Assembly: GCA_964560475.1 (NCBI GenBank)
Contig: CAZLMZ010000001.1
Coordinates: 538-64,537 of the forward strand
Length of the DNA stretch: 64,000 nucleotides
From: an uncultured Anaerolineae bacterium
Lineage (GTDB): Bacteria; Chloroflexota; Anaerolineae; JAFGEY01
Direction of reading: 5' to 3'
The notes beneath the pieces were generated by a model. It was not told where the DNA came from and ran no database searches. It was given only the letters and a program-made list of their open reading frames with translations. How positions within the stretch are numbered: position 1 is the stretch's first letter; each line of letters opens with the position of its first letter. Below, one piece after another: positions 1-64,000 of this stretch. A program made the translations under genes and the position numbers.

Positions 1-153
1 CACGTCTACGAGGCTCGTGTGATCGGGTACGTGCGACCGAACAACCTGGCGGCGGTAGAAAAGGCCGGGACGGCCAAAGCCGCGGTCAAAGGAGCACTGG
101 ATGAGCTGGAGCGACAGATAAGGAAGAAACGGGAGCGACTGCGGGACCACTGA
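1..153 (+). CDS. 3' end of an unidentified protein-coding gene (partial; the frame runs off the window start)
   Basis: An open frame from the window edge to a TGA at 151-153. No recognisable domain in the 50 visible residues. Confidence 0.3.
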   Translation, partial: HVYEARVIGYVRPNNLAAVEKAGTAKAAVKGALDELERQIRKKRERLRDH

Positions 154-269
154 CGCTCAGTCGCGCGGTGAGCCGGAGCAGAGGCACGGCCCTGGCAGCA
201 AGGGCAGTTCGCCTATAGCTAAGGTTGGCCTTGCTGCTGGCACCTAACCGGATACGAGGGAGATGATCG

Positions 270-866
270 ATGATGGAGAATACATTCACCTATACTGCGC
301 GCAGTAGAGAGAATCCCGCGCGTGTGGTGACATTCACCCTCTATGACCATCACATGTCCGTCGATGTCGGCGGGCTGATGGAACACGTCGACCGGGTGCT
401 GCGCGGTGAACCACAAGAGGCCGAGCAGGCTGAGGGGAAAGCGGAACCGCAGGAACGAGAAGAGGCTGGAGAGCGAGAGGACGGCAAAGAGCAAGAGCCG
501 TCACGACGAGACTCAGCCCTTGCAGTGATCAAACCAGCGGCCGTGTCCGTGTTGGAGCGCGGCACGAGCCCATTTCACGTGCGCGACGTGGCAGTGGATG
601 CCGATGGAGACTCGTTCCGGGTCAGGACCTGGATCCGTGCAGGGGGCCTTCGTGCGGCGCCGGTCCAGTTTACGTGGCAGTCGGTCGACAATCCAGAGGG
701 CGCACGTGCGTTTGCAGAGGAGCTGCGGCATCGCCAGCGTGCTGCGGCACATCCGGGCCGATTCCCGGGGCCCATGGACTACTGGCTGAGCTGGTTTCTC
801 GTAGCGGGTCTGGTCTTCGCTCTGTTCTGGCCGCGCGGGAGAGGAGGGCCAGAAGAGAGCGAGTAG
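270..866 (+). CDS. hypothetical protein with an acidic linker and a C-terminal transmembrane helix
   Basis: A 198-aa ORF with a GAGGGAG ribosome-binding site upstream. It has two loosely similar halves separated by a Glu-rich linker, and a hydrophobic C-terminus (WLSWFLVAGLVFALFW). Confidence 0.5.
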   Translation: MMENTFTYTARSRENPARVVTFTLYDHHMSVDVGGLMEHVDRVLRGEPQEAEQAEGKAEPQEREEAGEREDGKEQEPSRRDSALAVIKPAAVSVLERGTSPFHVRDVAVDADGDSFRVRTWIRAGGLRAAPVQFTWQSVDNPEGARAFAEELRHRQRAAAHPGRFPGPMDYWLSWFLVAGLVFALFWPRGRGGPEESE

Positions 867-1094
867 GTCGTTGTCGGGGCGTCCCAGCCTCCGCAACACC
901 GATAAGCTATGAGATACAGAGCGCCGCGCGCCGAGTAGGCGGCGGCGCTTTGATGGAGGGCAACTGGGACAGCGTACTGCAGCGGGCCTACGCGGGAAGG
1001 GTGTGCGCCCCTTGAGGTCGTGGCGTGCCCGAGGAGCAGGGCAAGCCAGTTGCGTAGCTGCTCAACGTTTCTTCGTCCTGAAGGGGCTCGATCC

Positions 1095-1976
1095 ATGGAC
1101 GATCTGCATAATCTGTTTCAGCGTGCGAACAAGGCATCTGGGGGACTATTAGGTATCCTGCAGCAGGCCTTTGAGAGCTTTGGCGGCGCTCGGGCACCTC
1201 AAGCCGCAGCGGCGATTGCCTACTTTGCGATGTTTTCACTGTTTCCGCTGCTATTGGCTCTGGTTGCGGGTGGAAGCTTTTTTCTCCAGAGCCAGCGTGC
1301 ATTCAACCAGGCGGTGAGCCTCGTCTCGAACGTGATCCCCGTTTCACAGACGCTGATCAGGGAAAATGTGAGCCAGGTGCTGGACAAGCGCGGCTCGATC
1401 GGCCTCGTGGCACTGATCAGCCTGGTGTGGTCTGCGTCGGGCGCGTTTACGGCGCTGGCAGGCAACATCAACCTTGCGTGGCCGGGCGCAGAAGAGATGG
1501 GACTCGTGGAGCAGCGACTCCTCGCGTTTGGCATGGTGGCCGGCGTGATCCTGCTGTTCGTCCTGTCAGTGGGAGCGACAGCTCTGCTCAGCTTCCTGCC
1601 ACAGCAAAACGTCCCTCTAGGAGGAGGGATCTCGATCTACAAGACGGCGTTCTGGCACATGCTATCGGCACTCGTGCCTGTGTCACTCAACCTGGTGATG
1701 TTTCTTGCTCTCTACCGGTGGGTGCCGAATATCGCTGTCCCCTGGCGAGCGGCACTGTGGGGAGGGGCATTCGCCGCGGTCGGCTGGGAACTGGCAAAGC
1801 GTGGCTTTGCCTACTACTTGAGCAGCGGCCTCGTGCGCTACGATCTGGTGTACGGTTCACTGGGAGCCGTTGTAGTGCTCATGTTTTGGATCTACCTCAG
1901 TGCGTGGATTGCGCTGTTTGGGGCCCATCTGAGTGCCGCCATCGCTAGGCGTGAGGTGACCCTGAAAGAAGGTTGA
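1095..1976 (+). CDS. YihY/BrkB (ribonuclease BN-like) family inner membrane protein
   Basis: The family signature AAAIAYFAMFSLFPLLLAL is present, and the protein is polytopic and hydrophobic. The start is placed at MDDLHNLF, in frame within the longer ORF 1020..1976. Confidence 0.8.
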   Translation: MDDLHNLFQRANKASGGLLGILQQAFESFGGARAPQAAAAIAYFAMFSLFPLLLALVAGGSFFLQSQRAFNQAVSLVSNVIPVSQTLIRENVSQVLDKRGSIGLVALISLVWSASGAFTALAGNINLAWPGAEEMGLVEQRLLAFGMVAGVILLFVLSVGATALLSFLPQQNVPLGGGISIYKTAFWHMLSALVPVSLNLVMFLALYRWVPNIAVPWRAALWGGAFAAVGWELAKRGFAYYLSSGLVRYDLVYGSLGAVVVLMFWIYLSAWIALFGAHLSAAIARREVTLKEG

Positions 1977-2283
1977 AGGATCTCTTGTCCGATGCCGAGG
2001 ATCAGCCCAAGCGGGAAGGGCCGAACGCGGGAGAGATCGACGAGCTACCGGGGCCGGCACAGGACTTGTGGCGTGACGATCTCTTTAGGGAGAAGCAGAG
2101 CGATTTGACGAACGGTGGTGCGGTGTACACGGCGGAGATCGTTGCCGTGCCTGGCGATGGAGTGGTGCCGGCGGTATTCCGCTACTAGCGCCGCGTGCCA
2201 GGGCAGTGCAGGGCCTGCCGGACGGCAGTACACATCTACGGGGTAGGAGTCGGAGCGGCAAGCCTCGCCGAGAGGAAAGGACA

Positions 2284-3240
2284 ATGTTTAGCGAGATACT
2301 CGTACCATTGGACGGCTCATCCCTGGCAGAGTGCGTGCTGCCTCACGTGGTTGCGGTGGCTACATCGTTCGATGCTGTTGCTGTGCTACTTCGCGTCTTG
2401 GGGCAAGAGCACGCAGAGGGCAGCGGCAGTCCTGCTGACCCGGTTGGGTGGCACCTCGCCGAGGCCGAGGCGCAGTCGTATCTGCAGGAGGTGGCGGATG
2501 GCCTGGCAGGCAGTGAAGTGAGCGCAGAGACGGTCATCCTCCAGGGGGCACCCGCTGAGCGGGTGCTGGAGCTGGCCAGGGAACGGGGATTCGGCCTGAT
2601 CGTGCTCAGCAGCCACGGGCAGAGCGGTCTCAGCGGCTGGAACGTGAGCAGCGTCGTACAAAAGATCATCCTCCGGGCTCGCCAGTCCGTGATGATCGTG
2701 CGTGCCTATCAGCCGGGCATAGAGCGGGGTGGCGTGGCGCGATACCGGCGCATCCTGGTGCCCCTCGACGGATCACAGCGTGCAGAGTGTGCGCTGCCAG
2801 TAGCCGCTCTCCTGGCTGAAGCGAACCGGGGCACGATCCTGCTGACGCACGTGGTCCACGAGCCTGAAATGCCTCGTCAGACCAAGCCGACGGAAGAAGA
2901 CCTCGATCTTGCAGAGCGCCTGGTGGAACGGAACACGGTAGAGGCTAAGGCATACCTTGATCGGCTGCGAAGGCGGCTGTCGGCCGACGCACAAGCCAGG
3001 TTACTCGTCGGCGGCGACGTGGCGACCACGCTTCAGGACGCTGTGGAGAGTGAGGAGGCTGATCTCGTCGTCCTGTCTGCACATGGATACTCTGGGGCGC
3101 CCCGACGCACCTACGGTAGCATCACGGCGGGTTTTATCGCATATGGTACTACGCCGCTACTCATCGTTCAGGACATCGAGGAGGATGAGTCGCGACCATC
3201 ACAGGCGGAACTATCAGTCAGAGAGCATAAAGGACACTAG
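2284..3240 (+). CDS. tandem-domain universal stress protein (UspA family)
   Basis: Two USP repeats (ILVPLDGS...LIVLSSHG and RILVPLDGS...LVVLSAHGYSG). RBS GAGGAAAGGA. The stop lies 4 nt before the start of the downstream glucan synthase. Confidence 0.8.
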   Translation: MFSEILVPLDGSSLAECVLPHVVAVATSFDAVAVLLRVLGQEHAEGSGSPADPVGWHLAEAEAQSYLQEVADGLAGSEVSAETVILQGAPAERVLELARERGFGLIVLSSHGQSGLSGWNVSSVVQKIILRARQSVMIVRAYQPGIERGGVARYRRILVPLDGSQRAECALPVAALLAEANRGTILLTHVVHEPEMPRQTKPTEEDLDLAERLVERNTVEAKAYLDRLRRRLSADAQARLLVGGDVATTLQDAVESEEADLVVLSAHGYSGAPRRTYGSITAGFIAYGTTPLLIVQDIEEDESRPSQAELSVREHKGH

Positions 3241-3243
3241 GGT

Positions 3244-6200
3244 ATGCCCGGTAAGGAGCAAGGCTCGGAAACTGCAACTCGCATCCAGAAACAGGAGCCG
3301 CGGACATCATCCGAGGGGATCGAGGCAGCGCAGGCACTAGCTCGGGAGCAACGGGCCGCGCTGGGTGCGGCGCGGGAGCGGTCCGTCCTGAGCTACCTGG
3401 ATGTACAGGATGAGGTGCTGACGCAAGCGTACCGGTACTTTGTGGAGCGATCAGAGACCGACATCTCGATCTCGTACGCCGGTGAGTGGATGCTGGACAA
3501 CTTTTACGTCGTACAGCAGACGCTGCGGCAGGTCCAGAAGGATATGCCCGACCGGTACTATCGTGAACTCCCGGTACTCGTCGACACGGATGCTGCGGGC
3601 CACCCACGCGCCTATGCACTTGCGCGCGAGATTGGGCGTTCTTCCCCGAATGGCATCGACATGGACAGGCTGCGAGCTTTTGTGCACGCTTACCAGTCGG
3701 TGAGGTCGCTCACGATGGGGGAGCTGTGGGCACTGCCAACGATGCTGCGTATCGTCGAGCTGGAGTACGTGACCTCGGCACTGCTCAAGATCGCTGATCT
3801 TGGGCCTATAGATGACGAGGATGCACTTTACGCTCTCACACCATTGGCTCAGGACGCGTCGAACGAGCAAGTGGTGGCAAACGGGATCCGAAGCCTGCAC
3901 GTGCTGCTCAACCAGGACTGGGAGAGCTGGTTCGAGGAGCTCAGCCAAGTCGAGCAGACCCTTCGTGAAGATCCAGTCGGCATCTACCCTCATATGGACT
4001 TTGAGACACGCGACCTGTATCGCAAGCGTGTAGAGACGCTGGCCAAGGGGACCGGCAGGGAGGAGGTGGAGATTGCAGAGGCGGCGGTCGAGCTAGCGAT
4101 AGAGAATCGCTCGCTAGCGGTCGAGGGGACCGAACCGGTGGCAACCGTAGAGCGTACGGCGCACGTAGGTTATGTGCTGGTAGGTAGTGGGCGCGATGGT
4201 CTGGAGGAGCGGCTGGACTATCGTCCGCCGTGGAAAGTGCGCATGCGGCGCTGGCTCGCCGCGCAGGCTACAGCCTTCTATTTCGGTGCCATCTCGGTCT
4301 CGACGCTGGGCGTGCTTACGCTGCTACTGCTGTACGGCCTCTGGGAAGGCGGCGCTCTATGGGTGTTGGTACTCGTTGGAGTGGTCAGCCTGATCCCGGC
4401 TTCTGCCGTAACCGTCGATGTGATCAACTGGTTGCTCACGCGCTTTGTCCCACCGCGGATGCTGCCCAAGATGGACTTCTCAGAAGGAGTGCCTGAGGAA
4501 TACACGACGATGGTCGTGATCCCCGCGCTGCTGAGCAGTGAGTCGGACATCCAGGCTCTGTTACAGCAGATCGAGCTACACTACCTGAGCAACGACGACC
4601 CAAACCTGCACTTTGCCTTGCTTACTGATTTCGCCGATGCCCCCGCGCAGGACATGCCGGAGGATGAGGCTCTGCTCGACAGGGCCAGCGCTGGCATCCG
4701 GCAGCTCAACCGGGCTCACGCGCGCGAGGGCGCAGACCCGTTCCACCTGTATCACCGCAGGCGGAAATGGAACGCGGCCGAGGAGACGTGGATGGGCTGG
4801 GAGCGCAAGCGTGGCAAGCTGTCCGAGTTCAACCAACTCCTGCTTGGGGAAGACGACACCTCCTATATGCTCAAGCTCGGAGACCAGCAAGCGCTATCGC
4901 GGGTGCGCTATGTGATCACACTCGATGCCGACACCTCACTGCCGCGGGACAGCGCACGGCGTCTCGCCGGCACGATGGCTCACCCGCTGAACAGGGCCAC
5001 CTTTGACTCTGAATCGGGGCGGGTAGTCTCTGGTTACACTGTGCTCCAGCCGCGGACAGAGATCAAGCCGACGAGCGCCAACCAGTCGCTCTTTGCCCGA
5101 GTGTATTCCGGCGACGTGAACCTGGACCTGTATTCGCGCGCGGTGTCTGACGTGTACCAGGACGTCTTTGGGGAAGGCATCTATGTAGGAAAGGGCATCT
5201 ATGACGTCGCGGCGTTCCAGAAGAGCCTGGATGGGCGTGTGCCAGAGAACGCTCTGTTGAGCCACGACCTCTTCGAAGGCGTGCACGGTCGCGCGGCGCT
5301 GGTGACCGATATCATTCTCTACGAGGACTATCCGCCCCACTATCTCGCCTATGCTCACCGCATGCACCGCTGGGTCCGGGGTGATTGGCAGCTCCTGCCA
5401 TGGCTGCTGCCGGGAGTACCGCACGAGACAAAGGGGAGCATTCGTAACGTGTTGTCCGTGCTCGACCGCTGGAAGCTGATCGATAACCTGCGGCGCAGCC
5501 TGACGCTCCCGTCGGTGCTGGCGCTGCTCATATGTGGCTGGCTGATCTTCCCTGGGGCCCCGTGGCTCTGGACAGTGATAGGGGCTGCCGTCGTCGGAGT
5601 GCCCCTGGTCACGTTGGGCATCTCGGCCGTGGTCGAGGGGGTCACAACTGGAGGCGGGATAAGGGAGAACATACGAGGGCTGCGTGATGACGCACTGCGT
5701 TGGCTGCTCGCGCTCGCGTTCATGCCATACCAAGTACTGATCACGATCGATGCCATCGGGAGCACGTTCGTCCGGCTGTTCGTCACGCATCGGCACCTGC
5801 TACAGTGGACCACAGCAGCTCACACGGTCAGCCTGTTCGGGCGAAAGATGCAGGTGGGTGTCATCTGGCTGCGGATGGGGGGAGCACCGCTAACGGCAGT
5901 GGCAGCAGGGATCCTGGTGGGCTTTGTGGCGCCCAGGTCGCTGGGCCCCGCGATCCCCTTACTCGTGGCCTGGGTGCTGTCGCCACAGATCGCACACTGG
6001 ATCAGCAGGCCGATCGAGCAGGTCAAGGAACATCTTCCAGCCGGGGCCTACGTCCGGCTGCGGCACCTCGCTCGCCGGACGTGGCTCTATTTCGAGCGCT
6101 TTGTGGGACCTGAAGACCACTGGCTGCCGCCAGACCACTATCAGGAGGAACCGCTCGGCGTGGTCGCTCATCGCACCTCGCCAACCAACATCGGCCTGTT

Positions 6201-9200
6201 GCTGTTGTCGACAGTAAACGCCTACGATCTGGGCTACATTGGACGAGTGGAGCTGACGATACGACTGCGCGATACATTGGACACGCTTACGGAGCTGGAA
6301 ACATACCGTGGGCATCTCATGAACTGGTACGATACGCGTACTCTCGAACCGCTCAGACCACGATATGTATCGACCGTAGACAGCGGCAATCTAGCTGGAT
6401 GCCTGCTGACCCTAGCACAGGCCTGTGAAAGCGTACCGTCTGCTCCGCTTCTGCGCTGGGAGGCATGGGAGGGCTTTCTCGACGCATGTGCGCTCCTGAT
6501 GGAGGCAGTCGGTCGCGTAGAAAGTGGTGCGTTGCGGGCAGCAACCGCTTCAATGGAAGAGACGCTGAGTGGATTCGAGCGACGGCTACTGGACAAGCGT
6601 GACGATCCTGCAGCGTGGCCCCGTTTGCTGCGCGAGTTTGCGGGGACGGGCTGGGAAACGTTCAATGCGCACATTATGGAGTACATTGAGGCACACGGCA
6701 ATGAGTTGAGCTCATCGACATTGCGCGAGATGCGCGTCTGGACGGAGCGAATGCAGTATCACCTCACCTGGTTGCAGCGGGAGGTCGACCAGTTGCTGCC
6801 GTGGTGGAACGTGCTTCAGGAACCTCCTGCCTTCCTCACTGGCGCGCAGGGCGAGGAGGTCGGCCCAGCATGGCAGGCCTTGCTGGCCATTCTGACCAGG
6901 ATCCCGAGCCTGGACGGCGTGCCGGAGCTCTGTCGTGCGGCACGGCTGCGGCTCGGTGAGCTGCAGACGATACTGAGAGAGATTGCCGAACCGGCCGATA
7001 GTGCGGAAGGGGTCGAGGAGGCGCTCCGCTGGTGCCAGCGCTTGCGGGATCAGCTCGATCGCGCCCAGGTGGATGCTGCTGGCCTGTCGGTCGCATTCGA
7101 GGAGATCGCCAGGCACGCGGACGACCTTTTCCGTGGGATGGAGTTCGGGTTCCTGCTGGATCCGCAGCGAGAGGTGTTCCGGATCGGATATAACGTGATG
7201 TCCGAGACGCTGGACAACAGCTACTACGACCTGCTTGCCTCGGAGGCCCGCATTGCCAGCTTGCTGGCTATCTGCAAGGGAGACGTACCTCAGCGACACT
7301 GGCTGCATATGGCGCGCCCGCTGGCCGAGATCGAAGGGATGAGGGCGCTCTTGTCGTGGAGTGGCACGATGTTCGAGTACCTCATGCCGACGCTCCTTGT
7401 CGAGAGCTATCCGGGAACATTGCTGGAGCAGAGCTGTCGTGTGGCCGTTGATAGGCAGATCGCCTACGCTCGCCGTGAGGGCGTACCGTGGGGAGTTTCA
7501 GAGTCGTCGTACTATCAGTTCGACGCCAACCGTGGCTACCAGTACAAGGCGTTCGGCGTGCCCGGATTGGGGCTCAAGCGGGGCCTGGCGGACGATCTCG
7601 TGGTCGCGTCCTATGCCTCCATACTGGCTCTTCCCATCCGGCCCAGGGCTGTGATGGAGAACCTAGATCGTCTCGAGGAGCTGCAGGCCAAGGGCCAGTA
7701 CGGCCTGTACGAGTCGATCGACTATACGGCGTCACGCTTGCCACTAGGGCAGCGCCACGCACTCGTGCGCACCTACATGGCGCACCACCAGGCGATGATT
7801 ATGCTCTCGCTGGGAAATGCGCTGTTGGCGGATGTCATGCAGCGGCGATTCCACTCGGACCAACGTGTGAGAAGCGTCGAGCTGCTGTTGCACGAGCGAG
7901 TACCGCAGGGCGCACCGTTGGAGGAACTGGGGGAGGACGAGGTCAGCGCCGTGCGGAGAGCAGAGCCAGAGGTGACGATCACGCCGTGGGAAGCATCTGC
8001 GGATGCGCCTTTGCCGATGCTACGTGTGTTGTCGAACGGCAGCTACACGGTAGTTGCTACTGCTGCAGGTGGTGGCTGGAGCGAGTATACGCCCTCGAAC
8101 GATGAGGGTGCCGGATCACAGGAAAAGGTCGCCCTGACCCGATGGCGGGCAGACACGACGTGCGATAGTTGGGGTACCTGGGTCTACCTACGAGACCTCG
8201 AGACTGGCCGGCTGTGGTCTCCTACCAGGCAGCCGATGCGATCTGGGGAGGGCGAGGGGGACGTGTCCTTTGCGCCGCACCAGGTCACATATGGGCGCCG
8301 CCTGGACGACTGGACCGTGCGAGCCGAGGTCACCGTGCCTCCAGACGACAACGTAGAGGTCCGCCGGCTGACGATCGTGAACCACGCTGACCAGGTACGG
8401 AGGCTGCGCGTGACCAGCTACGGCGAGGTCGTGCTGAACAGCCAAGAGACGGATCGACAGCATCCTGCATTCAACAAGCTCTTTATCGAGAGCGAGTTCG
8501 TTGAGGAGGAGCAGATACTGCTGTACCGGCGTCGGCCTCGAGCAGAGGGGGAGACACCTCTGTACCTCGGTCACGCTGTTGCCGTGCGCGGCGCAGAGGT
8601 GAGTGCTGTCGAGTATGAGGGGGACCGCGCCGAGTTCCTGGGACGCGGGCAGACGATTGCTGCGCCACAGTTGCTGTCCTCCAAGCGTGTGCTGACGGGA
8701 CACACGGGTGCCACGCTGGACCCGATCCTGTCTCTGGATCAGGAGATCGCTTTGGACCCGCGCAGTACAGCTCACGTCGCAGTAACGATCGCTGCAGGGA
8801 CATCGAGGGATGCCGTCATGCAAGTGATGACCCGGTACCGGCAGTGGGATGCGATCGACCGGGCCTTTACTGAGGCCAAGGGCCAGAGCGCCTATGCGCT
8901 CAGCGAGCTAGAGCTGACCGGTGAGGATCTGCAGCGGATCGATCGCCTTCTGGCAGCACTAGTTTACCCGTACCGCGGCCTGAGACCGGAAGCCGGCGTG
9001 ATCGCGCAGAACCAGAGAGGGCAGGCCACGCTGTGGGCACAGGGCATCTCGGGAGACTATCCGATCCTCCTGGTGTGCGTGCACGAGGAAGATGAGATGG
9101 AGCTGGTAAGTGACGTGCTCAAGGCCCACACGTATTGGCGCGAGCGCCGGATACAGGTCGATCTGGTTCTGCTGAATGAGAGAGAGACGGGATATGGGCA

Positions 9201-11883
9201 GGAGCTGAACGCTCAACTGCGCCGCTTGATCGAGCGAACAGGTGCCGATGGTCTGTTGAACCAGCGCGGCGGCATCTTTGTGCTACGTGCGGACCAGCTC
9301 GGCGAAGCGGACAGGATCCTTCTGCTGTCTGCTGCACGCGTCGTGCTCGATGGTGGAGCGGGCTCGCTCGCCGATCAGTTGGCAGCGCTCGAGGACCGGC
9401 CGGTGCGCCTTCCGGCGTTGCAGCCCACCTATCCAGGCGTCAGGGAGTCGGAGCCGACGCCAGCGCTGGAGGCGAGCGAGGATTTGCACTTCTGCAACGG
9501 GTACGGCGGGTTCACTCCTGACGGCAAAGAGTACGTCATCGATCTGGTACCCGGCCAGTGGACTCCCGCGCCCTGGGTCAACGTGATTGCGAACCCCGAG
9601 TTCGGGTTCCTGGTCTCCGAAGCAGGACTTGGAGGCACCTGGGCAGGCAACAGCCAGGAAAACCGGCTCACGCCCTGGCGCAATGATCCGGTGAGCGATG
9701 AGCCGGCTGAGGCGATCTACCTGCGCGATGAGCAGACAGGCGCGGTGTGGTCGCCGACACCGCTGCCGGTGCGCGTGCGGGCGCCATACGAGATCCGGCA
9801 CGGAGCGGGGTACTCGACGTTCACGCACAACAGCCACGGGCTTCGGCAGCGGGTCCGCGTCTTTGCGGCGCGCGATGACCCGATCAAGGTCATCCAGTTA
9901 AGGCTGGAGAACACGTGGAACCAAGGCCGGCGGGTGACGGCGACCTATTATGCCGAATGGGTCCTGGGCACCTCGCGCGATGGGGCCCAGCAGTTCGTGA
10001 TCCCGGAATTCGATGGCGAGTCGGAAGTGCTTCTGGCTCGTAACCCGTACAACAGCGAATTCTCCGAGCGCGTGGCGTTCGCCGCTGCCGGGCGACGGCT
10101 GCACGGCATGACCGGCGACCGTGGTGAGTTCCTGGGAAAGCTGGGCAGTATGCAGAGTCCGGCTGCGCTGGACCGCATCGGGCTAGAGGGCCGGGTGGAG
10201 GCAGGACTCGATCCGTGTGCCGCGTTGCAGGTTCACCTCGATCTCGGACCCGGCGAAAGCACAGAGATCCATTTCCTCCTGGGGCAAGGGACAAACCGGG
10301 AAGACGCGCTGGCACTCGCGCAGAAATATCGTACGCCAGATGTGGTGGACATGGCGTGGGACGAGATGCGGGAGCAGTGGGACGAGCTACTCGGCACAGT
10401 GCAGGTGGACACGCCGGATGAGGCGATGAACTTGGTCTTGAACCGCTGGCTGCTGTACCAGGCGCTGGCATGCCGTGTGTGGGGCCGCTCGGCGCTCTAT
10501 CAGTCGAGCGGGGCCTACGGCTTCCGCGACCAGCTTCAGGACGTGATGGCGCTCGTCCACGCCGCTCCCGAACTCGTCCGGGACCAGATCCTGCGCTCTG
10601 CGGAACACCAGTTCGAGGCCGGCGATGTCCTGCACTGGTGGCACCCACCCTCCGGGCGGGGCGTACGGACTCACATCTCTGACGACCTGTTGTGGCTGCC
10701 GTTGGTCACGGCTCACTATGTGCGGTGCACGGGCGATCGCGCGATCCTGGATGAGGAGCTTCCCTTCCTCCAGGCTGAGCCGCTCAAAGCCGACGAAGAG
10801 GACCGCTATGGCCAGTACAGCGCGACCGAGACGCACTATCCGCTGTACGAGCACTGTCTACGCGCGTTGGACAAGGGCACGACGTCCGGCGAGCACGGTC
10901 TGCCACTGATGGGTAGCGGTGACTGGAACGATGGCATGAACCGCGTCGGGATCGAGGGTGAGGGCGAAAGCGTGTGGTTGGGGTGGTTCCTGTACATGAA
11001 CCTGACTCAGTTTGCCGATCTATGCGCCGACCGGGGTGACGATGAACGGGCAGCAGCGTACCGAGAGCAGGCGGAGGAGCTGCGGCAGACCCTGGAGAAT
11101 GAGGCGTGGGACGGTGCGTGGTATCGACGGGCATACTATGATGATGGTAGCCCACTGGGCTCGGCACGCAACCGTGAGTGCAGGATCGACTCGATCGCCC
11201 AGTCCTGGTCGGTCCTGTCGGGGGCTGCAAGCGCCGATCGCGCAGGTCGTGCGATGCAGGCTGTCGAGGAGTGGCTCGTCAAGAGGGATGACCGACTGAT
11301 TTTGCTCTTTGCGCCACCTTTTGACAAGACGCTCAACGACCCGGGATATATCAAGGGCTATCCACCCGGGATCCGTGAGAACGGCGGGCAGTACACGCAC
11401 GCTGCATTGTGGGCGGTATGGGCGTATGCGCAGATGGGCAAGGGCACACGTGCCCAGTCACTCTTTTCGCTGCTCAACCCGGTGCTGCATAGCGATACAC
11501 AAGAGAAAGCGGATCACTACAAGGTGGAGCCCTACGTGGTCGTGGCAGACGTGTACAGCGTGCCTCCCCACGTAGGGCGCGGCGGCTGGAGCTGGTATAC
11601 GGGCTCGGGAGCGTGGATGTATCGGCTCGGTATAGAGGCGATCCTGGGAATCCAGCGCGAAGGTGAGGCGCTGCGGATCGACCCTCGCATCCCCGCCGAT
11701 TGGGATGGGTATGCGGTCCGCTACCGCTTTGGAGAGGCCTCCTACGAGATCCAGGTCGAGAACCCGGAACACGTACAGCAGGGAGTGTCAGAGATCGTGC
11801 TGGATGGACAAGCATCATTCGACGGCCTCGTACCTCTGGAGGACGATGGAGGGACGCACGACGTGCGGGTGGTGATGGGATGA
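3244..11883 (+). CDS. ndvB: cyclic beta-1,2-glucan synthase (Cgs/NdvB/ChvB type): N-terminal membrane-embedded GT84-like glycosyltransferase plus C-terminal GH94 phosphorylase-like domain
   Basis: A single 2879-aa ORF. It carries the processive-GT motifs DAD (VITLDADTSLPRD) and QxxRW (HRWVRGDWQ) flanked by multiple TM segments. The C-terminal third has GH94 signatures (GSGDWNDGMNRVG...ESVWLGWFLY). The size matches the ~2830-2870 aa Cgs proteins. Confidence 0.85.
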   Translation: MPGKEQGSETATRIQKQEPRTSSEGIEAAQALAREQRAALGAARERSVLSYLDVQDEVLTQAYRYFVERSETDISISYAGEWMLDNFYVVQQTLRQVQKDMPDRYYRELPVLVDTDAAGHPRAYALAREIGRSSPNGIDMDRLRAFVHAYQSVRSLTMGELWALPTMLRIVELEYVTSALLKIADLGPIDDEDALYALTPLAQDASNEQVVANGIRSLHVLLNQDWESWFEELSQVEQTLREDPVGIYPHMDFETRDLYRKRVETLAKGTGREEVEIAEAAVELAIENRSLAVEGTEPVATVERTAHVGYVLVGSGRDGLEERLDYRPPWKVRMRRWLAAQATAFYFGAISVSTLGVLTLLLLYGLWEGGALWVLVLVGVVSLIPASAVTVDVINWLLTRFVPPRMLPKMDFSEGVPEEYTTMVVIPALLSSESDIQALLQQIELHYLSNDDPNLHFALLTDFADAPAQDMPEDEALLDRASAGIRQLNRAHAREGADPFHLYHRRRKWNAAEETWMGWERKRGKLSEFNQLLLGEDDTSYMLKLGDQQALSRVRYVITLDADTSLPRDSARRLAGTMAHPLNRATFDSESGRVVSGYTVLQPRTEIKPTSANQSLFARVYSGDVNLDLYSRAVSDVYQDVFGEGIYVGKGIYDVAAFQKSLDGRVPENALLSHDLFEGVHGRAALVTDIILYEDYPPHYLAYAHRMHRWVRGDWQLLPWLLPGVPHETKGSIRNVLSVLDRWKLIDNLRRSLTLPSVLALLICGWLIFPGAPWLWTVIGAAVVGVPLVTLGISAVVEGVTTGGGIRENIRGLRDDALRWLLALAFMPYQVLITIDAIGSTFVRLFVTHRHLLQWTTAAHTVSLFGRKMQVGVIWLRMGGAPLTAVAAGILVGFVAPRSLGPAIPLLVAWVLSPQIAHWISRPIEQVKEHLPAGAYVRLRHLARRTWLYFERFVGPEDHWLPPDHYQEEPLGVVAHRTSPTNIGLLLLSTVNAYDLGYIGRVELTIRLRDTLDTLTELETYRGHLMNWYDTRTLEPLRPRYVSTVDSGNLAGCLLTLAQACESVPSAPLLRWEAWEGFLDACALLMEAVGRVESGALRAATASMEETLSGFERRLLDKRDDPAAWPRLLREFAGTGWETFNAHIMEYIEAHGNELSSSTLREMRVWTERMQYHLTWLQREVDQLLPWWNVLQEPPAFLTGAQGEEVGPAWQALLAILTRIPSLDGVPELCRAARLRLGELQTILREIAEPADSAEGVEEALRWCQRLRDQLDRAQVDAAGLSVAFEEIARHADDLFRGMEFGFLLDPQREVFRIGYNVMSETLDNSYYDLLASEARIASLLAICKGDVPQRHWLHMARPLAEIEGMRALLSWSGTMFEYLMPTLLVESYPGTLLEQSCRVAVDRQIAYARREGVPWGVSESSYYQFDANRGYQYKAFGVPGLGLKRGLADDLVVASYASILALPIRPRAVMENLDRLEELQAKGQYGLYESIDYTASRLPLGQRHALVRTYMAHHQAMIMLSLGNALLADVMQRRFHSDQRVRSVELLLHERVPQGAPLEELGEDEVSAVRRAEPEVTITPWEASADAPLPMLRVLSNGSYTVVATAAGGGWSEYTPSNDEGAGSQEKVALTRWRADTTCDSWGTWVYLRDLETGRLWSPTRQPMRSGEGEGDVSFAPHQVTYGRRLDDWTVRAEVTVPPDDNVEVRRLTIVNHADQVRRLRVTSYGEVVLNSQETDRQHPAFNKLFIESEFVEEEQILLYRRRPRAEGETPLYLGHAVAVRGAEVSAVEYEGDRAEFLGRGQTIAAPQLLSSKRVLTGHTGATLDPILSLDQEIALDPRSTAHVAVTIAAGTSRDAVMQVMTRYRQWDAIDRAFTEAKGQSAYALSELELTGEDLQRIDRLLAALVYPYRGLRPEAGVIAQNQRGQATLWAQGISGDYPILLVCVHEEDEMELVSDVLKAHTYWRERRIQVDLVLLNERETGYGQELNAQLRRLIERTGADGLLNQRGGIFVLRADQLGEADRILLLSAARVVLDGGAGSLADQLAALEDRPVRLPALQPTYPGVRESEPTPALEASEDLHFCNGYGGFTPDGKEYVIDLVPGQWTPAPWVNVIANPEFGFLVSEAGLGGTWAGNSQENRLTPWRNDPVSDEPAEAIYLRDEQTGAVWSPTPLPVRVRAPYEIRHGAGYSTFTHNSHGLRQRVRVFAARDDPIKVIQLRLENTWNQGRRVTATYYAEWVLGTSRDGAQQFVIPEFDGESEVLLARNPYNSEFSERVAFAAAGRRLHGMTGDRGEFLGKLGSMQSPAALDRIGLEGRVEAGLDPCAALQVHLDLGPGESTEIHFLLGQGTNREDALALAQKYRTPDVVDMAWDEMREQWDELLGTVQVDTPDEAMNLVLNRWLLYQALACRVWGRSALYQSSGAYGFRDQLQDVMALVHAAPELVRDQILRSAEHQFEAGDVLHWWHPPSGRGVRTHISDDLLWLPLVTAHYVRCTGDRAILDEELPFLQAEPLKADEEDRYGQYSATETHYPLYEHCLRALDKGTTSGEHGLPLMGSGDWNDGMNRVGIEGEGESVWLGWFLYMNLTQFADLCADRGDDERAAAYREQAEELRQTLENEAWDGAWYRRAYYDDGSPLGSARNRECRIDSIAQSWSVLSGAASADRAGRAMQAVEEWLVKRDDRLILLFAPPFDKTLNDPGYIKGYPPGIRENGGQYTHAALWAVWAYAQMGKGTRAQSLFSLLNPVLHSDTQEKADHYKVEPYVVVADVYSVPPHVGRGGWSWYTGSGAWMYRLGIEAILGIQREGEALRIDPRIPADWDGYAVRYRFGEASYEIQVENPEHVQQGVSEIVLDGQASFDGLVPLEDDGGTHDVRVVMG

Positions 11884-11923
11884 TCGGCCCGTACACAGAA
11901 GTGAGATAGAAGGAGGAACGGCC

Positions 11924-12523
11924 TTGGACGAAAGCGTCGATCTGTTCAGCGGCATCCTGACGGAGCGGCGGGGAGTGAACGTCGAGACACTGCGCTCGGT
12001 GCTCGATCTTGCGGTGGAGCTGGCCAGGGAGGGCCGCGAGGGGCGTCGGATCGGGACAATGTTCGTCGTCGCGGATGAGGAAGAGGTACTACAACGTTCG
12101 CGCTGCCTGATTCTCGACCCGCTGTGGCACCATCCGGTCGAGCGGCGACGGCTCACGGACCACAACCTGCGCGAAACCTTGAAAGAACTGGCGCAGTTGG
12201 ACGGGGCGTTCGTCATCTCGAACGAGGGGGTGGCGCTCTCGGCAACGCGCTATATCAATGCCTCTTCAGAGGGGATCGACCTGCCGCTCGGGCTGGGTGG
12301 CCGGCACATGGCGGCAGCGTCGATCACGTACGAGACGAACGCCGTTGCTGTCGTCGTCTCTGCGAGTTCGATCGTCCGTGTATTTGACGATGGCCAGCTC
12401 ATCGCCGAGATCATCCCGGAGATCTGGTTCCTGCGGCGCTATGGCGTGGCAGACAGGACCGTTCGTCCCGAGGGAGATGGGGAACAGATTGCCGTGTTCC
12501 ATCGCGGCGAGGGAGAACGCTGA
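11924..12523 (+). CDS. standalone DAC (diadenylate cyclase, DisA_N/CdaA-like) domain protein with an atypical RHM in place of RHR
   Basis: DAC landmarks align: GTMFVVAD (like GALIVV), DGAFVISNEG (the DGA motif) and LGGRHMAAASITYETNAVAVVVS (like LGTRHRAA...ALxIVVSEE). It has no TM segments and no HhH domain. It lies 40 nt downstream of ndvB on the same strand. Confidence 0.55.
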   Translation: MDESVDLFSGILTERRGVNVETLRSVLDLAVELAREGREGRRIGTMFVVADEEEVLQRSRCLILDPLWHHPVERRRLTDHNLRETLKELAQLDGAFVISNEGVALSATRYINASSEGIDLPLGLGGRHMAAASITYETNAVAVVVSASSIVRVFDDGQLIAEIIPEIWFLRRYGVADRTVRPEGDGEQIAVFHRGEGER

Positions 12524-12590
12524 GACTTGGCGCCGGCTGCCGTTCTCAGAGCAGGGTACATCGCTCTTTCCAGCAGGCGGGCCGACCTAG

Positions 12591-12626
12591 CCAACCCGAT
12601 CCTAACTCTGTCCACCAAAGTCAACC
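12591..12626 (+). repeat. 36-nt conserved intergenic motif, copy A (upstream of osmC)
   Basis: CCAACCCGATCCTAACTCTGTCCACCAAAGTCAACC. Copy B at 23414-23449 is 31/36 identical. Confidence 0.6.
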
Positions 12627-12743
12627 ACAGCTCAAACGCAGCCCATCAGTTTGGATCGATGAGCGATGCTATGATAGAGGAAAGTGGCAGTGGCGTCATA
12701 GAGGTGGTCTCGGTGGCGCGCTGCTCGTTCGAGAAGGATGGAC

Positions 12744-13187
12744 ATGATGGCAGAGATCAAGCGCAAAGGCCAGGCGATCTGGTCCGGTGACAAGAGGGGA
12801 AGCGGCACGGTCAGCACCGAGAGCGAGGTGTTGGACAGCACGCGATATACCTTCAAGACGCGGTTCGGTGACCAGCCGGGAACGAACCCAGAAGAGCTGA
12901 TTGCAGCGGCCCATGCGGGGTGCTTTAGCATGGCGCTCGCCGCCACCGCAAGCGACAAGGGCTATACGCCGCGCTATATCAAGACTGTGGCTACCTGTAC
13001 ACTCGTGCCCCTGGATGGAGGCGGGTACAAGATCGCCAAGATGGACCTCGATGTGAGCGCGAAGGTGCTCGATATCGACGAGGAAACCTTCCAGGAGCTC
13101 GTGGAAGAAGCCGACCAGGGGTGTCCTGTATCCAACCTGCTACGTCCTGGCTTGGAGATCACGCTAAAGGCCTCTCTGGCCGAGTAG
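12744..13187 (+). CDS. osmC: OsmC/Ohr family peroxiredoxin (osmotically inducible protein C-like)
   Basis: OsmC fold signatures (AAAHAGCFSMALAA ... DQGCPVSNLL, two conserved Cys). An AAGGA RBS sits 5 nt before the third in-frame ATG. Confidence 0.85.
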   Translation: MMAEIKRKGQAIWSGDKRGSGTVSTESEVLDSTRYTFKTRFGDQPGTNPEELIAAAHAGCFSMALAATASDKGYTPRYIKTVATCTLVPLDGGGYKIAKMDLDVSAKVLDIDEETFQELVEEADQGCPVSNLLRPGLEITLKASLAE

Positions 13188-13226
13188 AGTCCCACTGCAA
13201 GCTGGAAGGGACTACGAGGAGCGAAC

Positions 13227-14486
13227 ATGGAAACGTACGAATATGTCATCATCGGCGGCGGCATGGCCGGAGGAAAGGCCTGCGAAGGAATCCGCAAAGT
13301 GGATGAGCGCGGGCACGTTGTCCTGATCACGGACGAGGCCCACCGGCCTTACGAGCGTCCACCTCTCTCCAAGGAGTACATGGTGGGGGAAAAGGGCCTG
13401 AGCCGCGTCTACCTGCGGCCCGAGAGCTATTATCCGGAGCACGACGTAGAGGTGTGGACCGGCGTGCGGGCAACTGAGCTGAGCCCAACCTCGCACGTGG
13501 TCACGTTGGACAGTGGGGAGCAGATCCGCTACAACAAGCTGCTGCTAGCGACGGGCGGACGTGCGAAGCGACTGCCTCTGCCAGGGAACGGCCTGCCCGG
13601 TGTGTTCACCCTACGGACGATCGAGGACTCGGATGCGATCAAGGAAGCAGCAGAGACGGCCGAGCGCGCCCTGGTCCTGGGCGGGAGCTTTATTGGTTCG
13701 GAGGTCGCTTCCTCACTGACCCAACTGGGCGTCGAGGTAACGATGGTCTTTCCTGACAGGCGATTGCTCGAGCGGGTCGTACCTGAGGAGTTGAGTGCGT
13801 TTCTGCACCGTATGTACAAGGACCGGGGAGTGCGGATCATTCCTGAGACCACAGCAGAGAAGCTGAACGGGAGTGCCAAGGTCGCAGACGCGCAGCTCGA
13901 CAATGGGGAAACGCTCTCCGTCGATATGGTCGTCATGGGCGTCGGTATCAACCTGAACACTCAACTGGCACGAGATGCAGGACTGGAGCTCACGAAGGAG
14001 GGTGCGGTAGCTGTAGACCAATACCTGCGGACGAGCGACCACGACATCTATGCGGCCGGAGATATCGCGGCCTGGCCCAGCATGACCTTTCGCGAGGCTA
14101 CACTCTCCGGCGGGCCCAAGCGTCTGCGCGTGGAGCACTGGGACGTGGCGCGCAGCCAGGGGTTGCGTGCAGGCGGCAACATGGCAGGCGACCAGGCGCC
14201 CTATACAACGCTGCCCTACTTTTTCTCGGACCTGTTCGAGTTCAGCTTTGAGGCGTGGGGCGATCTGAGCGCGTGGGACACGACCGTCTTGCGCGGCTGC
14301 CTGGAGCGTGGAAGCTTTGCCTACTTTTACTTTCGTGAGACGCGACTGGTGGGCGTGCTTGCCGTCGGACGGCCGGACGAGGAGCGTAAACCCATGCAGG
14401 AACTGGTGCGTCTGGGCCCGCAGCACGAGAAGGTGGCGGAAGCGCTCAGGACAGAAGAAACCAGCTTGAGCAAGCTCATTACATAG
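13227..14486 (+). CDS. FAD/NAD(P)-dependent pyridine nucleotide-disulfide oxidoreductase (ferredoxin/rubredoxin reductase-like)
   Basis: An N-terminal FAD fold (YVIIGGGMAGG), a second Rossmann motif (LVLGGSFIGSEVASSL) and an AAGD motif. RBS GAGGAG. Confidence 0.8.
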   Translation: METYEYVIIGGGMAGGKACEGIRKVDERGHVVLITDEAHRPYERPPLSKEYMVGEKGLSRVYLRPESYYPEHDVEVWTGVRATELSPTSHVVTLDSGEQIRYNKLLLATGGRAKRLPLPGNGLPGVFTLRTIEDSDAIKEAAETAERALVLGGSFIGSEVASSLTQLGVEVTMVFPDRRLLERVVPEELSAFLHRMYKDRGVRIIPETTAEKLNGSAKVADAQLDNGETLSVDMVVMGVGINLNTQLARDAGLELTKEGAVAVDQYLRTSDHDIYAAGDIAAWPSMTFREATLSGGPKRLRVEHWDVARSQGLRAGGNMAGDQAPYTTLPYFFSDLFEFSFEAWGDLSAWDTTVLRGCLERGSFAYFYFRETRLVGVLAVGRPDEERKPMQELVRLGPQHEKVAEALRTEETSLSKLIT

Positions 14487-14733
14487 TGCAGGGCGGCCAG
14501 GCGGACCTGGAGCGAGGCGCTCTATGTGAGACAGGCAGGCGCGAGAGCAGTCAGCTACTATGCCCGCAGTGGCGATGTCGTCACGTTGGCCCTCGTTCGT
14601 GACGGTCAGCAGATAGAATCTCCCGCCAAACTGGAGGCTCGTCCGGCAGGTCAGCCTGGCTAGCTACACTTTCGCCCCAACGGGGCGTGGCCCCAGCCCG
14701 CAGCGGGTCGGGGCCACGTTTCGCCTTGTGGGC

Positions 14734-14762
14734 TTGGCGCCTGATGCAGATGGTAGTATAAT
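14734..14762 (+). promoter_or_regulatory. sigma70-type promoter candidate (TTGGCG-17-TATAAT) for the response regulator gene
   Basis: A perfect TATAAT at 14757-14762, a TTGGCG -35 and a 17-nt spacer, about 110 nt upstream of the ATG at 14874. Confidence 0.4.
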
Positions 14763-14873
14763 CGCGCCAACTAGGACCCTTGTTGCAGAGCGTACTGTAG
14801 ACCAAGTGCTGCAGCGGGGTCGTGTAACATCCGCGTTGGCTCTCCCGAGCCAGCGTGGGCAGGAGGAGAAGGT

Positions 14874-15593
14874 ATGAGCGGAATACTGCGCACGTTGGTC
14901 GTGGACGACGAGGAACGGATCCGCTTCTTCCTGCAGGAGACCCTGCAGCGGTCAGGACACGTTGTGACGACAGCCTCGAATGGAGAGGAGGCGCTGGAGC
15001 GGCTGCAGGAGACCTCGTTCGATCTCGTGATGCTTGACTTGATGCTGGGTGGGCGGATCGACGGTCAGCGTGTCCTCGAAGCGATCCGCTGGCGTTGGCC
15101 CGGTACGATCGTGATCATCCTGACTGCACATGGGTCGCTCGAGTCTGCCGTATCGGCGATCCAGGAAGGCGTGGATGGATACTTGCTCAAGCCTGTCCGG
15201 CCCGACGATATTCGCCGAGCTGTGGGAGAGGCGGTCGAGCGACGCCAGATGTTGGTCGAAGCAGAGCAGGATGGGGACTCGGGTCACATACTAAAGCGAG
15301 GCCCATTTGCGGTCGATCTTCAGAGCCGCCAGGTGACCTATGGTGAGAAGACAGTGGATCTCACTCCGAGCGAGTTCAAGCTTTTGGTCCACATGATGCA
15401 GAACGCGCGCGAGGCGATCTCACCGCCCGAGTTGGTACAAGCGGTACGCCAGTACAAGCCTGAATATCTGCAGGAAGCACGCCAGATCATCAAGTGGTAT
15501 GTTCATCGGCTGCGCCGTAAGGTGGAGCCAGATCCTTCGAACCCGAGGCATATCCTGAATGTCCGTGGCGTCGGCTATATGTTCGAGCCATAA
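14874..15593 (+). CDS. OmpR-family two-component response regulator (REC plus winged-helix), orphan
   Basis: A receiver domain (VVDDE...DLVMLDLMLGG...K) and a C-terminal trans_reg_C domain (LTPSEFKLL...VRGVGY). No histidine kinase is adjacent. Confidence 0.85.
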   Translation: MSGILRTLVVDDEERIRFFLQETLQRSGHVVTTASNGEEALERLQETSFDLVMLDLMLGGRIDGQRVLEAIRWRWPGTIVIILTAHGSLESAVSAIQEGVDGYLLKPVRPDDIRRAVGEAVERRQMLVEAEQDGDSGHILKRGPFAVDLQSRQVTYGEKTVDLTPSEFKLLVHMMQNAREAISPPELVQAVRQYKPEYLQEARQIIKWYVHRLRRKVEPDPSNPRHILNVRGVGYMFEP

Positions 15594-15623
15594 CGAGCCC
15601 GAATCGGCTTTCCACGATACTAG

Positions 15624-15666
15624 AGCGAGGCCCGCCCAGTCCAGACTGGGCAGGCCTCGCTTTGCT
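15624..15666 (+). terminator. rho-independent terminator after the response regulator gene
   Basis: A 16-bp GC-rich stem (GCGAGGCCCGCCCAGT / ACTGGGCAGGCCTCGC, one mismatch) followed by TTTGCTC. Confidence 0.6.
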
Positions 15667-15918
15667 CATCTGCTAGCCTGCTCCCGCACTCGGTATGTTG
15701 CTTCTGTCTGACGACATCACATACGAATGTCTCCTCCACGTGCAGTGCCCAACGAAAATCCAACCTAGTCAACCGGATCCGAAGGCAGCGCAAACCAACT
15801 CCATCGGTTGCGCGGATGCCAGTCTGCTACAATGGGGGTTGCACACGCGGTTTGGCGTGTTGTGTCCGGCACGCGTGGTCGTTGCCGTCTTGATACAGAC
15901 AGGAAAACCCACGGCTAC

Positions 15919-16872
15919 ATGGAGTATAAAGACTATTATGCGATCCTCGGCGTGAGCCGAGACGCAGACCCAAAGGAGATCCGGAGCGCGTATCGAAAGC
16001 TTGCGCGCCAGTACCATCCCGACGTCAATCCCGGCGACAGCGAGGCAGAGGAACGGTTCAAGGAGATCAATGAAGCCTACGAGGTCTTGTCGGACCCGGA
16101 AAAACGGGAAAAGTACGACCGACTCGGCTCGGAATGGCGTCGTTACCAGCAGGCCGGAGGTCAGCCCGGTGGCTTTGACTGGGATCAATGGCGATCTCAG
16201 CAAGCAGGCCCAGGCGGGCAGCGGGTGCACGTACGTTACGGTACCCCGGAGGATCTCGAGGACCTGTTTGGAGGCGCGGCGCCCTTCTCTGACTTTTTTG
16301 CGCAGATGTTCGGTGGCAGGGGAGGTGCGCCAGCAGGTGGATTCCAGTATCAGGTACAACCAAGGCGTGGACGGGACGTCGAGCAGGAGGTGCAGATCGA
16401 TCTACTGGAGGCCTACAAGGGCACAACTCGTACCCTACAGATGGACGGGCGACGTCTGCGAGTCAAGATCCCCGCTGGAGCACATACGGGAACACGGGTC
16501 CGCATTCCGGGAGCGGGGGCATCGGGCAGTGCAGGTGGCGAGCAGGGCGACCTTTACTTGCACGTGATCGTGGCGCCTGATCCGCGGTTCGAGCGCGAGC
16601 ACGCGGATCTGCATACGGACGTGCGGGTGGATCTGTATACTGCCATCCTGGGCGGGAAGGTGCCAGTGCCTACCCTCGATGGCACGGTCCGACTGACGAT
16701 CCCGGAGGGCACGCAGAACGGCCAGGTTTTCCGTCTGAGAGGGAAGGGCATGCCACAGCTGCGGGATCCCGAACAGCACGGGGACCTGTATACTAGAGTG
16801 CAGGTCGAGTTGCCGACGGAACTGAGCGATCGGCAGCGTGAGCTGTTCGAGGAACTGCGGCGAGCGGTCTAG
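15919..16872 (+). CDS. cbpA: curved-DNA-binding DnaJ-class co-chaperone (J domain, no zinc finger; CbpA-like)
   Basis: A J domain (DYYAILGVSRDADPKEIRSAYRKLARQYHPDVN), a G/F-rich linker, and a C-terminal DnaJ_C domain without the CxxCxGxG repeats. Confidence 0.85.
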   Translation: MEYKDYYAILGVSRDADPKEIRSAYRKLARQYHPDVNPGDSEAEERFKEINEAYEVLSDPEKREKYDRLGSEWRRYQQAGGQPGGFDWDQWRSQQAGPGGQRVHVRYGTPEDLEDLFGGAAPFSDFFAQMFGGRGGAPAGGFQYQVQPRRGRDVEQEVQIDLLEAYKGTTRTLQMDGRRLRVKIPAGAHTGTRVRIPGAGASGSAGGEQGDLYLHVIVAPDPRFEREHADLHTDVRVDLYTAILGGKVPVPTLDGTVRLTIPEGTQNGQVFRLRGKGMPQLRDPEQHGDLYTRVQVELPTELSDRQRELFEELRRAV

Positions 16873-16890
16873 AGGGAGCCACCAGACAGG

Positions 16891-17166
16891 ATGGGCAGGC
16901 AGGTGGAGCAAATCGAGACCACGATTGCCATTGCTGCGCAGGAAAGCGGCCTCTCGGTGCGGGTGGTGCAGCACTGCATCCGCGAGGGCCTGGTGGGGAT
17001 GGATCTCGGTGAAGCAGAGCTGGAGCGCTTGCGCCGCATCCGCCGCCTACGCGCGCTGGGGATCAATCCACACGGCATCGAGATTATCCTGCGTATGAGG
17101 AGGCAGATCGAGCATCTGCAGGCGCAGTTGGCTCGCATGGAGCAGCAGTGCCCAACAGATGAGTAG
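16891..17166 (+). CDS. cbpM: MerR-family HTH protein, chaperone-modulator CbpM/HspR-like
   Basis: A 91-aa protein with a MerR-type HTH followed by a short coiled coil (LRRIRRLRALGINPHGIEIIL). It sits immediately downstream of cbpA, as in cbpA-cbpM and dnaJ-hspR arrangements. Confidence 0.6.
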   Translation: MGRQVEQIETTIAIAAQESGLSVRVVQHCIREGLVGMDLGEAELERLRRIRRLRALGINPHGIEIILRMRRQIEHLQAQLARMEQQCPTDE

Positions 17167-17190
17167 GCGCGGCGTCCAGAGACGCCGCGT
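17167..17190 (+). other. stable GC hairpin between cbpM and the Lon-like gene
   Basis: CGCGGCGTC-caga-GACGCCGCG: a 9-10 bp perfect stem with a 4-nt loop directly after the cbpM stop. No U-tract follows it. Confidence 0.5.
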
Positions 17191-17225
17191 GAGCCCGAAT
17201 CACTGAAAAACGGAGGTAAGCAGAA

Positions 17226-19658
17226 ATGGACAAGAGGCAGCTAGAGACATCCGAGTTATACCAGCGTTGTGACCCTGCGCTCTTTGACTTTGAGACGACG
17301 GCCGATCTCGAGGAGTTGGGGGAGGTCATCGGGCAGCCACGCGCTGTGGAAGCGCTGCACTTTGGGATGGGCATCGGAACGGATGGGTACAATATCTATG
17401 CGATGGGCCCAACGGGAACGCGCAAGCGCGAACTCGTACGGGAGCTGTTTCAGAGACGGGCCAAGTCAGAGCGCGTGCCTAATGACTGGTGCTACGTCAA
17501 CAACTTTGACCAGCCGGCCAAACCTCGCGCGATCGGCCTGCCGCCAGGCATGGGCACAGAGTTTCGCAACGACATGGAGCATGCAACCGAGGAGCTGAGC
17601 ACAGCGATGTCGGCTGCTTTCGAGAGCGAGGAATATCAGACGCGGCAGCAGTCGATCGCAGAAGAGTTTCAGGAGCGCCAGTCGGAGGCGCTCGAGGGAC
17701 TGCGAGAGCGCGTCGAAAAGGATGATCTGGCCCTGATTCGTACGCCAGGCGGCTTTGTGTTCGCCCCAGTCCACGACGGGAACGTGCTGTCTCCCGAAGA
17801 GATCCAGCAGTTGTCCGAGGAGAGACGGCGGGCATTGGAGCGGAAAGTCGAAGACTATGAGCAGGATCTGCAACGGATCTTCCGACAGGTCCCGACCTGG
17901 CAGCGCGAGCGACGAGAGCAGATCAACGAGCTGAACCGCGAGATGGCAGAGTTTGCGGTCGGCGGCATCATCGACGAGCTGAAGGAAAAGTACGCCGGGT
18001 TCCCGGACGTTCTCGACTACCTGCAAGCAGTGCAGAAGGATGTTATCGAGAACGCGCAGGCCTTTATGCCGTCAGAACAGCAACAACAGCAGATGCCGGG
18101 TTTCCTACAGATGCTGGCGGGAGGGGCGGGCGCACAGGATCAGCAGCCTATACTGAGACGTTACCGGGTGAACCTCGTGGTCGAGCACGGCGACGATCAG
18201 GGAGCGCCGGTGATCTACGAGGACAACCCGAGCTATCAGAACCTGATCGGGCGGGTGGAGCACCAGGCCCAAATGGGCGCGCTGATCACTGACTTTAACC
18301 TGATCAAGGGTGGAGCGCTGCACGAAGCAAATGGCGGATACCTGATTCTGGACGTGCAAAAGGTACTGACAGAGCCGTACGCCTGGGAAGGCCTGAAGCG
18401 GGCGCTGCAGTCGAAGGACCTGCGCATCGAGTCGTTGGGCCAGCGGCTGAGCCTGATCAGCACCGTGTCCCTGGAGCCGGAGCCGATCCCGCTGAACGTC
18501 AGGGTGGCCTTGGTTGGGGATGAGAGGCTGTATTACTTGCTGTGGCAGCTCGATCCCGACTTCCGCGAGCTGTTCAAGGTCGCTGCCGACTTTGCCGGGG
18601 AGATGGATCGCACCGATCAGAGCCAGCGCCAGTATGCGCAGTTGATCGCGGGCCTGGTGCGACAGCACGACCTTCGCCCCTTGGACCGTACCGGGGTCGC
18701 ACGCGTGATCGAGCAAAGCGCACGGATGGTGGGCGACACGGCCAAGTTGTCTACGCAGGTGCGCAGCGTGGCTGACCTGCTGCAGGAGGCCAGCTACTGG
18801 GCCGGTGAGGCGGATGCCGACGTCGTGTCGGCAGACCACGTACAAAAGGCAATCGATGCCCAGATCTTTCGCGCGGATCGGATCCGCGAGCGAATGCAGG
18901 AGCAGGTTTTGCGTGAGACCATCCTGATCTCGACAGAGGGGACCGAGGTGGGACAGGTGAACGGCCTGTCCGTCATTTCGCTCGGCAACTTTTGGTTCGG
19001 GCGACCGACCCGGATTACGGCGCAGACACGCCTGGGCAGTGGGCAGGTGGTCGACATCGAACGCGAAGTCGAGCTGGGCGGACCGCTTCACTCAAAGGGC
19101 GTGCTGATCCTCTCGGGCTTTATGGGGGCGCGATATGCAGAGGATACGCCGCTCTCGTTGTCGGCGAGCCTGGTGTTCGAGCAGTCCTACGGTGGCGTCG
19201 ATGGAGACAGCGCCTCGTCGGCAGAGCTGTACGCGCTGCTTTCTGCCATCTCGGAAGTGCCGATCAAGCAGTCCTACGCGGTCACAGGCTCTGTGAACCA
19301 GCATGGACGCGTGCAGGCGATCGGCGGCGTAAACGTCAAGATCGAGGGCTTTTTCGACGTGTGCAAGGCACGCGGGCTGACAGGAGAGCAAGGCGTCCTG
19401 ATCCCGTCGTCGAATGTGAAGCACCTCATGCTGCGGCAAGATGTGCGCGACGCAGTCGATGCCGGCGAGTTTCACATCTATGCGGTGGACACAATCGATC
19501 AGGGCATCGAGATCCTGACCGGTATGCCTGCTGGCGAGCCGGACGAGGAGGGGAGCTATCCTGAGGGCACGGTCAACTATCGGGTCAAGCAGCGCCTCGC
19601 AGAGCTGGCGGAAAAGCGCCGCAAGTACGGTGCGTCGGGCAAGGAAGGTGAAGCATGA
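17226..19658 (+). CDS. Lon-like protease, COG1067/LonC-type (AAA-like domain with degenerate P-loop plus S16 Ser-Lys protease domain)
   Basis: An 810-aa protein. The N-terminal AAA-like region has GPTGTRKR where a Walker A motif is expected. The C-terminal Lon proteolytic domain contains GDSASSAELYALLSAIS ... KIEGF. RBS ACGGAGGT. Confidence 0.75.
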   Translation: MDKRQLETSELYQRCDPALFDFETTADLEELGEVIGQPRAVEALHFGMGIGTDGYNIYAMGPTGTRKRELVRELFQRRAKSERVPNDWCYVNNFDQPAKPRAIGLPPGMGTEFRNDMEHATEELSTAMSAAFESEEYQTRQQSIAEEFQERQSEALEGLRERVEKDDLALIRTPGGFVFAPVHDGNVLSPEEIQQLSEERRRALERKVEDYEQDLQRIFRQVPTWQRERREQINELNREMAEFAVGGIIDELKEKYAGFPDVLDYLQAVQKDVIENAQAFMPSEQQQQQMPGFLQMLAGGAGAQDQQPILRRYRVNLVVEHGDDQGAPVIYEDNPSYQNLIGRVEHQAQMGALITDFNLIKGGALHEANGGYLILDVQKVLTEPYAWEGLKRALQSKDLRIESLGQRLSLISTVSLEPEPIPLNVRVALVGDERLYYLLWQLDPDFRELFKVAADFAGEMDRTDQSQRQYAQLIAGLVRQHDLRPLDRTGVARVIEQSARMVGDTAKLSTQVRSVADLLQEASYWAGEADADVVSADHVQKAIDAQIFRADRIRERMQEQVLRETILISTEGTEVGQVNGLSVISLGNFWFGRPTRITAQTRLGSGQVVDIEREVELGGPLHSKGVLILSGFMGARYAEDTPLSLSASLVFEQSYGGVDGDSASSAELYALLSAISEVPIKQSYAVTGSVNQHGRVQAIGGVNVKIEGFFDVCKARGLTGEQGVLIPSSNVKHLMLRQDVRDAVDAGEFHIYAVDTIDQGIEILTGMPAGEPDEEGSYPEGTVNYRVKQRLAELAEKRRKYGASGKEGEA

Positions 19659-20506
19659 GCAGCGAGGAGGGAGAAGTGCGGATCCGGCGTATTCTCGTCG
19701 CTCTGGATGCGTCCACGCATAGCCGCGCAGCACTGGCAGCGGCGGCGGACTTGGCTGGACGCTTTCATGCCGAGCTGCTCGGCATGTTCGTAGAGGACGT
19801 GAACCTGCTCCGACTGGCAGAGCTGCCGTTCGCACGCGAGGTTTTCATCTACTCGGCGCGGCGCCGCGAGCTCAGTACACGCGAGATGGAGCGGCAGCTA
19901 CACGCCCAGGCACGCCGCGCGCGCGAGCTGCTGCGCGCAGAGGCAGAGCGTGCAGAGCTGGAATGGTCGTTCGAGGTGGCACGGGGGCGGATCACCGCTG
20001 AACTGCTACGCGCTGCGTCCGAAGCAGACATGATCATCCTGGGACGGGCTGGTTGGTCGCTCACGCAGGCGCGACGGCTCGGATCGACTGCGCGCGGTGT
20101 GGCAGTGCAGGCGCCCTCCATGGCCCTTCTGCTCCAAGAGGGAGGCTGCTTGGGGCCGCCGGTGATGGTCGTGTACGATGGGTCGGAGATCGGGGCGCGT
20201 GCACTCGAAACGGCGCTCGGCTTGAGTGAGGACGCGGGCGACATACTGACCGTAATCTTGGCGGACGGCCACGAGGCGCTGCCACGCCTGCGGGAGGAAG
20301 TGAACCAGCATCTGCGGGGTGCGGAGCAGGAGGTCGAGCTGCGATACGTGCCTTTGAGCGCATCGAACGTGCAGCGGCTCGCTCACATGGTGCGGATGGA
20401 GGGCTGCGGCACGCTGGTGTTGCCAGCGCGGAGCCGGCTGCTCCACAAAGATATGCTTCTCGACCTGCTGGACGAAACGGAGATCCCTGTCTTGCTGGTG
20501 CGGTAA
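19655..20506 (+). CDS. tandem USP-domain protein
   Basis: RRILVALDASTHSRAAL... and VMVVYDGSEIGARAL... The ATG overlaps the Lon-like stop (ATGA). Confidence 0.7.
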   Translation: MSSEEGEVRIRRILVALDASTHSRAALAAAADLAGRFHAELLGMFVEDVNLLRLAELPFAREVFIYSARRRELSTREMERQLHAQARRARELLRAEAERAELEWSFEVARGRITAELLRAASEADMIILGRAGWSLTQARRLGSTARGVAVQAPSMALLLQEGGCLGPPVMVVYDGSEIGARALETALGLSEDAGDILTVILADGHEALPRLREEVNQHLRGAEQEVELRYVPLSASNVQRLAHMVRMEGCGTLVLPARSRLLHKDMLLDLLDETEIPVLLVR

Positions 20507-20575
20507 GGGGATCCCCCCGTGCCTGATGTATGCTTGCCGTGCGGTGCGGACACGATCGGCTGAGAGGAGGCTGCA

Positions 20576-21781
20576 GTGGACCTGGATGTGATCGAGGCGT
20601 TGGTAGAGCCTGCGGATACCAAGATCGTTCTGCTAGTGATGGACGGGTTGGGTGGACTGGCCGGGGCAGAGAGTGGCAAGACGGCGCTAGAGGCGGCGCG
20701 CACGCCGCACCTCGACAAACTCGCGGCCCAGGGAATCTGCGGGCTGCACGAGTCCGTCCGGGCGGGGATCACGCCGGGCAGCGGCCCTGCGCATCTGGCG
20801 CTGTTTGGCTACGATCCGCTCCGCTACCAGGTGGGAAGGGGCGTACTGGCCGCACTGGGGATCGGCTTTGACCTGCAGCAAGGGGACGTAGCAGCGCGTG
20901 GGAACTTTTGCACGGTCGACGAGGAAGGACGCATCGCGGACCGTCGAGCCGGCCGGATCCCGACGTCCGAGAACGAGGAGCTGTGTGGGCTGCTGCGCCA
21001 GATCGAGCTACCTGACGTGGAGGTGTTCGTCGAGACGGTCAAGGAGTATCGCCTGCTCCTGGTGCTGCGCGGAGAGGGTCTGTCCGGTGCGATCGAGGAC
21101 ACGGACCCACAGGAAGTAGGCGAAAAGCCGCTGGATCCTGAACCCCGCACTACGGAGGCACAGCACACGGCCGACCTGGTCCGCGAGTTTGTGCGACAGG
21201 CGGGGGAGATCCTTTCTGGCAGGGAACCGGCGAACATGGTCTTGCTGCGCGGCTTTTCCAAGCGGCCATCGTGGCCACGCTTCCCGGATGTCTTTGGGCT
21301 CCGGGCGGGTGCCGTGGCGGCCTACCCAATGTACCGCGGCGTGGCAAAGTTGGTGGGTATGGACGTGCTCGAGAGCGGGTCAGAGCTGGAGGAAGAGTTC
21401 GCGACGGTCGAGCGGCATTGGGAAGGGTACGACTTTTACTTCCTGCATGCCAAGCACATGGACAGTGCAGGGGAAGACGGTAACATGGACGAGAAGGTGG
21501 CCCGGATCGAGGAGGTGGATGCACTCGTGCCGCGCCTCCTCGATCTGGAACCTGACGTGTTGGTAGTCACGGGCGATCACTCGACGCCGGTCCGCATGCG
21601 CTATCATAGCTGGCACCCCGTCCCCACCCTCCTGTGGTCGGAGTACTGCCGCAGAGACGACGTGTCGACGTTCGGAGAAACGGCCTGCTTACACGGCGGG
21701 CTCGGCCCCCGGTTCCCGGCGACGGATCTGATGCCACTGGCACTGGCGCACGCGAGGCGCCTGCGAAAGTTCGGCGCGTAG
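20576..21781 (+). CDS. apgM: 2,3-bisphosphoglycerate-independent phosphoglycerate mutase, archaeal type (ApgM, COG3635)
   Basis: VLLVMDGLGG ... RTPHLDKLA ... metal-binding Asp/His motifs across ~400 aa. GTG start with a GAGGAGG RBS. Confidence 0.85.
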   Translation: MDLDVIEALVEPADTKIVLLVMDGLGGLAGAESGKTALEAARTPHLDKLAAQGICGLHESVRAGITPGSGPAHLALFGYDPLRYQVGRGVLAALGIGFDLQQGDVAARGNFCTVDEEGRIADRRAGRIPTSENEELCGLLRQIELPDVEVFVETVKEYRLLLVLRGEGLSGAIEDTDPQEVGEKPLDPEPRTTEAQHTADLVREFVRQAGEILSGREPANMVLLRGFSKRPSWPRFPDVFGLRAGAVAAYPMYRGVAKLVGMDVLESGSELEEEFATVERHWEGYDFYFLHAKHMDSAGEDGNMDEKVARIEEVDALVPRLLDLEPDVLVVTGDHSTPVRMRYHSWHPVPTLLWSEYCRRDDVSTFGETACLHGGLGPRFPATDLMPLALAHARRLRKFGA

Positions 21782-21811
21782 ATAGGGAAGCTCCCGGAGG
21801 AGGAATATGCT

Positions 21812-23359
21812 GTGAAGCCGAGCGATCGCAAGACGGCAGAAGGAATCCTGTTCACGGACGAATATCAGCTCACCATGGCGCAGTTGTACTATCGCCTGGG
21901 TCTCCACGAACGGATGGCGCAGTTCGATCACTTCTTCAGAAGCTACCCCGACTATGGGGCACACCAGGCGGGGTACTGCATCAACGCGGGCATGGAATGG
22001 CTGCTCAACTGGATGCAGGAAGCACGCTTCCGCGCCACAGACCTCGCCTACCTGCGGGCACAGACGGGGCAGAACGGCGAGCGGATCTTTGGTGACGATT
22101 TCCTAAGGTGGCTGAAGCGAACCGATCCCTGGGCGGGGATGTCGATGTGGGCAATCGCAGAGGGGCGGGTCGTGCATCCGAGTGTCCCACTGACAGTGGT
22201 GCAGGGACCGTTGGCTATGGCACAGATCCTGGAGACGTCGTTGCTCAACCAGCTAAACTACCAGACCCTGATCGCGACCAAGGCGGCCAGGATCCGTGAC
22301 AGCGGGCGGGGTAGGCTGCTTCTCGAGTTTGGCCTGCGACGCGCACAAGGCCGGGGAGCCAACGCCGGGGCTCGCGCAGCACTGATCGGGGGAGCGGACT
22401 TTACCTCGAATGTAGGCGTTTCTCACGTATTGGGGTACCCACCCAAGGGCACACACGCACACAGCATGGTGCAGGTGTTCATGGCCTTGGGCGAGGGTGA
22501 ACTTGCAGCATTTCGTGCCTATGCGGATGTGTACCCGGACAACTGCTTACTGCTGGTCGACACGATCGACACCCTCCAAAGTGGGATTCCGAACGCGATC
22601 AAGGTCTTTGAGGAGCTACGGCGAAAGGGACACCAGCCTGTGGGCGTCCGTCTCGACTCGGGGGATCTGGCCTATCTGGCCGTGCAAGCGGCCAAAATGC
22701 TGGATGATGCCGGCTTTACAGAGACATCGATCGTGCTCTCGAACCAACTGGACGAGCTGGTGATCCTGCAGGTCATCGCGCAGATCCAGGAAGAGGCGCC
22801 GCGATACGGGGTTGACGCCGATAGTCTGATCGATCGTCTCGTGTATGGTGTCGGGACACGGCTGATCACCTCAGAGGGAGATGCTGCTCTGGATGGGGTG
22901 TACAAGCTCGTGGCGGTGCAAGAGGGGAACGAGTGGACGCCGGCCATCAAGATCTCGGAGAACCCGGAAAAGATTCCGAATCCCGGGAACAAGCGTGTGT
23001 GGCGGATCTACGATCGGCGGGGCCAAGCTACCGCGGACCTGATGACACTCCAGGACGAGGATCCGCGAGAGATGGAGACAATCGTGCTCCGACATCCCAG
23101 CGTGAGGCAGAAGCAACGGACACTGTCGCGCGAGGATGTCTCGGAGATTGAGCCGCTCCTGGAGGGAATACTCGACGGTGGCGAGATGGCTCATGAGCCA
23201 CCTCCGATCGAAGAGATGCGCGAGCGGCGCAAAGCTGACCTCAGCCGACTCGATCCGGGCGTGAAGCGGATCATGAATCCGCACATCTACCACGTATCAT
23301 TGAGCGAGAAACTGTGGAATCTGAAGAAGGAACTGGTCGAGGCCGCAAGGGCGCGCTAG
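21812..23359 (+). CDS. pncB: nicotinate phosphoribosyltransferase
   Basis: [15 protein letters not shown]..., a 515-aa long-form NAPRTase. GTG start with a GGAGGAGG RBS. Confidence 0.85.
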
Positions 23360-23413
23360 CAGATGGTGGTCTCGGCCAAGGGGTTGTTGGCTGCCTGTAC
23401 GCCTGTGCGCGGA

Positions 23414-23449
23414 CCAACCCGATCCTAACGCTGCTCTCCAAAGCCAACC
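23414..23449 (+). repeat. 36-nt conserved intergenic motif, copy B (upstream of the PRC-barrel/BON gene)
   Basis: CCAACCCGATCCTAACGCTGCTCTCCAAAGCCAACC. Confidence 0.6.
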
Positions 23450-23532
23450 GGTACCACAACGATCCCCAGCATGTGTGTTCCCTCGCCGATGGTATCATTC
23501 AAGTAGAGATGAGTCTATCAAGGAGGTAAATC

Positions 23533-24363
23533 ATGGCAGAGCACGACCTGAATATCGGAGCAACGGTGCACTGCGAGGATGGCATCTGCGGGCGGGTGGC
23601 CAAAGTAGTGGTTGACGTGCACTCGGAGCGAATCACCGACGTGGTCGTAGCCAGGCGTCTTCCGTTCTCGGCAGATCGCGTGGTCCCCATTGACGCAGTG
23701 GAGCGTACGAACGAGGATGAGGTATATCTCTCGCTATCGGCAGAGGAACTGGATGCGCATCCCGAGTACCGAGAGGTCGAATACACACAGCCATCAGCCG
23801 GTGTCTATGAAAGTGGCGGCGTACGTTGCTATAACAACACTTATACTTATGCGTGTGACCTGCCGGTGGTACCAAGGGTCCGCCACGAGACGCATCCTGG
23901 CGTGGATGCAGACCGGGCCGTCGTCGGGCGTGGCACGCGCGTGCTGAATGCACAGGGCGAGGTGGCGCGCGTGGATCACGTGCTTATAGATCCCGAAAGC
24001 GACAAGATCACGCACCTGGTGCTGCGACGGGGTCTGGTTCCCAGGTACCCGATCCTTCCTATAGAAGAGGTGGACGAGTTCGGCGATGAGGTGGTGACGG
24101 TGAACCTGACCGAGGAAGCGATCGTAGCGCTGCCACGCTACCAACGCCGCCGGAGCCAGGATCTCGTGGCTGAACTGCGAGACCGCTATGCCAAGTCTTC
24201 GCGCGAGTTCGACCGGGTGGAGATCTCTGCCGAGGGGGGCATCATCCGGCTTGGTGGATCGGTATCTGAGGCAAAGAGCAAGCGGCACGCCGAGGCGATC
24301 GCGCGCTCGGTGCCTGGCGTGATCGACGTCGAGAACCAGATCGAGGTCGACGCCTCGGACTAG
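23533..24363 (+). CDS. PRC-barrel (x2) plus C-terminal BON domain protein (OsmY-like stress protein)
   Basis: PRC-barrel segments (GATVHCEDGICGRVAKVVVD; GTRVLNAQGEVARVDHVLID) and a BON domain (IISAEGGIIRLGGSVSEAKSKRHAEAIARSVPGVIDVENQIEV). A strong AAGGAGG RBS. Confidence 0.7.
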   Translation: MAEHDLNIGATVHCEDGICGRVAKVVVDVHSERITDVVVARRLPFSADRVVPIDAVERTNEDEVYLSLSAEELDAHPEYREVEYTQPSAGVYESGGVRCYNNTYTYACDLPVVPRVRHETHPGVDADRAVVGRGTRVLNAQGEVARVDHVLIDPESDKITHLVLRRGLVPRYPILPIEEVDEFGDEVVTVNLTEEAIVALPRYQRRRSQDLVAELRDRYAKSSREFDRVEISAEGGIIRLGGSVSEAKSKRHAEAIARSVPGVIDVENQIEVDASD

Positions 24364-24428
24364 GCAGCGACCGTATATGCGTGAGGCCCTCTCTGCTACA
24401 GGCGAGATGGGCGGGCTCATCGCCTGCC

Positions 24429-24457
24429 TTGACGCCGACCGCATCCTCGTGTACCAT
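24429..24457 (+). promoter_or_regulatory. sigma70-type promoter candidate (TTGACG-17-TACCAT) for the TetR gene
   Basis: Hexamers with 17-nt spacing, 36 nt upstream of the ATG at 24493. Confidence 0.4.
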
Positions 24458-24492
24458 TGCGACACCCGTGGCAGGTAGGATGGAGGTACCGG

Positions 24493-25125
24493 ATGGGCGA
24501 AGCGCAGTCATCACTGCGGGCACAGAAAAAGCTACAGACACAGCACCGGATCCTCGACGTGGCAGTCAAGCTGTTCCAGGAACAGGGATTTGACAACACC
24601 TCGTTCGAGGAGGTGGCTGAAGAGGCGAGCGTCTCTCGTGCCACCGTCTTTAACTATTTCCCAAGCAAGCGCGACCTGTTGCGCGCAATCGGCCTGGACG
24701 AGTTGGGCAAGTTGAGACGGATGGCAGAAGAGGATCTATGCGATGTCGAGAGCGCGGTTGCCAGGATCCGCCTGGTCATGCGCCAACTCGTATCTGACAC
24801 ACTGCCCTACCTGAACGTGACACGCTATGTTATTGTGAGCTCGATGCTTTATCCATCGGCCGAAGCGCCGGCAAGCCTCGGCCTCGGCGAGATTCTGCAT
24901 CGGCTCGTAGTGGAAGCACAACAGCGGGGCGAGATCCGGCCCAATCTCAGTCCCGTCGAAGTCTCGCATGCGATCAGCGGCGCTTACCTGGCCGTCTTTC
25001 TAGCGCGCGTCTCTCACAGCGAGTCGGCGGCCTGGGATGACGAGCCGGACGTGTCTAGTATTGTCGATATGCTTTTCGAAGGGATCGCAGGGCCAGCATA
25101 TTGTACACCACCGGCACTCGAGTAG
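24493..25125 (+). CDS. TetR/AcrR family transcriptional regulator
   Basis: An N-terminal TetR HTH (ILDVAVKLFQEQGFDNTSFEEVAEEASVSRATVFNYFPSKRDLL). Confidence 0.85.
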   Translation: MGEAQSSLRAQKKLQTQHRILDVAVKLFQEQGFDNTSFEEVAEEASVSRATVFNYFPSKRDLLRAIGLDELGKLRRMAEEDLCDVESAVARIRLVMRQLVSDTLPYLNVTRYVIVSSMLYPSAEAPASLGLGEILHRLVVEAQQRGEIRPNLSPVEVSHAISGAYLAVFLARVSHSESAAWDDEPDVSSIVDMLFEGIAGPAYCTPPALE

Positions 25126-25134
25126 CGTGGTAGG

Positions 25135-26571
25135 TTATGGCCTGGCGCCAGGCCGGGTGTATCCGAGGGACTGCGATCGGTCCAGGGCGCTTGCTAGCGT
25201 TTCGACCATTTCCGGATGGTCGAGCCACGCATTTCCTGTTTCCTGTTGGTCGCTCTCCATATCGTAAAGCTGACCAAGGGGTCCTCCGGGAGACGGTTCG
25301 ACGTGCCGCGGCTCTGTAAACCCGCCTGAACCCAGGCCGCGGATCAGCTTCCAGCGGCCCTGGCGGAGGGAGAACATGCCATCACCGGAATGGTGCACGA
25401 GCATCTCCCGGACCGGTCCGGATGCGGGCGTGCCTGTTAGCGCGCCGAAGAAACTGTAGCTGTCCTGTCCTGCGCTCGCCGGCAAAGGGATGTCGAGAAT
25501 GTCTGCACACGTTGCCATCAGGTCGCAGAGGCAGGTGAGGTGACTGCTGACTGCGCCGGGTGCGATGTGTCCAGGCCAGCGTGCGATGAACGGTTCGCGG
25601 TGCCCGCCGTCCCAGATGTCGGCCTTTTGTCCCCGTAGCTCGCCGTTCGACTTGTGTCCATAGTCACGCCCATCATAGTTGGTGAGGCGAGCACCGTTGT
25701 CGCTCGTGACGATAACCAGGGTGCGTTCTTGAAGGCCATGCCTTACCAGTGCGTCATCGATCTGCCCTACCATCCAGTCGACCAGCGCCACCATGTCGCC
25801 ACGCTCGCCAGCATCGCTCGTGCCTGCTGTCAAGTCCGGCGGGACGCAAGGCCGATGGGGTGCAGAAGGCGTGAGGTAGAGGAAAAAGGGCTGCTCTGGC
25901 TGCCGCTCGGCGTGCCGGTCAATGAAAGCAACTGCGCGCTCAGCAAAGCGGACGTCGACGAGGTCGTCCCGCCAGTCCGGAACCATGAGTCCCTCGCGCT
26001 GCTGCGGCAAGTAGGGGGTCTTGTCGACGCTCGGGATGCCCACTGTATGGTCGTCCTCGACAAAGCAGTAAGGGGCCATGTCGAGGGATCCGGTGATGCA
26101 GAAGCAAGTGTCAAACCCAAGCGCGAGGGGACCGCCCTGGATGGGGACGGCATAGTCAACGTTCCGGCCATCGGCCGTGGGTGGCTGTCCATCTATCGTC
26201 GTCCAGCCGAGGCCCAGATGCCATTTTCCAATCGCGGCGGTCGCGTATCCCTGCTGCTTGAGCATGGAGGCGACGGTCAGGCGCTCGGGCTCGATGAGCG
26301 GGGGCTCGAAACCCCACAACACCCACTTTTTCAGGCGGCTGCGCCAGCAGTAGCGCCCGGTGAGTACGCTGTACCGACTGGGCGTACACACGGCGGCCGA
26401 AGAGTGGGCGTCGGTAAAGCGGATGCCATCGCTGACCAGGCGGTCCATGTGAGGGGTCCGGATCTTGGTGGCGCCATAGCAGCCCAGGTCACCGTAGCCC
26501 ATGTCGTCAGCCATGATAAAGACGATGTTCGGTTTGATCGAGGGAGAATATGTGCTGCCCATGGGGTTCAC
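25135..26571 (-). CDS. arylsulfatase-family sulfatase (Cys-type, CxPxR)
   Basis: IVFIMADDMGYGDLGCYG ... CTPSRYSVLTGRY, the sulfatase signature. About 475 aa. Confidence 0.85.
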   Translation of the reverse strand: MNPMGSTYSPSIKPNIVFIMADDMGYGDLGCYGATKIRTPHMDRLVSDGIRFTDAHSSAAVCTPSRYSVLTGRYCWRSRLKKWVLWGFEPPLIEPERLTVASMLKQQGYATAAIGKWHLGLGWTTIDGQPPTADGRNVDYAVPIQGGPLALGFDTCFCITGSLDMAPYCFVEDDHTVGIPSVDKTPYLPQQREGLMVPDWRDDLVDVRFAERAVAFIDRHAERQPEQPFFLYLTPSAPHRPCVPPDLTAGTSDAGERGDMVALVDWMVGQIDDALVRHGLQERTLVIVTSDNGARLTNYDGRDYGHKSNGELRGQKADIWDGGHREPFIARWPGHIAPGAVSSHLTCLCDLMATCADILDIPLPASAGQDSYSFFGALTGTPASGPVREMLVHHSGDGMFSLRQGRWKLIRGLGSGGFTEPRHVEPSPGGPLGQLYDMESDQQETGNAWLDHPEMVETLASALDRSQSLGYTRPGARP

Positions 26572-26668
26572 CTTCCTCTCTTGGTTGTCGCCTCAGCGAT
26601 CCGCGGGCCAACGGGCGCGACATACGGAATGGACTGGTGCATATGGAACAACCATACCTGCCAAGCGG

Positions 26669-27151
26669 TCAGCCGCGCTCCTCGCCGGGCTTCTCAAGAG
26701 AGATCGACATCACTGTCTGGGCATAGCCACGGTAGACTGTATACTCGAGGATATGCCAGCCGAGGCGTTCGTAGAAGGGAGCCCGGTCAGGGGTGAACAG
26801 GTGGAGTACAGGGAAACCGAGGCGCTTCGCCCGGTCAACGATTGCTCCGACCAGCGCGCTCCCGGTTCCGTGCTCCCGGTAGGGCGGATCGACATAGACG
26901 CTGGCAAGCCAGGGCGAGAGGTCCATCCGCGTGTCCATGTCGTGTGCGATCAAGCTGGCTGAACCCAGCAGCGTGTCACCAGAGAGCGCGACGAGCGTCA
27001 TCGGCACAGTATCGCGCCCGTGCCTACGCAGCGTAGTGGCACGTTGGGCAGCAGAGACACCAACGTCGAGGTAGCTCCACTGCGCATAGTGCCATTCTGC
27101 GAGCACGGGGATGTGCTCCGGATAATCAACCAGGTACTCGATACGAACCAT
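26669..27151 (-). CDS. GNAT family N-acetyltransferase
   Basis: An acetyl-CoA binding motif (REHGTGSALVGAIVDRAKRLG). Confidence 0.8.
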   Translation of the reverse strand: MVRIEYLVDYPEHIPVLAEWHYAQWSYLDVGVSAAQRATTLRRHGRDTVPMTLVALSGDTLLGSASLIAHDMDTRMDLSPWLASVYVDPPYREHGTGSALVGAIVDRAKRLGFPVLHLFTPDRAPFYERLGWHILEYTVYRGYAQTVMSISLEKPGEERG

Positions 27152-27321
27152 TCACATTATTCCTTCACAGCGTGAGGCACAGAGGGTGGTCTTGGCGCGG
27201 GCCGTGCTGCGGCTCGAAGGTCTGGATCAACGATGGGGCGGTGGGCGGCGCGAGCGAGCCGTGGCCCGAGCGAGCGGTAGCACGAGCGAGAAACGACGCG
27301 GGCTGCTCACTCACTCAGTGG

Positions 27322-27570
27322 CTACTGCCAGGCGCGTACGGCCGCCAACAGGGCCTCGAACTCTTCCCGGCAGTGTGCACATCGCTCAAGATGGTCGTGC
27401 AGTCTCGGCATCATCCCGGCAGCGTCGGCACCATTCAGGATCAGATCCGCAAAGCGATCCAGGTACTCGAAGCATTCGGGGCAGTCCATTTCATCGAATT
27501 GTGCGGTCACGACCTCACAGATGAGCGCACGCACTCTTGTTATGCGAGCTGCATTTGGGTGACTGGACAT
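27322..27570 (-). CDS. putative zinc-finger anti-sigma factor (zf-HC2 type)
   Basis: An 82-aa protein with an H-x3-C-x2-C motif (HLERCAHCREEF) plus an upstream CPEC. It sits directly downstream of the ECF sigma gene. Confidence 0.6.
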   Translation of the reverse strand: MSSHPNAARITRVRALICEVVTAQFDEMDCPECFEYLDRFADLILNGADAAGMMPRLHDHLERCAHCREEFEALLAAVRAWQ

Positions 27571-27597
27571 GCCATACCTTTCGCAGGTCGTTGATCA

Positions 27598-28221
27598 TCA
27601 GTCGTCGAATATGGCGAGAATATCCTCTTTAGACAGCCCCCGACTGAGGAGGCGATTCTGCAGACGCTGGCGCGCGTCGAAAAGCAGCTTGTACAGCGCG
27701 TTGCGATTGGTGTCCATGCGGCGCGCCAGTTCAGTCAGCGGAACGCCGGAGATGCGCGCCGCGACGAGCGCTTGCCGCTGCCGATCGGTCAGCTCCTCCT
27801 CGATCACTTCTCGCACGACCTCCAGCAGCTCGTGTTGTAGTGCCTGCTGTTCGGTGCCAGCAGAGGGGTCCACCCATGTTCGTGGGATCAGGTCTCCATC
27901 TGGCATCTCGATCATCTGCTCGAGTGAGACGTCCTTCCAACGACGGCGGCGCAGCTCGGTGAAAGCGACGTGCACGGCGATCTTGTTAGCCCAGGTCGTG
28001 AACCGAGCCTCACCGCGGAACGTGTCGAGTGCGTCGAGGATCTTGAGTATGGCGTCCTGGGCAAAGTCCTCGATGTCCGCTTCTGTGACGCTTCCGTACT
28101 TAGCCAGGGCGTATCCCAGGCCGCGTACGAGCAGCTCCCAAAGATCGTTCACGGCCAGCTCTCGCTGGGGCCCAGGTTCGCTTAGGTCGCTGATCCACTC
28201 CTCATTACTGCGCTCAGACAA
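27598..28221 (-). CDS. RNA polymerase sigma-70 factor, ECF subfamily
   Basis: Region 2 (DAILKILDALDTFRGEARFTTWANKIAVHVAFTELRRRR) and region 4 (LTDRQRQALVAARISGVPLTELARRM). Confidence 0.85.
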   Translation of the reverse strand: MSERSNEEWISDLSEPGPQRELAVNDLWELLVRGLGYALAKYGSVTEADIEDFAQDAILKILDALDTFRGEARFTTWANKIAVHVAFTELRRRRWKDVSLEQMIEMPDGDLIPRTWVDPSAGTEQQALQHELLEVVREVIEEELTDRQRQALVAARISGVPLTELARRMDTNRNALYKLLFDARQRLQNRLLSRGLSKEDILAIFDD

Positions 28222-28347
28222 TGCTATCTCCCACTGTACACCTCTGACTCGAGTCGATCGCTTCGTGGCACCGGGTCGACTCTACAACCCACGTATTGTA
28301 TCACGATATGGACTCGGTGTCCAAGCGCTTTGCCCACGCTCCGCGCA

Positions 28348-28382
28348 ACACATTGGGCTGGCCCATCGCTTCGTGGTATAAT
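28348..28382 (+). promoter_or_regulatory. extended -10 promoter candidate (TGgTATAAT) for the nitroreductase gene
   Basis: TGG-TATAAT at 28374-28382 with a TTGGGC -35-like hexamer, about 50 nt upstream of the ATG at 28435. Confidence 0.35.
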
Positions 28383-28434
28383 CCGCTCGATGGTTGGAGC
28401 CTGGGCGTCCAGGCAGGGAGATGGAGGTGGAGGG

Positions 28435-28947
28435 ATGACAGACGTTCACGAGCTGGTGGCACAGCGGTACAGTGTCCGCGCGTACAAGCCGGATCCGGTT
28501 GCGGAGGAAGACCTAGAGCAGATCCTGCAAGATGCCTGCCTGGCGCCTACCGCGGCGAACCGGCAGCCTTTTCAGTTGATCGTGATCCATACAGGAGGAC
28601 GCACGGAGGAGCTACGACGGATCTATGATCGTGGTTGGTTCGTGCAGGCCCCGATCGTGATCTGCGCCTGCGCAGTGCTCGGCGAGAGCTGGGTCCGCAG
28701 CGACGGCAAGAACTATGCGGACGTCGACGTAGCGATCGTGATGGATCACCTGATCTTGTCCGCTACGAACCGCGGCCTGGGTACGTGCTGGATCGGTGCG
28801 TTCGATCGCGATGTCGCGCGCGAGGTTCTTGGCCTGCCCGAGGGTGTGGAGCCGATCGCGTTCACCCCACTCGGCTATGCGGTCGACGAACCGCGGCCAA
28901 AGCGACGCAAACCGGTCTCCGAGCTCGTTCGCTACGAAAGATGGTAG
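28435..28947 (+). CDS. nitroreductase family protein
   Basis: RYSVRAY...LQDACLAPTAANRQPFQLIVI ... GLGTCWIGAF. Confidence 0.8.
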   Translation: MTDVHELVAQRYSVRAYKPDPVAEEDLEQILQDACLAPTAANRQPFQLIVIHTGGRTEELRRIYDRGWFVQAPIVICACAVLGESWVRSDGKNYADVDVAIVMDHLILSATNRGLGTCWIGAFDRDVAREVLGLPEGVEPIAFTPLGYAVDEPRPKRRKPVSELVRYERW

Positions 28948-28987
28948 CTCGGATTCCCACACCGGGGAGAGAGGAGAAGAAGGATAG

Positions 28988-30802
28988 ATGAGCGACGTGC
29001 CAGGGGCGCTGCCACACTGGGATCTGACCGTCGTGTATCCTGACGTCGATTCGGATGCGTTCCGAGCGGCCTATGCGGATATGGCGGCGCGGATCGACAA
29101 CCTCGAGGCCTTGTTTGACAGACACGACATCGGTCGCCAACCGGCTACTGCCGTGGGCAAGGATCTCGTAGGCAGCTTTGAGACCGTCGTACAGCAACTG
29201 AACGAGCTGCTCGAGCGTTCCCGGACGATGTACGCCTATCTATTCGGACACATCGCTACAGACTCGCGCGACGAGCGGGCACAGGCCAAGTGGAGTGAGT
29301 ACCAGCAGCTTCGAGTCAAGCTCGTACTGATCGAGCGGCGCTTTGTGGCATGGATCGGCGCGCTCGACGTAGACGGGCTGATCGAGCGCTCGTCGCTGGC
29401 GCAGGCGCATGCCTTTGCTTTGCGTGTGGCACAGCAGGCAGCTGCCCATCTCCTCCCTTCCGAGCAGGAAGCCCTGGTCGCCGACCTGGATCTGGTCGCC
29501 GGCAAGGCGTGGGCCAAGCTGCACGGGGCGTTCACCTCGCAGCTCACCGTGCCGGTCGAGATCGAGGGAGAGGTTCGCCAGCTACCGATGAGCGCGGTGC
29601 GCAACCTGGCTTCGAGTCCAGAGAGGGAGGTGCGGCGCCGGGCTTACGAGGCAGAGCTGGCGACGTGGGAGCGGGCAGAGGTCCCTCTCGCGGCAGCGAT
29701 GAACGGGATCAAGGGCCAGGTGGATCTCGTCGCCCGGCGGCGCGGCTGGGCGTCGGTCCTCGATGAGGCGCTGTTTGCGGGCCGCATCGACCGGGCGACA
29801 CTGGACGCGATGATGGAAGCGGCGTGGGATTCGTTTCCTGACTTTCAGCGATATCTTCGGGCAAAGGCGCGGTTGCTGGATCTGCCCGTGCTAGGGTGGT
29901 ATGATCTCTTTGCACCAGTGGGCACGGATCAACGCCAGTGGCGCTTTGTCGAGGCAAGTTCGTTCGTTATCGAGCAGTTTGGAAGCTACTCGGCTCGGCT
30001 GGCCGACCTGGCGGAACGCGCGTTCAGCGAGCGGTGGATCGATGCAGAGCCGCGCGATGGCAAGCGCGACGGGGCATTCTGCATGTGGATCCAGGGCGAC
30101 GCATCGCGCGTCCTGGCGAACTATCGGCCTGTGTACGGTGGCGTCAGTACACTGGCCCACGAACTGGGGCATGCGTACCACAATCTGAACCTGTCCCGGA
30201 GAACGATGCTGCAGCGCGACACGCCGATGACAATGGCAGAGACGGCGAGCATCTTCTGTGAGACGATCGTGCGGCATGCTGCGCTGGCGGAAGCCACGCC
30301 GGAACAGCAGCTCACGATCCTGGAAGCAGCGCTGCAGGGAGCGTGCCAGGTCGTGGTGGACATATCGAGTCGTTTCCTGTTCGAGCAGCGTACTTTTGAG
30401 CAGAGGCGAGCGCGCGAGCTGTCGGCGCGCGAGCTGTGTGCACTGATGGAACAGGCACAGCGCGAGACCTATGGCGATGGCCTCGACCAGGATGTGCTGC
30501 ATCGTTACATGTGGGCGGTAAAGCCGCACTATTACAGTACGAGCCGCTCGTTCTACAACTACCCCTACATGTTCGGGCTGCTCTTTGGCCTCGGCCTGTA
30601 CGCGCGTTACCAGGAGACTCCCGAGGCGTTCAGGGCGGAGTACGACGACCTGCTGGCCTCTACCGGGATGGCTGCGCCGGCCGAACTCGCGGCGCGGTTT
30701 GGGATCGAGCTGTCGACGCCAGACTTTTGGCGATCCAGCCTAGATATCGTGCGCGCCGACATTGACCGGTTCGAGACGCTGGCAAACGAACTGAGTCGAT
30801 AG
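28988..30802 (+). CDS. pepF: oligoendopeptidase, M3 (PepF) family
   Basis: The HExxH zinc motif (AHELGHAYH) in a ~600-aa M3B-type architecture. Confidence 0.85.
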   Translation: MSDVPGALPHWDLTVVYPDVDSDAFRAAYADMAARIDNLEALFDRHDIGRQPATAVGKDLVGSFETVVQQLNELLERSRTMYAYLFGHIATDSRDERAQAKWSEYQQLRVKLVLIERRFVAWIGALDVDGLIERSSLAQAHAFALRVAQQAAAHLLPSEQEALVADLDLVAGKAWAKLHGAFTSQLTVPVEIEGEVRQLPMSAVRNLASSPEREVRRRAYEAELATWERAEVPLAAAMNGIKGQVDLVARRRGWASVLDEALFAGRIDRATLDAMMEAAWDSFPDFQRYLRAKARLLDLPVLGWYDLFAPVGTDQRQWRFVEASSFVIEQFGSYSARLADLAERAFSERWIDAEPRDGKRDGAFCMWIQGDASRVLANYRPVYGGVSTLAHELGHAYHNLNLSRRTMLQRDTPMTMAETASIFCETIVRHAALAEATPEQQLTILEAALQGACQVVVDISSRFLFEQRTFEQRRARELSARELCALMEQAQRETYGDGLDQDVLHRYMWAVKPHYYSTSRSFYNYPYMFGLLFGLGLYARYQETPEAFRAEYDDLLASTGMAAPAELAARFGIELSTPDFWRSSLDIVRADIDRFETLANELSR

Positions 30803-30878
30803 TGCCTTTGTGGCGGTGCCATCGGTACCGGAGGATCGCGGACCAGACAGAGAGACGGCCTACAAGGAGGCGCGTAAG

Positions 30879-32342
30879 GTGAGGATCCTGTACATCGATA
30901 TCGATACGCTGAGAGCAGACCACCTCGGCTGCTATGGTTACCACCGTGATACGAGCCCGAACATTGATGCGCTGGCAAGGGAGGGCGTGCGTTTCGAACA
31001 CTGCTACAATACGGACGCCCCTTGTCTGCCCTCGCGCGCCTCGATGTGGAGCGGGCGTTGTGGCTACCATACCGGCGTCGTGAACCACGGCGGCACCGCC
31101 GCAGATCCGTTCATCGAGGGAACGACGCGCGGGTTCCGAGACATCTATGCAGGGACGAGCTGGATGAGCGCGCTGCGCCAGACAGGCCTGTACACAGCCA
31201 CGGTCAGCCCGTTCGGGGAGCGGCACGGCGCGTGGCACTGGTACGCCGGTTTCAGAGAGGTGCACAACCCGGGTTTCGGCGGGGGAGAGATCGCCGACCA
31301 GGTCACGCCGGACGCGCTCGCGTGGATCGAACGCAACGCGAGTAGGGATAATTGGTTCCTGCATGTCAACTACTGGGACCCACATACGCCGTACCGCACA
31401 CCCGAGTCCTACGGCAATCCATTTGAGGGTGAGCCGTTGCCGGCGTGGCTGACAGAAGAAGTGCGGCAGAGGGCATGGGACGGGTACGGGCCACACAGTG
31501 CCCAGGAGCCACATAGCTGGGGCGGGGAGACCTTCTACGAACGTTTCCCACGGATCCCAGCACAGCTCGACTCGATGGAAGCCGTCCGGCGCTGGATCGA
31601 CGGCTATGACGTGGGGATCCGCTATGCGGACGAGCATGCGGGACGTCTGCTCAATGCGCTCGCGGATGCAGGCGTGCTCGATGAGACAATCGTGATGGTC
31701 AGCTCGGACCACGGAGAGAACCAGGGCGAGCTCAACGTGTGGGGCGATCACCAGACGGCAGACGAGATCACGTGTCGCGTCCCGATGATCGTATGTGCAC
31801 CCGGAATCGTGAGCGAGCCGCGCGTGGACGCTGGAATGCACTACGAGTATGACTGGGCCGCCACGCTGATCGAACTGGCCGGAGGTACTGTCCCGGACAA
31901 CTGGGACGGCGTGCCCTTTACCGAGGCCTTCCGTGCGGGCAGGGCTGAGGGCCGGGAGTACCTGGTCGTGAGCCAGAACGCCTGGTCGTGCATGCGCAGC
32001 GTGCGCTTCGGTGACTATATCTGCCTGCGCACCTACCACGATGGTTACAAGCAGCTCGAACCGGTCATGCTGTTTGACTTGCGCAAGGATCCTCACGAGC
32101 AGCGGGATCTGGCTTCTGAGCGACCAGAACTGGCAAACCAGGCGATGCGCTACCTCGAAGCGTGGCAGCACGACATGATGGTGACCAGCCGGCACGACGT
32201 CGACCCGATGATGACCGTGCTGCGCGAAGGCGGCCCCTTTCACACGCGGGGCCGTTTGCCTGCGTACCTGGCGCGCCTGCGGGCGACGGGACGAGGTCAC
32301 CACGCCGAGCGGCTGGCGGCGCTGCATCCGGACGAGATCTAG
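30879..32342 (+). CDS. sulfatase (Cys-type, CxPxR), alkaline-phosphatase superfamily
   Basis: ILYIDIDTLRADHLGCYG ... DAPCLPSRASMWSG. The start is placed at a GTG preceded by AAGGAGG; the longer ORF from 30810 is also possible. Confidence 0.75.
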   Translation: MRILYIDIDTLRADHLGCYGYHRDTSPNIDALAREGVRFEHCYNTDAPCLPSRASMWSGRCGYHTGVVNHGGTAADPFIEGTTRGFRDIYAGTSWMSALRQTGLYTATVSPFGERHGAWHWYAGFREVHNPGFGGGEIADQVTPDALAWIERNASRDNWFLHVNYWDPHTPYRTPESYGNPFEGEPLPAWLTEEVRQRAWDGYGPHSAQEPHSWGGETFYERFPRIPAQLDSMEAVRRWIDGYDVGIRYADEHAGRLLNALADAGVLDETIVMVSSDHGENQGELNVWGDHQTADEITCRVPMIVCAPGIVSEPRVDAGMHYEYDWAATLIELAGGTVPDNWDGVPFTEAFRAGRAEGREYLVVSQNAWSCMRSVRFGDYICLRTYHDGYKQLEPVMLFDLRKDPHEQRDLASERPELANQAMRYLEAWQHDMMVTSRHDVDPMMTVLREGGPFHTRGRLPAYLARLRATGRGHHAERLAALHPDEI

Positions 32343-32363
32343 GCGCCGGCTGAGCCTCGCGCG

Positions 32364-33128
32364 TCAGGCGTTGCGTTCAGCGATGATGCGCAGACCGTCC
32401 AGCGTCAACCAGGGCTCGATCGCGGCAAACTCGTTGCTGAGGGGAGGGATGACGCTCGCCAAGCCTCCAGTCGCAATGGCAAGCGCCTGGCCTCCCATCT
32501 CGGCGCGCATGCGCCGGATGAGTGCCTCCACCAGGCCAACGTATCCATACACGACGCCCGACTGAATGGAGTGCGTGGTGTTCCGTCCGATGGCGGCTGC
32601 CGGGGGAGTAAGTTGCACGCGCGGCAGTTGGGCGGTCTGGCTGGAAAGCGAGGCTGCGGCTGTATTCAGCCCGGGAGCGATCGCCACACCGAGCAGGTCG
32701 CCCGGCACGGCGACCGCAGTGAAGGTGAGCGCCGTGCCAAAGTCGACGACGATGCAATTCCGCTCGAACCGCGCATAGGCAGCGACCGCGTTGGCGACGA
32801 GATCCGCTCCGACCTCCGAGGGGTTGTCCGTGCGAATCCGGATCCCGGTTCGTACTCCAGGTCCCACGATCAGGGGAGGGCGCGCCATCTCTTCGCCGAG
32901 CATGCGCACAAGGGCGTCGGTGACGGGAGGGACGACGCTGCTCAGCACGGCCCGGTCGATCTCGCCTATGGCAATGCCGCTTTCACGGAATAGACTATGA
33001 AACAACACACTGTACTCGTCGGGCATCTGGTCGGGTACGGTGCGGATGCGCCAGTGGTCGGTCCACTGCCCTCCCCGGTGTATGCCAAAGGCGACGTTGG
33101 TGTTTCCGACGTCGATTGCGAGTAGCAC
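32364..33128 (-). CDS. coaX: type III pantothenate kinase
   Basis: MLLAIDVGNTNVAFG ... the ASKHA fold. It is the last gene of the ECF transporter operon. Confidence 0.85.
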   Translation of the reverse strand: MLLAIDVGNTNVAFGIHRGGQWTDHWRIRTVPDQMPDEYSVLFHSLFRESGIAIGEIDRAVLSSVVPPVTDALVRMLGEEMARPPLIVGPGVRTGIRIRTDNPSEVGADLVANAVAAYARFERNCIVVDFGTALTFTAVAVPGDLLGVAIAPGLNTAAASLSSQTAQLPRVQLTPPAAAIGRNTTHSIQSGVVYGYVGLVEALIRRMRAEMGGQALAIATGGLASVIPPLSNEFAAIEPWLTLDGLRIIAERNA

Positions 33129-33193
33129 AGATCCTCCTATGGGTACACCAAACCTGCCGAGCGAGCTACCTGGTGCATGCGCGACGGCTGCAC

Positions 33194-33973
33194 CTAGAGG
33201 TAGCTCGCGCCTACCACGACCAGGGCCATCCCAGCCGTGACCAAGGCAGCAACTGCATCATGCCAGCTCAGGTGAAGCTGCCGTAGGCTGGTCCGCTGAG
33301 AGCCACCACGATAGCCGCGCGCTTCCATTGCTGTAGCTAGCTGCTCGGCCCTTTGGAAGGCCAGCACAAATATCGGGACGAATACAGGTACCCAGCTCTG
33401 CACGCGTTCCAGGGGGTTCCCTGTCGGGTCTGCTCCTCGTGCGCGCTGTGCTGTCATGATCCTATCGACCTGATCCGAGATCGTGGGCACAAAGCGCAGG
33501 GCAATGGTCATGACCATCGACACCTCCGGGACTGGCAGCCCGATCTGAGTCAACGGGGAGAGGGTCGCCTCCAGTCCGTGCGCCAACTGGCCCGGCGAGG
33601 TGGTGTAGGTGAGCAGTGAGCTAATGACGACGAGCAGGCAGAGCCGGTAGATCAGGACTCCTCCAGCAAGCAACCCGCTCAGCGTGACCGAGATGCTGCC
33701 CACGCTGACAAGCGGCTCGCCTGGGGTCGTGAACGCGTAAAAGAAGAACATCACGAACCCGATCCAGAAGATGGTGTAGATGGTCCGCAGCAGCGACAGG
33801 AGCGGCACCTTGGCGAGCAGCGCAATGCCAATGACGAACGCCGCCAGCAGCAATCCTCCTGCAACGCTAGGTGCGTAGAAGGGCAGCACCATCAGTACGA
33901 GCGCCACGGCGAGCTTGGCTCGCGGATCCAGCCTATGAACGACAGTTTCGTCAGGAACGTACATACCTGGCAT
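33194..33973 (-). CDS. ecfT: energy-coupling factor transporter transmembrane component EcfT (CbiQ family)
   Basis: Polytopic. The start is placed at MPGMYVPDETVVHRLDPRAKL, immediately after the ecfA' stop. The upstream part of the track ORF 33194..34264 overlaps ecfA' and is not coding. Confidence 0.8.
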   Translation of the reverse strand: MPGMYVPDETVVHRLDPRAKLAVALVLMVLPFYAPSVAGGLLLAAFVIGIALLAKVPLLSLLRTIYTIFWIGFVMFFFYAFTTPGEPLVSVGSISVTLSGLLAGGVLIYRLCLLVVISSLLTYTTSPGQLAHGLEATLSPLTQIGLPVPEVSMVMTIALRFVPTISDQVDRIMTAQRARGADPTGNPLERVQSWVPVFVPIFVLAFQRAEQLATAMEARGYRGGSQRTSLRQLHLSWHDAVAALVTAGMALVVVGASYL

Positions 33974-33981
33974 GAGGAGAC

Positions 33982-34848
33982 TCAAGGCCGGCCTCCTCGT
34001 GCCTGCCACGCGCGGTAGATCTCGGCAGCCGCCTCTTCTGGCAGCACGCGGTCGGTCTGCACCGGCCAGCCAGCAGCCTCGAGGCGATGCAGCAGGACGA
34101 CGGGGGCCGGAGCGCTGAGCCCCGCGTTGGCAAGCGTCTGGCGATCGCTCAGTACGGCGCGCACTGGCCCGTCGGCGATGATCTGACCCGCGTTGAGAAT
34201 CGCCGCCCGGTCGACTACCCGTACGATCTGTCCGAGGTCGTGCGAAACAATGACCAGCGTGCACTGGGTCTCGGAGTGCAGCTCATTGACCAGATCGAGA
34301 AGCTCGCGCCGGCCGCTGGGGTCCAGCCCTGCAGTTGGCTCGTCGAGGATGAGCACGTCGGGGCGCAGGCTCAGGATGCTGGCCAGCGCTACACGCCGCA
34401 TCTCCCCGCCGCTGAGCGTAAAGGGGGAACGGTGGGCGAATGTCTCCGGCGGCAGGCCGACGCGGTTTAGCGCCCAGTGCACTCTCTGCTCGACCTCTGC
34501 ACGAGGAAGGCGCAGTCTTTTCGGGCCGAAAGCGACCTCGCGGAAGACGGTTTGCTCAAAGATCTGTTCCTCGGGGTATTGGAGGGCAAGGCCGATACGC
34601 CTGCGTTGGCTGCGCGTCCTGGAGGAGCGTGTCCGCAGAACGACATCGTCCAGGCGAACCTTGCCGGCAGTTGGCACCAAGAGCCCAGCCAGGATCTGGG
34701 CCAGCGTAGACTTGCCTGAACCGGTCGGCCCGAGGATCCCTATGCGTTCGCCCGGCGAGATTGCCAGGTCAATACCGTGCAGCGCCATGTGGCTGAGCGG
34801 CGTACCTGCGTTGTAGGTGTGCGATACGCCTAGGAGCTCAATGTGCAC
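33982..34848 (-). CDS. ecfA2: ECF transporter ATPase EcfA' (second ABC ATPase)
   Basis: Walker A (GPTGSGKST), the signature (LSGGEMRRVALA) and Walker B (ILDEPTAGLD). The start is placed at a GTG (VHIELLGVSH) preceded by GAGGG. The 484-aa track ORF upstream of this is an overlap artefact. Confidence 0.75.
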   Translation of the reverse strand: MHIELLGVSHTYNAGTPLSHMALHGIDLAISPGERIGILGPTGSGKSTLAQILAGLLVPTAGKVRLDDVVLRTRSSRTRSQRRRIGLALQYPEEQIFEQTVFREVAFGPKRLRLPRAEVEQRVHWALNRVGLPPETFAHRSPFTLSGGEMRRVALASILSLRPDVLILDEPTAGLDPSGRRELLDLVNELHSETQCTLVIVSHDLGQIVRVVDRAAILNAGQIIADGPVRAVLSDRQTLANAGLSAPAPVVLLHRLEAAGWPVQTDRVLPEEAAAEIYRAWQARGGRP

Positions 34849-35672
34849 AGCACCCTCGCCATATCGTCCACGGTCTGTAGATCTGGTGGCAGTGGCACGC
34901 CCCACCCAACGAGGCGATGCGCGATCTCGACCACAGGGGGCAAGTCCAGGCCAAGCGATCGCAGCCGGGCGGGCTCGGCAAAGATGCGCGTTGGTGGTCC
35001 ATCCGCCACGATACGCCCGCGGTGCATCACGAGCAAGCGGCCGGCGAGGGCGGCCTCCTCCATCGACTGTGTGATGAGGATAGTTGTCGTCTCGTGCTCC
35101 GTATTGAGCATCTTGATCGTGTCGAGCACGCGCTCGCGACCAGATGGGTCGAGCATCGAGGTTGGTTCGTCGAATACGATGCACGCAGGCTGCATCGCGA
35201 GCACGCCGGCGATGGCCACCAACTGCTTCTGCCCGCCAGAAAGCAGGTAGGGAGGGCGCGTCGCGTAGCCGGCCAGACCCACGGCATCCAGCGCAGCATC
35301 CACGCGTGCGCGGATCTCGGCTGGTGGGACGCCAAGGTTCTCGAGCCCGAAGGCGACGTCTTCCTCCACGGTGCTGGCGACGAGCTGGCTGTCGGGATTC
35401 TGAAATACCATCCCGACCTGCTGGCGGATTCGCCACCTGTCGCGGGGCTCGGCGGTGAGCATGCCAGACACCCAGACCTCACCAGAAGTGGGCATCAGGA
35501 GGCCGTTCAGATGCTGGGCAAGGGTAGACTTGCCCGATCCATTCGGCCCCACGATACCCACGAACTCGCCGTGGTGCAGGTCGAGATCGATCCCATCCAG
35601 GGCAGCGATCGGTACGCCAGCGTCAAACACGTACGTGTGACGCAACGCGCGGATACGGATGAGAGGCTGCAC
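34830..35672 (-). CDS. ecfA1: ECF transporter ATPase EcfA
   Basis: Walker A (GPNGSGKST), the signature (LSGGQKQLVAIA) and Walker B (IVFDEPTSMLD). Confidence 0.85.
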   Translation of the reverse strand: MQPLIRIRALRHTYVFDAGVPIAALDGIDLDLHHGEFVGIVGPNGSGKSTLAQHLNGLLMPTSGEVWVSGMLTAEPRDRWRIRQQVGMVFQNPDSQLVASTVEEDVAFGLENLGVPPAEIRARVDAALDAVGLAGYATRPPYLLSGGQKQLVAIAGVLAMQPACIVFDEPTSMLDPSGRERVLDTIKMLNTEHETTTILITQSMEEAALAGRLLVMHRGRIVADGPPTRIFAEPARLRSLGLDLPPVVEIAHRLVGWGVPLPPDLQTVDDMARVLCTLSS

Positions 35673-35681
35673 CGACCTGGC

Positions 35682-36275
35682 CTAATCCCGTGCTGCAGCG
35701 ATGCGAGCCCGACCCAAGGCCCGAAGCGCGGCGAGCGTGGGAATCGTCACAACTAGGGCCAGGGCAACCTCGATCGGGACGTTCATCGTAAACACGGGCA
35801 CGAGTAGCGAGACCGGAAGTGTGCCGAGCCAGATCAGGATGCCCAGCACGCCAAAGGTGTTGGTCAGCGTACCTACGAGTCCCGCCAGGGCAGCAGCAGC
35901 CGGGGGCCACCGCCGCAAGGGGCGATACGCATAGTAGGCCAGAACACCGATCAGGATCCTGGGCAGAAAGGCCGCGAGCAGCGCTACAAAGAGGTTACCG
36001 TTCGCGAAGGTGAGGTAGGTGGGACTGTAAAGATACCAGGTAGAGACGGCAAGCACCAGCCCGACCAACCCGCCGACGATCGGGCCAGACAGCAACCCGG
36101 CAATGATCGCTGGCAAGTGCAGGCTAGTAGCAGCCTCTGTTGGATTGGGCACGGGGATCAGCCCAAGTGGGGTAAAGGCCAGGACTATGGCTAGTGCGCC
36201 AAAGATGCCGGCGACGGCGATATCCTGTGTACTGATGCGCGGCCGCTTGGGGCCCTGACGCGGTTCGTCTTCCAT
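35682..36275 (-). CDS. ECF transporter substrate-specific S component (substrate unknown; pantothenate suggested by operon context)
   Basis: A 197-aa protein with 5-6 TM segments and a Gly/Ala-rich composition. It is the first gene of an operon S-ecfA-ecfA'-ecfT-coaX. Confidence 0.7.
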   Translation of the reverse strand: MEDEPRQGPKRPRISTQDIAVAGIFGALAIVLAFTPLGLIPVPNPTEAATSLHLPAIIAGLLSGPIVGGLVGLVLAVSTWYLYSPTYLTFANGNLFVALLAAFLPRILIGVLAYYAYRPLRRWPPAAAALAGLVGTLTNTFGVLGILIWLGTLPVSLLVPVFTMNVPIEVALALVVTIPTLAALRALGRARIAAARD

Positions 36276-36474
36276 AGCTACATTCCTCTCGGTCTCGCAT
36301 GGGGTGTCCGGGGATCTGCAGCCAGGAAGAACCGGTCGCCGCGAATCGCGGCTTGACGACGCGGGCCCTGCATTTGACCGTCTCGGTCACGGCTGTGATC
36401 CCAGCGGTACACCAAACGCACTTGACTCGACTAGATGCTGCTCGCAGCCGACTAGGCCAGTCTGCGGCAGACAG

Positions 36475-36503
36475 ATTATAGCACGTCACACTACGGTATG
36501 CAA
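36475..36503 (-). promoter_or_regulatory. sigma70-type promoter candidate (TTGCAT-17-TATAAT) driving the ECF operon; followed by a ~190-nt leader
   Basis: On the minus strand, TATAAT occupies 36480-36475 and TTGCAT occupies 36503-36498, with a 17-nt spacer. Confidence 0.4.
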
Positions 36504-36522
36504 CTCTCGGACCATCGTTGCA

Positions 36523-37632
36523 TCACAACAAGTCTTCCACCGGCATATACTCCAGGGTCCAGGCATCGGCAACGGAGCAGTACGTGACGTGACCCTGGTA
36601 GGTGTTGATCCCCCTGGCGAGCCCCGCATCGTGCTGCAGGGCACCCTCGACGCCGTGTGCAGCGAGCCGGGTGATGTAGGACAGCGTCGCGTTGCTGAGG
36701 GCATAGGTGCTGGTGCGTGGCACTGCACCGGGCATGTTGGCGACGCAGTAGTGGATCACACCATCAACCAGAAAGATCGGGTCTGAGTGTGTGGTGGGGT
36801 GTGAGGTCTCGACGCAGCCGCCTTGGTCCACGGCGACGTCGATGACCACGCTACCGGGGGCCATCGTGCCGATCATGGACCGTGTGACGAGCTTGGGTGC
36901 CTTGGCGCCCTTGATCAGTACCGCCCCAATCATCAAGTCGGCGCGGCGGACGGCCTGCGCGATATTCAGCGGGTTCGAGCTGAGCGTCGTCAACCTGCCG
37001 CCGAGGACGTCGTGGAGATAGCGTAAGCGGTCGATGTTGATGTCGATGATGATCACGTGAGCGCCCATGCCCAGCGCGACCTGGGCGGCGTTGGTGCCCA
37101 CGGTGCCAGCGCCGATGATCACGACATCCGCCGGACGTACTCCCGGCACACCACCGAGGATCTTGCCCCGGCCGCCGTTCATCTTTTCCATATAGTGCGC
37201 GCCGATCTGGACGGCCATCCGCCCCGCGACCTCGCTCATCGGCGTGAGCAACGGCAGGTGGCCGTTCGGCAGCTCGACCGTCTCGTACGCAATGCCCGTT
37301 ACCTCGTGGGATACCAGCGCGCGAGTCAGTTGCTCGTCAGCCGCCAGGTGCAGGTAGGTGAATAGGGCGAGTCCTGACCGCAGGAACTCGTACTCTTGCG
37401 GAAGCGGCTCCTTGACCTTGACGACCAGCTCTGCCGACCAGGCGTCCGCACTGCGCGGCACGATCTTGGCGCCAGCCTCAGCATACTCCTGGTCGGTAAA
37501 GCCACTGCCTTCTCCTGCCCCGCTTTCCAGCCAGACCTCGTGGTCCATCTGGGTCAGGTGGTGGACGCCGCCCGGCGTCATGGACACGCGGTACTCGTTA
37601 TCCTTGATCTCGCGCGGTACGCCGATGATCAT
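36523..37632 (-). CDS. ald: alanine dehydrogenase
   Basis: MIIGVPREIKDNEYRV... and an NAD motif (VVIIGAGTVGTNAA). A GAGGAGG RBS sits 7 nt upstream of the internal ATG; the longer track ORF is not used. Confidence 0.85.
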   Translation of the reverse strand: MIIGVPREIKDNEYRVSMTPGGVHHLTQMDHEVWLESGAGEGSGFTDQEYAEAGAKIVPRSADAWSAELVVKVKEPLPQEYEFLRSGLALFTYLHLAADEQLTRALVSHEVTGIAYETVELPNGHLPLLTPMSEVAGRMAVQIGAHYMEKMNGGRGKILGGVPGVRPADVVIIGAGTVGTNAAQVALGMGAHVIIIDINIDRLRYLHDVLGGRLTTLSSNPLNIAQAVRRADLMIGAVLIKGAKAPKLVTRSMIGTMAPGSVVIDVAVDQGGCVETSHPTTHSDPIFLVDGVIHYCVANMPGAVPRTSTYALSNATLSYITRLAAHGVEGALQHDAGLARGINTYQGHVTYCSVADAWTLEYMPVEDLL

Positions 37633-37993
37633 CGTTGATCCTCCTCTTGCCGAGATGACTGCAAGTGCGTTGTGGGTCTGCATCGACCACGAAGTCATTA
37701 TACCACGCCAGCCGCACGGCGCGAAATCTGGAGTGACCGCATCCGAGCGGGAGCTGCACACTGGAGCGAGCGCAGGCGGGCATCGCGATGCTGACCGGTG
37801 ACACATAGGGAGGTTCTAGTTACATTCGCGAAAGCAGATGTGCTACCTTGGTAGATCCGGGTGCGGCGGATCATGCATCTCTCGAAGAACGTTCGGCGAG
37901 ACGAGCGCTGGACCGGCGCTTGTCTGGGGGCCTTGGCCATGCTATACTGCAGTTTCTGCAGCACAGACTCAAGACTGGGCGACAAGAGGACAT

Positions 37994-38683
37994 ATGATGG
38001 AGACCGTTGTTCTGGATCGTATCCGCTACCGGGCGGATATCAGCGCGTTGGCAAAACGGCTACACATTGTCGAAGGGAGCGCCGACCACGACGATCTCGT
38101 GGCATTGGCACGGGAAGCTGACTCGGTCGCTCGCCCGAAGGCGATGTATAGGGCAGGGTATATCGAGGATCGCGGCGATGACTACGTCATCATTGCCGGT
38201 ACCAGGTTCACGAGCCGCATCCTTCGCGTGAACCTGGAACAGGCGCACCGTGCCTTTCTCTACGTCGCCACCTGCGGCACCGAGCTAGAGGCCTGGGCGC
38301 ACGCGCTAACGGATCTGCTGCAGTGCTACTGGGCCGAGGCGATCCAGGAAGCAGCGCTTCGAGAGGCCACACGGGCCCTGTATCACGATCTGGCGGAGCG
38401 TTATCGACCAGGGAAAACCTCGGCCATGGCGCCGGGCTCGCTGGGCGAATGGCCTTTGAGCGAGCAGCGCCCCCTATTCTCTACGTTGGGCGATGTACGA
38501 GGGACGATCGGCGTAGCGCTTTCTGACAGCCTGCTGATGATCCCTGCCAAGTCGGTGTCGGGCATCCGCTTCCCGACGGAAGAGAGCTTTGAGAGCTGCC
38601 AGTTGTGCCCGCGCGGCGGCTGCCCGGGGCGCCGCGCCCCCTATGACCGTTCCCTGTACGACCGCCGCTATCGCGCTACGTAG
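37994..38683 (+). CDS. standalone vitamin-B12-dependent methionine synthase activation (AdoMet-binding reactivation) domain protein
   Basis: Motifs match the MetH C-terminal domain: APGSLGEWPL (like PGYPACP) and LLMIPAKSVSGIRFP (like AMWPGASVSGWYF). It also carries an extra C-terminal Cys cluster (CQLCPRGGCPG). Confidence 0.7.
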   Translation: MMETVVLDRIRYRADISALAKRLHIVEGSADHDDLVALAREADSVARPKAMYRAGYIEDRGDDYVIIAGTRFTSRILRVNLEQAHRAFLYVATCGTELEAWAHALTDLLQCYWAEAIQEAALREATRALYHDLAERYRPGKTSAMAPGSLGEWPLSEQRPLFSTLGDVRGTIGVALSDSLLMIPAKSVSGIRFPTEESFESCQLCPRGGCPGRRAPYDRSLYDRRYRAT

Positions 38684-38714
38684 CCTCCCTTTTCTCCAGG
38701 GCGATCCATAGCCA

Positions 38715-39452
38715 TCAGGGCGCGCGTCCTGTGTTAGCGTCCCTGAGTGCTTGCAGCGTGCGAGACATATCATCGGGGTAGGGGGCCGAAAAGTGCAAGG
38801 GGTCCCCGGTCTGGGGGTGCACGAAGGCAATGCTCAGCGCGTGTAGGGCGGCCCGAGCGATGAGAACGCGGTCTGCCGTCCCGGGCACGTTTTCCCCTGA
38901 ATGGAGCATAGAGGGCAGCAGCCCCGGACCGCCGCCGTACAGTGCATCGCCCACGATGGGGAACCCGACTGCGCTTAAGTGGGCGCGGATCTGGTGGGTC
39001 CGGCCAGTTCTCGGGCGTGCTTCGAGCAGAGCAAAGCCAGGGAACCGTTCAAGAACCGCAAAGCGAGTCAGAGACGGCTTGCCCCGGGCAGCGTCAACGA
39101 CGGTGCGGTGCCGCCGGTCGCCGTCACCGCGCAGCGCGAGGTCGACCTGGTTCTCTTCCCAGGTTGGGACGCCAACTGTGAGCGCGTGGTATACTTTGGC
39201 GACATCTCGCTCCTGGAACTGTGTGTTGAGATCCCGGTGGGCTGCAGCGCTGCGGGCAAAGACGATCACGCCGCTGGTCTCGCGGTCGAGGCGATGTACG
39301 ATCCACAGGCGGCCAAAGTCTGGCTCGAGGATCTGTGCCAGATAGGGCTCCTCTCCAAAGCCACCACGGATGACCAACAGACCGGTGGGTTTGTTGGCTA
39401 CCAAGAGTGAAGCATCGGCCCACAGCACCAGCTCCTCTGATGTCCACGTCAC
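38715..39452 (-). CDS. RluA-family pseudouridine synthase
   Basis: The catalytic motif HRLDRETSGVIVFA and the RluA-family HQIRAH motif. Confidence 0.85.
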   Translation of the reverse strand: MTWTSEELVLWADASLLVANKPTGLLVIRGGFGEEPYLAQILEPDFGRLWIVHRLDRETSGVIVFARSAAAHRDLNTQFQERDVAKVYHALTVGVPTWEENQVDLALRGDGDRRHRTVVDAARGKPSLTRFAVLERFPGFALLEARPRTGRTHQIRAHLSAVGFPIVGDALYGGGPGLLPSMLHSGENVPGTADRVLIARAALHALSIAFVHPQTGDPLHFSAPYPDDMSRTLQALRDANTGRAP

Positions 39453-39512
39453 GACATCCAGTCCTTTGCCTGGCTCTCTAGAGCATCACCCATCACGTCG
39501 ACGTTCAGACGC

Positions 39513-40541
39513 TCAGGGAACGATCACCGTCCGCACGCCGGCACCATAACGCTGCAGGTTGTCGAGGGCGTCGTTAGTCGCCGCTGCGTCGAGCGGGATC
39601 CGACGAGTGATGACCTGCGCGAGATCGAGCCTGCCCTGCCGGACAAATTCGAACAGGAGCGGCAACTCGACGATCCTATGGTCTGAGGCACCGATGATCT
39701 CGGTTTCCTTGCCCAAGACTTCGGTATAGGAACGGACGGGGAAAGATCCGTCAGTGATACCTACGAGGACAGCGCGCCCCATAATGGCGAGTGAACGCAC
39801 CGCTTGCTGCATCGTGCTCGGCAGGCCGATCAGCTCGAGCGCGACGTCAACGCCCTTGCCGCTGGTAAGGCGCCGGATGGAGGCAACCGGGTCCAGGTGG
39901 GCGGCATCGACCGGCGCAGCACCCAACTGCTCGGCCATGGCGAGCCGTCCAGCGTCGATGTCGACCGCATAGACCTGCAGAGCACCGAATGCGCGCGCCA
40001 GTTGGATGGCCGACATGCCGAGGCCGCCTGCGCCATAGACAGCGACGCTCTCGCCCGGCTGGAGCCGTGCTTTGCGCAGAGCGTGGAAGGAAGTGGCAGT
40101 GGAGCACATCATAACCGCGCCGGCCTCGAATGGGATGTCAGCAGGAAGTGGAACCACGCTTCGAGCAGGCACGGCGATGTACTCTGCATAGCCTCCATCA
40201 CGGTGCTTGCCGATCATCTGCCCAGTGAGGCAGAACTGCTCGTGCCCCAGGCGGCAATAATGGCACTCACCACACGTGGCCAGATAGTGGATGGCAACAC
40301 GGTCGCCTGCGCTGAACCCACTGACCTCGTCCCCCGTGCGCTCGACGGTACCTGCCACCTCGTGGCCCAGTGTGATCGGAAGCTGTGCGACGGGTGAGGT
40401 ACCGGCCCGATAGTGGGCGTCGGAATGGCAGACGCCAGCAGCGCGGACCCGCACGAGGACGTCTTGATCTCCGAGCGAGGGTGTGGGGATCTCTTGCATC
40501 TCAAGAGGCTGCCCGATCTCAGTAAGACGAACGGCCTGCAT
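39513..40541 (-). CDS. zinc-dependent alcohol dehydrogenase (MDR family)
   Basis: GVCHSD..GHEVAG and a structural zinc site (CGECHYCRLGHEQFC). Confidence 0.8.
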   Translation of the reverse strand: MQAVRLTEIGQPLEMQEIPTPSLGDQDVLVRVRAAGVCHSDAHYRAGTSPVAQLPITLGHEVAGTVERTGDEVSGFSAGDRVAIHYLATCGECHYCRLGHEQFCLTGQMIGKHRDGGYAEYIAVPARSVVPLPADIPFEAGAVMMCSTATSFHALRKARLQPGESVAVYGAGGLGMSAIQLARAFGALQVYAVDIDAGRLAMAEQLGAAPVDAAHLDPVASIRRLTSGKGVDVALELIGLPSTMQQAVRSLAIMGRAVLVGITDGSFPVRSYTEVLGKETEIIGASDHRIVELPLLFEFVRQGRLDLAQVITRRIPLDAAATNDALDNLQRYGAGVRTVIVP

Positions 40542-41227
40542 TAATCACCCTCCTGCTGGCTGCGACGGGGTTCGGCGCGACCGGAGCCGATGCGCAGCGA
40601 AATGTAGCGCAACACGGTTCGCCACACCCCGCCCGGAGGGCGGCCTGCCTGTGGGCTGGCCTCGGAGGCGTGGATTCCAAACAGATCATAGTGGACCACA
40701 TCCGGCAGTGGCTTGCGCTGCGTGGGGGACGGGTCTTCATCCGGAAAGCCCAACGTCAGGATCCCGACCACCTCCCAATCATCGGGGAGGCGGAGGACAG
40801 CACCAATGGCACCGCGATCCAGACCGCCGATCCAGCAGGTGCCCAGGCCGAGGGCCTTGGCCTGGAGCATCATCTGCCCACCGGCCAGACCGATGTCTTC
40901 GTGCAGGAACTGGCGGTAGACGCGACTGCCCTGGTAGCCACAGAGGACGATCATGATCGGTGCCTCGTCCACCGCTACCCAGCGCACAAAGTAGAAGGAA
41001 GCGTGGGCGGCGACCTCCTTGCGCACCTCAGCGTCGCGCACGACGACGAAAGCCCACGGCTGCCGGTTGCTGGCCGAGGGAGCCCAGCGCCCGGCTTCGA
41101 GTACCTGGTGGAGCAAGTCATCAGGCACGGTGTCTGAACGATAGCGGCGAATGCTCCGCCGCGCCTGAAGCAGTGCCATCGTGGCTTCCGGCGATGGCAG
41201 GTCGGTCGGGGCTGTTTCCTGGCTCAA
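40541..41227 (-). CDS. nitroreductase family protein
   Basis: RRSIRRY...APSASNRQPWAFVVV. Confidence 0.8.
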   Translation of the reverse strand: MSQETAPTDLPSPEATMALLQARRSIRRYRSDTVPDDLLHQVLEAGRWAPSASNRQPWAFVVVRDAEVRKEVAAHASFYFVRWVAVDEAPIMIVLCGYQGSRVYRQFLHEDIGLAGGQMMLQAKALGLGTCWIGGLDRGAIGAVLRLPDDWEVVGILTLGFPDEDPSPTQRKPLPDVVHYDLFGIHASEASPQAGRPPGGVWRTVLRYISLRIGSGRAEPRRSQQEGD

Positions 41228-41361
41228 GCGTCTCTCCCGCGTTGTGTACGTGATCTATCGGTCTGTGACGGCACATTGTACCCCAAGGTCGAGCTGCCAA
41301 CAAATGCCCGTCCGGCTTTCGAGTCGTGGCAGAACGCCGGCGCACGCGCGAGTCGGGCGAC

Positions 41362-41390
41362 TTGACAGTCCAAACCCACGATGTTATGAT
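41362..41390 (+). promoter_or_regulatory. consensus sigma70 promoter (TTGACA-17-TATGAT) upstream of the PfkB kinase gene
   Basis: An exact -35 consensus with 17-nt spacing. It leaves a ~135-nt GC-rich leader before the ATG at 41528. Confidence 0.5.
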
Positions 41391-41527
41391 GGCTCGAGCC
41401 TGGGTTTGTGCGGTCCACGGGGTAGCAGCGCAGGCCCAGCCGGTCCAGCGGCGCCCGCGGTGACTCGCGCGAACCGGCACGACGGGCGCTGGGCACGCGT
41501 AGATGGCGGATCAGCGGATGAGGAGGG

Positions 41528-42559
41528 GTGTGCATGGACATCGTCTGCCTGGGCGAGATGCTGATCGACATGTTCCCGTCGGAGCTCGGCCGGCGACTGG
41601 CAGAGGTCTCAGCATTCCACCCAAAGCCCGGAGGGGCGCCAGCGAACGTTGCGGTCGCTGCGGCCCGATTGGGCGCAGAGAGCGCCTTCGTCGGCAAGGT
41701 AGGAGATGACGCATTCGGGCACCATCTGATCGAGGTGCTGCGCGCAGAAGGGGTCGATACGTCAGGGATGCGCCTCGATCGGGAGGCGCGCACGACGATG
41801 GCGTTCATCGCGCAGCCCGACGAGGACACCTCCGAATTTGTGTTCTACCGCAACCCCGGCGCGGACATGAGGCTGCGGCCGGACGAGCTGGACCGAGGTA
41901 TGCTCGGCCAGACCAAGGCCTTTCATTTTGGCTCGATCAGCCTGATCGCCGAACCGAGTTGCAGCGCGACGCTCGAGGCACTGAAGGAAGCGCGTGTGGG
42001 AGGGGCGCTAATCTCCTTTGACGTAAACTATCGCCCGACCTTGTGGGAGGCGCCGGCAGCGGCGCGGGAACGGATCGAGGAGACGATCCCACTGGCTGAC
42101 GTGATCAAGGTGAACGAGGTCGAGCTGGCGCTGCTCACCGCGGTGTCCGGCCTGGGCAAGGGTGGAGCCTCCGATACGCCGTCGCCGGGCCGGCTGGCCG
42201 GTGCTCTTTCGGCACTTGATCGCGGCAGCCAGTCGCTGTTGAGCATGGGACCGCGCCTGTGCGTCGTCACACTCGGCAGGGAGGGCAGCTATTTTTCGAC
42301 GAGGCAAGGCGGCGGACACGTGCCGGGCTTCCAGGTCGAGACCGTGGACGCCACGGGGTGTGGAGACGCGTTCGTGGCTGGCCTGTTGTGGCAGTTGGTT
42401 GGGCATGGCGTGTGGCGAGAACCGTTGGACGTCGTTGCAGTGGGCACCGCGCTGCGCTATGCGAATGCCGTGGGGGCATTGACGTCGCTCACGCGCGGCG
42501 TGATCCCTGCGCTGCCGACCGCCGCACAGGTGGCGACATTCCTGTCCTCTCAGACCTGA
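41528..42559 (+). CDS. PfkB-family carbohydrate kinase (fructokinase/ribokinase-like)
   Basis: N-terminal GG motifs (VCLGEMLIDM ... KPGGAPANVAVAAARLG) and a C-terminal DATGCGDAFVAGLL. Confidence 0.8.
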   Translation: MCMDIVCLGEMLIDMFPSELGRRLAEVSAFHPKPGGAPANVAVAAARLGAESAFVGKVGDDAFGHHLIEVLRAEGVDTSGMRLDREARTTMAFIAQPDEDTSEFVFYRNPGADMRLRPDELDRGMLGQTKAFHFGSISLIAEPSCSATLEALKEARVGGALISFDVNYRPTLWEAPAAARERIEETIPLADVIKVNEVELALLTAVSGLGKGGASDTPSPGRLAGALSALDRGSQSLLSMGPRLCVVTLGREGSYFSTRQGGGHVPGFQVETVDATGCGDAFVAGLLWQLVGHGVWREPLDVVAVGTALRYANAVGALTSLTRGVIPALPTAAQVATFLSSQT

Positions 42560-42599
42560 GGAGGGGCTCCGTGTAGTGGAGAACACGCTGCAAGTGGAT

Positions 42600-42628
42600 T
42601 TGACAGCACGTGGGAAGCGTGCTACACT
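42600..42628 (+). promoter_or_regulatory. consensus sigma70 promoter (TTGACA-17-TACACT) with a palindromic spacer
   Basis: The spacer GCACGTGGGAAGCGTGC is itself an inverted repeat (GCACG...CGTGC), which suggests an overlapping operator. Confidence 0.5.
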
Positions 42629-42726
42629 GGAGACGTTCTGAGAGAGATACGGACCAGGCTGGCGTGTAGCGCCGCCTGGGTAGCCAAGAGAGCGGGGCAC
42701 AGCCTCGCGCGAAAGGGAGGCATGCT

Positions 42727-42795
42727 ATGCAGATGAAGAGCTGGAAAGGAACTGTCATCGACATCGAGCGTGCCTGTGAGGATCTGATCGCATAG
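42727..42795 (+). CDS. candidate 22-codon micro-ORF / leader peptide (MQMKSWKGTVIDIERACEDLIA)
   Basis: GGGAGG sits 6 nt upstream of the ATG, which is ~75 nt downstream of the consensus promoter. It terminates 25 nt before the first hairpin of the attenuator-like structure. There is no homology support. Confidence 0.3.
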   Translation: MQMKSWKGTVIDIERACEDLIA

Positions 42796-42818
42796 ACATC
42801 GGCGGACAGCCGGTCTTG

Positions 42819-42962
42819 CGGCCACGGGCGCGTTCAGCCCCGTGGCCGTTTGTGTTGGGGTCTACTCACATGCGGTGAGCCGCGTAGACGAGTGTGGGCC
42901 ACGGGGTATCCAGCCTCGTGGCCTTTTGTCATGCGGGGCCTGGCCTTGTTGGCGCTCACCGC
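42819..42962 (+). promoter_or_regulatory. attenuator-like RNA structure: four-segment alternative hairpins, second hairpin with a U-tract
   Basis: Segment 1 GGCCACGGG (42820-28) pairs with segment 2 CCCGTGGCC (42839-47). Segment 3 GGCCACGGG(G) (42897-905) pairs with segment 4 CTCGTGGCC (42915-23), followed by TTTTGT. Segment 2 is also perfectly complementary to segment 3. A long-range clamp GCGGTGAGC (42872-80) / GCTCACCGC (42954-62) encloses the second hairpin. Confidence 0.45.
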
Positions 42963-43056
42963 GGGAGGAGGTTTGTCATGGCTTCTGTTACGTCGGAACC
43001 CAAGTTGTCGATGGACATACGCCATGCGAGAACACACGTGAAAGGGAATAGAAGCA

Positions 43057-44094
43057 GTGACTGGGAGACCCACTCCTGTGCAGGATCCTGAGCAATGCGA
43101 AGACGAATACGAGTACTATGAACGCATGTTCGACCCGGTGCGGACCGACCGTCGAGCACGGCGGAAGCGCAAGCCGGTGGCGAGACACATACCCAAGCGA
43201 GACGAGGAGGTGGTGATCGCCGAACTGGGCGATCTGGTCGGGCTCGAGGGTGGGTTCCGTCCGACCTACACGCCAGGACGTTACGAGGAGGGCTGGCTGC
43301 TCGAGTCGATCCGTTCGTTCTACGATCAGGGCCTGATCGTGGACGTACTGGCACTGGTCAAAGGTGGCAAGGAAGCGAGCGTCTACCTGTGCCAAGCCCA
43401 TCCCTCGACGGGCACTGACCTGCTGGCGGCCAAGGTGTACCGGCCACGCAAGTTCCGGAATCTGAGCAACGACAAGGTGTACCGCCAGGGGCGTGACGTG
43501 CTCACCGTGGACGGGCGGGCGGTGAAAAAGACAGATCACCGCGTGATGCGCGCGATCGGGAAAAAGACTGCGTTTGGGATGCAGGTCAGCCATACCTCGT
43601 GGTTGATGCACGAATACAATGCCCTCCGTTCGCTGTACCGTGCGGGAGGAGCTGTACCTCGCCCCTATGCCGCTACAGAGAACGCGATACTGATGGGCTA
43701 CTGCGGCGACGCGCGCCTCGCTGCACCAACGCTCAGCCACATACGCCTGGACGAGGAAGAGGCGGAGCCGCTCTACCAGGAGGTGATGCGGAACGTGGAG
43801 CTCATGCTGTCACACGGCATGATCCACGGCGACCTATCCGCGTACAATATCCTGTACTGGGAAGGCACGATCATGCTGATCGACTTTCCGCAGGTGGTCA
43901 GCCTGGACGCGAATCGGGAGGCGATCGACTTGCTCGATCGCGACGTGACTCGCGTCTGTGCGTACTTTCAGCGGCAGGGCGCGGCGCACGAACCGGGCTC
44001 GATCGTAGAGCGGCTGTGGGAAGCCTATGGTACGCCGCTGCCACCGGTCGACCTGGAGTTAATGACCCTGGACGAGCTGCCTACCACCGGATAG
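43057..44094 (+). CDS. RIO-type serine protein kinase (RIO1 family)
   Basis: The RIO signature (KEASVYLCQ ... LMHEYNALRSL ... MIHGDLSAYNILY ... IDFPQ). GTG start with an AAAGGGAA RBS. Confidence 0.75.
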   Translation: MTGRPTPVQDPEQCEDEYEYYERMFDPVRTDRRARRKRKPVARHIPKRDEEVVIAELGDLVGLEGGFRPTYTPGRYEEGWLLESIRSFYDQGLIVDVLALVKGGKEASVYLCQAHPSTGTDLLAAKVYRPRKFRNLSNDKVYRQGRDVLTVDGRAVKKTDHRVMRAIGKKTAFGMQVSHTSWLMHEYNALRSLYRAGGAVPRPYAATENAILMGYCGDARLAAPTLSHIRLDEEEAEPLYQEVMRNVELMLSHGMIHGDLSAYNILYWEGTIMLIDFPQVVSLDANREAIDLLDRDVTRVCAYFQRQGAAHEPGSIVERLWEAYGTPLPPVDLELMTLDELPTTG

Positions 44095-44098
44095 AATG

Positions 44099-44128
44099 GT
44101 GCCCCACCCTGCACGCGGGGTGGGGCAC
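44099..44128. terminator. bidirectional terminator hairpin between convergent genes
   Basis: An 11-bp perfect stem (GTGCCCCACCC / GGGTGGGGCAC) with an 8-nt loop, between the RIO kinase stop (44094) and the convergent UDG-like gene end (44174). Confidence 0.55.
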
Positions 44129-44173
44129 TCTGTAGATGGGTGTACCGAAGAGGCGTTTGCCGAGCTGAGGTGC

Positions 44174-44845
44174 TTAGCGATGCTGCTGTGGCAGCGACTG
44201 CACGCTAGCCACAAAGCGCGATTTGCCGCCGTGCGATGGGTGCCGGATATAGGGCGCGCGGACGTCGAGCTTACGCAGTTGCGCCTCGCTGACGCGGCCG
44301 ATGGCGAACACCTGCGCCGGGCCAAAGAGGCTGAGAATACAGCGCAGGATGGGGATAGCGCTGTCCAGCTCGTGCTGTGTGGGCTTGCGATTGCTGAGCG
44401 GCTCTCTGTCAAAAGGATGCCAGGGAAAGGCGTTCCACAGCGCGCAGTCCTGGCGGCCGTCGAACGCCTGCCACACGATTGTCCCCGAGCGCTCATGCCA
44501 CAGCTCGTCGACGCTGCTCTGCTGCAGACCGAGGCCCTGCGCCCATAAAAGGCACTCTGGGCCTACGATCTGCGCCTCGCCTGTGAAGGGAATTCCAGAG
44601 AAGCGGCACCCTGCGTAACCGGCAGCCTCGCCGACCAGGAGGTAGGATGCGCCTGAGAAGGACTCCAGGTAGCGGCGCAGGTTGCTGCGACGAATCGCCG
44701 GTGCCCCTGGCACGCCCAGTTCGGGGTCGAGATCGCGGTACTGGTTGAAGGCGCCGTCGCCGTCATAGTCAACCAACAGCTCGAACAACCGGTCCAGCAA
44801 AGACTCTCGTGCCTGCCCGTCCATAGGTGCCTGCTGCGCACTCAC
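44174..44845 (-). CDS. uracil-DNA glycosylase superfamily protein (family 4/5-like)
   Basis: UDG motif A-like (LLVGEAAGYAGCRFSGIPFTGE) and a C-terminal HPSHGG motif. Confidence 0.5.
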   Translation of the reverse strand: MSAQQAPMDGQARESLLDRLFELLVDYDGDGAFNQYRDLDPELGVPGAPAIRRSNLRRYLESFSGASYLLVGEAAGYAGCRFSGIPFTGEAQIVGPECLLWAQGLGLQQSSVDELWHERSGTIVWQAFDGRQDCALWNAFPWHPFDREPLSNRKPTQHELDSAIPILRCILSLFGPAQVFAIGRVSEAQLRKLDVRAPYIRHPSHGGKSRFVASVQSLPQQHR

Positions 44846-46012
44846 CTATGTCACGTCCTGGGCAAACGGGGCTTTTTGCTCGGCAAAGAGCTGGCCGGTG
44901 TGGAAAAAGGTGCGGACCGTATCCTCGACGCCCGTGATCATGCGCTGCCCCTGGTTGTTCTCGGTCACATAAGCCGGTTGCAGATCCTGAATCGGGGCGG
45001 CGCGATGCAGGGCAGCAATACAAGCCACGTGGGCACGCCCGATCTCGAGCGTGCAATACGGTCGGGCGACCCGACCGAGCGCCATATCGGCAACGTTCTC
45101 GGCCATCGAAGCACGAGGTGGGCTTTCACGAACGCTCTCTGTACTGCCATCGACATAGGTGATCGTGGCCTCGCCCCCAATCCTCCAGTCCACCTGCCCT
45201 CGTTCTGCCTCGAGGTGCATCACCGGGTCCATTAGCTCGCCGCAAGCGTGGGTGGCAGCAAAAAGGACTTCGACGCCGCCTTCCGTCCACGCGCGCATGC
45301 AGCCGGTGTCAAAACTCTCGATGTCGTAGGCACGGTAGAGCTCGGCCTCGACCTGCTGTACTGATGCGGCCTGGCCTCGATGTGGCGAGGCAAGATAGAG
45401 CATGTTCATGATCTGGTGCGCCAGGGCATTGTTGAACGGAGAGTCATACACGGGATGCCCCTCGCAGAAGAGCTTGCCGGCCCACTCGTTGCGAGCATAG
45501 TAGGCGCGAGGGCGAGGCCACAAGGCAGCGATCGCGATGCGACGCACGTGCCCCAGACGCCCTGCCGCGATGTATTCCTTGAGAGTCTGAAAGACGGGTG
45601 AGTAGAGTTGCTGAAAGCCGACCGCACACTGCCGGCCACTCTCTTGGCGGGCGACAATCATGTCGTCCACCTCGGCGAGCGAGCCGGCTACCGGTTTCTC
45701 GACGAGGACGTGATAGCCCGCGCGCAGGGCAGCGATCGCCATGGGGGCGTGAAGGTAGATCGGTACGGGTAGGGTCACGACGTCTACCTGATCCCGGCAT
45801 GCCTGCAGCATGTCGGCATAGTCACCAAAGACGCGCACGCCCTGCTGTTCGAACTGCGCAACGACCTCGGGATGATCCGCCTTGTCGATGATCATCGAGG
45901 CCGCAAGGCGGCCTCGCCCGACCTCGGCAAGGCCAGCGACCATACCCAGGTGCGAGCGCGAGTAGCCCTGGATGCCTACTACTGCAAAGCGGACCGGATC
46001 GTGCGACGACAT
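44846..46012 (-). CDS. Gfo/Idh/MocA family oxidoreductase
   Basis: An N-terminal NAD(P) fold (VRFAVVGIQGYSRSH ... EKPVA). Confidence 0.8.
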   Translation of the reverse strand: MSSHDPVRFAVVGIQGYSRSHLGMVAGLAEVGRGRLAASMIIDKADHPEVVAQFEQQGVRVFGDYADMLQACRDQVDVVTLPVPIYLHAPMAIAALRAGYHVLVEKPVAGSLAEVDDMIVARQESGRQCAVGFQQLYSPVFQTLKEYIAAGRLGHVRRIAIAALWPRPRAYYARNEWAGKLFCEGHPVYDSPFNNALAHQIMNMLYLASPHRGQAASVQQVEAELYRAYDIESFDTGCMRAWTEGGVEVLFAATHACGELMDPVMHLEAERGQVDWRIGGEATITYVDGSTESVRESPPRASMAENVADMALGRVARPYCTLEIGRAHVACIAALHRAAPIQDLQPAYVTENNQGQRMITGVEDTVRTFFHTGQLFAEQKAPFAQDVT

Positions 46013-46036
46013 CTTGTTCTCCTCCTAGGGCTCTGG

Positions 46037-47167
46037 TTATGCGTGTTCGATCTGCTCAGAGAGTACAATGCCCCTCTCGGCATAGCCAGCGAGCAGGTGG
46101 CGATAGCAGTCCTCCACACGGCCGATATACTCGGGTGGACAGATTCCTCTTCCCACGAACAGGCCGGACGCGATCTGCCGCGCGACGATCGCGCAGGTAT
46201 AGCCCGTCGTCCGAGCCATCGACGTCGTTCCCGAAACCTGGTCATAGCGGTCGAGCAGGTCATAGCTGTAGGTGTACGGCGTGCCATTCTTCCTGCCGCG
46301 CACGGTGACCTGCATGATGGTCAGATCTCCCTCGTCGTCCAGGGACCACTGCTGAGCCAGCAGGTTGACCGTGAGGTCGACCGGACGGATCTGCTGGCCG
46401 CCCACGGCGATCGGCTCCTGTGAAAAGAACCCACTGTCCCGCAGGACACGCATCAGCGCGGCATGGCCCGGGTAGCGAAGCGTTTTTTCTTTCATCGACG
46501 GGCAGTCGAGGGTGCGGATCAGGGTCCGCAGGCCGTCGCTGTTAAAAGCCTCGAGCGTGCCTATGCCGGGCACATCGATCAGCTCGATGTCAGAGAGAGC
46601 GGGCCGGGTGACCTGCCTGCCGTCCTCGACCAAGCGTGCAGGGCGCGTGTACTCTTCGATCACGTCGAGCGGAGAAAAGACAGCCTGGTACTCGTAGGGC
46701 CAGCGGCGGACCACGGGCAGCCCCCCGACGTAACAGTCGTACTGCTCCAGGTGGTCCAACTGGGAGGCAACGTGCCCTGCCAGGATGTTGCAGAGCCCTG
46801 GCGCGACTCCACAGTCAACCACGGCGATCACGCCTAGCTCACGCGCCAGGTCGTCGAGCAAGAACGCATCTTCTGGGAAGAAGGAGATGTCGACCACGTC
46901 CTTCCGGGCAAGGAGAACGCGCCGCATTGTCTCGAAGCCCATATGACCGGGCACAGCGCAGACGACGAGGTCGGCGTCGCGTACCGCTGCGGCGACGCCT
47001 TTGCTTGTGCGAAGGTCGGTTAGGGCGGTCTCGATGGGGCAGGGGTCGAGCTCAGTTAAGCGTACCGGATCGATGTCGACAACCTGCACCGCAAAGCCAG
47101 GCTCCTGGCACAGGTCCCGCGCGATCGCGCTGCCGACGCGCCCAGCCCCAAGCACTGTCAACTGCAT
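46037..47167 (-). CDS. saccharopine dehydrogenase-like NAD(P)-binding oxidoreductase
   Basis: MQLTVLGAGRVGSAIARDL ... a Sacchrp_dh-type architecture. An AGGAGAA RBS precedes the internal ATG; the longer track ORF 46037..47380 is not used. Confidence 0.7.
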   Translation of the reverse strand: MQLTVLGAGRVGSAIARDLCQEPGFAVQVVDIDPVRLTELDPCPIETALTDLRTSKGVAAAVRDADLVVCAVPGHMGFETMRRVLLARKDVVDISFFPEDAFLLDDLARELGVIAVVDCGVAPGLCNILAGHVASQLDHLEQYDCYVGGLPVVRRWPYEYQAVFSPLDVIEEYTRPARLVEDGRQVTRPALSDIELIDVPGIGTLEAFNSDGLRTLIRTLDCPSMKEKTLRYPGHAALMRVLRDSGFFSQEPIAVGGQQIRPVDLTVNLLAQQWSLDDEGDLTIMQVTVRGRKNGTPYTYSYDLLDRYDQVSGTTSMARTTGYTCAIVARQIASGLFVGRGICPPEYIGRVEDCYRHLLAGYAERGIVLSEQIEHA

Positions 47168-47207
47168 CGCATTCTCCTGGGCACGCAGTGCGAGCCGGCG
47201 TGATTGG

Positions 47208-48173
47208 TCATCCCCGCTCCTCACGGACGTAGGGCAGGCCCAGCGCGGCGGGTGCGCCGATGCGCTTGCGGGCCGCTTCGCGAGAGCCAAGGATGAGGAC
47301 GATGACAGTAAAGGCATACGGCACCATCTGCAAGAAGAAGCCGAGGTAGGGGTTGTAGAAGAACGGGTTGCGGACCCCAAGCAGGCTGGTGGGACCTTGC
47401 AGATCGAGAATCAGCCTGCGCAACGCGCCAAAGGTGTAGGCGCCGACCGCAGCGCGCAGCGGGTTCCACTGCGCAAAGATGACGAGCCCCACCGCGATCC
47501 AGCCCTGGCCCGAAGTCGTCATCTCGCTGAACCAGCCAGGAGAGACCGCGAGGCTGATCGTGGCTCCGGCCAGGCCTGCGAGCAGGCCGCCCACACAGAC
47601 ATAGAAGTATCGCAAGCGGTAGACATGGATGCCCAGGGCGTCTGCTGCGGCCGGATGTTCGCCTACAGCGCGGAGGTGAAGTCCCGGGCGGGTGCGGTTC
47701 ATGTAGAACCACACGAGAGGCGTAAACAGGTAGCCCAGGTATACGAGCACGTTGTGGTTATCAAACAGGATCGGGCCGAAAAATGGCACCTGCGCCAGAA
47801 GCGGGATGCCGAAAGACGGAAGGAGCGAGATCGTGCCAGCTTTGCTGAGACCCTCACCAAAGATCAGGCTGAGCCCGGTGCCCAGAAACGTTAGAGAGAG
47901 ACCACTGACGACTTGATCGGCCTGGAGGTGGATCGTCACGAAACCGTGCAGCAGGCTGACCAGACCAGCGACCAGCATGGCCACGAGCAGTCCAAGCCAC
48001 GGGCTTCCAGTAGAAACGGCGACGCCAAAGCCGCTCATGGCGCCCATCAGCATCATGCCCTCGACGCCGAGGTTGAGGATGCCAGAGCGCTCGCACAGCA
48101 GCTCACCGATGGTGGCAAAGAGAAGGACGGTACCCGTCGCGATCCCCGAATGCAGGATGATGCTTGGGTCCAT
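47208..48173 (-). CDS. ABC transporter permease (nucleoside/BMP-type, NupC/YufQ-like)
   Basis: A polytopic protein with branched-chain/monosaccharide-type permease architecture, in an operon with the BMP binding protein. Confidence 0.8.
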   Translation of the reverse strand: MDPSIILHSGIATGTVLLFATIGELLCERSGILNLGVEGMMLMGAMSGFGVAVSTGSPWLGLLVAMLVAGLVSLLHGFVTIHLQADQVVSGLSLTFLGTGLSLIFGEGLSKAGTISLLPSFGIPLLAQVPFFGPILFDNHNVLVYLGYLFTPLVWFYMNRTRPGLHLRAVGEHPAAADALGIHVYRLRYFYVCVGGLLAGLAGATISLAVSPGWFSEMTTSGQGWIAVGLVIFAQWNPLRAAVGAYTFGALRRLILDLQGPTSLLGVRNPFFYNPYLGFFLQMVPYAFTVIVLILGSREAARKRIGAPAALGLPYVREERG

Positions 48174-48175
48174 GC

Positions 48176-49303
48176 CTATGCCTCCTGCACGTGCGAAAGG
48201 CGGATGCGATAGCGTAACAGCACGTCGCTGGCAATAACTGCAAAGAGGATAATGCCCTGGATCAGCTTGGGGATCCCTGAAGGCTGGATCTCTCGTCCGG
48301 CCAGTATGAGTGATCCGAACAAAAGGGAGACGACGACCACGGCAAAGGGGTTCAGCTTGGCCAGCCAGGCGACAATGATGCCGGTAAAGCCATAGCCGGG
48401 CGAGATGGTGCCCTGGAAGCGGTGTACCACCCCGGAGATTTCAGAGACGCCGGCAAGTCCGGCCAGCCCGCCCGAGAACATCATCACCAGGATCGTGTTG
48501 CGGACGATGGGGATGCCAGCATACTGTGCGGCCCGCGGATTGTCACCGATCAGACGGATCTCGTAGCCCCACCGGCTGCGATAGATCACGAACCAGACCA
48601 GCACGGCAGCCAGGATGCCGAAGACGAGGCCGAGATGTGTGGTCAACCCGCGGAAGAGCGGTACCTGCTGGGCATAGTCCGCCAGGCGAGGTAGCCAGGC
48701 ATTTCTGGGAAAGACCCTGCTCATCTCGAACCCACCCTCGCTCCACACGGCAAAGATAAAGAAATAGTTCCACGAGATGGCGATATAGTTCAGCATGAGG
48801 GTGGTGATGATCTCGTTGACGTTGAGTTTGGCCTTCAAGACGCCAGGGATCAGGCCCCACAACGCGCCCGCAGCCGTTCCGGCGACGATCATCGCCAGGA
48901 GCATGAGCGGGCGTGGCGTAGACTCGGGCAGCAAGGGAGCCAGGACGACAGTGCTCGCCCCAAAGGCGCCGATCATGAACTGACCCTCGGCCCCGATGTT
49001 CCACAGCCGCATGCGGAAGGCTAGGGAGCACGCGAGCCCAACCAGGATGATCGGCGTCGCCTTGACCAGCGTGTCGGAAAAGACGCCGAGGCTGCCAAAG
49101 GAAGCGCGGGCAATGTGCGCGTACGTCGAAAAGGGGTTGCCGCCGACGAGCACCAGGATCACGGCACCCACTGCCAAGGCAGCAGCAACGGCGGCCAGGG
49201 AAACGAGAGGCGGCATCCAGGCCGGCACCGGTTCGAGGCGCGGCTCCATCGCGATGCGGTATGGGATCCGGATGCGGCGTTTGCGAACGGTCGCTGTGCT
49301 CAT
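48176..49303 (-). CDS. ABC transporter permease (NupB/YufP-like)
   Basis: A polytopic protein. Its start overlaps the ATPase stop. Confidence 0.8.
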   Translation of the reverse strand: MSTATVRKRRIRIPYRIAMEPRLEPVPAWMPPLVSLAAVAAALAVGAVILVLVGGNPFSTYAHIARASFGSLGVFSDTLVKATPIILVGLACSLAFRMRLWNIGAEGQFMIGAFGASTVVLAPLLPESTPRPLMLLAMIVAGTAAGALWGLIPGVLKAKLNVNEIITTLMLNYIAISWNYFFIFAVWSEGGFEMSRVFPRNAWLPRLADYAQQVPLFRGLTTHLGLVFGILAAVLVWFVIYRSRWGYEIRLIGDNPRAAQYAGIPIVRNTILVMMFSGGLAGLAGVSEISGVVHRFQGTISPGYGFTGIIVAWLAKLNPFAVVVVSLLFGSLILAGREIQPSGIPKLIQGIILFAVIASDVLLRYRIRLSHVQEA

Positions 49304-50838
49304 TGTCCCTCACTCCTTCGCTTTTGGCGCCGTTCGCCGGTCATCATCAGACCTACTGCCTCACGGTCCTCGGTCTGCATCTCGCCTGCGATCTGGCCCT
49401 CATAGATCACGGCGACCCGGTCACTGAGCGCAAACAGCTCGTCGAGCTCTTCCGAGATGAGAAGGATGGCTGCACCGCTCTCCCGCTGCGCCAGCAACAG
49501 GCGCTGGACGTCCTCGATAGCACCCACATCTAGGCCTCGCGTTGGCTGGACGGCGACCAGCAGCCGAGGTTGGGTCGCGATCTCGCGGGCCAGGATCAGC
49601 CGCTGCAAGTTGCCGCCCGAGAGCAGTCGCGCTGGTACGTCGATCGAGGGAGCGACAATGTCGTACGCCTGCTTCAGATCTCCTGCCCAGGCGTTTGCCG
49701 CTGCCTGGCTGATCGCCCAGCCCTGGGCGATGGGCTCCCGGCGGTAGTGCTTCATGATCAGGTTGTCTGTTAGGCTCAGGTTGGGTGCACTACCCACCTC
49801 GGTCCGGTCTTCGGGCACGTGCGAAACGCCACGCTGGATCGCGGTGAGCGTGCGGCCGTTCTCGATCTTCTGTCCCTGGATCATGATGCGACCAGAGGTG
49901 GCCGGGCGCAGTCCCGTGATCACTTCCGCCAGCTCCCGCTGGCCATTACCAGCGATGCCAGCAAGGCCAAGGACTTCGCCCGCCCTGACCTGGAGAGACA
50001 AACCGCGCAGCGCAGGCAAGCCCTTGTCGTTGTCTGCGTGAATGTCGTCGACTGCGAGCACTACTTGACCGGGTTTCTGTGCGGCCTTTTCGACGCGGAA
50101 CAGGACCGACCGGCCCACCATCAGACGTGCCAGCTCTTCGGCACTCGTCGCATCCTTGTCGAGCCCTGCCGCGGTGACGCGGCCCTTGCGCAAGACGGTA
50201 ACCCGATCAGCGACCTGCATCACCTCGCGCAGTTTGTGGCTGATAAAGATGACCGATTTTCCCTCTCGGGTCATCGAGCGGAGGGTGCGAAACAGCTCCT
50301 CAATCTCCGGTGGGGCGAGAACGGCTGTCGGCTCATCCATGATCAGCACGTCGGTCCCACGGTAGAGCATCTTGAGGATCTCTACGCGCTGCTGTTCACC
50401 GACACAGAGCTGCCAGATCCGGGCCCTGGGATCCACGTGCAGCCCAAAGCGCTCGCCCAATCGAGCGACGCGTTGGTGGTAGGCGGCAAGCCGCAGGAAA
50501 AAACGAGGCTCATCGAGGCCGAGAAGGATGTTCTCGGTCACCGTCTGCGACTGTACGAGCATAAAGTGCTGGTGTACCATACCGATGCCCAGGTCGATCG
50601 CGTCCCGCGGGGATCGCAGGTCGGCACGATGCCCACAGACTGTGATCTGACCAGCGTCAGGGCGATACAGTCCAGCCAGGACGTTCATCAGCGTGCTCTT
50701 GCCTGCCCCGTTTTCGCCGAGCAGAGCATGGATTTCCCCGGCGTGGACGGTCAAGTCTACGTAGTCGACGGCGACCACCCCCGGGAAGCGCTTGACGATG
50801 CCCCGCATCTCGATGGCAGGACACAGTTCCCCTTGCAT
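49300..50838 (-). CDS. ABC transporter ATP-binding protein with duplicated ATPase domains (NupA/YufO-like)
   Basis: Two Walker A motifs (GENGAGKST; GIAGNGQRE-type) and two signature motifs. The start is placed at MQGELCPAIEMRGIVKRF with a GAAAGG RBS. Confidence 0.85.
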   Translation of the reverse strand: MQGELCPAIEMRGIVKRFPGVVAVDYVDLTVHAGEIHALLGENGAGKSTLMNVLAGLYRPDAGQITVCGHRADLRSPRDAIDLGIGMVHQHFMLVQSQTVTENILLGLDEPRFFLRLAAYHQRVARLGERFGLHVDPRARIWQLCVGEQQRVEILKMLYRGTDVLIMDEPTAVLAPPEIEELFRTLRSMTREGKSVIFISHKLREVMQVADRVTVLRKGRVTAAGLDKDATSAEELARLMVGRSVLFRVEKAAQKPGQVVLAVDDIHADNDKGLPALRGLSLQVRAGEVLGLAGIAGNGQRELAEVITGLRPATSGRIMIQGQKIENGRTLTAIQRGVSHVPEDRTEVGSAPNLSLTDNLIMKHYRREPIAQGWAISQAAANAWAGDLKQAYDIVAPSIDVPARLLSGGNLQRLILAREIATQPRLLVAVQPTRGLDVGAIEDVQRLLLAQRESGAAILLISEELDELFALSDRVAVIYEGQIAGEMQTEDREAVGLMMTGERRQKRRSEGQ

Positions 50839-50972
50839 CAGTGACCTTTCACCATACGACGCGCTGCACCTCAGCACTGCTAGAAGGCAGCAACGTCGCT
50901 CGGAAAGCAGAAGTGGAGGGGCAGGGAACCGTCGCCTGCCCCTCCCGATCGATATCTACGCGAGGCTGCGGG

Positions 50973-52178
50973 CTAAGGCTCGGGCAGCTCTGCGACGATG
51001 CCGTCCGCCCACCAGTACATACAGGTGTTGCACTCGAGTCCGGGTGCGCCGGGTGGAAGCTGGTCGAGGTCGTTCTGGACCAGGCTCTCGCCTTCCGCAA
51101 GGACTACGTTGCCTTGGTTGTCCATGATTGGCCCGGAAAAGACATCAAAGCGATCGAACTGGCCTGCCAGCATCTTGGCCAGCGTGTCCTTGACCAATTG
51201 CACATCCTCGGCCGGGAGGTCGGCTACGCCGGGCTGTGGCGTCTCGCCCGCCATGAACCCGTAGAGGCCCATGCTGCCGGTATCCTCATCAAAGTAGTGC
51301 CAGCCGACCTCGTAGGTGCCGTCGCGTACCCCGTTCACGATCTCGGCGTACACGGGACCCCAGATCCAGTAGGGTGCGGTGAGGCACGCATCGACCTTGC
51401 ATGAGCCAGACCAGTCATAGGTGACGCCCCACTTGCCTTTTTCCTGAGCGACGTCGGCAACCGCTGGCGTATCGGCGCCGGTAAAGACGACCTGGGCGCC
51501 TGCGTCAAAGAGCGATGCGGCAGCATCTCGCTCTACCGTCGGGTCGTGCCAGGTGTTGATCCACCGTACGTCCAGCGTGCACTCGGGGCAGGTCTCTTTC
51601 ATGCCCAGCGCAATGGCATTGCCGAGGCGAATCTCTTCCGGGATCGGGAAGGTCGCCATGTAGCCCAGCTTGGGGTTGCCATCCGCCTTGGCACGCGAAC
51701 CGGCGAGCATGCCAGCCAGGTACTTCATATCCTCCATGGCGCCAAAGAGGTTACCAAAGTTCGTGCTGTTCGACTTGTAGCCGCTGGTGTGGATGTAGGT
51801 AGTATCCGGAAACTCGCCAGCCACGGTCTCCATGGGATCCATGTAGCCGAAAGACGTGCCAAAGATCAGGTCAAAGCCCTTGCGCGACAGGCTGCGGAAG
51901 ACCTGCTCCGAGTCTGCGCCCTCGGGAACGTTCTCGATATATGCTGTGTGTACGTTCTCGACGTTCTGCTGTAGGTACTGCAGACCCTCATAGTGCGCCT
52001 GGCTCCAGCCACCGTCGTCGTGTGGGCCGATGAGCACAAAGGCTACGTTGAACTTGCCGCGTTCCGTGACTGGGATCTCGAATCCCCCCACGACCTCCGG
52101 CTTCTGTTGGCAGGCGGTCAACAGCGCTGACAACAGGATGACCGCTGTGACCAAGACGGAGAACCTCTTTGATTGCAC
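50973..52178 (-). CDS. BMP-family (basic membrane protein/Med) ABC substrate-binding lipoprotein
   Basis: A lipobox (LLTAC) and BMP-family signature motifs. GTG start preceded by AAGGAGG. Confidence 0.8.
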   Translation of the reverse strand: MQSKRFSVLVTAVILLSALLTACQQKPEVVGGFEIPVTERGKFNVAFVLIGPHDDGGWSQAHYEGLQYLQQNVENVHTAYIENVPEGADSEQVFRSLSRKGFDLIFGTSFGYMDPMETVAGEFPDTTYIHTSGYKSNSTNFGNLFGAMEDMKYLAGMLAGSRAKADGNPKLGYMATFPIPEEIRLGNAIALGMKETCPECTLDVRWINTWHDPTVERDAAASLFDAGAQVVFTGADTPAVADVAQEKGKWGVTYDWSGSCKVDACLTAPYWIWGPVYAEIVNGVRDGTYEVGWHYFDEDTGSMGLYGFMAGETPQPGVADLPAEDVQLVKDTLAKMLAGQFDRFDVFSGPIMDNQGNVVLAEGESLVQNDLDQLPPGAPGLECNTCMYWWADGIVAELPEP

Positions 52179-52447
52179 CTTTTCCTCCTTGCGTAGTGTA
52201 GTTGGGACGCGCACTGCTATCGATCGTGCTGGACGATGTCTCTCTGCTGCACCTCCTTTGATTCGCACACAGACCCGTAGGCTGCACAGTGAGTGCCAGC
52301 CAAGGTTAAAGCCAGCCGCGTATTATAGTGGATGTCTGCCTCACACGCCAAATTGGATGCAGGAGCAACACAGCTTTGGTGAGACGGGCACGAGAAGATC
52401 GTGCCGGGAGAACCTCAGCATCGAGGGACGAAAAGGTGCCGACGGCG

Positions 52448-53224
52448 CTAGATCAACAGGGCACAAATGTCGTCGCTACGCAAACGGAAGGTACGGTCAT
52501 CTAGCTGCTCGACGCCCGGGCGGCGCCGATAGTTCGTTACGTCGACGTTCTTGAGCACGCGGATCTCTTGCTCATAGGGTGGCTCGATCGTGAACGGCGG
52601 GATGTCAGCGAGATGACGGGTCGCTTCCGAGATCGTCTGGCGGATGAGCTCCTGCGCACGCTGTGGTGAGAGGTGAATCGCCATCTCGATGCCGCGTCCT
52701 TGCTTCACGGACGCACCGTGGAGGGTAGGGATGAGCGCCTGGGCCTCGGCAACGGCCTTGTCACCACCCGACAGAAACACCGTTGGGATGCCGAGGCTAC
52801 CGGCCAGTGCTGCCCGGCAGCCGAACTCACCCATCGCAATGCCATTGAGCTTGTAGTAGTCGATCGAGCGGGAGCTGTAGGTGTGGCTAAGCGGCGCATC
52901 CGGGGTGCCGGCCATCGCATGCTGTCCAACGAAATAGAGCGCGTCAAAGCCTTCATCCAGGAAGTAGGGTGGGGAGATGGGGCCACGCGGGATGAAGCGT
53001 GCAGCAGCATGGAGCTGTTCTACATCCAACCCGCCATTGCCGTGGCCATCCCACACGACAACGTCCGCATCGGGGACAACATCCAGGATGCCGTCCACTG
53101 CCGCGTTGACCTCGGCAGTAAGGAGGCGCATTGCTCGCTCCTTCAAAGGCCCTGGCTCGCGTGTCTGAGCCCAGCGCTGAACCCCAGCAACGCCTTCCAG
53201 GTCGGTCATGATATACGCTTTCAT
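52448..53224 (-). CDS. M55 family metallopeptidase (D-aminopeptidase DppA-like)
   Basis: An N-terminal MKAYIMTDLEGVAGV, characteristic of peptidase M55. Confidence 0.8.
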   Translation of the reverse strand: MKAYIMTDLEGVAGVQRWAQTREPGPLKERAMRLLTAEVNAAVDGILDVVPDADVVVWDGHGNGGLDVEQLHAAARFIPRGPISPPYFLDEGFDALYFVGQHAMAGTPDAPLSHTYSSRSIDYYKLNGIAMGEFGCRAALAGSLGIPTVFLSGGDKAVAEAQALIPTLHGASVKQGRGIEMAIHLSPQRAQELIRQTISEATRHLADIPPFTIEPPYEQEIRVLKNVDVTNYRRRPGVEQLDDRTFRLRSDDICALLI

Positions 53225-54735
53225 CTCTCGGTGTCCTCCCCAGTTGCTCTACCGTACGTTGTAGTCAGTTCGCCCAGCCAACGGGCAATGCCGCCGTCCA
53301 GCGCGCCACTCTGATAGCGCCACTGCCAGTTCCCGCCCGTCGTACCGGGCGTGTTCATGCGCGCCTCACTACCCAGCTTGAGTAGATCCTGCGCAGTCAC
53401 CACGGCCATGTTGGCAACCGACATGAAGGCGAGCTGCATCATGCTCCACACGATGTCGTGCTCGTCGCGGCCCAAGTAGCGCAGCACAAACGCCCGCTCC
53501 TCCCGGTCACGGCTGTTATACCAGCCTATGGTCGTGTCGTTGTCGTGTGTGCCCAGGTAGACGACATAGTCTTCCTCATAGTTGTGCGGGAGGTATTCGT
53601 GGCTGGAATCGTCGGCAAATGCGAAATGAAGCACCTTCATGCCGGGCAGCTTCACACGTTTGCGGAGGGCGCGGACGGCGTCGGTGATGATGCCGAGATC
53701 TTCGGCGATGATGGGCAGTTCCGGTCCGAATTCCGCCCTGAGCGCGTCAAAGAAGGCATCTGCCGGGCCCGGCACCCAGCGGCCACGGACGGCTGTTGGC
53801 TCGTCCGCAGGGATTTCCCAATAGGTTTCTAGACCGCGGAAATGATCGATGCGGAGAATATCGACGAGCTCGAGAACAGAACGAAGGCGCCGAATCCACC
53901 AACTAAAGCCATCGGCAGCGATGACGTCCCAACGGTAGAGCGGGTTGCCCCAGCGCTGCCCCGTGGCACTAAAGTAGTCGGGCGGCACGCCGGCCACAAC
54001 CGTAAGATGGCCTTGCCCGTCCATGTAAAAGATCTCCGGGTCCGCCCATGCATCGGCACTGTCGGGCGCGACAAAGATCGGGATGTCACCGACGAGCCGA
54101 ATGCCACGCTCGTTGGCATAGCTGCGCAGCGCGCTCCATTGCTCAAAGAAGCGATACTGGACGTACTTGTGGAATTGGGTCGTTTCGCCGAGCGCGGCGC
54201 GCTGTGCGGCGAGGGCCTGGGGATCACGCTGGACCAGCGATGCCTCCCAGGTGTTCCACATTGCCCCATCGTGCGCTTCCTTGAGGGCCATAAAGAGCGC
54301 ATAGTCCTCCAGCCAGTGACTCTTTTCCTCGCAGAACCGCTCAAAGGCAGCGCGTTGTGCCCGGTCAGCGACCGAGCGAAAACGGCGTGCTGCCTGGCGA
54401 AGTACGCCGGTCTTCCACTCGATCACAGAACCATAGTCCACGTGATCGGAGGCAAAGCCAGGCGCGTCCTCGAGTGCGGCTGCCGAGAGATCTCCAATCT
54501 CGACCAGCCGCGTCAGGTCGATGAGCAGAGGGTTACCGGCGTGCGACGAGAAGGAGGCGTAGGGCGAGTCGGCATAGCCCGTCGGCCCGAGCGGCAGGAC
54601 CTGCCACAGGCTCTGCCTGGCCGAACACATAAAGTCCACGAAGCGGTAGGCCTCGTAGCCCAGGTCACCAATGCCATACCTGCCGGGCAAAGAGGTGGGA
54701 TGGAGTAGCACGCCGCTGCGCCGGGCTTGGTCCAT
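53221..54735 (-). CDS. malQ: 4-alpha-glucanotransferase (amylomaltase, GH77)
   Basis: SGVLLHPTSLPGRYGIGDLG ... GH77 motifs across ~500 aa. Confidence 0.85.
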   Translation of the reverse strand: MDQARRSGVLLHPTSLPGRYGIGDLGYEAYRFVDFMCSARQSLWQVLPLGPTGYADSPYASFSSHAGNPLLIDLTRLVEIGDLSAAALEDAPGFASDHVDYGSVIEWKTGVLRQAARRFRSVADRAQRAAFERFCEEKSHWLEDYALFMALKEAHDGAMWNTWEASLVQRDPQALAAQRAALGETTQFHKYVQYRFFEQWSALRSYANERGIRLVGDIPIFVAPDSADAWADPEIFYMDGQGHLTVVAGVPPDYFSATGQRWGNPLYRWDVIAADGFSWWIRRLRSVLELVDILRIDHFRGLETYWEIPADEPTAVRGRWVPGPADAFFDALRAEFGPELPIIAEDLGIITDAVRALRKRVKLPGMKVLHFAFADDSSHEYLPHNYEEDYVVYLGTHDNDTTIGWYNSRDREERAFVLRYLGRDEHDIVWSMMQLAFMSVANMAVVTAQDLLKLGSEARMNTPGTTGGNWQWRYQSGALDGGIARWLGELTTTYGRATGEDTER

Positions 54736-55033
54736 GTGCTTGTCTCCTGTTCGTGGTGGCGCGGGCTTGCTTGTGTCAGCCGAACCTGCTTACTAACGCG
54801 GCTTCCCCAGACGGGCCGTTCCCGCTGGGTACGACGGCGATTCTACACCCGTTCAGCTCACCCGTCAATCGCCCACACGGGGAGAACGAGACCAACTTTT
54901 CTGCGAGGTGTGCCTTCCAAAATAGATGCGAACGGGTTGCCAAGCCGTGGGAAATGTATAGAATATAGCGACGAGCAGCACGCGGGCCGGTGCGTCAGTA
55001 GGTATACACGCGTATGCAGCTCAGGGAGGGTCT

Positions 55034-56029
55034 ATGAGAGCCGAGCTGATCTATAACGCAAGAGCCGGCCCAATCGCAGTTCGCCACGAGATGGGGGATG
55101 TCCGGGATTACCTGGAGCACCGTGGCTGGAACACCACGATCCGAGAGACGCGGGCACCACTCGAGGCCACTCGACTGGCACGGGAGGCGGCAGAGCGGGG
55201 GATCGAAGTCGTCGTCGCTGTGGGGGGGGATGGCACGGTAAATGAGGTCGCCGCAGGTTTGATCGAGACAGATACAGCGCTGGGTGTCCTCCCTGTTGGG
55301 ACAACGAACGTCTGGGCACTGCAGATGCACATCCCGGCGTTGAATCCGGTCGGGGTGGACTCACAGTTCGCGCGGCTGACTTCTGACCTGGAGCAGCGGA
55401 TCGATCACAAGGTGCCACTGAGCCACTATCGCACCGTACTGCTCAATGCAGCTCACGTCCTGCTGCACGGCGAGGTGGTCTCGGTAGACGTCGGTGTGGC
55501 GAACGACCGGCACTTTTTGCTGTGGTGCGGTGTCGGGCTCGATGCCGCGGTCACAGAGAGCGTGCCCGCGGAACAGAAAAAGTCACTAGGCCCTCTGGCA
55601 TTCGTGGGGACGACGCTCAACAAGCTGCGCGATTACAAGAACGCCTCGGTCACACTCACCCTCGATGGAACGGTGAGACGCGTCGCCACGTCATTGATCG
55701 TGGCGAGCAACATCCAACTGTACGGCGGGATCCTGCCGCTCGGGGCACGGGCCTATGTGAACGATGGCAAGCTCGACGTATGTGTTTTTCACGGCGAGGG
55801 GATTCTACGCTACCTGCAGCACGTGTTCAAAGTTGCGGCGCGCACACACGTCGAGGATACGGAGATCGATTACTACCAGGCCCGGGAGGTGCATGTCGAA
55901 TCGAGCACGCCGCTCCCGGTGCACGTGGACGACGAGCCGTTCTCAGAAACCCCGGTCACCATCGGCGTGCGTCCACGCGCATTGCGGGCTATCGTGCCCC
56001 GGAACGTGCCAAGAGATCTATTCGTGTAG
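55034..56029 (+). CDS. diacylglycerol kinase catalytic-domain lipid kinase (YegS/DagK family)
   Basis: VVVAVGGDGTVNEV ... a DAGK_cat domain. Confidence 0.8.
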   Translation: MRAELIYNARAGPIAVRHEMGDVRDYLEHRGWNTTIRETRAPLEATRLAREAAERGIEVVVAVGGDGTVNEVAAGLIETDTALGVLPVGTTNVWALQMHIPALNPVGVDSQFARLTSDLEQRIDHKVPLSHYRTVLLNAAHVLLHGEVVSVDVGVANDRHFLLWCGVGLDAAVTESVPAEQKKSLGPLAFVGTTLNKLRDYKNASVTLTLDGTVRRVATSLIVASNIQLYGGILPLGARAYVNDGKLDVCVFHGEGILRYLQHVFKVAARTHVEDTEIDYYQAREVHVESSTPLPVHVDDEPFSETPVTIGVRPRALRAIVPRNVPRDLFV

Positions 56030-56050
56030 CAGAGAGGCGTCGCTCTCCCT

Positions 56051-56992
56051 CTAAGAAAAGGCCGACGACTGGACGACGATCCCTTGGCGCGTTTCATGGA
56101 TAGCCATGCCATCTTGCCAGATGCGATAGCTGCAGTCCGCTTCTACAGAGCGGTTGTAACGCGCCACGTACGGCCGCTCCTCTGAGTCAAAGGCATAGAT
56201 CGTCACACCGCCTCGGTAGGACCACGTGAGGTCGTGTAGATCCTGTAGTGCTGTGCTCACAGCCTCGACGACGGACAGCCCCATCTTGACGTACAGCAGC
56301 ACGCTCCGCGCCGTCCCAGAACGGATGGTCATCTCGCCAAAGCCGGTGCAGGAGGCCGCTCCGTAGCGATTGTCGGCATAGTTGCCTGCCCCGATGATGG
56401 GCGAATCTCCGATGCGTCCAGGGTACTTCCACGCCCAGCCGCTCGTACTGACGCCGCTGGCAATGTCTCCATGCTGGTCACGGACCATCAGGCATACTGT
56501 GCCGTGCGCGGTTTCGGGATCTGCCGACATGCGTGCCCAAGGTGCGAGAGGCTGGACCGGCCAACGTTCCCACTGCTCGGGAGTCGTTCTCTGGCGTACC
56601 CAGTCGGCCCAGGTGCTGCGAACGATCTCGGACATCAGGTCACCTGCTTCGGCCCCGATCTCTTGCGCAAAACGGGCTGCGCCCGCGCCGACGAGAAAGA
56701 CGTGGGGGAGTCCAGCCATCACAGCTCTGGCCACTGAGATCGGGTGGAGATAGCCGTGCAGCGCACCTACTGCGCCCGTCTCGAGCGTGCGCCCGTCCAT
56801 GATGCTGGCGTCCAGCTCGTGCTCACCGAGGAGGTTGGGCCAGGCGTCTTGCCCCACGCTGTGCACGTCTGGGGCGGTCTCGACGAGGCGCAGACCTGCC
56901 TCCACGGCGTCTAGCGCGTGACCTCCGGCTTTGACGATGCTCACGGCGGCCTCCATACCGGCTTGAGCTGTACTGCTCCCAAGTACAATCAT
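56051..56992 (-). CDS. isoaspartyl peptidase / L-asparaginase (Ntn-hydrolase, Asparaginase_2)
   Basis: HGTVCLMV, the autoproteolytic Thr region, and GAGNYAD. The start is placed at MIVLGSS with a GAGAGGA RBS. Confidence 0.8.
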   Translation of the reverse strand: MIVLGSSTAQAGMEAAVSIVKAGGHALDAVEAGLRLVETAPDVHSVGQDAWPNLLGEHELDASIMDGRTLETGAVGALHGYLHPISVARAVMAGLPHVFLVGAGAARFAQEIGAEAGDLMSEIVRSTWADWVRQRTTPEQWERWPVQPLAPWARMSADPETAHGTVCLMVRDQHGDIASGVSTSGWAWKYPGRIGDSPIIGAGNYADNRYGAASCTGFGEMTIRSGTARSVLLYVKMGLSVVEAVSTALQDLHDLTWSYRGGVTIYAFDSEERPYVARYNRSVEADCSYRIWQDGMAIHETRQGIVVQSSAFS

Positions 56993-57002
56993 GTGATCCT
57001 CT

Positions 57003-57902
57003 CTATCGAATGCGCGGGTCGAGTGCGTCACGCAGCCCATCGCCCATCAGGTTGACGGCGAGCACGGTGATAGTCATCATTGCGCCTGGTACGAGGACGA
57101 TCCAGGGCGCCTGGCGGAGAAAGCCTCGTCCCTGGTCGATCATTGCTCCCCATTCCGCCATAGGTGGCTGAGCGCCCAGCCCCAGGAAACTGAGCGCTGC
57201 ACCACTGAGGATCGCCCACCCGATGTCGAGCGCGGCGAGGGCAATGATCGCGGGCAGCACATTAGGCAAGATGTGGCGGATCAAGATGCGCGTGTCCGTG
57301 CAGCCAACGATGCGCGCGGCCCTGACGAACCATGCACGCTCCAGGCGTGCGGTGTTGGCACGTACGACGCGGATATAGCGTGGCATCGCGGCCAAGCCGA
57401 CGGCAATCATCGCGTTCTGGACGCCCGCGCCCAGCCAGGCGATGATCAACAGTGCGAGCAGAATGCTGGGAAAAGCGAGCATGATATCGGTGACCCTGAC
57501 CACCAGCGCATCCACCCATCCTCCTTGATAGCCAGCAATCAGGCCCAACCAGAGCCCCGGCAATAGGGCGGTGACGACGGCTAACAATCCAACCGGGAGT
57601 GACACCCTCCCACCATAGAACGTGCGGCACATGACATCGCGTCCGAACTGGTCCGTGCCCAGCCAGTACTGGGAGGTAGGGCCCTGCAAGCGAGTCTCGG
57701 CGTGTATTGTGTTCGGATCACAGCCAGTGAGCACAGGACCGAGAGCAGCCAGGCAGAGCACCAAGCCGAGAAGCACGAGGCCAGCGATGGCGTCGGGCAT
57801 CTGGTACCAAGCACGACGCCTGGGCAGTATGGGAATAGGTCGATAGGGTGGGTGTTTGCGCGTCGGGATCGGATAGCTGCGGACGGGAGGGGACTTGGCC
57901 AT
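57003..57902 (-). CDS. ABC peptide transporter permease (DppC/OppC-like)
   Basis: The BPD_transp_1 EAA region and the OppC N-terminal architecture. Confidence 0.8.
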   Translation of the reverse strand: MAKSPPVRSYPIPTRKHPPYRPIPILPRRRAWYQMPDAIAGLVLLGLVLCLAALGPVLTGCDPNTIHAETRLQGPTSQYWLGTDQFGRDVMCRTFYGGRVSLPVGLLAVVTALLPGLWLGLIAGYQGGWVDALVVRVTDIMLAFPSILLALLIIAWLGAGVQNAMIAVGLAAMPRYIRVVRANTARLERAWFVRAARIVGCTDTRILIRHILPNVLPAIIALAALDIGWAILSGAALSFLGLGAQPPMAEWGAMIDQGRGFLRQAPWIVLVPGAMMTITVLAVNLMGDGLRDALDPRIR

Positions 57903-57904
57903 AG

Positions 57905-58828
57905 CTAGCGTTCGCAGACGGTTGGATCGAAATAGCAGTGAGCCAGGTCTACGATGAGATTGATCCCTGTATAGATCGCTGCACTCACGAGTACGGTGCC
58001 CTGGATGACAGGGTAATCATAGTACAGGATCGCTTCGACCAGCGTCCGTCCGAGGCCCTGCCGCGCAAACACACTCTCGGTGATCACGGCGCCGCCCAGC
58101 ATAAAGCCGAACTGCAGTCCCACGAGGTTGAGCAGCGTCGGCAGCGTGGTGCGCAGTGCGTGCCGAATAAGGACCTGGATCTCGCTGAGTCCCTTGGCGC
58201 GAGCCACCCGGATGTAGTCCTTGTCGAGCACTTCGAGTAGCTGCGTACGTACGACTCGGGCGATACTGCCCGACGAGGCCAAGCCCATCGCTGTGGCTGG
58301 CAGTACCAGGTGAAGCGGCGTGCCCTGACCGGTCGCAGGCAGCCATCTCAGCGCCAGGCTAAAGGCGAGGATGAGAAGCAGCCCGGAGAGGGCGATGGGC
58401 ACAGAGACACCCAGCACGGCTATGCCCATGCACACCCGGTCGATCCAGGTTCCCTGGTGCATCGCGGCCAGGATCCCGAGCACAAGCCCCAGGGCAACCG
58501 CCAGTACGATCGCGGTCGTGGCAAGCGCCAGCGTGGCCGGAGCTTGTTGGGCGATCATTGCGGCGACAGACTGGCCAGTGAAGATAGAGCGCCCCAGGTC
58601 CAGGCGTGCGATATCAGAGAGATAGGCGAGGTACTGGGTACTGAGCGGCTTGTCGAGACCGTACTGCGTGCGCAGTTGGTTCAACAGTGCCGACGAGCCT
58701 CCTGCCTGTGCGGCGAGGACGCTCGCCGGGTCTCCAGACAGCACGCGTACTGCCAGAAACACAAGAGTGGCGATGCCAAGAAACGTCGGCAACGTCCCAA
58801 GGACGCGCTGGGTCATGTACTGCTGCAC
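57905..58828 (-). CDS. ABC peptide transporter permease (DppB/OppB-like)
   Basis: MQQYMTQRVLGTLPTFLGIATLVFL ..., the typical DppB N-terminus. Confidence 0.8.
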   Translation of the reverse strand: MQQYMTQRVLGTLPTFLGIATLVFLAVRVLSGDPASVLAAQAGGSSALLNQLRTQYGLDKPLSTQYLAYLSDIARLDLGRSIFTGQSVAAMIAQQAPATLALATTAIVLAVALGLVLGILAAMHQGTWIDRVCMGIAVLGVSVPIALSGLLLILAFSLALRWLPATGQGTPLHLVLPATAMGLASSGSIARVVRTQLLEVLDKDYIRVARAKGLSEIQVLIRHALRTTLPTLLNLVGLQFGFMLGGAVITESVFARQGLGRTLVEAILYYDYPVIQGTVLVSAAIYTGINLIVDLAHCYFDPTVCER

Positions 58829-58897
58829 GGATACGAATTCTCTCTCTGGGAGCCCCCTTGGCGCGGCGGCTCTCGCTCCTCTCTGCCTATAGCGAGG

Positions 58898-60481
58898 TTA
58901 CTTGACCTCGACGCCGTACAGCCAGGGGAACCAACCCTGCGCATCGAACCGAAGGCCCTCTACGCTCGACGATGCACCGTTGAGGTTCACATAGTCACGG
59001 ATCGGAAGGATCAGCGCCTCTTCCATGATGCGTTCCTGGATCTGGGCATAGATGCGCGCTCGCTCGACCGCGTCTTGTGCCTGTATGCCCAGGTCCAGCA
59101 GGTGATCCAGCTCTGGATCGCGCACCTTTGACCAGTTAAAGCCGCCCTCCACGTTGCTCGAGTAGAAGGTCGAATCGAGAATGCTCGGGTCGCTGCTCGA
59201 CAGGGTGAACGGGATGAGATGATAGTTCCCCTCGGCAGCAGTTTGCACCAACGCAGGATAGGCGGCGATGACTTGCATATCGAGCTCGATCCCGACCTGC
59301 TCGTACTGCTGCTTGAGTACCTGTCCTACCTCTGGCACAAAGCCCCAACTCGACAGGATCGTCTGCAGCGCCAGCCTTTGCCCGTCGCGCTCTCTGATCC
59401 CATCCCCATTGCTGTCCACCCAGCCGGCCTCGTCGAGGAGCGCACGAGCACGATCGGGATCAAAGGGGTACATTGATTCGACGCTGTCGGTATAGCCCCA
59501 CGTGACGCGGGTCAAGGGACCGTAGGCAGGTGGTGAATAGCCCATAAAGACGACATCCACGATCTCTTGCCGGTCGGCGGCGTAGAGCAGTGCCTGCCGC
59601 ACCCGGATGTCATCTGTGGGGGCTCTTTCCGTGTTCAGGTACATCTGCAGGGATAGGCCGGGGACCGGCACGGTGATCAACTGAAAGTCCGGGTCGGCGT
59701 CGAGCCGCGCGGCGTCAGCCGGCGGGATCTCTCCCATCACCTGGACCTGGCCCGACTCGAGGGCCGGAGAGCGGGTCGCTGCATCGACAAAGAAGCGGAA
59801 TTCGATCTCGTTCAGCGACGGCGGTCCCTGGCGCGCAAAGAACGAGGGTGCCCACTGGTAGTCCGGGTTCCGCTCCAGCGTGATCTGGTCGTTGGGGGTG
59901 TACTCCTTGAAAGTGAAAGGTCCTGTCCCGACCTGGTGGAACTGGTACTCATCGCCCCATTTGGCTAACGCCGTTGGCGAGGCCATGGCCAGGTAGACCT
60001 GGCTGGCAGCACTCAGGAAGGGCGCATAGGGGCTAGTAAACGTGACGCGAGCCGTGTATTCGTCGGCAACCTCGCAGGCATCGTAGGGCCCGAGCAAACT
60101 GCGCGCCTTGGCTGAGCGTGTCTCGGGATTGGCAATGCGGTCGAGGTTGACACACACGGCATCGGCATTGAACGGTGTGCCGTCGTGGAAGGTGACATCC
60201 TGCCGCAAGTAGAAGGTGTACGAGGTGCCATCCTGCGATATCTGCCAGCGTTCGGCGAGGCCAGGGACGAATTCCCCCTCCAGAGTGAGCCAGACGAGCG
60301 GGTCGTACACGCTCGTAAGCGGGATGCCGAGCTCGGATGAGGCGCCCACGTGGGGGTCGATGCTCGACGGCGAGAGCGTGAGGCCGTAGACCAGTCTGCC
60401 CTGGCCGGTCGCGGCACGACATGCGCCTGCAACCAGCAGCAGGCAGATCCCAACTGCCATGATCCGAAGGGTATGACGCAT
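58898..60481 (-). CDS. ABC transporter substrate-binding protein, family 5 (peptide/nickel)
   Basis: A signal peptide (MRHTLRIMAVGICLLLVAGACRA) and SBP_bac_5 architecture across ~527 aa. Confidence 0.8.
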   Translation of the reverse strand: MRHTLRIMAVGICLLLVAGACRAATGQGRLVYGLTLSPSSIDPHVGASSELGIPLTSVYDPLVWLTLEGEFVPGLAERWQISQDGTSYTFYLRQDVTFHDGTPFNADAVCVNLDRIANPETRSAKARSLLGPYDACEVADEYTARVTFTSPYAPFLSAASQVYLAMASPTALAKWGDEYQFHQVGTGPFTFKEYTPNDQITLERNPDYQWAPSFFARQGPPSLNEIEFRFFVDAATRSPALESGQVQVMGEIPPADAARLDADPDFQLITVPVPGLSLQMYLNTERAPTDDIRVRQALLYAADRQEIVDVVFMGYSPPAYGPLTRVTWGYTDSVESMYPFDPDRARALLDEAGWVDSNGDGIRERDGQRLALQTILSSWGFVPEVGQVLKQQYEQVGIELDMQVIAAYPALVQTAAEGNYHLIPFTLSSSDPSILDSTFYSSNVEGGFNWSKVRDPELDHLLDLGIQAQDAVERARIYAQIQERIMEEALILPIRDYVNLNGASSSVEGLRFDAQGWFPWLYGVEVK

Positions 60482-60605
60482 GTGATCTCCTCCACGAGAC
60501 GGCGTTTCGCCGTAGGTAACCGTGCTCTGCGCACTGCGCCCGAGGCGCTCAGACCCGGGTCACCAGAGCGCGTGCTCCGCGCGGCACAAGGTGCGCCTCC
60601 CCATG

Positions 60606-61415
60606 CTAGGATGAGCACTCGTTGGACTGCTTCAGGGACGACGCATCATCCAGTGCCGAGAGCGCCAGGGCGCGTGCGGCGCGCGCGCCCTGGTCAAGGA
60701 AGACGGTGTCGATCCCGATGCAGAGGAGGTTGTAGCCGTCAGCGACGGTGCGCTGGACGGCAGCCAACGTGGGACGCACGAGAAGGAGTCCCACGGACTT
60801 GACTGCGGCGTCGCAGGCAGCGATCACCCGCTGGCACGCTTCACGGACCCGGGGATCCTCGGTCTGGCCTGGGACGCCATAGGAACCCGAGAGATCGTAC
60901 GGGCCGATAAAGACCGCGTCTATGCCGGGCACGGCAGCGATCTCTTCGATCTGCTCGACCCCTTGGCGGCTCTCGATCATCACGATGACTGTCGTGGACT
61001 CGTTGGCCGACCGGGCCTCGGCATCAAAGTTGACTCCCCAGTCGTTGGCGCGCGAGAAGGAAAAACCGCGCACTCCCAGCGGAGGGTACTTGGCTGCAGC
61101 GACCGCGCGTCGGGCCTCGTCGGCCGTGTTGACGAATGGCACCAATACGCCTGCCGCCCCGACGTCGAGCGCGCGTCGAATCTCTAGCACGTCGTTGCGA
61201 GTGACGCGTGCAATAGGCGTGACGCCACGCCCGTACATACCACGGAGCAATTGGGTGAGCGACGAGATATCGATGTCGGTGTGCTCGATGTCGATCGCGA
61301 TCCAGTCAAAGCCGGCGTTGGCGAGGACCTCTGCTGCGGTGGCACTATTGATCTGGAGCCAGGTGCCGAGAATGACGTCTCTTTGGAGCAGGGCGCGGCG
61401 AAAGGCATTATCCAT
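60606..61415 (-). CDS. HpcH/HpaI family aldolase (citrate-lyase beta-like)
   Basis: A TIM-barrel aldolase family (GFDWIAIDIEHT ... VLVPFVNTADEA). Confidence 0.8.
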   Translation of the reverse strand: MDNAFRRALLQRDVILGTWLQINSATAAEVLANAGFDWIAIDIEHTDIDISSLTQLLRGMYGRGVTPIARVTRNDVLEIRRALDVGAAGVLVPFVNTADEARRAVAAAKYPPLGVRGFSFSRANDWGVNFDAEARSANESTTVIVMIESRQGVEQIEEIAAVPGIDAVFIGPYDLSGSYGVPGQTEDPRVREACQRVIAACDAAVKSVGLLLVRPTLAAVQRTVADGYNLLCIGIDTVFLDQGARAARALALSALDDASSLKQSNECSS

Positions 61416-61482
61416 GGCGATTCCTTCTCCTCCTCTGGCATGGGCAAGCCGGCATGGATATGCTCACCTGTCCATTCACCGG

Positions 61483-61522
61483 GACAAGATAAGCTCCCGC
61501 CGTCTATCGACAAGCGGGAGCT
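61483..61522 (-). terminator. terminator hairpin 3' of the tRNA cluster
   Basis: A 9-bp perfect stem (AGCTCCCGC / GCGGGAGCT) with a 13-nt loop, followed on the minus strand by UAUCUUGU. Confidence 0.45.
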
Positions 61523-61525
61523 GTT

Positions 61526-61601
61526 TGGCGCGCCCGGCGGGACTCGAACCCACAACCTTCGCTTTCGTAGAGCGGTGCTCTATCCATTGAGCCACGGGCG
61601 C
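61526..61601 (-). tRNA. tRNA-Arg (anticodon ACG), CCA encoded
   Basis: Cloverleaf folded by hand: 7-bp acceptor stem GCGCCCG/CGGGCGC, D-arm GCTC/GAGC, anticodon loop CU-ACG-AA, T-loop TTCGAGT, terminal CCA. Confidence 0.85.
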
Positions 61602-61615
61602 ACATTCGTTATCAG

Positions 61616-61705
61616 CGGGGAGGCAGGGATTCGAACCCTGGAAGGAGCTTTTGACCCCTTAACCGCTTAGCAGGCGGCCCCATTCGACCACTCTGGCACC
61701 TCCCC
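61616..61705 (-). tRNA. tRNA-Ser (anticodon GCU), type II with long variable arm, no encoded CCA
   Basis: Acceptor stem GGGGAGG/CCTCCCC, anticodon loop CU-GCU-AA, long variable arm, T-loop TTCGAAT. Confidence 0.85.
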
Positions 61706-61720
61706 TTGGCTGTTCTGCAG

Positions 61721-61807
61721 CGGAGGGAGAGGGATTCGAACCCCCGGTGACCTTGCGGCCACAACGGTTTTCAAGACCGCCGCCATCGTCCACTCGGCCA
61801 TCCCTCC
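61721..61807 (-). tRNA. tRNA-Ser (anticodon UGA), type II, no encoded CCA
   Basis: Acceptor stem GGAGGGA/TCCCTCC, anticodon loop CU-UGA-AA, long variable arm, T-loop TTCGAAT. Confidence 0.85.
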
Positions 61808-61928
61808 AGGTTGGCACCAACTCTCTGTCCGACGCGAAAACTAGTATAGCAGAAGTCGATGCAGCTGTCAAACACCAAATCTGATGTCTGGCACTTGGCG
61901 ACCAGGGCACATTGCCGATGCGCGCTCG

Positions 61929-62825
61929 CTATGGCGAGAAATGGCGGCGGACGAAAGTCTGAAGCTGGGCACGCTCTTCAGATATGCCCTCGCTCAGCCG
62001 TCCGGCTGCCACGACCGGGAGCCAGGACGTGGCCCGCTCGCGAATGCCGGGGCAGTGCTGCTCGTAGCTCCTGAGATAGGCCCATCGTGCCATGCGGCGG
62101 AGCACGTCCCGCCACGACCTGAATCGAGCCTCCGGTGGAGAAGCACCTCCGGAAAGGAGCAGTGTGCGGGCGACATCTGCGGCCGGATCGCCGACCGAGG
62201 CATCGATCCAGTCGATGATCACCAGCCCCTGGGGGGAGATCAGCACATTATCGGGATGGAAATCACCGTGGCAGAGGCTGTCTCCTTCTGGAAGGTGGGC
62301 GAGTCGATCCAGTACGCGCGCTTTGAGGCCTTTGTCTGGCAGCAGCGCGCGGCCGATCTTGGCCGCAAGGCGGTCCTTGAGCGAGGATAGGCCGGGGGCT
62401 GTGTGCGCATGGATCTCATAGTGCAGGACGGCAAGGTCGCGAAACGCGGCTATCACCTTCCAGGGATGCGGCGACAGGCTCGCAAGCAGCGAGGTGCCCT
62501 CTATCCGCTCATAGAACACGCCCCACCGCCCGCCAACCTGCACCATATCGCCTACCGCAGGCACGGACAGACCACTCTCGTGCACTGCACGCGCAATCTC
62601 ACGCTCCCGCTGGACGGCCTCCCGAGGCATCCAATCGTCGAAGAGCTTGAGGACCCACGAATCTTGCCATGCATAGATCTCGGCCGTACGCCCGCGGGCA
62701 ACGGGCGATCCCAGTCCATCTAGCCGAGGAATACGGTGCGGCGGTTCGCTCACGTAAGCACCCGGAGGACGAGTAACTGTCTCCTCAACTGGCGTGGTGT
62801 GCGGATCAGGCAGGCGATGCGGCAT
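61929..62825 (-). CDS. aminoglycoside phosphotransferase (APH) family protein kinase-like enzyme
   Basis: The catalytic loop (LCHGDFHPDNVLI) and IDWIDAS (the DFG equivalent). Confidence 0.8.
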   Translation of the reverse strand: MPHRLPDPHTTPVEETVTRPPGAYVSEPPHRIPRLDGLGSPVARGRTAEIYAWQDSWVLKLFDDWMPREAVQREREIARAVHESGLSVPAVGDMVQVGGRWGVFYERIEGTSLLASLSPHPWKVIAAFRDLAVLHYEIHAHTAPGLSSLKDRLAAKIGRALLPDKGLKARVLDRLAHLPEGDSLCHGDFHPDNVLISPQGLVIIDWIDASVGDPAADVARTLLLSGGASPPEARFRSWRDVLRRMARWAYLRSYEQHCPGIRERATSWLPVVAAGRLSEGISEERAQLQTFVRRHFSP

Positions 62826-62863
62826 CGGGAAACAGACTCCTGGTACCGGCCTGGTGGAAAGCG

Positions 62864-64000
62864 CTATGCCAGGTACGGGATCGTCATTGGCCCTTGCGGC
62901 AATACGCAGAGGCGCGGTCCATAGTCTGCGATCAGCCTATCGAGCGTCGCCTCGATGTCGCGGCACGGAGTCAGCATCGCGTGCCGGATCTGCTCGTCGG
63001 ATAGACCATCAGCATAGATGTGGATATCTGCATGCAGGCATAGCCTGGCGTGCAGGAAAGCCTCCCACTGATCGAGTGCCCGAAAGTCCGGAGCCGTAAC
63101 CTGATCCCACAATTGCTGTGGAGACGACGCTTCCCATAGTAGCTTCTTGTAGTTGCCGTGGTCGGGGATGCCGTCCCAACATTGGCTCGCAACGAGGATC
63201 GCTCCACCCTTGCGGACAATCTGTGCCGCAGCAGAGATACCCTTCACCGTCTGGTAGAGATCCAGGTCGAGCGGATATCCGGCATTCGTGGTCAAGGCGA
63301 CGTCGAACAGCTCCTCGACCGCCACCATGGCCGATTCACGGACATACGTGGTGCCCGCCTCGTGGGCAGCGACCAGGTCTCCGGCAAAGACGCCAGTGAT
63401 CTGCTTGTCACGGTTGAGGGAGACGTTGAACAAGAAATCGGGCTCTGTCATCTTGGCAACCTCGAGCATCTCTTCCCAGATCGGGTTGCCGTGCGTGACG
63501 CCCCAGGTTGCCTTTGGATTGGAGAGCATCTGCCCACTGTGATTGTCGAGGATGGTCTCGGCGCCCGAAACGGCGGGCAAGACGGCCTTGGGTCCTCCGC
63601 TGAACCCGGCAAAGATGTGCGGCTCGATAAAGCCGGTCAGGATCTTGACATCCGCTTCCAGATAGTCGCGGTTGACCCAGGCGTCGCGTCCGAATTGGGT
63701 CTTGCCCACGCGGACCACCTTTTCCGCTTCGGTTGCCCGATGCTGCACAACGCGGTAGCGACCCAGGATTGTGTCGCCAACCATCTCTCTGAGCTCGGCC
63801 TGTGTGTTGGGCCGGTGTGTGGCCAGGCCGTTGATCAAGGTGATCTGCTGCGGTGGAACCACGCTGATCTCGTCCAGGAGCAGGGGCAACATGCGCTTAC
63901 GCGGCTGGGGGCGAGTCAGATCGCTGAAGACGATGGCGACACTCGTGTCGGGGGAGACCAGGTCGCGCACAGGTGGTGCGCCAGTGGGTGCGCCCAGCGC
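62864..64000 (-). CDS. LarA-like lactate racemase family protein (N-terminus beyond the window)
   Basis: A DUF2088/LarA N-domain (GFIEPHIFAGFSGGPK, the His-rich Ni-pincer region). The frame remains open to the window edge. Confidence 0.65.
   Translation of the reverse strand, partial: ALGAPTGAPPVRDLVSPDTSVAIVFSDLTRPQPRKRMLPLLLDEISVVPPQQITLINGLATHRPNTQAELREMVGDTILGRYRVVQHRATEAEKVVRVGKTQFGRDAWVNRDYLEADVKILTGFIEPHIFAGFSGGPKAVLPAVSGAETILDNHSGQMLSNPKATWGVTHGNPIWEEMLEVAKMTEPDFLFNVSLNRDKQITGVFAGDLVAAHEAGTTYVRESAMVAVEELFDVALTTNAGYPLDLDLYQTVKGISAAAQIVRKGGAILVASQCWDGIPDHGNYKKLLWEASSPQQLWDQVTAPDFRALDQWEAFLHARLCLHADIHIYADGLSDEQIRHAMLTPCRDIEATLDRLIADYGPRLCVLPQGPMTIPYLA

Follow-up and report, generated by a model that had tools for sequence, protein, structure and literature searches.

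A probable leader-peptide transcription attenuator in the 5′ leader of a RIO kinase gene from Anaerolineae

A RIO-type kinase gene in an uncultured Anaerolineae bacterium (Chloroflexota; JAFGEY01) is preceded by a leader that is probably a ribosome-dependent (leader-peptide) transcription attenuator, made up of a series of segments with alternating complementarity. The gene lies within a stretch of 64,000 nt, referred to here as the window (assembly GCA_964560475.1, contig CAZLMZ010000001.1, positions 538-64,537, forward strand). Judged from the sequence, positions 42600-43056, about 460 bases, comprise the promoter of the RIO kinase gene and the 5′ leader of its mRNA. The predicted antiterminator is a segment within a micro-ORF (a′), which excludes the first of two terminator-like hairpins (T1) by pairing with it; the predicted anti-antiterminator is a second segment (a) at the Shine-Dalgarno sequence (SD) of the same ORF. 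An initial annotation of this DNA had described a promoter, a micro-ORF and two hairpins with a trp-like topology, and reinspection of the sequence found all of the listed features in place (Table 1). The topology was right in kind but overlooked the central pairing of a′ with a or T1. Without the a′ segment, the proposed alternation of hairpin arms (1:2 for T1 and 3:4 for the second hairpin, T2, against 2:3) has no means of opening T1. The 426-nt leader folds at -195 kcal/mol, compared with -168 ± 6 for shuffled sequences (z = -4.4), and none of 100 shuffles folded as well.

Table 1. Features of the RIO kinase leader and gene, in window coordinates.
Feature	Position	Strand	Basis or detail
Sigma-70-type promoter	42600..42628	+	-35 TTGACA, 17-nt spacer, extended -10 TGcTACACT
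5′ leader hairpins P1 (42654-42679) and P2 (42690-42711)	42654..42711	+	RNAalifold, six close relatives
SD GGGAGG (42715-20) and segment a, AGGCATGCT (42718-26)	42715..42726	+	a: predicted anti-antiterminator, covariation
Micro-ORF, 22 codons, MQMKSWKGTVIDIERACEDLIA	42727..42795	+	SD and ORF placement in relatives
Segment a′, predicted antiterminator strand, GAGCGTGCCTGTG	42766..42778	+	Within micro-ORF codons 14-18; pairs with a or T1
Hairpin T1, CGGCCACGGG-c-GC-GTTCA-GC-CCCGTGGCCG, then TTTGTGTT	42819..42857	+	Covariation
Clamp, left arm, GCGGTGAGC	42872..42880	+	Exact complement of 42954-62
Hairpin T2, GGGCCACGGGG-tatcc-AGCCTCGTGGCCT, then TTTTGT	42896..42930	+	Terminator-like scan; direct repeat of T1 stem
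Clamp, right arm, GCTCACCGC	42954..42962	+	Immediately 5′ of uORF2 SD
uORF2: SD GGGAGGAGG (42963-71), ATG 42978, 37 codons, TGA 43089-91	42963..43091	+	
RIO-type kinase/ATPase, 345 aa, GTG start, SD GAAAGGGAA (43040-48)	43057..44094	+	Pfam PF01163

The leader is conserved as a module that belongs to the RIO gene. In relatives with RIO proteins 54-95% identical, the promoter (TTGACA-17-TGnTAnACT) is followed by a strong SD and an ORF 18-28 codons long, then by two or three hairpins with U-tracts that have the stem GGCCACGGG/CCCGTGGCC, and finally by the RIO gene. Sequence conservation begins exactly at the -35 box and extends to the RIO start, while the upstream neighbor may be pfkB, a minus-strand nitroreductase gene, or others. 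This variation upstream of a constant module bears out the earlier view that the interval is neither empty spacer nor the terminator of pfkB. The promoter is also as first described and is retained in relatives, with TTGAC-17-TGnTAnACT present even at distant loci. Its -35 (42600-05) and -10 (42623-28) boxes match 10 of 12 consensus positions and are accompanied by the TG of an extended -10 (42620-21); a 4-kb scan found three promoter-like sites where 0.6 were expected. Transcription would start near 42635. The palindrome noted in the promoter spacer does exist in the window, but relatives do not preserve its sequence, and other 4-5 bp inverted repeats in the spacers of some of these are probably due to chance. 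Hairpins P1 and P2 follow; P2 contains pairs changed on both sides among the six close relatives, but both hairpins are absent or unalignable in more distant leaders and are therefore considered accessory.

The same comparisons leave almost no likelihood that the hairpins are pfkB terminators or a dispersed REP-like repeat and that the rest arose by chance. Although the hairpins are repeated and lie downstream of pfkB in the window, they are found about 190 and 270 nt past a promoter that itself follows the pfkB stop, and the module is intact at loci without pfkB. Exact GGCCACGGG occurs in the 64 kb only at T1 and T2, with one-mismatch counts at the level of chance, and a covariance model built for the leader (R1) gives a single match within the window. 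These readings were rejected accordingly.

The micro-ORF, previously placed behind a GGGAGG located 6 nt before the ATG at 42727 and closed by a stop at 42793-95, has proved to be a conserved feature. An SD with an ORF of 18 to 28 codons, whose stop falls between a′ and T1, is present in 19 of 19 RIO leaders examined in detail, a set consisting of the window, 12 close relatives and six GTDB loci with GCCACGGG-type hairpins, and reaching RIO proteins of 54-64% identity. In a scan across GTDB, 20 of the 74 loci that could be evaluated were listed with an SD-ORF and a U-tract hairpin behind it. In the detailed set, the ORF starts beside a, contains a′ and stops 7-17 nt past it; segment a overlaps the 3′ half of the SD together with the spacer preceding the ATG. 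Within the close clade, an IERAC core lies exactly five codons ahead of the stop and shows only synonymous differences, and one 3-nt indel preserves the frame. The ORF is presumably translated.

Outside the close clade, the leader peptides are unrelated. The GCGCCUG-type motif of a′ is read in all three frames, differing by lineage, which indicates that the constraint at a′ acts on the RNA. Neither a regulatory codon run nor conserved N-terminal residues were found among about 24 leader peptides, extending what had been remarked for the window peptide alone, and the first eight codons of the micro-ORF are neither conserved nor home to such a run. An amino-acid attenuator of the trp/his/leu type was rejected on this basis. 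Matches of the micro-ORF peptide in tblastn (D-I/V-x-R-V/A-C near the C-terminus of RIO kinases) were judged to be chance, as the ERAC codons are explained by RNA pairing. A further suggestion is that the micro-ORF encodes a precursor peptide, e.g., of a RiPP, that is modified by the kinase, with the hairpins setting the ratio of peptide to enzyme as in mccA-mccB. The arrangement of a small Cys-containing peptide gene, hairpins and an enzyme gene would suit it, but the peptides diverge completely beyond the close clade and their conserved codons, read in three frames, are accounted for by pairing. The same leader design also precedes rsgA, the hairpin cassette precedes a tetracycline ribosomal protection gene, and the RIO family is large and widespread (more than 5,000 homologs at E <= 1e-60, mostly from Chloroflexota among those with a source organism shown). 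This explanation is highly improbable and was likewise rejected.

The core of the leader consists of three exclusive helices. The first, a:a′, joins 42718-26, the 3′ half of the SD, to codons 14-17 of the ORF (42767-75). The second joins a′ to 42823-35 (CACGGGCGCGTTC), which covers the upper part of the T1 5′ arm and the loop, and the third is the T1 stem itself, 42819-28 with 42839-48, paired at 10 of 10 positions ahead of TTTGTGTT. Across the aligned leaders, a:a′ is paired in 90.3% of cells with 7 of 9 pairs changed on both sides, and it was predicted independently by RNAalifold on a plain MAFFT alignment. The a′:T1-5′ helix is 84.7% paired in alignment A4 and 86.2% in A3 (6 of 13 pairs changed on both sides); A4 and A5, the alignments behind two of the pair counts, are motif-anchored concatenations from which the variable linker was taken out; slid controls drop to 28-60%. 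T1 is 92.6% paired, with 7 of 12 pairs changed on both sides. For each of the three helices, none of 500 shuffles reached the score. Columns 5-13 of a′ pair with a and columns 4-16 with T1, and this overlap makes a:a′ and a′:T1 exclude each other.

The T1 loop co-varies with a′ across lineages, and the distal part of the helix is wholly different from one to the next yet complementary: GAGCGUG pairs with CGCGUUC in the window, AGUACG with GGUACU in L046, UAUGCA with UGCA in L064, and AUUGCG with CGCAA in L051. The duplex energy of a′:T1-5′ in the window is -27.1 kcal/mol (z = -3.5 relative to shuffles), and cognate duplexes in the core clade reach z = -3 to -4.6 against shuffled a′. When prefixes up to the T1 loop were folded with a masked, mimicking a ribosome at the start, a′ paired with T1-5′ in 13 of 13 loci. 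The free prefix of the window type prefers a′:T1-5′ (-27 kcal/mol) over a:a′ (-17 kcal/mol) at equilibrium, while most leaders of other types prefer a:a′. The default state, and hence the sign of the response, is uncertain because of this preference in window-type prefixes.

A leader of this anatomy narrows the mechanism, which the initial annotation had left fully open between ribosome, protein and ligand, towards ribosome-mediated attenuation. The segment between a and a′ varies among leaders and shows no common aptamer core, which makes a ligand aptamer unlikely. The leader was already suspected to match no described RNA family, and Rfam agrees: there was no match at E <= 10 in 41500-44200 and none in six related leaders, and only three tRNAs pass the gathering thresholds in the whole window. 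A riboswitch, T-box or other Rfam cis-regulatory family was therefore rejected.

It is nevertheless conceivable, if unlikely, that the same three-helix switch is set by a trans-acting factor (an RNA-binding protein, a ligand or temperature) and that the ORF is incidental. A protein candidate would be a binder of the conserved GGCCACGGG stems, possibly the RIO kinase itself in an autoregulatory role. The stems of T1, T2 and the third hairpin (T3) are unusually well conserved across Chloroflexota classes, as is the T1 loop within the close clade, which would fit sequence-specific recognition, and the peptide is not conserved across the wider family. However, the two partners of each arm also account for the conserved stems, the T1 loop changes in step with a′ instead of staying fixed, and the sequence enclosed by a:a′ is variable. 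In addition, segment a overlaps the SD itself, and in every leader of the detailed set the helices are accompanied by a strong SD, a start codon and an ORF whose size and placement are constant, though in the smaller fraction given above in the GTDB-wide scan. The lack of Rfam matches weighs on the same side: for PyrR-, ANTAR- and RAT-type binding motifs, as represented by Rfam models, no curated model matched at E <= 10.

Downstream of the micro-ORF, both hairpins described earlier are present, terminator-like and supported by covariation. T2 forms 12 pairs including G-U (42896-42924) before its TTTTGT and repeats T1 directly, with a period of 76-77 nt (repeat families D2 and D8). Most of the leaders listed contain two or three T1-type hairpins, and L033 only one. 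U-tracts trail T1-type and T2-type hairpins at loci with detected hairpins, where the detection filter demanded a T-rich tail. T1 and T2 are putative intrinsic terminators.

The 2:3 pairing, between 42838-47 and 42897-906, is exact over 10 positions as had been claimed and is kept in every lineage. Its complementarity is automatic, however, given the direct repetition of T1 in T2. Across 18 hairpin pairs, 3:4 shows 146 Watson-Crick pairs, 15 wobbles and 1 mismatch, and 2:3 shows 144, 15 and 3, while the 1:4 pairing, which serves as an internal control for 2:3, shows 138, 19 and 5. Conservation of 2:3 thus appears only marginally better than that of 1:4. In L091, T1 alone has undergone a compensatory change, which leaves 2:3 with a C-A mismatch. 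The pairing may at best act as a downstream relay, inseparable from the shared ancestry of the repeats. The 9-bp clamp around T2 (repeat-scan item I10) is likewise exact in the window at 9 of 9 pairs, but it is kept only in the closest clade, where its changes are one-sided and wobble-compatible, and it is not recognizable in distant leaders.

In the ribosome-dependent attenuator proposed here, the leader would alternate between two registers. In the off register, a would pair with a′, and T1 and T2 would fold as intrinsic terminators, yielding short transcripts of about 220 or 295 nt. In the on register, a′ would form 13 bp with the loop of T1 and the upper part of its 5′ arm, blocking this hairpin; the freed 3′ arm of T1 may then capture the 5′ arm of T2 through 2:3, extending antitermination to T2. 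The choice between registers would be made by the position of the ribosome on the 22-codon ORF when RNA polymerase reaches T1, the availability of a presumably depending on that position. A ribosome held at the SD or start, or within the first eight or so codons, would cover a or separate it from a′, leaving a′ free and permitting read-through. A ribosome at a′ or at the stop would cover a′ or sit in the loop between a′ and T1 and so favor termination; with the stop codon in the A site, it would abut rather than cover a′ in the window clade, so that blocking here is a steric argument. If no ribosome is present, a:a′ would form first and termination would follow. The leader would thereby report slow or blocked early translation and respond with more RIO kinase. 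The conserved module, the ORF and the covariation of the three helices are observed; termination itself, translation of the ORF, the direction of this response, the relay to T2 and the natural signal are the parts we infer.

A short terminated transcript could also be a product in its own right. The promoter might drive an independent small gene (the 22-aa protein or an sRNA of about 220 nt), with RIO transcribed elsewhere or by unregulated leak-through. This is quite improbable. The IERAC core does vary only at synonymous sites in the close clade, and terminated attenuator leader transcripts can act in trans, as with peTrpL and rnTrpL (PMC7298713). On the other hand, the unit always accompanies RIO or rsgA whatever is upstream, and a promoter scan found no second promoter between T2 and RIO. 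The reading of a′ in different frames by lineage also means that peptide identity is not the conserved feature, and a covarying a′:T1 antiterminator would be useless to a plain terminator.

Between the putative attenuator and its gene lies a second short ORF. The RIO kinase begins with a GTG at 43057, downstream of the leader as first described, and its product matches Pfam RIO1 (E = 5.9e-37); the best NCBIfam match, the PA4780-family RIO1-like kinase, is below cutoff. uORF2 runs 35 nt into the RIO gene, in the +1 frame with respect to it. It is open in L081, L085 (with a GTG start) and L088 with a poorly conserved peptide, and in L092 and L095 a 20-codon uORF ends within the RIO SD, TGAAAGGGA. 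The uORF2 start region (42975-89) can pair with the RIO start region (43047-61; repeat-scan item I3), which suggests translational coupling.

Relatives of the leader are found across Chloroflexota. The covariance-model search upstream of RIO genes that the initial annotation had recommended was productive: R1 locates relatives throughout the phylum, including matches of 12-30 bits with the same architecture upstream of rsgA and of rsgA-RIO operons. Of 80 representative genomes, 9 have RIO and rsgA side by side on one strand. It took the anatomy of the hairpins and ORF, and the covariance model, to locate distant leaders; a blastn comparison of the intergenic DNA with the 80 GTDB loci yielded nothing beyond marginal short matches (best E = 0.19). 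Of the 38 loci picked up by a degenerate T1 pattern in a metagenome scan, five proved genuine (L104, L118, L123, L134, and L103, which is identical to the window) and the other 33 were GC-rich matches due to chance. At the locus L123/L135, three T1-type hairpins follow a short ORF ahead of an Otr(A)-like ribosomal protection gene and an APH gene. Ribosomal protection genes of this class are classically induced by stalled ribosomes.

The related leaders at rsgA and the Otr(A)-like gene point to a translation-stress regulon. In a more speculative version, which we regard as possible but doubtful, the RIO leader is one of a Chloroflexota-wide set of relay attenuators governing a small-subunit regulon (the RIO kinase, RsgA as a GTPase of 30S assembly, and a ribosomal protection protein of the Otr(A) type) that would be turned on by ribosomes stuck at initiation or close to it. 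In that case, the bacterial RIO kinases would have a part in 30S maturation, quality control or rescue, in line with their archaeal and eukaryotic relatives, which act on the small subunit. A role of the bacterial protein there, induced by translation stress, is suggested by the shared leader design at rsgA and rsgA-RIO, the cassette at the tetracycline protection gene and the adjacency of RIO and rsgA. Literature searches found nothing linking bacterial RIO kinases to leader peptides, attenuation or RsgA, and no paper on the function of these widespread kinases. A concrete candidate regulatory element is now defined for one bacterial RIO kinase gene, and it would add a family to a phylum for which, to our knowledge, Rfam holds almost no cis-regulatory RNAs. 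Its layout suggests one sensor controlling two or three tandem terminators, each freed 3′ arm capturing the next 5′ arm; we know of no earlier description of such a relay.

Several known attenuators share parts of this design. The trp, his and leu attenuators set 1:2 and 3:4 pairings against 2:3, and their antiterminator wins by forming first, not by higher stability. The RIO leader appears to follow both this four-segment logic and its dependence on the order of formation, and its ORF stop is similarly placed so that a finishing ribosome would prevent the antiterminator. Unlike them, it has no tandem regulatory codons and its regulated gene is not biosynthetic. Its signal would be the general state of translation instead of one charged tRNA, because stalling would fall within the first eight or so codons, which are not conserved.

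Tandem terminators also have precedents. The ermK leader reportedly combines a leader peptide with two rho-independent terminators, and Tn916 tet(M), a ribosomal protection gene, is reportedly controlled by leader-peptide attenuation. Both parallel the Otr(A)-like locus with its three hairpins, but they have no sequence relationship to the RIO leader, and we know of no report that either relays from one terminator to the next by way of shared arms. Tandem riboswitch, T-box and PyrR attenuators place several terminators in series, each with its own sensor domain. The RIO leader resembles them in its series of predicted terminators, but its sensor (a′) connects to the first hairpin only, whose stem sequence recurs in the later ones.

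The closest likeness in anatomy is to two antibiotic-responsive, ribosome-mediated transcription attenuators, rli80-hflXr of Listeria (PMC6310831) and bmrB-bmrCD of B. subtilis (PMC4191407). In each, the leader contains a short ORF with its own SD and a triad of anti-antiterminator, antiterminator and terminator, and a ribosome stalled over the anti-antiterminator region switches transcription on. The regulated gene acts on ribosomes or protects translation, as proposed for the RIO kinase, and neither these systems nor the RIO leader has an amino-acid regulatory codon run. The RIO leader differs in lacking an RLR-type arrest motif, in its genes (RIO kinase and RsgA) and host phylum (Chloroflexota), and in being a prediction from sequence. 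Its predicted anti-antiterminator overlaps the SD of the leader ORF itself, its predicted antiterminator lies inside that ORF and invades the upper terminator stem and loop instead of the whole 5′ arm, and RIO leaders carry two or three predicted tandem terminators with identical stems.

The promoter, the leader and the RIO-type kinase gene form a single module, because conservation in alignments with relatives' contigs starts exactly at the -35 box and runs to the RIO start, while different genes lie 5' of it: the window and its nearest relatives have pfkB there, L085 has a nitroreductase gene on the minus strand, and other loci have yet other genes. A reading of the hairpins as the pfkB terminator is ruled out, as the module is kept where the gene 5' of the promoter is not pfkB. 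The promoter is of the extended -10 type, with TG one base 5' of the -10 box. This promoter, the SD-preceded micro-ORF, the hairpins T1 and T2, the long-range clamp enclosing T2 and the RIO start had been called in the initial annotation, and all were recovered when the sequence was checked. The inverted repeat it described in the promoter spacer is present in the window, but its sequence is not kept in relatives. The spacers of relatives differ in sequence, and several again hold 4-5 bp inverted repeats (for instance CACCA...TGGTG in L088), either by chance or as a possible feature at the DNA level. A second near-consensus promoter precedes the pfkB-family gene.

Coordinates of leader features and neighbours in the window, and of loci in relatives
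Feature	Locus	Position	Strand	Remark
Second promoter	window	41362-41390		TTGACA-17-TATGAT with TG, 11/12; ~140 nt 5' of pfkB-family kinase gene
pfkB-family kinase gene	window	41528-42559
-35 box	window	42600-05		TTGACA
Promoter spacer	window	42606-22		17 nt; GCACG...CGTGC
-10 box	window	42623-28		TACACT
ACGTTCT segment	window	42638-42646		just 3' of inferred transcription start
Two 5' hairpins	window	42654-42711		conserved in close clade only
SD of micro-ORF	window	42715-20		GGGAGG, 6 nt before ATG
Segment a	window	42718-26		AGGCATGCT; SD 3' half and spacer before ATG
Micro-ORF	window	ATG 42727, stop 42793-95		22 codons
DIERAC segment	window	42757-42779
Segment a'	window	42766-78		GAGCGTGCCTGTG; conserved ORF segment
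T1	window	42819-28 with 42839-48		followed by TTTGTGTT
Upper 5' arm and loop of T1	window	42823-35		CACGGGCGCGTTC; 13 contiguous pairs with a'
Clamp	window	42872-80 with 42954-62		9 bp
T2	window	42896-42924		followed by TTTTGT
uORF2	window	42978-43091	+	37 codons; very strong SD GGGAGGAGG from 42963; overlaps RIO GTG start by 35 nt
uORF2 start : RIO SD and GTG region	window	42975-89 with 43047-61		complementary
RIO start	window	43057		GTG
Three tRNA genes	window	61526-61807	-	Arg-ACG, Ser-GCT, Ser-TGA
~200-aa gene 3' of RIO	L091	4196-4792
Locus with rsgA leader	L053	548-1956
Locus with rsgA leader	L048	2000-2900
Locus with rsgA leader	L017	20-1464
Locus with rsgA leader	L012	812-2265
Locus with rsgA leader	L008	796-2283
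Hairpin leader and Otr(A)-like gene	L123	400-3753
Hairpin leader and Otr(A)-like gene	L135	1040-4395

Judged by its RIO protein (Pfam PF01163), the window belongs to Chloroflexota, probably to the class Anaerolineae. The best species-representative genomes carry RIO proteins only ~64% identical; closer relatives for the leader alignment were retrieved as metagenome contigs (RIO protein 95-69% identical). A metagenome contig, L103, is identical to the window. Relatives all have five parts: the promoter with its extended -10 box, a strong SD, a leader ORF 18-28 codons long, and a first and a second hairpin. The stem of the first is near-invariant, as is its loop in the close clade (CGGCCACGGG-YGC-GYTCR-GC-CCCGTGGCCG), and the second repeats this stem with variable loop and spacing (36-110 nt). 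Outside the closest clade the promoter-SD and inter-hairpin intervals are not conserved, and the clamp is clade-specific. In several relatives (L090-L094) RIO is followed by a same-strand ~200-aa gene without Pfam hit; its place in the window is taken by a UDG-family gene on the minus strand. Three tRNA genes lie further along the window.

In the close clade, the leader peptide has an I-E-R-A-C core, always placed five codons ahead of the stop, whose codons differ only synonymously (ATC GAG CGT GCC TGT vs ATA GAA CGC GCC TGC). The same layout recurs in six GTDB RIO loci at 54-64% RIO protein identity (L033, L035, L044, L046, L051, L064), variously assigned to Anaerolineae/Anaerolineales, Caldilineales and Ardenticatenaceae, with two or three U-tract hairpins (only one in L033) on GGYCRCRGG stems. 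Their leader peptides are unrelated and a conserved GCGCCUG-like nucleotide motif occurs in all three reading frames, so the deep constraint acts on RNA. The earlier remark that the micro-ORF lacks a run of regulatory codons extends to the leader ORFs of relatives, among which no conserved N-terminal peptide was found either. The DIERAC segment and its DNA resemble a D-x-x-R-V-C motif near the RIO kinase C-terminus in other species (residues ~290-300, DRDVTRVCAYF; tblastn E = 3-20; 21-nt blastn matches at 90%). This is probably chance, but may be a relic of duplication.

The leader folds at -195 kcal/mol vs -168 +/- 6 for shuffled sequence (z = -4.4), and no Rfam family matches it. Segment a', inside the ORF, has two alternative partners, segment a around the SD and the upper 5' arm and loop of T1 (T1-5'). 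The helices a:a', a':T1-5' and T1 are mutually exclusive, since overlapping nucleotides of a' contact either partner, and a' and the T1 3' arm compete for the T1 5' arm. They are predicted to act as anti-antiterminator, antiterminator and terminator, respectively. Both a:a' and T1 are found unaided by RNAalifold on a plain MAFFT alignment. A segment just past the inferred transcription start, ACGTTCT, resembles the T1 loop (GCGTTCA), with CGTT invariant in close relatives; it pairs weakly with a in RNAalifold and might offer a' or a yet another pairing option.

Covariation support for the three helices
Helix	Alignment	Paired cells	Two-sided pair changes	Shuffles at or above score	Slid controls
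a:a'	A5	90.3%	7/9	0/500	24-56%
a':T1-5'	A4 (motif-anchored)	84.7%	6/13	0/500	28-60%
a':T1-5'	A3 (plain MAFFT)	86.2%	6/13	0/500	28-60%
T1	A4	92.6%	7/12	0/500	26-52%

The most telling observation for the proposed switch is a three-way covariation: the distal helix part is wholly different between lineages, yet each change in a' is matched in a and in the T1 loop. The a':T1 pairing here is GAGCGUG:CGCGUUC in the window type, AGUACG:GGUACU in L046 and L035, UAUGCA:UGCA in L064, AUUGCG:CGCAA in L051, and GCAUG:UAUGC in L076. Cognate a':T1 duplexes in the core clade score z = -3 to -4.6 vs shuffled a'. This pairing accounts for the conserved T1 loop and the tightly constrained ERAC codons. The element appears to be an attenuator in kind, as initially annotated, but the key pairings are a':T1-5' and a:a' instead.

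The pairing first proposed joins the T1 3' arm to the T2 5' arm (2:3, with 1:2 being T1 and 3:4 T2). The two arms are complementary over 10 nt, but T2 repeats T1 directly, with a period of 76-77 nt, so that this complementarity is automatic and does not by itself argue for a switch. It could relay a single decision along tandem terminators: with the T1 5' arm held by a', the freed T1 3' arm could pair with the T2 5' arm, and one step further in three-hairpin loci. Such a relay would account for the stem shared by all hairpins of a leader across deep divergence. For 18 pairs of neighbouring hairpins, Watson-Crick, wobble and mismatch counts are 148, 13 and 1 for 1:2; 146, 15 and 1 for 3:4; 144, 15 and 3 for 2:3; and 138, 19 and 5 for the 1:4 control. 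In favour of a relay, most one-sided changes affect segments 1 and 4, the outer ones; 2:3 is perfect or better in L095 and L044, where wobbles occur in 1:2 or 3:4; and both 5' arms of L051 carry the same AC-to-GT change. Against it, a compensatory change in L091 is confined to T1. On these patterns a relay through T2 is plausible, with the odds about evenly divided.

A covariance model, R1, was built from the RIO leaders. R1 matched the window once and found further copies upstream of rsgA, a 30S-assembly GTPase gene (TIGR00157, 233 bits vs cutoff 100), in L053, L017, L012 and L008. By inspection, these leaders and that of L048 share the RIO leader's arrangement of SD, a, ORF, a' and hairpins; the ORF has 20-21 codons, the last of them spelling APAAR, and the U-tract hairpins number two or three. 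rsgA is the same-strand neighbour of RIO in 9/80 representative Chloroflexota genomes; the attenuator is followed by rsgA and RIO in L048, and by rsgA, one more gene and RIO in L053.

A third class came from a T1 pattern scan (L123) and a protein look-up (its relative L135). These leaders have a TACACT promoter, an SD, a 19-codon ORF and three GGCCACGGG hairpins, the first 28/30 identical to T1 of L092; one GCGCCUG motif lies within the ORF and another just past its stop. Downstream are an Otr(A)/Tet-type tetracycline ribosomal protection GTPase gene (NCBIfam NF012153, 743 bits, just under the 775 cutoff) and an APH-family phosphotransferase gene. All three gene classes, RIO presumably among them, serve the small subunit or deal with ribosomes that are blocked, which fits a sensor of ribosomes failing to leave the start region. 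In the literature searched, RIO kinases are nowhere connected with leader peptides, attenuation or RsgA.

The layout is most likely that of ribosome-mediated attenuation: a' lies 39 nt past the ATG, its distance to the stop is 7-17 nt, and T1 is 21-87 nt further 3'. We consider it likely that the element is a ribosome-dependent attenuator; the three-helix switch itself is better supported. With the nascent transcript folded up to the T1 loop and a masked, to mimic occupancy of the start region by a ribosome, the a':T1-5' helix forms in 13/13 loci. A ribosome still on the start, or no further than about codon eight, while RNA polymerase transcribes T1 would keep a from a', giving antiterminator and read-through. 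One keeping pace, at a' or the stop codon, would cover a' or occupy the a'-T1 loop, so that T1 forms and terminates. Without a ribosome, a:a' would form first and T1 would again terminate. The direction of the response is the least secure part of this scheme, since the window-type free prefix at equilibrium favours a':T1-5' (-27 vs -17 kcal/mol) and the untranslated state might also read through. Because there is neither a codon run nor a conserved N-terminal peptide, the signal would be slow or blocked early translation in general and no particular amino acid.

The start region of uORF2, a second upstream ORF, is complementary to the RIO SD and GTG region, which suggests that RIO translation is coupled to it. 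In L088 both bases of one pair in this helix have changed, from G-U to U-G, and the uORF of L092 and L095 has 20 codons, with its stop inside the RIO SD (TGAAAGGGA).

The element appears to be a leader-peptide transcription attenuator. It would be set apart by an anti-antiterminator overlapping the SD, an antiterminator invading the terminator loop, possibly a relay through identical tandem terminators, and an unexpected set of controlled genes. The closest described systems are antibiotic-responsive attenuators such as rli80-hflXr (PMC6310831) and bmrB-bmrCD (PMC4191407).
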